Both the position numbers and the translations under genes were made by a program. DNA of 18,000 nucleotides from positions 1 through 18,000 of the forward strand of contig JAEOTE010000011.1 of NCBI GenBank assembly GCA_016839945.1, in the 5' to 3' direction. The notes beneath the pieces are model-generated. The model was not told the DNA's origin. It saw nothing but the letters and a program-made list of their open reading frames with translations, and ran no database searches. This DNA is from Candidatus Heimdallarchaeota archaeon. GTDB lineage: Archaea > Asgardarchaeota > Heimdallarchaeia > Heimdallarchaeales > Heimdallarchaeaceae. Below are positions 1 to 18,000 of the stretch, piece by piece (within the stretch, counting starts at the first letter, position 1; each line of letters starts with the position of its first letter).

Positions 1-372
1 ATCCTCTACATATTCAATTTTCTTAATTAGATATTTTATGGAATTAAAACCTTTAACTACCTTGTTTAGAATTTGAATGTTTTTCTTATCATTCTCTGAT
101 AATTTTCTTGTAGTAAGAAGAAGTTTGTCAAGATGATTGGCAATCTTATCATATTCATATGGTGATAGTTTTTCATCTTCTAATACAGATTCTATCTCCC
201 AACCATAGTTCATAGACTCTAAAACTGCTTCTTCTAGATCTAAAAGAACTTCAGATTCATTTAGAGGTAGCTCTATATTTCTCTCTATAAATGTTCTAGT
301 GATTTTATTTACTTCTTCCAGTTTTTCCAACCGTTCTTCAAGAACTTCACTGGGAGTGTAATCTTTATTCAT
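1..372 (-). CDS. Hypothetical acidic/helical protein, runs off the window's left edge (MNKDYTPSEVLEERLEKLEEVNK...)
   Basis: Manually translated: ATG at 372 preceded by GGAG SD (379-382), 124 open codons to the window edge, TTTTAAA TATA-like box near 419-425. Not in the ORF track because no stop lies inside the window. No recognisable motif. Confidence 0.8.
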   Translation of the reverse strand, partial: MNKDYTPSEVLEERLEKLEEVNKITRTFIERNIELPLNESEVLLDLEEAVLESMNYGWEIESVLEDEKLSPYEYDKIANHLDKLLLTTRKLSENDKKNIQILNKVVKGFNSIKYLIKKIEYVED

Positions 373-451
373 TTAGATCTCCTATGGTTCTTTCAACATC
401 AGAAAGGGTAATGATTTCTTTAAAACCTTTGCATTTAAGGTCTTTAAGTGT

Positions 452-488
452 AAAAAGATGAAGTAAAAAGGAGAAGAAAAATGCAAAA
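452..488 (-). terminator. U-rich archaeal-type terminator after the M20 gene
   Basis: Minus strand reads TTTTGCATTTTTCTTCTCCTTTTTACTTCATCTTTT directly after the TAA stop. Confidence 0.5.
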
Positions 489-1628
489 TTATTGTGAATA
501 ACTTTCAATTATAGCATCATATAGTAAGTTCGCATAATCGATTACTTCTTGTTTTTCTGTATATTCATTTGTGACATGTAATTGATCGAATTTTCCTGGT
601 CCCATAATGATAAAGGGAGTATTATTTTCTGGTACTAACATTGCACCATCAGTACCATAGTTCACTCCAATTAACTGATCCTTACCAAAATCCTTTGCTT
701 TTCCTCTCAGCTTTTCAAAAAATCCTGTTTTCTCTTCCAGTTCTAGAGCTGGAATCTCGTGAATAATTTCAATTTCGACCTTTGCTTCTTCTTTATCATT
801 AAATTCTTTAATTATTTCATTTATTTTTTCTTTAGTTTTTTCTCTCAAATCATCTTTAACTAATCTGAAATCACAACGAAATTCGCAATATTCTGGCACA
901 ACGTTGATTACAGTCCCACCTTTAATCTCACCTATATTCAAAGTAGATTTTCCTAATATTTCATGCTCAAATTCAGAAAGAGCTTCTTTCATCTTAGGTA
1001 TTAGCTTTGATGCAGCTTCAATGGAATTAATACCTAAGTGAGGAGTTGAACCATGAGCAGATTTTCCCCTAAGTTTAACATTAATCCACAAAGTGCCTTT
1101 TTCAGCTACTCCTACCATCAGCTCTGTTGGTTCTCCGATTACTATAAATTCGCAATCTTTCATTATTCCTTTGTCTTTGGCTACAACAGCTCCATCCATC
1201 CCAATTTCTTCATCAGAAGTTCCCAGAAAGATAATTCTCCTATTCAGATTAATATTATTGTGCTTCAATTTGTTTATTATAGCAATAAAAGCTGCTACTG
1301 CACCCTTCATGTCTGTTGATCCTCTTCCATAGATTTTTCCATCATCTTCTATTCCCTCAAATGGAGGAAATTTCCATTTCTCTTCATCACCTGCAGGAAC
1401 AGTATCTAAATGTCCAGTCAAGATTATTGTTTTGTCTCCTTCTCCATATTCTGCAATGATATTAGCTCTTTTTTCTCCATATTCTTGAATTGTGTTTTTA
1501 ATCCCTATATCATCAAAAATATTCGATATATAATTCACAGCATTAATTGTAAACCCAGGTGGATTTTCTGTTTTTATTTTGATTAATTCTTTCAAGATAG
1601 GTATAACATCTTCTTCTAGAATTTGCAT
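489..1628 (-). CDS. M20 family metallo-hydrolase (ArgE/DapE-like deacylase)
   Basis: Metal and catalytic motifs GHLDTVP, GRGSTDMKG, DEE, IGEPT and C-terminal H (LHVTNE); dimerisation-domain motifs G.SAHGS.P..G.N and GGT..NVVP. Confidence 0.93.
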   Translation of the reverse strand: MQILEEDVIPILKELIKIKTENPPGFTINAVNYISNIFDDIGIKNTIQEYGEKRANIIAEYGEGDKTIILTGHLDTVPAGDEEKWKFPPFEGIEDDGKIYGRGSTDMKGAVAAFIAIINKLKHNNINLNRRIIFLGTSDEEIGMDGAVVAKDKGIMKDCEFIVIGEPTELMVGVAEKGTLWINVKLRGKSAHGSTPHLGINSIEAASKLIPKMKEALSEFEHEILGKSTLNIGEIKGGTVINVVPEYCEFRCDFRLVKDDLREKTKEKINEIIKEFNDKEEAKVEIEIIHEIPALELEEKTGFFEKLRGKAKDFGKDQLIGVNYGTDGAMLVPENNTPFIIMGPGKFDQLHVTNEYTEKQEVIDYANLLYDAIIESYSQ

Positions 1629-1660
1629 TTAAATCATATCAGCTACTGATTGACTAGTTT

Positions 1661-3250
1661 TTAACTTTTCACATTCGTTATTTCGGACTTGTTTTTGTCA
1701 AAAGTTAATATGTTGAAATTTTTAGGTCTATAGAGAACATAAGTTAAAATACCAATTAGAATTAGAAAAGCAGCTATTAAGAATGTTACAACATAAGCAA
1801 ATGCATCAGGATTTCCAGAAGACATCCAAAGCGTTTCTAATGGTCTTAAAAGCAACATTATTGCTGTACCTAAACTTACGATAGCAACGCCTATCTGTGG
1901 AGTTGTGAATACTGCTAGTAATACTAAACCGATGAGTAAACTTAAGCCTATTATTTTTCCCAATTTTTTGTTCAATCTAATTTTTGAAATTCTGTTAACC
2001 ATCACATATACCCATATCCCTACAAACAGAATAGCTAAAGATGAATAAATAGCTATAATTGTTGCATTTCTTGAAACAATGGAATCAGCAATAGGACCTG
2101 TAATAATTGTTCCACCAAGTCCCCACGATAAATAAAAAGTGGCATTAAAATAACCCATCATTTTTCCACGTTTTTCAAGAGGAACTACTCTGTTGACCAT
2201 GGAATATGAAGTGGTTTGTACCCAGACTCTAGTAAAACCTCTACAAGCCATAAAGATAAAAACAAACACTATATGTGGTGCGAAAGGTAGAGCCATTGTC
2301 CCTATAAACGCAAGTATGAAACCAGCTAATAGTAACTTTCCATCTCCAAATTTCTTCGTTAGAAAGCCAATGACCAGACCTGCAATAATCATAGAAACAC
2401 TCGTAGTGTTTCTTAACTGTGCTACAATCATATCAGAAGCATCAAAAGTATAAGGCAGTCGTACATGTATATTTACCAGCTGATTTATACTATTTCCACC
2501 GATATTTACAATTGCTAAGATAACTAATAACCAAATAAATATCTTCCATTCCCATTTCTTTTCTTTGCCATTGTTAATTGAATTTGATCTCATCTTTTGT
2601 TGTTCTTCATATATTTCTGCTAGCTCTTCATCTTCACTGCCTTCAAGATCAGCATATGACTCTGGAATTAAAGCCAAGGCTACTAAACTGAAAACCATTA
2701 TTCCAGATGAAATGAAGAATAGATTCCCTTGAGCAAATCCTATACCATCTAAATAAATGAAACCACTTGCTGTTACTCCTAAAACATTGCCAATTCCACC
2801 AACAAATTGAAGCAATCCCATAGTTCGACTTCTTTCTGAATCTTTTGTAAGGTCTGCAATGAGTGTTGTCCAACCTAAATTGCTACTACTCCATCCTGCT
2901 TCGATTATTGTAAAACCTATAATAATTGTAAAAGCTGCAGCTCTTAATGCTCCATCTGTTTCATATCCTTTATGAATCCAATAAACCACCAAATAACCAA
3001 TTGCTGCATATAATTCACCAAAAATTATTAACAATCTTCTTTTTTTGAATTTGTCAGAGATTCTTCCCCAAATACCTGACTGTGATGCGATATTAGCGAT
3101 CATTGGGAGAGTAGCAAACAAAGTCATCTCAGTGTTTGTAACATGAAGATACTCTTTTAGATAGATACTAAGAAAGAAATAGAATATACCTCTTCTAAAT
3201 TGAGCCATTATCTGAAATATTGATAAGCTTACGAAGTGTTTCCTTAGCAT
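1661..3250 (-). CDS. Major facilitator superfamily transporter, with extra C-terminal hydrophobic segments
   Basis: At least 12 hydrophobic helices, MFS motif A-like GRISDKFKKRR, repeat motifs ERSRTMG and KRGKMMG, long acidic central loop. Confidence 0.9.
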   Translation of the reverse strand: MLRKHFVSLSIFQIMAQFRRGIFYFFLSIYLKEYLHVTNTEMTLFATLPMIANIASQSGIWGRISDKFKKRRLLIIFGELYAAIGYLVVYWIHKGYETDGALRAAAFTIIIGFTIIEAGWSSSNLGWTTLIADLTKDSERSRTMGLLQFVGGIGNVLGVTASGFIYLDGIGFAQGNLFFISSGIMVFSLVALALIPESYADLEGSEDEELAEIYEEQQKMRSNSINNGKEKKWEWKIFIWLLVILAIVNIGGNSINQLVNIHVRLPYTFDASDMIVAQLRNTTSVSMIIAGLVIGFLTKKFGDGKLLLAGFILAFIGTMALPFAPHIVFVFIFMACRGFTRVWVQTTSYSMVNRVVPLEKRGKMMGYFNATFYLSWGLGGTIITGPIADSIVSRNATIIAIYSSLAILFVGIWVYVMVNRISKIRLNKKLGKIIGLSLLIGLVLLAVFTTPQIGVAIVSLGTAIMLLLRPLETLWMSSGNPDAFAYVVTFLIAAFLILIGILTYVLYRPKNFNILTFDKNKSEITNVKS

Positions 3251-3380
3251 TGCAATTTCCTTCTTGGATCTTCAATTTCAGTTAGTTAGTACTAAATTGA
3301 TATTTCAGAAAGTTAGTTGATTATTAACATTATGCTTGTTTTCCCATACAGAAAGCATGAGATACGAAAATTGCGAAGGT

Positions 3381-3397
3381 AATAAATTTTTTAAATA
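3381..3397 (+). promoter_or_regulatory. Putative BRE/TATA promoter of thrS; predicted transcription start near G3417
   Basis: AATAAA-TTTTTTAAATA, with TTTAAATA (3390-3397) 27 nt before the GAGGAC that opens the leader helix. Confidence 0.6.
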
Positions 3398-3416
3398 TAT
3401 GATGTTTAACAATTTT

Positions 3417-3524
3417 GAGGACAATGCTAGGTGAATATGAAACAATTAAATAGCAATTTTTTAATATCCCTACAGATAAGTAGGTGCGCTGTCCTCTTGA
3501 GAAAAGTTTTACAGGTGATAAAAT
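3417..3524 (+). promoter_or_regulatory. Structured thrS 5' leader (candidate cis-regulatory RNA)
   Basis: GAGGACA (3417-3423) is complementary to TGTCCTC (3490-3496); internal hairpin CCTAC-AGATAA-GTAGG; three AGGTG copies; contains a uORF. Confidence 0.55.
3424..3453 (+). CDS. Putative thrS leader peptide MLGEYETIK
   Basis: ATG CTA GGT GAA TAT GAA ACA ATT AAA TAG, 7 nt from the predicted transcript start. Mirrors the leuS uORF in length and in position of the cognate codon. Confidence 0.4.
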   Translation: MLGEYETIK

Positions 3525-5442
3525 GGTCAAAGTAGTTTTACCAGATGAAAGTATAATAGATGTTCCTAAAGGAAAAACTGTATATGAAATAGCACAACAA
3601 ATCAGTCAAGGTTTAGCTGATGCTGCAATCGCTGCCAAAATTGACGGGAAATTAGTAGACTTACATTATGTGATAGAAGAAGATGTGAAACTCGAAATTC
3701 TAACTAACAAATCAGAAGAAGCATTACACGTCTTAAATCACAGTGCAGCTCATATAATGGCTGGAGCGGTTGTTGATCTATTTCCAGATGCAAAACCAAC
3801 CATAGGACCAAGTATAGATCCTGTTGGGTTTTACTATGATTTCTATGTTGAAGAACCATTCACTCAAGAGGACTTAGAACGAATTCAGAAAAGAGTAGAA
3901 GAAATAATACTAGAAGACACTGAATTTATTAGAGAAGAAATGTCTTTATCTGAAGCCATTAAACATTATGAGAAAGAAGACATAAATAAGTTCAAAGTAG
4001 AAATTCTAAAGGAAACAGAAGAGAAAGAAATATCCTTCTATTCCCATGGAGATGGGGCCTTCAAAGATTTATGTCGTGGACCACATTTACCAACAACCAA
4101 AAAAGTTAAAGCTGTAAAAATCTTAAACGCTTCTTCTGCATTCTGGCGAGCTGATGCTGCTAGAGAATCATTACAACGAGTTTATGGTGTAGCATTTTTC
4201 ACTTCTAAAGAACTGAAAAAGCACATTAATATGCTTGAAGAAGCAAAGAAAAGAGATCATCGCATCCTTGGGAGACAGCTTGATTTGTTTGATACAGCTG
4301 ATGAATGGGGACCAGGTATGCCTATAATCTACCCTAAAGGAAGAGCTATTCTAGAAGTTATGAGAGATTTCTGGAATAAAGAACATGAGAAAGCTGGATA
4401 TGATTTAGTTCAAACTCCTCATGTCTATAAAGAAATTGTTTGGCAAACCAGCGGTCATACTGACTACTATATTGAAAATATGTTCCCAATTAATTTACAA
4501 GGTGAAAAATGGTTTGTTAAACCCATGAATTGCCCCGGACACATGCTAATCTTCAATCGTCGAACTTACTCATATAGGGAACTTCCTGTTCGAATTGGAG
4601 AAATGGGAACTGTTTACCGTAACGAACTTTCAGGAGTACTACACGGATTATTCAGAATTCAAAGTATAACTCAAGATGATGCTCATCTATTCATGCTACC
4701 AGATCAGTTGGAAGATGAGATTGTAGGTGTCATTGAAATGGTCAATCATTTCTACAAAGTCTTTGGTTTTACTGATTGGGAATTTTTCATCAGTACAAAA
4801 CCAGAAAGGGCAATTGGTACTGAAGAAGGATGGAATCATGCAATAGATTCTCTTAAGAATGCTTTAGTTAGAGCAGGACAACAATACAAGATTAAAGAGG
4901 GTGAAGGAGTATTCTATGGTCCAAAGATTGATGTTGATGTAAAAGATGCAATAGGAAGAAGATGGCAACTTGCAACTATTCAAGTTGATTTTAACCTTCC
5001 AGACAGATTTGATATCAATTACATTGGTGAAGATGGACAGAAACACAGACCATATGTTATTCATCGAGTAATCTATGGAGCAACCGAAAGATTCCTTGCT
5101 ATACTCGTAGAACATTATGCAGGAAAATTACCTGTCTGGTTAAGTCCAACTCAAGCAATAATCATTCCAATAACTGACAACCAAATTGAATATGCAAAGA
5201 AGGTTTCACACGAATTAAAACAAGCAGGTATAAGAGCAGAACCAGATCTTAGTGGAGACAGAATGGAATACAAAATAAGACATGCTACAATGCAAAAAAT
5301 CCCTTACATAATCAATGTAGGAGAAAAAGAAGTTGAATCTAAAAATATAGCTGTAAGATCACGAGGAAATAAGGTTGAATTTGGTGTGAACATTCGGGAT
5401 TTCATTAGAAAAGTACTAAAAGAAATTGGAGAATATAAATAA
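3523..5442 (+). CDS. thrS: Threonine--tRNA ligase, bacterial/eukaryal type (TGS + editing + class II core + anticodon-binding domain), 639 aa
   Basis: TGS N-terminus, editing motifs NHSAAH and DLCRGPH, RDHR, KPMNCPGH, YRNE.SG.LHGL.R, QDDAH, FYGPKID, IHR, ERF, P.WLSP.Q. Start moved from GTG 3484 to ATG 3523 because AGGTG lies 5 nt upstream and homology begins at MVKVVLPD. Confidence 0.97.
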   Translation: MVKVVLPDESIIDVPKGKTVYEIAQQISQGLADAAIAAKIDGKLVDLHYVIEEDVKLEILTNKSEEALHVLNHSAAHIMAGAVVDLFPDAKPTIGPSIDPVGFYYDFYVEEPFTQEDLERIQKRVEEIILEDTEFIREEMSLSEAIKHYEKEDINKFKVEILKETEEKEISFYSHGDGAFKDLCRGPHLPTTKKVKAVKILNASSAFWRADAARESLQRVYGVAFFTSKELKKHINMLEEAKKRDHRILGRQLDLFDTADEWGPGMPIIYPKGRAILEVMRDFWNKEHEKAGYDLVQTPHVYKEIVWQTSGHTDYYIENMFPINLQGEKWFVKPMNCPGHMLIFNRRTYSYRELPVRIGEMGTVYRNELSGVLHGLFRIQSITQDDAHLFMLPDQLEDEIVGVIEMVNHFYKVFGFTDWEFFISTKPERAIGTEEGWNHAIDSLKNALVRAGQQYKIKEGEGVFYGPKIDVDVKDAIGRRWQLATIQVDFNLPDRFDINYIGEDGQKHRPYVIHRVIYGATERFLAILVEHYAGKLPVWLSPTQAIIIPITDNQIEYAKKVSHELKQAGIRAEPDLSGDRMEYKIRHATMQKIPYIINVGEKEVESKNIAVRSRGNKVEFGVNIRDFIRKVLKEIGEYK

Positions 5443-5489
5443 AACTCCTTTTTATATTTTTTAATAAAATAAGAAAATTGGGAAAGGAT
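5443..5489. terminator. Bidirectional U-tract terminator region between convergent thrS and DAK2 genes
   Basis: CCTTTTTATATTTTTT on the plus strand after thrS; A-tracts (U-tracts on the minus strand) after the DAK2 stop. Confidence 0.5.
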
Positions 5490-6173
5490 TTAATTTCCAT
5501 TTTGAAGTTTTTCAAATTCTTCCTCAATATGAGCAATTTTCATGCCAAGGCTATCCATTAATTGGAAACACCAACCTAACCAAACATTAACAAAGCCCAT
5601 AGCTCCTGCATCAACGACTCCAGCTTCTTTTAACACAGGAAGCAAATTAGGTGTATTTTCAAGAGAAACAACTGCAGTAGCATAAGTTTCTGTAATCATT
5701 TCTGTCCAGTCACCACCTTTCTCAGCGATAGTCTTAGCAATAGCTGCTGTATCTTTGATAACTGTAAGAATAGTTCCTTCAGTTGGATGAAGGACTGCTT
5801 CATATGCCCATTCACAACCTGCTTCTAATGCTATAGCAAAATCTTCTATTCCTACTTCTTCATGTTCTTCAATTTCAGCACTAAATCCTTGGAAGAATTG
5901 GGAAATAATTACACCAGAATTTCCTTTTGCCCCAAGAAAACTGCCTTTGGTTATAAGTTGAGCAATTTCTGGAATAGTAGAAGAATCTACATCATCAAAC
6001 TGTTCAATAACTGCTCGTATTGTTAAAAACAAATTAACTCCTGTGTCTCCATCAGGAATTGGAAAAACATTGATTGCGTTAAGCTCTTCTTTTGTTTGCT
6101 CTAGATTGCTTGCTGCAGTGAGCATCATTTTCTTCAATGTTACGCCGTCTATTTTTGAGTTAGGTACCATCAC
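5490..6173 (-). CDS. DAK2-domain protein equivalent to the N-terminal ATP-binding domain of fatty acid kinase FakA/YloV (start GTG 6173 or ATG 6170)
   Basis: LNAINVFPIPDGDTGVN, GAKGNSGVIISQF, YEAV..PTEGTILTV and TPNLLPVLKEAGVVDAGA match FakA/YloV N-domain motifs. Confidence 0.9.
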   Translation of the reverse strand: MMVPNSKIDGVTLKKMMLTAASNLEQTKEELNAINVFPIPDGDTGVNLFLTIRAVIEQFDDVDSSTIPEIAQLITKGSFLGAKGNSGVIISQFFQGFSAEIEEHEEVGIEDFAIALEAGCEWAYEAVLHPTEGTILTVIKDTAAIAKTIAEKGGDWTEMITETYATAVVSLENTPNLLPVLKEAGVVDAGAMGFVNVWLGWCFQLMDSLGMKIAHIEEEFEKLQNGN

Positions 6174-6177
6174 TTCT

Positions 6178-6237
6178 TTAGCCCCATTGTCTTTGTGGTT
6201 TCTTTCGTTTGTTACGAATCTTACTCTGTGGAAGCAC
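6178..6237 (-). CDS. Putative 19-aa basic small protein or uORF, MLPQSKIRNKRKKPQRQWG
   Basis: GTG start with AAGGAAG 9 nt upstream; TAA ends 4 nt before the DAK2 GTG; 7 of 19 residues are K/R. Confidence 0.35.
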   Translation of the reverse strand: MLPQSKIRNKRKKPQRQWG

Positions 6238-6255
6238 TATTTAATACTTCCTTGT

Positions 6256-6367
6256 TTATATGTACATAAAATATTGAACAGTATAATTACAATTTCAATA
6301 TTCTGCAATTTCTCTCCAAAAATTACTTTAAAAAATTATGCATTGTGCTTATTATATGGCCATAAAA
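6256..6367. repeat. Two copies of the imperfect palindrome TTATATG-NN-CATAAAA (6256-6271 and 6352-6367), candidate operator pair
   Basis: 14 of 16 positions identical, 96 bp apart; each core (TATGTACATA, TATGGCCATA) is a perfect 10-bp palindrome. Confidence 0.5.
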
Positions 6368-6387
6368 CACTTGAATTCTTAAGAATT

Positions 6388-6410
6388 GGAGAAAAAGAAG
6401 AAAAAAAGAA
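6388..6410 (-). terminator. U-rich terminator downstream of leuS
   Basis: Minus strand TTCTTTTTTTCTTCTTTTTCTCC about 55 nt after the leuS stop. Confidence 0.55.
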
Positions 6411-6465
6411 TAATAGTAATTTTCAAAGTTCCAATTATGATCTTTTCTTATGTTTGCTTTATTCA

Positions 6466-9399
6466 TTACTCTAACAGTAAGGCAGGTTTCATAGGTCGAG
6501 CTTTTTGTGATTTATTTTGTGGGTCATATATGTCTTTACGGTCTGAGAGGTGTATTAGGATTTCTGCATTCTCATATTTAGTGCTAATGAACTCTTTAAA
6601 TCCAAGAATTGCATTTTCTTGGTTTTTCGCACTTAATGTTTCAATTCTGAAAATTGTAGGATCTTTAAACATCAATTTTACTTCGTTAGCTATTTCACTC
6701 ATATAGTTGTTTAATTTTGCACTTTCCTTAGCTGATGCCATGATTTTACCTATTTGCACTGCTTCATTTTCGAAGATAGTTTTTGCTAATTCATATAGTT
6801 CGTTCTTCCAATCAGCATTAACATAGATGTGAATCTTCTTTGGTTTGGTTTTTACTAATTTCACAATCTGATCGATGTCTTCTATAAGATCAGTCATGTA
6901 TTTTGCTTGTAGCGCATATAGTAAATCCTTATCACTAACATCAATATCAGGAATCTGTTTCAGAGAAATGTAATCCTTATTTCCCATTCTTTCGTTCAAT
7001 TCTTCACAAATATGTGGGATAGCAGGAGCCATTGTTACTACCATCATTTCGATTACTTCTTGAAGTGCAGTTTTCTTTTCCATTTCTGGTAAGTGTTTAG
7101 CAAACTTATGATATTCATCAATTGCTCTTATGTTCGAATAATAACCTTCCAAGATGTATTCTCTAGCACTGAATCTTTCAATTGATTCCATTGCTTTTAT
7201 TAGATTTGTTTTTACAGATGCAATGAATACTTTTGATAGAAATGAAAATTCAATTTTCTCTTTATTTGATACATTGATTACACTCAAACTGTATTCCCAG
7301 AACTTTCTCAACCTTTGAAGTGCGAAGTTCACTTCATCTTCTTTCCACTCAAGAACAGTTTCAGGTGTGGCGATGGACGCTAGATGTAATCTTGTTACAT
7401 CAACACTATATTTGTTGGGAACCTGTGCAATTGGAATTACATTTGGTTTACTCTTACTCATCGCTTCTCCATCACGACTTAACATTTCGTTCAATGAAAA
7501 AGCTGGTAACCAATATTTCTCTGGGAAAACTGCAGTATGATGAAATATAGCAAACGATAAGTGATTGGAAATATGATGCACAGCTGTATGTCTAAGATCA
7601 TTAGGATACCAGTATTCAAATTCTTGTTTCATCTGATTGATTGTTTGCTCTGTTATTCCTGAATTCTTTACTAAATCTTTGATATTGCCTTTGGATAAAA
7701 ACACATAATCAAATAATTCTGGCTTTAATTGTTCTGGTTTCAATTTATTTTCCTTTATGTGTCTGACTATTGTATAGTATGCCATATAAATAACTGAATC
7801 ACTTAATGATTCTATTATCCAACCTTCACCTTCTGTAAAAGGAAATTCTGTCCCTAATCCTCTTCTTCTTACACAAGGTCTCTTATCTAACCAATCAAAG
7901 GTATTTTCAAAGCTTAATCTATATTTATCTGGAGTAATGAGCATCTGATTTAATGCTTTAGATGCTTTCTCTTTCCATTCGGGATTTCCATAGTTCAGGA
8001 AATATTGATTCTGAATTATTGCTACGATGATTTGACCTCCACATCTGCAAAAAGCTTTTGTTGAGGGTTCGTAGATTGGTGAGGCTAAGTTTATTTCAAA
8101 TAATGTATCTGCGACTTTGTTCTTGGCTTCTTCTACTTTCAGCCCTACATAATCTCCCGTATTACTTTTCATAATCCCTGAATAGTATTCATCCTTGTAA
8201 ATTGTCTGTGTTGCTTCCTCTAATTTATCTCTATCTTCTTGAGATTTCACCCCTAGCTTCTGACATATTTCAACTGCTGGGAATTCTCCATAACCTTTTA
8301 CATCTATAAGAGAAATTGGTTCAATTTCCTTCAAGTTTTCTGAATTTAGATTGTACTTAGCAATTGTTTCTTCATCTTTTTGTAAGTCAGCAATAGCTGC
8401 ATGATCATATGGAGCATGTCCTGGAACACTATAAACAATTCCTGTAGCATGATCTGTATCAACAAATATAGCAGGATATACAGGTATTTTCCTTCCTGTT
8501 ATTGGAACTTCTGCATATACATCTAATAGCTCATCACCTTTCAATTCACGTTTTATTTCAATCTCATGATTCTGTTCTAATAGCTTCATGGTGGCTTCTT
8601 TAGATACAATCCATATCTCTCCATCAATTGAGATTTCATTGTAGGTTGCATTTGGATGTATCCATACATTAGTAGCACCGAATATTGTTTCTGGACGAAG
8701 TGTTGCAGCAACAAGAAAGACATCATTATCAAGTTTAAATTTAATTCCAACAAATTCATTAACTTCTACATTAAGCTCGTCCCCATCTTGAATATCATCC
8801 TCACCAACAGCATTCTTATCATTTACACACCATAAAATAGGATAATCTCCTTGTGTTATCAGCCCTTTGTTATTGAGTATTGAGTATTGCCACTTGATGA
8901 ATTTGTTATACTCAGGATCTCCTGTTGTAAATTCCCTAGTTGTATCAAGTGAATATCCCATTCCCAGGAAATCTTGGATTATTTTCTCTGCAAAGTAATT
9001 AGCAACATTTTCTGGTTCTGAAAAAGAAGAGACTACCTTTTCAATTCCTTCTTTGGTACTCTCGTAATATGAGATAAAACCTCTCATCTTTTTCCATTCG
9101 TTTTCATCGTTATTCTTAATTTTCCACGATACTGCGAGTACTGGAGTTCCAGTAATATGAAATCCCATTGGCCATAGAACGTTGTATCCTTTTTGTCTCT
9201 TGAATCTCGCAAATATGTCACCTAAACCATAAGTTCTAGCGTGTCCAACATGAAGAGGAGAAGTTGCATAAGGATAAGATACTGTCAAAAACCACTTGGG
9301 TCTTGAGCTGTCAATATTCGCGACAAAAATTTCATCATTTTGCCATTTCTTTTGCCATTTTTTCTCTATTTTTCGTATTTCATCTAGAAAAGACACCAT
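6466..9399 (-). CDS. leuS: Leucine--tRNA ligase, archaeal/eukaryal type
   Basis: HIGH motif as LHVGH, GFHITGTP, CP1 editing motifs ATLRPETIFGATN and TGIVYSVPGHAPYD, CRCGG, IESLSDS.IYMAYYT, F.YWYP.D.R, KMSKS as AMSKS, archaeal C-terminus KARPMKPA. SD GGAG 6 nt upstream. Confidence 0.97.
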   Translation of the reverse strand: MVSFLDEIRKIEKKWQKKWQNDEIFVANIDSSRPKWFLTVSYPYATSPLHVGHARTYGLGDIFARFKRQKGYNVLWPMGFHITGTPVLAVSWKIKNNDENEWKKMRGFISYYESTKEGIEKVVSSFSEPENVANYFAEKIIQDFLGMGYSLDTTREFTTGDPEYNKFIKWQYSILNNKGLITQGDYPILWCVNDKNAVGEDDIQDGDELNVEVNEFVGIKFKLDNDVFLVAATLRPETIFGATNVWIHPNATYNEISIDGEIWIVSKEATMKLLEQNHEIEIKRELKGDELLDVYAEVPITGRKIPVYPAIFVDTDHATGIVYSVPGHAPYDHAAIADLQKDEETIAKYNLNSENLKEIEPISLIDVKGYGEFPAVEICQKLGVKSQEDRDKLEEATQTIYKDEYYSGIMKSNTGDYVGLKVEEAKNKVADTLFEINLASPIYEPSTKAFCRCGGQIIVAIIQNQYFLNYGNPEWKEKASKALNQMLITPDKYRLSFENTFDWLDKRPCVRRRGLGTEFPFTEGEGWIIESLSDSVIYMAYYTIVRHIKENKLKPEQLKPELFDYVFLSKGNIKDLVKNSGITEQTINQMKQEFEYWYPNDLRHTAVHHISNHLSFAIFHHTAVFPEKYWLPAFSLNEMLSRDGEAMSKSKPNVIPIAQVPNKYSVDVTRLHLASIATPETVLEWKEDEVNFALQRLRKFWEYSLSVINVSNKEKIEFSFLSKVFIASVKTNLIKAMESIERFSAREYILEGYYSNIRAIDEYHKFAKHLPEMEKKTALQEVIEMMVVTMAPAIPHICEELNERMGNKDYISLKQIPDIDVSDKDLLYALQAKYMTDLIEDIDQIVKLVKTKPKKIHIYVNADWKNELYELAKTIFENEAVQIGKIMASAKESAKLNNYMSEIANEVKLMFKDPTIFRIETLSAKNQENAILGFKEFISTKYENAEILIHLSDRKDIYDPQNKSQKARPMKPALLLE

Positions 9400-9597
9400 T
9401 TACATCTCCTTGAATTATGTTTTTCTCTTGTTCTGAAACAGCTTATGTAATTACGTTTTGAAAAACTAAAATAACTAATAAAAGAATTGTCTTCTGACAT
9501 TATAAAGCTGTTAAAGATGTAAGAAACCTGGAAACCACTAAAACAGATAGCCTTCTTATTTTGGAAGAAGAACACGATACCCCATTTTGGTTTCCTC
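9400..9597 (-). promoter_or_regulatory. Structured leuS 5' leader of about 198 nt (candidate cis-regulatory RNA)
   Basis: Helices GGAAACCA/TGGTTTCC (9595-9588 with 9537-9530), CTTCTT/AAGAAG, TTACATCTTT/GGAGATGTAA (9522-9513 with 9409-9400) and AACAGCTT/AAGCTGTT (9512-9505 with 9444-9437). Confidence 0.65.
9556..9585 (-). CDS. Putative leuS leader peptide MGYRVLLPK (tandem CTT Leu codons)
   Basis: ATG GGG TAT CGT GTT CTT CTT CCA AAA TAA, with GAGG SD 8 nt upstream. Confidence 0.5.
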   Translation of the reverse strand: MGYRVLLPK

Positions 9598-9618
9598 AAA
9601 TTTTAGGTATTTTACGTA

Positions 9619-9634
9619 CTTATTAACTTTTTTG
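9619..9634 (-). promoter_or_regulatory. Putative BRE/TATA promoter of leuS; predicted transcription start near G9597
   Basis: Minus strand CAAAAAAG-TTAATAAG; the TATA box begins 29 nt before GAGGAAACC. Confidence 0.55.
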
Positions 9635-9680
9635 GATTTTAACAAAATACAATCTTATTTCTTTTTAATTCCTTTTGATG

Positions 9681-11024
9681 TTAAATTACAAAGTATTCTT
9701 TATCTACATCTCTTTCCTTTAATCCCAATCTTGATACTTTGAATTCAACACCACCATAAAGATCTGCATGTTTCTTTCCATTATAGAGAGCTTCTGCAAT
9801 TCTACCAATAGCATCCGCTTTCATTATTCCACTACCAGAAGCAGCAGTTACAACTATCAGACCATCGATTCCATCCGGTTTAAATATTACAGGATTTTTG
9901 TCTGCGGTGTTAACTGCATAATATCCTGCCCAACAACTAGTAAGTGGAAGATCTTTCAAAATAGGCAAATATTCTGAAAGAATCAAGTATAAATCATATT
10001 CATATCTTCTTGGATCTGTTTCGTTATCATCTAATGGATTATCAGAATAATCAATGCTTTCAGGATCTGTAATAACATATGGTTTTCCTACCACTGAACC
10101 GCCCCCAATCCAAATACTATTGTTATACTTAACTGGTCGGATGTAGACACCGTGAACTGGAAAAATTGTGAATGGTATTGTTTTTTCTTCATTGAAAGAT
10201 TCGTTTTCTAGAAGCTCAGTAAGTCTTGTATGTTGTACTCTGTATAGAGATTTTTTCAAAGGCATAACACGACTATCAACACCTATTGGAAGCAGTAATT
10301 CATTTGCCCATGCTCCAGTTGCAGCTATGAAAGTTTCTGCGTGGATATATTCTCCTTTGTCGGTTTCAACTGAATTAATTTTCTTTTCTTGCCATCCTAC
10401 AGGTTCTCCAGGAATTCCAAGCTTTTCACCTTTAGGATCAAGAATAAAACGATTGATTCTTGTTGAGTACAGAGTCTCTCCCCCTAATTTCTTGAATTCT
10501 GTTTCATAGAAATCTCTTGTTATTTTATCAGCGTCAAGCTCTCCACAATCATATCCAAGAAGTGCATAATCAATGTTTTTTATATTCAATAATTGAGCAT
10601 CTTCGTTATTATCGAAATTAGTTATTAGTTCTGGAAATTTCTTTTCAATATCTTCTTTTTCAAGAATTTCAATTCGGATTTTATTGTCAAGCATCACTTC
10701 AATTGCTTTTTTATTGTCTTCGAATTGTTCTCTATCCATTAACCACAAGTAAGTGATGTCCTTCAGAGTAAGATCGATTTTTAGTTCATTCTGGACATAA
10801 CGGAAGAAATCTATAGAAGTACTGCTTAAAATCAGATTTACTTCAGAACAAAAAGTGTCCCTATACATTCCTGCTGATTGAGCAGTATTTCCTGCTCCAG
10901 CAGATGCTTCTTTGTCTAAAATTAAAACAGTTTTATCAGGATTGTTTTTTTTCACATAATACGCAGTAGCTATTCCTAGAAGTCCAGCTCCAATAACAAT
11001 TACGTCATATTTTTTCTCAGACAT
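9681..11024 (-). CDS. FAD-dependent oxidoreductase, DAO/sarcosine-oxidase-beta family (resembles archaeal dye-linked L-proline dehydrogenase type; substrate not established)
   Basis: Rossmann motif VIVIGAGLLG, GNTAQSAG, ATGAWA, WAGYY, SGSGIMKADAIGR; SD GAGGT upstream. Confidence 0.88.
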   Translation of the reverse strand: MSEKKYDVIVIGAGLLGIATAYYVKKNNPDKTVLILDKEASAGAGNTAQSAGMYRDTFCSEVNLILSSTSIDFFRYVQNELKIDLTLKDITYLWLMDREQFEDNKKAIEVMLDNKIRIEILEKEDIEKKFPELITNFDNNEDAQLLNIKNIDYALLGYDCGELDADKITRDFYETEFKKLGGETLYSTRINRFILDPKGEKLGIPGEPVGWQEKKINSVETDKGEYIHAETFIAATGAWANELLLPIGVDSRVMPLKKSLYRVQHTRLTELLENESFNEEKTIPFTIFPVHGVYIRPVKYNNSIWIGGGSVVGKPYVITDPESIDYSDNPLDDNETDPRRYEYDLYLILSEYLPILKDLPLTSCWAGYYAVNTADKNPVIFKPDGIDGLIVVTAASGSGIMKADAIGRIAEALYNGKKHADLYGGVEFKVSRLGLKERDVDKEYFVI

Positions 11025-11176
11025 TTTTGAACCTCATAATGAAAATATCATAGATTACATTACAAAGAAAAGATAATGGCTTAAAAAAGTTTAGCCAAGT
11101 ATATCGATTTATCGTTATATCAGTTAATTTTTAAGTTAAAGGAAGTTAAGATAATTGATTTCAGAAGGACTAGAAA

Positions 11177-11989
11177 ATGGCAGAAGATAACAAGAAAATT
11201 GAGGAAACACTATCAAAAATAAAATACAAGATTGCAGTTATGTCAGGAAAAGGTGGAACAGGAAAAACAACAGTTGCTGTTAACATCGCAAAAACACTAG
11301 CTAATGAAGGATACAAAGTTGGTGTTCTTGATGCTGATATAACTGGACCAAACATTCCTTTAATGTTTGGTGTTGAATTTGAACAAATCGTAGCAGAGGA
11401 TAATAAAATTATACCAATTGAAGCAGAAAATGTGAAAATCATTTCAATGGAATTTCTATTAGAAGATAAAAGTAGTGCAATTATCTGGAGAGGTCCTATA
11501 AAGATTAAAGCATTACAACAGCTCATTAGCGATGTTGCATGGGGAGATCTTGATTATCTAATTGTAGATCTTCCGCCAGGGAGCTCAGATGAACCTCTTT
11601 CAATTGTTCAAACTATAAGAGATATTGATGGAATGGTTATAGTTACCACACCTCAGCAAGTTTCACTTCTTGATGTTAGTAAATCCATTAATTTCGCTGA
11701 AGTAACAAAAACTCCGATAATTGGTATTGTAGAAAATATGTCAGGTTTTGTTTGCCCGAAATGTGGAGAAATAACTAATATATTTATGAAAGATGGAGGA
11801 AAGAATATCGCAAATCGACTATCTCTGGAATTTCTTAATTCAATTCCACTCAATCCTGCTATTTGTGAAGCAGGTGATGTTGGAAAACCTGCGGTGGAAA
11901 TTGATGATAATGTAAAAACAATTTTTCAAGATATTGTTAAGAAGATTATTAAGAGAATAAAAGAAATTAGAGAGGAAAAAAACAATTAA
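11177..11989 (+). CDS. mrp: Mrp/NBP35 (ApbC) family Fe-S cluster carrier ATPase
   Basis: Deviant Walker A SGKGGTGKTT, DADITGPNIP, WRGP, DYLIVDLPPGSSDE, VTTPQ, ENMS.F.CPKC. Lacks the N-terminal Cys cluster of eukaryotic Nbp35. Confidence 0.93.
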   Translation: MAEDNKKIEETLSKIKYKIAVMSGKGGTGKTTVAVNIAKTLANEGYKVGVLDADITGPNIPLMFGVEFEQIVAEDNKIIPIEAENVKIISMEFLLEDKSSAIIWRGPIKIKALQQLISDVAWGDLDYLIVDLPPGSSDEPLSIVQTIRDIDGMVIVTTPQQVSLLDVSKSINFAEVTKTPIIGIVENMSGFVCPKCGEITNIFMKDGGKNIANRLSLEFLNSIPLNPAICEAGDVGKPAVEIDDNVKTIFQDIVKKIIKRIKEIREEKNN

Positions 11990-11991
11990 AA

Positions 11992-12510
11992 CTAGTCTCT
12001 AAACTTTGCATTTTCTTGAGTAAGTAATTGTTTCTTTCTAGGGTGGTTTGCTCTTCCCGCAAATTTACCTAATCTTCCATTTGAAAGTATCACGCGATGA
12101 CAAGGTACTATTGGACCAAATCTATTTTTCATCATTACATTACCAACAAATCTTGCTCCGCCAAATATACCAACCCTTTTCGCTAATTCACCATAAGAGA
12201 CGACTTCACCTGCTGGAACTTTAAGCAATTCTTTAAGGACAGCAACTTCATTTTTGGTGAATCCACTAAAATCAAATTCTATTTTAGGTAAATCAAAGGA
12301 TGTACCTTTGTTTATTCCATGCATAGCCTCAATGACGGGATGATCAGATTCTTCTACTTCAATCTCTTCTTTAGCTACTTTTGATAGATAGGAAACAGCA
12401 TCTTCTTTGGTTTTGAATGAGGAAGAGGTGTAGTAGAGTTTTCCTTCATTTAATAAAATACCTAACCAAGTATCATCTTTTTTTGATATTACGGCCTTCA
12501 TTTTATCCAC
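11992..12510 (-). CDS. ogt: Methylated-DNA--protein-cysteine methyltransferase (start GTG 12510 or ATG 12501)
   Basis: Active-site PCHRV, HTH region VPAGEVVSYGELA..ARFVG, C-terminal K..LL..E. Confidence 0.93.
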   Translation of the reverse strand: MDKMKAVISKKDDTWLGILLNEGKLYYTSSSFKTKEDAVSYLSKVAKEEIEVEESDHPVIEAMHGINKGTSFDLPKIEFDFSGFTKNEVAVLKELLKVPAGEVVSYGELAKRVGIFGGARFVGNVMMKNRFGPIVPCHRVILSNGRLGKFAGRANHPRKKQLLTQENAKFRD

Positions 12511-12563
12511 AAGCTTTTTGTATTTTTTTAGTATTTAAAGTAGTATTAAGGAACTAGAACAAA

Positions 12564-13625
12564 ATGCCCTTATCAGTATTACGAATTAGTGAAAAATTGG
12601 AAGAATATCTTAGGAAAATCTATCCAAAGTATGAACTTGCTAAAGTATCTGATTTACAATCACTTGCTAAAGGTTGGGAGACAGAGCTTTTTTCCTTCAA
12701 ATTTATCTATGAAAAAGAGAATAAGAGAATTGAAGAACAACTAATTCTCAGAATGTATCCTGGTACGAATCAAGAAGAAAAAACGGAGTGGGAATATAAG
12801 GTTCTTACTTCCTTATTTAATGCAGGTTATCCAGTTCCTAAAACACATATTCTTGAACTTAATAAAAAAGTTCTCGAAAAACCATTCATAGTTATGGATA
12901 GAATTCAAGGAGAGGATATGGGGGGGCTATTTCTTTCTGCTGCGGAAGAGAATGATCAAGAGACAATTTTGAGCATTGTAAAAGTACTCTGTAAATTATT
13001 CGTAAAACTTCATAATATTGAATGGCAAGCGCTTCCTTTGGAAATCAACGATGTAGGAGCACTCAATCCATATTACTTTATTAATAGAAAAATATTAATC
13101 TACGAAAAAATGATAAATCAATCTGAATATCATGTGCTGCAACCCATTCTAGATTGGCTTATAGAAAGAAAGAATGATGCTTATTCAAAAAAAATCTCAA
13201 TTATACATAGAGATTTTCATCCACACAACATCATTGTCACAAAAGAAGGAAAAGCTTTTGTTATAGATTGGCCAAGTTGCTCAATAGGTGATTATAGAGA
13301 AGATCTTGGTTGGAGCTTACTATTAACGTATGCCTATACAAAAAAAGAGTTTCGAGATATGATTTTGGAATGTTATGAAAAGGAAAGAGGATCAAAAGTA
13401 GAAAATATCGATTATTTTGAAGTACTTGCAATATTAAGAAGATTTACAGATATCATGAATATTTTCAAGTTTGGAGCTAACAATTCTGGAATGCGAGAAG
13501 AGGTAATTCAACAAATTAAGGAAACAGCTTTTCATATGAAAAGAATATATGAATTGTTAGAAGAAATAACAGGGATTAAAATACCTGAATTAGAGGAATT
13601 TATTCTGAATTTAGATGCGAATTAA
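12564..13625 (+). CDS. APH/choline-kinase-like phosphotransferase family protein
   Basis: GWETE loop, LILR, YPVP, PFIVMDRIQG, Brenner-type HRDFHPHN, IDW, GD...DL. Confidence 0.88.
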   Translation: MPLSVLRISEKLEEYLRKIYPKYELAKVSDLQSLAKGWETELFSFKFIYEKENKRIEEQLILRMYPGTNQEEKTEWEYKVLTSLFNAGYPVPKTHILELNKKVLEKPFIVMDRIQGEDMGGLFLSAAEENDQETILSIVKVLCKLFVKLHNIEWQALPLEINDVGALNPYYFINRKILIYEKMINQSEYHVLQPILDWLIERKNDAYSKKISIIHRDFHPHNIIVTKEGKAFVIDWPSCSIGDYREDLGWSLLLTYAYTKKEFRDMILECYEKERGSKVENIDYFEVLAILRRFTDIMNIFKFGANNSGMREEVIQQIKETAFHMKRIYELLEEITGIKIPELEEFILNLDAN

Positions 13626-13695
13626 TAATTGTTAACACATGGGAATTACAGAGCTTAAAAGAGAATAAAGTAACAGAATTCTAAGAGAATGAACA

Positions 13696-14385
13696 ATGTC
13701 TGACGTAAAGAGAGTTAAATTTCAATATAAAGGAAAGGAAATTGTTGGTACTGTAAAACGGTTAAACAAGAAAACCGTTACAGTGGAAACAAAAACCCAT
13801 ACTTTTCGTGTACCTTATCCTTTAATTACCCCAAAAATGAAACCACCTAAACCATCACAAAAGAAACCCTCAAATCAAAGAGATTGGACAGCATCTCAAA
13901 CAAAAGATTACCAGAAGTCAGTAACTGCTACTATCGAATCTCTTACTAGAGAAAAATTGAGTTCTCTTCATGTAGCCATTAGATTACTTGGTGAGGCTTT
14001 GAAAGAAGGTAATGAAGATGCAATTCATGAAATTTCAAATGAAACAATTGCAGAATTAAATCTAATTTATAATCTCCCACCCTTAAAAGTTCATACAGGA
14101 GGGAAGAGAAGGATGACAAGAAGTGGTGGTCAATATTATGGTGTTTATAGAACAAATGGGAAACAAAAGAAAAAATACTCTACATCGGTTTATAGTCGAA
14201 CTGCGAAAAATCAAAAATATGTTGCACCAAAAACATTTCTTAGGACACTAATACATGAATGGGGGCACCATTATGATAAACACAAACTTGGACTAAAAAA
14301 TACATATCACACTAAAGGCTTTTATGAGAGAATTAAAACAATTTATGATCAGCTCAAAGAACCATTGGAATCTAAGATAAGATAA
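13696..14385 (+). CDS. Hypothetical basic protein: N-terminal SH3/KOW-like beta domain + P/K linker + SprT/WLM-like HExxH zinc metalloprotease domain
   Basis: TLIHEWGHH followed by YHTKGFY (third zinc ligand pattern); N-terminal G.V.RLN.KTVTV...FRVPY beta-strand pattern. Confidence 0.7.
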   Translation: MSDVKRVKFQYKGKEIVGTVKRLNKKTVTVETKTHTFRVPYPLITPKMKPPKPSQKKPSNQRDWTASQTKDYQKSVTATIESLTREKLSSLHVAIRLLGEALKEGNEDAIHEISNETIAELNLIYNLPPLKVHTGGKRRMTRSGGQYYGVYRTNGKQKKKYSTSVYSRTAKNQKYVAPKTFLRTLIHEWGHHYDKHKLGLKNTYHTKGFYERIKTIYDQLKEPLESKIR

Positions 14386-14433
14386 GAAGATAGAGCAATA
14401 AATTTTAATTATAACTTATTTATAATCGCATCG

Positions 14434-16152
14434 ATGAAAAGATTCTACAAAAAACTAATTTTCTTCTTAGTTTACTTAATAATTTTCAGTTCTATAATTC
14501 TGTTATCACAATTGTTCAATACTAGTTTTACAAAAATAAAAGTACAATCTGTTTCTTTTAGTCATTCAGAAATAGCTGTAAATGGGTATCTATACAATCC
14601 TTTAGATTTTGAAACCTCAAACAATTTACCAGCTGTAATTTTAGTACATGGAATAATGAATGCAAAGGAAACTATGACTGGATTAGCATTGGAGCTTGCT
14701 AGAAGTGGTATAGTTGCTATTACTATAGATGCTCTCGGGCATGGGAATTCAATTGAGAAATTAGAATACGATTCAGATCCTTCTCTAGGTGTTATAGCAA
14801 CAATAGATTTTCTAGAATCTTTATCTTATGTCAACTCAAGTAACATTGGACTTGTAGGTCATTCATTGGGAGTTGGAGCAATAAGAGCAGCTTCTTTGAT
14901 AAATGGGAACATCAAAGCGCACATCTTCATAGGAGGTTTATCATTGGGGGCAAATACATCTATCTATGGTAATTTGAACTCTGTTTCACCTAGCAACCTC
15001 CTAATAGCCATAGGTAAATATGACGAAATGTTTGATAGTGACGAGGTAAAGGAAGAACTTAAACCAGTATTTGGAACAACAGAATTAGTTCAAGAAAATA
15101 TATTGTATGGGAGTTTTTCAAACCTTACTGCACGGAAACTTATAATTCCAAAAACCACCCATCTTTTTGAACCAATTAATAGAAAATTAGTAAAAGAATC
15201 TGTAAATTGGATGATTGAAGCCTTAGATTTTGGAGACATTAAAAAAGGTGTTCTCTTTCCTCTGCGAGATCTTTTCATGACTATAGGATTTTTTGCGTTT
15301 GTAGGGATTGTGTTTTTTATTTCTGAAATAGCTTTTGATATTTCTTTCTTCAGAAAAATTACTATTCATGAAGAGAAAGTAGAATTAACCTTTAGTTTCT
15401 GGAAAATGGGATTGAGTTGGGGAGTTCTGCACTTAGTGCTATTTGTTCCTCCAATTCTATTGTTTGGGATGGGATCAGTAATAATTCCATTATCATTAGG
15501 TACAACCGCAATTGTATGGGTTTTGTCATTAGCTATTATTGGAGGGATATTTGCTTATTATAATGGAAAGAAAAAGCATCCAGATAAATCTTTTAAAGAA
15601 ATTATTAGAGGAATTGGAAGAAATTTTATTTATTGGAGAGGATTAATCCTTGCAGTTGATATTTTCTTGTTATTAGTCGTTTTTGACCTAATCGTCGAAT
15701 TGATTCCTGGAATAAGTATGAAGTTTATCGTACCTTTATTGAGTAATTTCAATTGGTTGAGAGCATTAATGTTTCTCATTCTTGTTCCATTTATGTTCGC
15801 ATATTTCACTATGGATGGATTAGTTTTAACAAGTATCTATGGTACAAGAAAGAAAAAAGAAGATACAAAAAATAAGTTGTTAGCTTCAGCTCAAGTCGTT
15901 GGGATTAAAATGTTACCTTTTGTTCTTGTCTTGCTAATTCAATATCTTACAATGGTAATTTTCAATTTCAAGATTTTAACTGATTTTATTGGATTTAGCA
16001 TGCAATTCCTAATAATGCTTCTACCATTATTTCTAATATATACGGTAATCACAATCTGGTTTTTTGAAAGAACATCTTCAGTAGAAACAGGAGCATTATT
16101 GAATGCTTTACTATTCGCTTGGACACTAGCTACTTTGTTACCTATAAGTTAG
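14434..16152 (+). CDS. Membrane-anchored alpha/beta hydrolase with a C-terminal multi-pass membrane domain
   Basis: N-terminal TM helix, PAVILVHG oxyanion motif, DALGHG.S, nucleophile GHSLG, candidate Asp (KYDE) and His (THLFE), about 8 C-terminal TM helices. Confidence 0.85.
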   Translation: MKRFYKKLIFFLVYLIIFSSIILLSQLFNTSFTKIKVQSVSFSHSEIAVNGYLYNPLDFETSNNLPAVILVHGIMNAKETMTGLALELARSGIVAITIDALGHGNSIEKLEYDSDPSLGVIATIDFLESLSYVNSSNIGLVGHSLGVGAIRAASLINGNIKAHIFIGGLSLGANTSIYGNLNSVSPSNLLIAIGKYDEMFDSDEVKEELKPVFGTTELVQENILYGSFSNLTARKLIIPKTTHLFEPINRKLVKESVNWMIEALDFGDIKKGVLFPLRDLFMTIGFFAFVGIVFFISEIAFDISFFRKITIHEEKVELTFSFWKMGLSWGVLHLVLFVPPILLFGMGSVIIPLSLGTTAIVWVLSLAIIGGIFAYYNGKKKHPDKSFKEIIRGIGRNFIYWRGLILAVDIFLLLVVFDLIVELIPGISMKFIVPLLSNFNWLRALMFLILVPFMFAYFTMDGLVLTSIYGTRKKKEDTKNKLLASAQVVGIKMLPFVLVLLIQYLTMVIFNFKILTDFIGFSMQFLIMLLPLFLIYTVITIWFFERTSSVETGALLNALLFAWTLATLLPIS

Positions 16153-16167
16153 ATAAGTATGGGAGTA

Positions 16168-16740
16168 TTATGACATTAATGATACATCTTTATGCCTAAA
16201 ACAAGAAGTAAGGTGATCATTCACCATTCCAACAGCTTGCATATATGCATAAATGATAGTACTCCCAACAAACTTCATTCCTCTCTTCTTCAAATCTTTA
16301 GAGATTTTGTCTGATACCTCAGTTTTTGCAGCAACATCTTTCCAGGTCTTAGGATTGTTGTTTATTGGTTTATTATCTACAAACGCCCAGAGATATTTAT
16401 CAAATGAGCCAAATTCCTTCCTTATCTCTAGGAATATTTTTGCATTAAGAATTGTTGATTCTATCTTTAGCCTATTTCTTATAATGCCTTCATCTTTGAT
16501 TAATTCATCAACTCGTTTTTGATCATACTGTGCAATTTTATTAAAGTCAAAGTTATCGAATGCTTTTCTGTAGCCTTCCCTTCTTTTTAGAATGGTCATC
16601 CAATTTAAGCCTGCTTGAGCTCCTTCAAGGATCAAAAACTCAAAAAGAATCTTATCATCATGAACAGGAACTCCCCATTCTTTATCATGATATTCTCTAG
16701 CTAATTCCTCTTTCTCTCCCCAACATCTCTTAATTTCCAT
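16168..16740 (-). CDS. tag: DNA-3-methyladenine glycosylase I
   Basis: RCWG...YHDKEWG, FEFLILEGAQAGLNW, IIRNRLKI, LKKRGMKFVG, QAVGMVNDHL..C (zinc ligands C/H/H/C). Confidence 0.96.
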   Translation of the reverse strand: MEIKRCWGEKEELAREYHDKEWGVPVHDDKILFEFLILEGAQAGLNWMTILKRREGYRKAFDNFDFNKIAQYDQKRVDELIKDEGIIRNRLKIESTILNAKIFLEIRKEFGSFDKYLWAFVDNKPINNNPKTWKDVAAKTEVSDKISKDLKKRGMKFVGSTIIYAYMQAVGMVNDHLTSCFRHKDVSLMS

Positions 16741-16794
16741 TCTAATCTATTTTACGAGCTCTCAAATAATAATAAACATTTTCTAGAATTCTTT

Positions 16795-17436
16795 TCATAA
16801 ACCAAATGAAGTATTTATCGCGATCAGGACAGCTGCGAAATGAGAGGAACCCCCTACAATGATTAATATATGAAAAATATCATGAAAACTAAAAATCCCA
16901 GGAATTATCTCTTTGTTTTTTATGTGCAAGATTGCCCCTATAGTAAAAGCCAATCCACCAATAAATATTAGAATAAGAACTACTACAGGCATCAACGTTA
17001 TGAATTCTTTAATTGGTAATATCGCCATCCAACCCATTAACAGATAGATTACTGTTTCTACCCATCTTGGTACATTCAGAACAAAAGGTTTGAAAATTAT
17101 ACCTAATACAACTAATGTCCATTGAGCAGCTATTATTCCCCAACGCCAAGCTCCTGTTAGAAATATATAGACTAATGGTGTATAGGTTCCAGCTATCATA
17201 AAAAAAATTGCAATATGATCAAGAATTCTCCAGAAGGAATACTCATTTTCTTTCTTCTTCAGAGCATGATAGAGTGTACTTGCAATAAAAAGGAATGTTA
17301 TTGAGAAACCATAAATAGCAGCAACTACTACATTAGATCCTTCTCTAATCGTTAAGAAAAGCAGATATATAGAACCAGCTAAGGCAGCAATTGAACCGAT
17401 GAGATGTGAATAAGAAGCAAATCGTTCTTCTTTAAG
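16795..17436 (-). CDS. Hemolysin III / PAQR family membrane protein, 213 open codons, lacking a canonical start codon (non-canonical start, recent pseudogene or sequence error)
   Basis: The frame extends 79 codons upstream of the track's ATG 17199 through EERFASYSHLIG, ASTLYHA and ILDHIAIFFMIAGTYTP; C-terminal FHDIFHILI...H. An in-frame TAG at 17437-17439 closes the frame. Confidence 0.85.
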   Translation of the reverse strand, partial: LKEERFASYSHLIGSIAALAGSIYLLFLTIREGSNVVVAAIYGFSITFLFIASTLYHALKKKENEYSFWRILDHIAIFFMIAGTYTPLVYIFLTGAWRWGIIAAQWTLVVLGIIFKPFVLNVPRWVETVIYLLMGWMAILPIKEFITLMPVVVLILIFIGGLAFTIGAILHIKNKEIIPGIFSFHDIFHILIIVGGSSHFAAVLIAINTSFGL

Positions 17437-17549
17437 CTATTGAAGCACCTACTTTTCTAATTCTACTGTTTTGCATAATTCACTTGTTCATAAATATTTC
17501 ATGGAAACAAGAAATCCATTTAACTCTACAACGCAAATTAGTTTATGTA

Positions 17550-17557
17550 TTTATATA
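17550..17557 (+). promoter_or_regulatory. TATA box for a probably leaderless transcript starting near ATG 17579
   Basis: TTTATATA begins 29 nt before the ATG; no SD present. Confidence 0.5.
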
Positions 17558-17578
17558 TCACCTTACGAATTTTTCTAC

Positions 17579-18000
17579 ATGAACAGTGAGATATCAAAAA
17601 ATGAAATGAAAGAACTGTTAAATTTCATGCAACGTATTAAAAACTTTGAGAGATTGAGTAACATCAAGATATGGGCTGTTGAGAGACTAACATGGGGATT
17701 GTTACTTATTGCAGGAGGGATTTTAGATTTTGTTATACTTCATTTTACACACGATATAATTGGTTGGATTACTACTCTACTATGGATTTTGATAATCGCT
17801 ATTGCATTATTATTATCTAATTTTCAAAGAAGAAACATCTTCATAACAACTAAGAAACAAGAAGTATCATTTTATCAGAAAACACAATATTTTTGGATAA
17901 CTATTGCAATTGCTTTAGTTTTTGTTTTTGGTTCTACTGATTTAAATCATCTAACATTCCCTGTAATTGCAGGTATGATAGGGAGCTTATTATTGATTGA
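17579..18000 (+). CDS. Hypothetical multi-pass membrane protein, runs off the window's right edge (MNSEISKNEMKELLNFMQRIK...)
   Basis: Manually translated: 140 open codons to the window edge with several hydrophobic helices (WGLLLIAGGILDFVIL, WITTLLWILIIAIALLL, FWITIAIALVFVF). Confidence 0.8.
   Translation, partial: MNSEISKNEMKELLNFMQRIKNFERLSNIKIWAVERLTWGLLLIAGGILDFVILHFTHDIIGWITTLLWILIIAIALLLSNFQRRNIFITTKKQEVSFYQKTQYFWITIAIALVFVFGSTDLNHLTFPVIAGMIGSLLLI

Follow-up and report, generated by a model that had tools for sequence, protein, structure and literature searches.

How an archaeon might adjust the output of an aminoacyl-tRNA synthetase to the charging of the cognate tRNA is the question raised by two genes of the window, by which we mean the whole 18,000-nucleotide stretch of DNA analyzed here. 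The source genome is a Heimdallarchaeia metagenome-assembled genome (MAG) of the same family as Ca. Heimdallarchaeum aukensis and endolithica. A sequence-only reading of the window had proposed that thrS and leuS carry leaders of shared architecture, each with a short upstream open reading frame (uORF) that holds a codon for the amino acid of the downstream enzyme, and that a ribosome pausing at this codon when unfilled changes frame or RNA structure and thereby switches on the synthetase. The two genes, each with its own Shine-Dalgarno sequence (SD), are:

3523..5442, + strand: thrS, bacterial-type threonine--tRNA ligase (TIGR00418 of NCBIfam above cut-off); own SD at 3513-3518
6466..9399, - strand: leuS, archaeal leucine--tRNA ligase (TIGR00395 of NCBIfam above cut-off); own SD at 9410-9405

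Between leuS and the convergent thrS, positions 5490-6173 (-) encode a stand-alone 227-aa DAK2/FakA N-terminal domain, by matches that lie below cut-off. The thrS of bacterial type is found in the genus and in family f4, with a distant type in the other families of the order, and the thrS leader would have been acquired with or after that transfer.

Re-inspection of the sequence located all six features attributed jointly to the two leaders. Upstream of thrS these are arranged as follows:

3390..3397, + strand: TATA-like box of the thrS leader promoter, at a spacing constant in orthologs; transcript start predicted near 3417
3417..3423, + strand: SD-like run of the thrS uORF (GAGGA at 3417), also the 5' strand of helix P1
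3424..3453, + strand: putative sensor uORF of thrS, 9 codons, in 18/18 complete ortholog leaders
3429..3434, + strand: internal SD-like run of the uORF, at register 14 to the P-site codon (18/18)
3439..3444, + strand: predicted +1 slip site, GAA (P site) and ACA (Thr, A site), invariant in 18/18
3443..3535, + strand: open +1 frame, open in 18/18, the window's own frame being free of Thr codons
3457..3462, + strand: U-tract 3' of the uORF stop, a run of at least five T in 16/18; candidate FttA/aCPSF1 site
3490..3496, + strand: 3' strand of helix P1, pairing with 3417-3423

The Thr codon of the uORF occupies 3442-3444, and the +1 frame terminates at a TAG (3533-3535) located 11-13 nt into thrS. 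In the ortholog alignment conservation starts at GAGGA, while the stretch from the TATA-like box to this motif is variable. The +1 frames of the 18 leaders together contain 1 Thr per 495 codons, with a pN/pS of 1.11. Helix P1 is paired in 94.6% of cells across orthologs and shows one compensatory change, its covariation not being significant (128/500 shuffles). No terminator or antiterminator hairpin was found in the thrS leader.

The leuS leader, on the opposite strand, is laid out similarly:

9619..9626, - strand: TATA-like box of the leuS leader promoter, its spacing kept in orthologs
9588..9597, - strand: SD-like run of the leuS uORF at the predicted transcript start (GAGGA at 9597), also the 5' strand of helix P1
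9556..9585, - strand: putative sensor uORF of leuS, 9 codons, with an internal SD-like run at 9583-9579
9568..9573, - strand: predicted +1 slip site, GTT (P site) and CTT (Leu, codon 6, A site); NTT then CTN in 30/30
9384..9569, - strand: open +1 frame, open in 30/30 leaders within the class and in 21/23 of other classes
9530..9537, - strand: 3' strand of helix P1, pairing with 9595-9588

Two adjacent Leu codons (9570-9565, -) are present in this uORF. The +1 frame ends at a TAG (9386-9384) situated 14-16 nt into leuS and has no Leu codon before the leuS start. Helix P1 is paired in 18/20 aligned leaders, with two replacements of A-U by G-C. A second promoter-like motif lies within the leader at 9495-9477 (-); in five genomes (L007, L014, L019, L020, L025) the uORF has been lost and the inner motif retained, suggesting that the latter is a basal leuS promoter.

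Comparison with orthologs separates what is general in these leaders from what is particular to the window. Eighteen thrS and 30 leuS orthologs retain the cognate-codon uORF, and six further synthetases have a leader of sister design. The sequence-only reading had described AATTT(T)GAGGA at the transcript start; GAGGA near the predicted start, and at TATA spacing, holds in orthologs, whereas the AATTT prefix is specific to these two leaders. The proposed 5' helix is recovered as conserved complementarity without significant covariation. A uORF of nine codons ending in Lys-stop, with the cognate amino acid at codon 7, is an accurate description of the window, but length and last residue vary in orthologs, and the Leu that is invariant among leuS leaders is codon 6, the second Leu (codon 7) being variable. 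Similarly, the uORF shares the frame of the synthetase in 18/18 thrS leaders but in only 8/30 of leuS. On this comparison the fixed nine-codon length, codon 7, the Lys-stop and the same-frame rule were dropped as general features. In contrast, the SD-like run within the uORF 5' of the cognate codon proved general and at fixed distance, and the +1 frame lacking the cognate codon and open to a TAG just inside the gene is found in both leaders, its openness and its scarcity of cognate codons being conserved in orthologs. The features common to the leaders are thus an in-frame start codon, the SD-like run at fixed distance, a slippery codon followed by the cognate codon, an early stop and an open shifted frame with few cognate codons.

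Is this layout restricted to the two genes of the window? Inspection of every synthetase leader of the source genome revealed it also at proS, metS, ileS and tyrS, where it is kept in relatives. In Asgard archaea eight synthetase genes have such a leader (thrS, leuS, proS, metS, ileS, tyrS, trpS, pheS), each uORF with one invariant cognate codon. The leader was not found in the upstream regions searched of valS, aspS, asnS, cysS and hisS; in the source genome argS, lysS, alaS, gluS and serS are without it, and glyS was not located there. The thrS and leuS uORFs are conserved throughout the genus, the latter in four families of the order, and both complete Heimdallarchaeum genomes have the Pro, Ile and Leu leaders. 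Beyond the class, the motif is present in 23/38 leuS loci from eight families, 21 of the 23 with an open +1 frame, and these 38 loci took no part in motif definition; the proS leader outside the class was found at just 2/37 loci. The uORF, cognate codon and open frame that the sequence-only reading had seen thus persist in orthologs, and the same design recurs before other synthetases. A codon-blind scan of the whole genome returned 198 loose matches, 27 of them with an open shifted frame; 7 of the latter are synthetase leaders, each with its own codon, and about 10% of the non-synthetase matches have an open shifted frame. Scanning all fetched upstream regions in the same codon-blind manner yielded 212 open matches with the gene's own amino acid, across the eight genes, and 0 in 93 valS, aspS, asnS, cysS and hisS regions, although the motif was derived from these same sequences and related leaders are not independent. 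Three extra motif matches (second matches or matches within the upstream gene) were removed by hand to reach the set of 214 leaders analyzed below, and the codon-blind scan gives the same count without hand removal. The uORF start codon lies 2-8 codons 5' of the cognate codon, always in frame, and the stops alternate between TAA, TAG and TGA; variable but in-frame starts and interchangeable stops argue that the uORF is translated. That the leader element is real we take as practically certain.

Several loci related to this set deserve mention. The genus has two ProRS types (~478 and ~503 aa; L077-L083 versus L098-L106), one found per genome searched, and the ProRS leader accompanies only the shorter (~478 aa) type. 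Second, divergent IleRS genes (L412, L413) likewise have an Ile leader with an open +1 frame. A valS gene of family f4 (L356) may add a ninth member to the set of leaders: its uORF has a Val codon preceded by CAG, and the +1 frame continues without a stop to an ATGA overlap. Upstream of valS in L067 and its genus relatives, a conserved short inverted repeat directly precedes the TATA-like box, possibly a protein-binding site.

The codons around the cognate position divide the leaders into two classes according to the predicted direction of slippage. Cognate codons of the +1 class (Thr, Leu, Pro, Met and Ile leaders) start with A or C and follow an NAA or NTT codon. The pairing is NAA before A and NTT before C, with three cases of TTT before A, so that the P-site tRNA can re-pair one base on in the new frame. 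The -1 class (Tyr, Trp and Phe leaders) shows instead TTG, GAA/GAC and then the cognate codon. In tyrS the Tyr codon follows TTG GAA, with an open -1 frame; from this the -1 direction was predicted for trpS and pheS before their orthologs were fetched, and it held in 27/27 and 28/28 leaders, respectively. Measured from the P-site codon, the best SD match is at register 13-14 for +1 leaders, at 17-21 for -1 leaders and at 14-16 for true starts. These registers presume the usual archaeal anti-SD, as the assembly yielded no 16S 3' end, and that of the +1 class is partly built into the search motif. The register of ileS is split because two SD-like runs compete. In bacteria, short SD spacing accompanies +1 and long spacing -1 frameshifting (PMC5009743). 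Within the -1 class, re-pairing of GAC to GGA is poor in most trpS leaders, and many genus-level pheS leaders permit also a +1 reading from another frame. The canonical -1 signal, a slippery heptamer with a 3' stem or pseudoknot, is absent from this class, and no conserved 3' structure was found. In one pheS leader (L251) Ile replaces the Phe codon in the preferred frame, a Phe codon being retained in the +1 frame.

What lies downstream of the slip site is equally regular. Taking "open" to mean uninterrupted over 55-220 nt and reaching to no more than 30 nt from the synthetase start, the predicted shifted frame is open from the cognate codon in 212/214 leaders, compared with 26 for the alternative frame and 37.5 in shuffles, and after thinning to <50% identity in 64/65 versus 13.7; kin are not independent and these counts are not formal p-values, yet eight genes and many families agree. 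The shifted-frame stop falls within -13..+20 of the synthetase start in 184/212 leaders (40 as ATGA overlaps), and thus overlaps the start or lies within ~20 nt of it, as expected for termination-reinitiation. Since archaeal reinitiation requires an overlap or a gap of <~20 nt (PMC10666635), the uORF stop cannot couple to the synthetase whereas the shifted-frame stop can. In 4/214 leaders (L028, L029, L263, L401) the shifted frame is fused in frame with the synthetase, where a slip would yield an N-terminally extended enzyme, as in prfB.

A frame read only while one tRNA is uncharged is expected to avoid that amino acid. Among non-redundant leaders, 65 cognate residues are seen in the shifted frames against 159 expected. 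Per 100 shifted-frame codons, the frequencies in the own gene versus the other genes are 0.2 versus 4.9 for Thr, 4.8 versus 12.5 for Leu, 0.15 versus 3.2 for Pro, 2.4 versus 9.7 for Ile, 1.0 versus 4.8 for Tyr, 4.1 versus 10.9 for Phe, 0 versus 0.65 for Trp and 0.7 versus 1.4 for Met; Leu, Ile and Phe codons are thus lowered but still present in their own frames. The shifted-frame peptide is not conserved (pN/pS of 0.6-1.1 versus 0.1-0.3 for the synthetases), and it appears from these sequences that the cell needs the crossing of the leader, not its peptide product. The tyrS leader of G000 C6 (L137, L064) lacks 17 nt found in its closest relatives (L138, L139), so that the uORF's own frame reaches a stop overlapping the tyrS start; it represents either a constitutive allele or an assembly error.

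The leaders are quite probably best explained as a tRNA-charging feedback sensor built on ribosomal frameshifting. More specifically, we think it likely that they form an Asgard sensor family in which a programmed +1 or -1 frameshift at a single hungry codon acts as the switch of synthetase expression, a purposeful form of starvation frameshifting whose direction would depend on the slip codon and on how far away the SD lies. A ribosome would initiate on the short uORF and reach the single cognate codon with the slippery codon in the P site and the SD-like run behind it. With cognate charged tRNA plentiful, it would terminate at the uORF stop and leave the remaining leader bare; with charged tRNA scarce, the A site would stay empty and the P-site tRNA would slip (one base forward in the +1 class, one back in the -1 class), the ribosome then traversing the leader in the shifted frame to the synthetase start and switching on output. 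Less certainly, output may be raised by termination-reinitiation at the synthetase start, or by the ribosome on the leader keeping FttA/aCPSF1 off the U-tracts and melting the 5' helix. Reinitiation and FttA blocking would each fit the leaders, and either, or both, may operate; within the model, we are least sure of the -1 chemistry and of the output step.

Structure bears on this output. Of the leaders with a conserved 5' helix (thrS, leuS and proS), proS alone gives strong duplex z-scores, those of thrS being moderate; in metS and pheS the helix is weak or absent, and consensus folds give a single long-range helix or nothing. The synthetase SDs are good and not specially sequestered (predicted unpaired probability 0.44-0.52), and conserved pairing over the synthetase ribosome-binding site (RBS) was not found in the leader folds, with models that perform poorly on AU-rich RNA. 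An OFF state based on RBS occlusion is thus unsupported, and repression would have to come from termination or from inefficient internal initiation. In most thrS, tyrS, ileS and trpS leaders a U-run comes after the uORF stop; such runs are weak or rarer in pheS and proS. FttA, which prefers U-rich RNA and whose exclusion by ribosomes has been put forward as a hypothesis (PMC11616081), is encoded in 13/13 family genomes searched.

The stalled-ribosome switch of the sequence-only reading is supported, and of its two branches a change of frame is preferred over a change of structure because of the slip-compatible codon, the open frame, the cognate depletion and the lack of special sequestering of the synthetase start. 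An attenuator working by stalling, in which a pause at the cognate codon alters RNA folding or shields the U-tract without any frameshift, would make use of the conserved helix of thrS, leuS and proS and of the U-tracts after the stop, and the internal SD could stabilize the pause. Nevertheless, it leaves unexplained the frame open in 212/214 leaders, the match of its direction to the slip site, the cognate depletion and the fixed NAA/NTT codon; moreover, there is a single cognate codon and no hairpin terminator, helix covariation is not significant, and the metS and pheS leaders have no common structure. We regard this alternative as unlikely. We consider it distinctly improbable that the open frame represents a conventional small gene, initiated at a start codon of its own and translationally coupled to the synthetase, with a uORF that only modulates its initiation. 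A shifted-frame start codon does occur near the site in 18/18 thrS leaders, making direct initiation possible in this gene, as well as in 20/22 proS and 21/30 leuS, and pN/pS is slightly below 1 in several genes. Such a start is rare, however, in pheS (3/28), tyrS (7/23), ileS (10/37) and trpS (10/27), where the frame is open nonetheless; it would fall at register 12, uncommon among true starts, and the peptides are not conserved and vary freely in length.

The high conservation of nucleotides around the codon, with GAA before the triplet in five genes, would also suit a T-box-like RNA in which tRNA recognizes the cognate triplet as a specifier, independently of translation. As the sequence-only reading had noted, there is no T-box consensus, and the window and nine other loci gave no Rfam match above gathering score. 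No stem I or antiterminator was found, the open frame would have no explanation, and the starts 2-8 codons upstream, always in frame, and the alternating TAA, TAG and TGA stops are those of a translated element; we consider such an RNA highly improbable. Finally, short uORFs are common and the motif has 198 loose matches genome-wide, yet chance combined with shared ancestry is scarcely credible given that in eight unrelated leaders the equivalent position is each time filled by the codon of the downstream gene, with conservation over families and classes, and is rejected by the blind scans and shuffles.

If the frameshift sensor is correct, archaeal synthetase control and purposeful starvation frameshifting would be revealed together, in the lineage closest to eukaryotes. 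The eukaryotic amino-acid response likewise works via uORFs. The elements are small (100-200 nt) and amenable to direct reporter tests, and the paired +1 and -1 leaders would form a natural experiment on how SD-spacing rules apply to archaeal ribosomes. A 2016 review knew of no starvation-specific use of hungry-codon frameshifting (PMC5009743), and one from 2021 lists fucA1 as the only archaeal cellular frameshift gene (PMC8211752). Our literature search, with most subscription papers outside its coverage, found neither a report of such a frameshift sensor nor an account of archaea matching synthetase levels to tRNA charging.

Among known systems, the +1 autoregulation of bacterial release factor 2 (prfB) resembles the leaders in its short first frame, its internal SD stimulator, the slip of the P-site tRNA while the A site fills slowly, and the feedback on a translation component. 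In prfB, however, a stop codon occupies the A site, in place of the sense cognate codon of all 214 leaders; the shifted frame encodes the protein, whereas here it usually ends at the gene start and is fused in only 4/214; and the SD is separated from the shift codon by 3 nt (register 10), which is 3-4 nt closer than the 13-14 found here. The leaders are, in addition, archaeal and include a -1 class. In the ketolide-induced ermCL leader, frameshifting on a uORF similarly carries ribosomes over a spacer and turns on the downstream gene (PMC5009743), but the trigger is an antibiotic rather than a hungry codon and the output is the unfolding of an RBS-sequestering structure, of which none was seen in the leader folds. 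Leader-peptide attenuators (E. coli pheM-pheST, trpL, hisL, thrL, leuL) also sense charged tRNA through a cognate-codon uORF; they work by stalling on several cognate codons in a row, coupled to terminator/antiterminator hairpins, whereas the leaders have one invariant cognate codon and showed no such hairpins, and frameshifting on pheL has been described as incidental (PMC5009743). As in dnaX and IS911, longer SD spacing goes with -1 and one SD may serve initiation and shifting, and as in hungry-codon shifts starvation would cause P-site slips; unlike in dnaX and IS911, neither an X XXY YYZ heptamer nor a conserved stimulator on the 3' side is present, and the use is that of a sensor. Most shifted frames stop ~20 nt or less from the start, like archaeal termination-reinitiation pairs (PMC6728339, PMC10666635), and reinitiation together with FttA termination (PMC11616081) supplies candidate outputs, described so far for constitutive gene pairs. 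Each part thus has a precedent, while the combination fails to fit any of the families checked, and if true it would represent a third general solution beside T-boxes and attenuators.

What the first reader, a model, noticed from the sequence alone, without database searches (positions are those of the whole stretch)
9384..9599. A Leu-free +1 frame spans the whole leuS leader, entered via a slippery GUU-CUU-CUU-C site
Seen: the 71-codon ORF in the track (9599-9384) is the +1 frame of the uORF. It opens right at the predicted transcript start, has no stop and no Leu codon for 68 consecutive codons, and ends 16 nt inside leuS (its only internal Leu lies within the overlap). By my rough estimate at about 30% GC, Leu codons are about 12% of random sense codons, so 68 Leu-free codons has a chance near 1e-4 even given that the ORF exists. 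Its TTG lies just outside the predicted transcript, so entry would more likely be by frameshift. Established: prfB +1 frameshifting uses a P-site CUU, a slowly decoded A-site codon and an upstream internal SD (AGG GGG UAU CUU UGA). Here the uORF reads AUG GGG UAU CGU GUU CUU CUU C, and tRNA-Leu(GAG) could re-pair from CUU to UUC. Inference: low Leu-tRNA causes a +1 slip; the ribosome then crosses the leader without needing Leu, melts the SD-hiding helix and terminates beside the leuS AUG for coupled re-initiation. The SD-to-shift spacing is longer than in prfB.
Basis: partly seen in the sequence, partly recalled or inferred. Interest (0 to 1): 0.82.

Follow-up and report, generated by a model that had tools for sequence, protein, structure and literature searches.

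The report
Frameshift leucine sensor before Asgard leuS
In most Asgard archaea, a tiny upstream reading frame before the leucyl-tRNA synthetase gene seems built to make the ribosome slip one base at a leucine codon when charged leucine-tRNA is scarce and then run on to the gene's start, an undescribed way of sensing amino-acid supply that is reused with other codons before other synthetase genes.

Summary
Confirmed and much broader than reported. The window is a Heimdallarchaeaceae (Asgard) leuS locus. A 9-codon uORF (9585-9556) carries the cassette RTG-RGG-DAT-NRY-NTT-CTH. I found it before 80 of 94 Asgard leuS genes (27 genera) and before none of 61 other archaeal leuS loci. The +1 frame stays open to the leuS start in 76/80 (-1 frame 5/80; about 6 expected). 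It often has no start codon of its own and shows no protein-like constraint.

The same cassette with an Ile, Thr, Met or Pro codon precedes ileS, thrS, metS and proS. Best model: the P-site tRNA on GUU slips to UUC while a hungry Leu codon waits, and shifted ribosomes cross the leader and switch leuS on (three genomes fuse the frame to leuS).

Leu is depleted about twofold, not absent (12/80 Leu-free). SD hiding by the leader is not general. No experiment shows frameshifting. Cultured P. syntrophicum MK-D1 and Ca. L. ossiferum carry the cassette. This scan noted the system before on other genomes (e1-5550161, e1-5512573). I found no paper describing it.

The parts
9620..9631 (-). BRE/TATA-like promoter box; predicted transcript start near 9597
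   Evidence: Sequence; conserved TTAATAA block in genus alignment; TATA-like boxes cluster 37-43 nt before the uORF start across leaders; start site inferred
9589..9597 (-). SD for the uORF (GAGG) and 5' arm of the stem that closes over the uORF
   Evidence: AGGA conserved in genus alignment; pairs with 9537-9530 in nearly all of 17 leaders, with compensatory A-U/G-C changes
9556..9585 (-). uORF MGYRVLLPK plus stop
   Evidence: uORFs of 5-14 codons at the same place in 80 Asgard leuS leaders
9579..9583 (-). internal SD-like GGGGU, aligned spacing 6 nt before the P-site codon
   Evidence: G at -8 in 75/80 and at -7 in 72/80; variants GAGG, GGUGA and AGGAUG keep 6-7 nt; anti-SD GAUCACCUCCU present in this genome; role inferred
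9564..9573 (-). proposed +1 shift site: P-site GUU (9573-9571), hungry A-site CUU (9570-9568), second CUU (9567-9565); re-pairing at UUC, new A-site UUC
   Evidence: P codon GTT 68, TTT 6, CTT 3, ATT 3; A codon CTT 40, CTC 31, CTA 9; new A codon never a stop and Leu only once in 80
9384..9572 (-). open, Leu-poor +1 frame that crosses the leader and ends at TAG 16 nt inside leuS
9530..9537 (-). 3' arm of the 5' stem
9422..9526 (-). second genus-conserved helix (arms 9526-9507 and 9442-9422), U-rich; ends about 12-15 nt before the leuS SD
   Evidence: consensus fold; whole-leader MFE not better than shuffles (z -0.61)
9406..9410 (-). leuS SD (AGGAG), predicted paired with early leuS codons in a small local hairpin
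6466..9399 (-). leuS, archaeal-type leucyl-tRNA synthetase, 977 aa (regulated gene)
3424..3535 (+). sister cassette before thrS: uORF MLGEYETIK (3424-3453), site GAA-ACA, Thr-free +1 frame ending at TAG 3533-3535 over thrS ATG 3523

Best explanation
The leuS leader is a tRNA-charging sensor that works by programmed +1 frameshifting at a hungry sense codon. A ribosome starts the uORF (shown: ORF, SD, conservation). At codon 4-6 the peptidyl-tRNA sits on NUU and the A site holds a Leu codon. With plenty of Leu-tRNA it reads through and stops a few codons later, about 160 nt before leuS, too far for re-initiation (inferred). With little Leu-tRNA the A site stays empty, and the P-site tRNA, perhaps held by the SD-like element, re-pairs from GUU to UUC, keeping positions 2 and 3 paired. 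A Phe, Ser or Tyr tRNA then fixes the +1 frame (inferred). That frame is kept free of stops and poor in Leu (shown), so the ribosome crosses the leader and ends on or next to the leuS start, or in three genomes runs straight into LeuRS (shown). This raises leuS expression (inferred), most likely by termination-reinitiation with local unfolding of the start region, possibly also by shielding the U-rich leader from aCPSF1/FttA termination. The act of translation matters, not the peptide. The cassette is reprogrammed by changing the A-site codon at ileS, thrS, metS and proS.
For: Cassette before 80/94 Asgard leuS genes in 27 genera, 0/61 other archaeal leuS loci. +1 frame open to within 12 nt of the start in 76/80, against 5/80 for the other frame and 5.9 expected; 27/27 taking one per genus, 3.9 expected. 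No start codon for that frame in 41/80, and an in-frame stop within 6 codons upstream in 54/80. Substitutions are flat across codon positions (0.13/0.12/0.14; syn/non 117/290) unlike leuS itself (297/41). Leu is the most depleted residue (64 vs 124 expected, z -5.7; next -1.7; CUU 2 vs 24). A matrix trained on leuS context and blind to the P2/P3 and A-site bases lands on an Ile codon in 14/15 high-scoring ileS leaders. Cognate sites with an open +1 frame: ileS 17/20, thrS 6/6, proS 15/15; non-cognate sites 0/4. The P codon tracks the A codon: NUU before Leu and Pro codons, mostly NAA before Ile, Thr and Met codons. In-frame fusions in G026, G036 and G070 point to activation. TeRe in archaea needs overlap or under about 20 nt (PMC10666635).
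Against: No ribosome, peptide or reporter data. GUU to UUC leaves a first-position mismatch, weaker than prfB's CUU-U. SD spacing (6-7 nt) matches initiation in this genome (mode 7-8), not the 3 nt known to stimulate +1 shifts (PMC5009743). Site rules were written after seeing the data, and kin are not independent. Leu is also mildly low (about 0.75) in ileS and proS +1 frames, so part of the depletion is background. The output step is unresolved: SD occlusion by the leader is not general.
Confidence: 0.8

Rival explanations
1. Same frameshift sensor, but the output is transcriptional or RNA stability: ribosomes crossing the U-rich leader block aCPSF1/FttA cleavage, and re-initiation is incidental. 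This is a variant of the best model and can act together with it.
For: U4 tracts 23/kb vs A4 11/kb in the leaders, like post-stop terminator regions (22 vs 14) and unlike ordinary upstream regions (16 vs 19). FttA prefers U-rich RNA, and ribosome exclusion is proposed (PMC11616081). No general SD occlusion by the leader.
Against: U richness may come from avoiding stop and Leu codons. In MK-D1 and L. ossiferum the SD is buried by leader sequence. In-frame fusions make LeuRS directly.
Confidence: 0.3
2. Ribosome-stalling attenuator without frameshift: a stall on the Leu codon keeps the 5' stem open and changes downstream folding. The open +1 frame is a by-product, as in E. coli pheL.
For: A conserved 5' stem with compensatory changes encloses the uORF in this genus. 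pheL frameshifting is incidental (PMC5009743). One Lokiarchaeia family has Leu-rich uORFs instead.
Against: Does not explain 76/80 open +1 frames in leaders of unrelated sequence and length (about 58-311 nt), cognate depletion in that frame, P-codon matching to the next base, or single-Leu uORFs.
Confidence: 0.1
3. The +1 ORF is a separately initiated small protein or coupling ORF, not entered by frameshift.
For: In this genome a TTG (9599) and a GTG (9575) lie in the +1 frame, the GTG 4 nt after GGGG; the peptide looks similar within the genus.
Against: 41/80 have no start codon, and 54/80 have a stop within 6 codons upstream; no third-position bias; no peptide similarity between families.
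Confidence: 0.04
4. Frameshifted ribosomes repress leuS by running over its start, or the shift is constitutive and only sets a basal level.
For: Most +1 frames end after the start and out of frame.
Against: Repressing LeuRS when Leu-tRNA is low is the wrong logic; fusions in three genomes yield LeuRS from the shift; a constitutive shift would not need a cognate codon that changes with each synthetase.
Confidence: 0.05

Closest known systems
Bacterial prfB (RF2) autoregulatory +1 frameshift (PMC5009743)
   Same: +1 shift early in translation at a slowly decoded A-site codon; P-site NUU-type re-pairing; SD-like element upstream; feedback on the product that decodes the slow codon. The three fusion cases have prfB-like architecture.
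   Different: A-site is a sense codon for the synthetase's own amino acid, not UGA; P codon mostly GUU, not CUU; SD spacing 6-7 nt, not 3; usually in a uORF whose shifted frame is not the protein; reused at five synthetases; archaeal.
Ketolide-induced frameshift in the ermC leader ORF (PMC5009743)
   Same: Frameshift in a uORF lets ribosomes translate the spacer and switch on the downstream gene.
   Different: The trigger is an antibiotic, not tRNA charging; here there is a conserved cognate codon and cognate depletion.
Hungry-codon frameshifting (Gallant) and yeast Ty1 CUU-AGG-C (PMC5009743)
   Same: +1 slip when the A-site aminoacyl-tRNA is limiting.
   Different: The 2016 review knows no natural starvation-specific use; Ty1 uses a constitutively rare tRNA. 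Here selection appears to use the slip as a sensor.
Leader-peptide attenuators (his, trp, pheST; E. coli pheL) and T-box riboswitches
   Same: Sense tRNA charging through a cognate codon in the leader of synthetase genes; one codon sets specificity (own knowledge).
   Different: One cognate codon suffices; no hairpin terminator; no Rfam match; requires an open alternative frame.

Membership tests
prfB-type programmed +1 frameshift | Stop codon (UGA) in the A site | tested here: not met
   A-site codon is CTT, CTC or CTA in 80/80 (required by the search rule); uORF stop is further on, directly after the Leu codon in 1/80
prfB-type programmed +1 frameshift | P-site CUU-U re-pairing | tested here: not met
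   P codon GTT 68, TTT 6, CTT 3, ATT 3
prfB-type programmed +1 frameshift | Internal SD 3 nt before the shift codon | tested here: not met
   SD-like element conserved, but 6-7 nt aligned spacing; 3 nt per PMC5009743
prfB-type programmed +1 frameshift | Shifted frame encodes the regulated protein | tested here: not met
   True in 3/80 only; not in this genome
Programmed ribosomal frameshift (general) | Conserved shift site with a conserved open alternative frame | tested here: met
Programmed ribosomal frameshift (general) | Measured frameshifting or trans-frame peptide | not testable with these tools
   No ribosome profiling or proteomics available
ermC-type uORF frameshift induction | Shifted frame spans the spacer to the downstream start | tested here: met
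   76/80
ermC-type uORF frameshift induction | Leader structure sequesters the downstream SD | tested here: inconclusive
   Not general; yes in MK-D1 and L. ossiferum, local hairpin only here
Classical leader-peptide attenuator | Run of cognate codons plus terminator/antiterminator hairpins | tested here: not met
   41/80 have no second adjacent Leu; no intrinsic terminator found here
T-box riboswitch | Rfam T-box stem I and antiterminator | tested here: not met
   No Rfam hit at gathering score in the window

The most novel reading that the evidence does not exclude
A third general way, after attenuators and T-boxes, to match aminoacyl-tRNA synthetase levels to tRNA charging: a modular uORF cassette in which one hungry cognate codon triggers a +1 frameshift that licenses the downstream gene. 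It is widespread in Asgard archaea and would be the first natural, selected use of hungry-codon frameshifting as a nutrient sensor.
Probability: 0.75. Interest if true: 0.92.

Novelty: new variant of a known kind. Interest (0 to 1): 0.86.

Why it matters
How archaea tune their aminoacyl-tRNA synthetases is not covered by the T-box or attenuator literature I could search, and the standard frameshifting review lists no natural, productive use of starvation-induced hungry-codon frameshifting (PMC5009743). A phylum-wide, codon-programmable frameshift sensor in the closest archaeal relatives of eukaryotes would answer both points. It would add uORF-based amino-acid sensing to the Asgard repertoire. 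It is directly testable: two cultured strains, P. syntrophicum MK-D1 and Ca. L. ossiferum B35, carry the leuS cassette, and the element is short enough for reporters in model archaea.

Tried and rejected
Rfam scan: no family. Sigma-70 promoter and terminator scan: nothing above chance. Whole-leader folding: not unusual (z -0.61). General SD occlusion by the leader: not supported (that control keeps the local SD/CDS hairpin, so it tests only the leader's added effect). Strict Leu-free frame and conserved length mod 3: rejected. Protein-level conservation of the +1 peptide: rejected. A -2 slip into the same frame: rejected, because the -2 codon is R-Y-G (GUG, GCG, ACG, AUG) with no common pairing. 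Polymerase slippage: unlikely, no long homopolymer at the site. First SD-score rule picked wrong sites in five leaders and was replaced. Alignment A1 mixed orientations and was discarded; the oriented alignment is. No cassette seen at valS, lysS, argS, asnS, aspS, hisS, alaS, cysS, gluS, pheS or the two PF00579 synthetases in this genome. Nine paper searches found no description of the system; most subscription papers are outside the library.

Full report
Setting. The window holds thrS (3523-5442, +) and leuS (9399-6466, -). Close LeuRS relatives are titled Candidatus Heimdallarchaeota, including AB_125 at 78% in the same genus, so this is a Heimdallarchaeaceae (Asgard) genome. There is no Rfam hit.

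Observation. The ORF 9599-9384 is the +1 frame of a 9-codon uORF (ATG 9585), lacks Leu in codons 2-69 and ends 16 nt inside leuS. In 200,000 dinucleotide shuffles 0.7% were open, 0.03% Leu-free and none both. For the 56 codons a shifted ribosome would read before the leuS start, P(open)=0.018 and P(no Leu | open)=0.001.

Conservation. I pulled leuS leaders from the genus, order, class and 20 further genomes of the phylum. A sequence-only rule (start codon, SD-like GG, NTT then CTN, uORF of at most 16 codons) finds a site in 80 of 94 leaders with enough upstream DNA, in 27 genera. The rule was written after inspection, so its hit rate is descriptive; the frame test does not use the rule's bases. 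The +1 frame is open to within 12 nt of the leuS start or beyond in 76/80, the other frame in 5/80, and shuffles predict 5.9. One per genus gives 27/27 against 3.9 expected. Site-to-start distances range from about 58 to 311 nt and leaders are unalignable between families, so shared ancestry of the spacer does not explain this, though kin still inflate any p-value. The commonest endings are the 4-nt RTGA overlap (20) and +8 (16); short overlaps are partly expected once a frame passes the start. None of 61 other leuS loci, mostly Methanobacteriaceae and Methanosarcina plus a few DPANN and Njordarchaeia, has the site; that sample is narrow.

The site. The consensus is RTG-RGG-DAT-NRY-NTT-CTH. 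The P codon is GTT in 68, the A codon CTT 40, CTC 31, CTA 9, never CTG, and the new +1 A-site codon is Phe, Ser or Tyr, Leu once, never a stop. Only 39/80 have a second Leu, and CUC or CUA cannot re-pair one base on. So the general event must be NUU in the P site moving to UUC while the Leu codon is empty. The SD-like element lies 6-7 nt (aligned) before the P codon, like initiation spacing in this genome and unlike the 3 nt of prfB (PMC5009743). It may hold or pause the ribosome rather than push it; that is inference.

Entry and product. The +1 frame has no start codon in 41/80 and an in-frame stop within six codons upstream in 54/80, often the TGA inside ATGA. Substitutions are flat over codon positions in three genera while leuS shows the usual third-position excess. 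So openness is selected and the peptide is not. Leu is the most depleted residue (223 vs 497; one per genus 64 vs 124, z -5.7; CUU 2 vs 24), but only 12/80 frames are Leu-free. Leu is also at about 0.75 of expectation in ileS and proS frames, so some of the deficit is background. Ile is depleted in ileS frames (21 vs 43) and not in leuS frames.

A family of cassettes. In this genome the same layout precedes thrS (GAA-ACA), ileS (GAA-AUU), metS (GAA-AUG) and proS (GUU-CCG). Each has an open +1 frame ending over the start and no cognate residue; only the Leu case is individually unlikely. A matrix trained on leuS context, blind to the sensing codon, lands on an Ile codon in 14 of 15 high-scoring ileS leaders. 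Cognate sites have an open +1 frame in 17/20 ileS, 6/6 thrS and 15/15 proS leaders; four non-cognate sites are all closed. The P codon changes with the next base so that positions 2 and 3 stay paired after the slip. This co-variation is the strongest argument for frameshifting.

Output. In G026, G036 and G070 the +1 frame is fused to LeuRS. In G070 the usual ATG position reads ATA, so LeuRS there may depend on the shift; this is one fragmented MAG with two leuS copies and could be an error. Fusions argue for activation. How activation works in the rest is open. Termination-reinitiation in archaea needs an overlap or under about 20 nt (PMC10666635), which fits the +1 stop and excludes the uORF stop about 160 nt upstream. 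In this genus a 5' stem encloses the uORF and a second helix ends before the SD. Across 37 leaders the spacer does not make the start harder to open than shuffles. Here the SD pairs with early leuS codons, under the terminating ribosome; in G119 and G116 it is buried by leader sequence just past the uORF. Leaders are U-tract-rich like terminator regions, so protection from FttA/aCPSF1 (PMC11616081) is a live alternative.

Testability. G119 and G116 have single contigs of 4,324,194 and 6,035,313 bp, the published sizes of P. syntrophicum MK-D1 (PMC11316595) and Ca. L. ossiferum B35 (PMC9834061). Both carry the cassette (UUU-CUC).

Comparison. It works like prfB in the shift step and like ketolide-induced ermC leader frameshifting in the output step (PMC5009743), but fails the defining tests for prfB, attenuators and T-boxes. 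The review knows no natural use of hungry-codon shifting and treats pheL shifting as incidental. Nine searches found no paper on this system. Earlier scan notes on other genomes reached the same reading; they are not independent evidence, and the numbers above are my own.

Verdict. A real, phylum-wide regulatory element; frameshift sensing is likely (0.8) but unproven, and the output step is unresolved.

Noticed in passing
L086-L088, L097, L098 (family f19, about 150-230 nt before leuS): These leuS leaders lack the frameshift cassette but carry a 25-30 codon uORF ending in a Leu-rich run (for example LLAVLLL), like a classical attenuator leader peptide: a second, different Leu sensor in Asgard archaea.
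   Followed up: partly
window 9494-9476 (- strand): A mid-leader motif (AAGATAAC-like followed by TTTTAAT) is conserved in the genus, including four genomes (L014, L019, L020, L025) whose leuS has no uORF. It may be a second, internal promoter giving basal leuS expression.
   Followed up: no
L007 (G011) leuS leader: The promoter and uORF are missing; the upstream gene's end joins the leader at a repeated GATATCTGTTT. Either a real deletion or an assembly collapse.
   Followed up: no
L065 (G070) leuS 5' end: The +1 frame is fused to LeuRS and the usual start position reads ATA, so LeuRS may be made only by frameshifting, as with prfB.
   Followed up: partly
L043 (G021 second leuS), L065/L066 (G070): Two genomes hold two divergent leuS genes. 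In G021 only the divergent copy has the cassette; in G070 both do.
   Followed up: no
own genome C62 metS leader (L101): The metS cassette (GAA-AUG) has no ATG start for its uORF; it would need a TTG, GTG or CAG-adjacent start, and the sensing AUG could itself act as a start. Orthologs not checked.
   Followed up: no
own genome C57 (- strand, about 4785 from the contig's far end) and C48 (- strand, about 6264): Cassette-like uORFs with a 29-codon open +1 frame overlap the starts of a 301-aa gene (UUU-UUU site) and a 261-aa gene (AAA-ACU site); may be chance.
   Followed up: no
L115, L119 (ileS leaders): P codon is UUU before the Ile codon (slip to UUA) instead of NAA, with the +1 frame still open: a variant re-pairing.
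   Followed up: no
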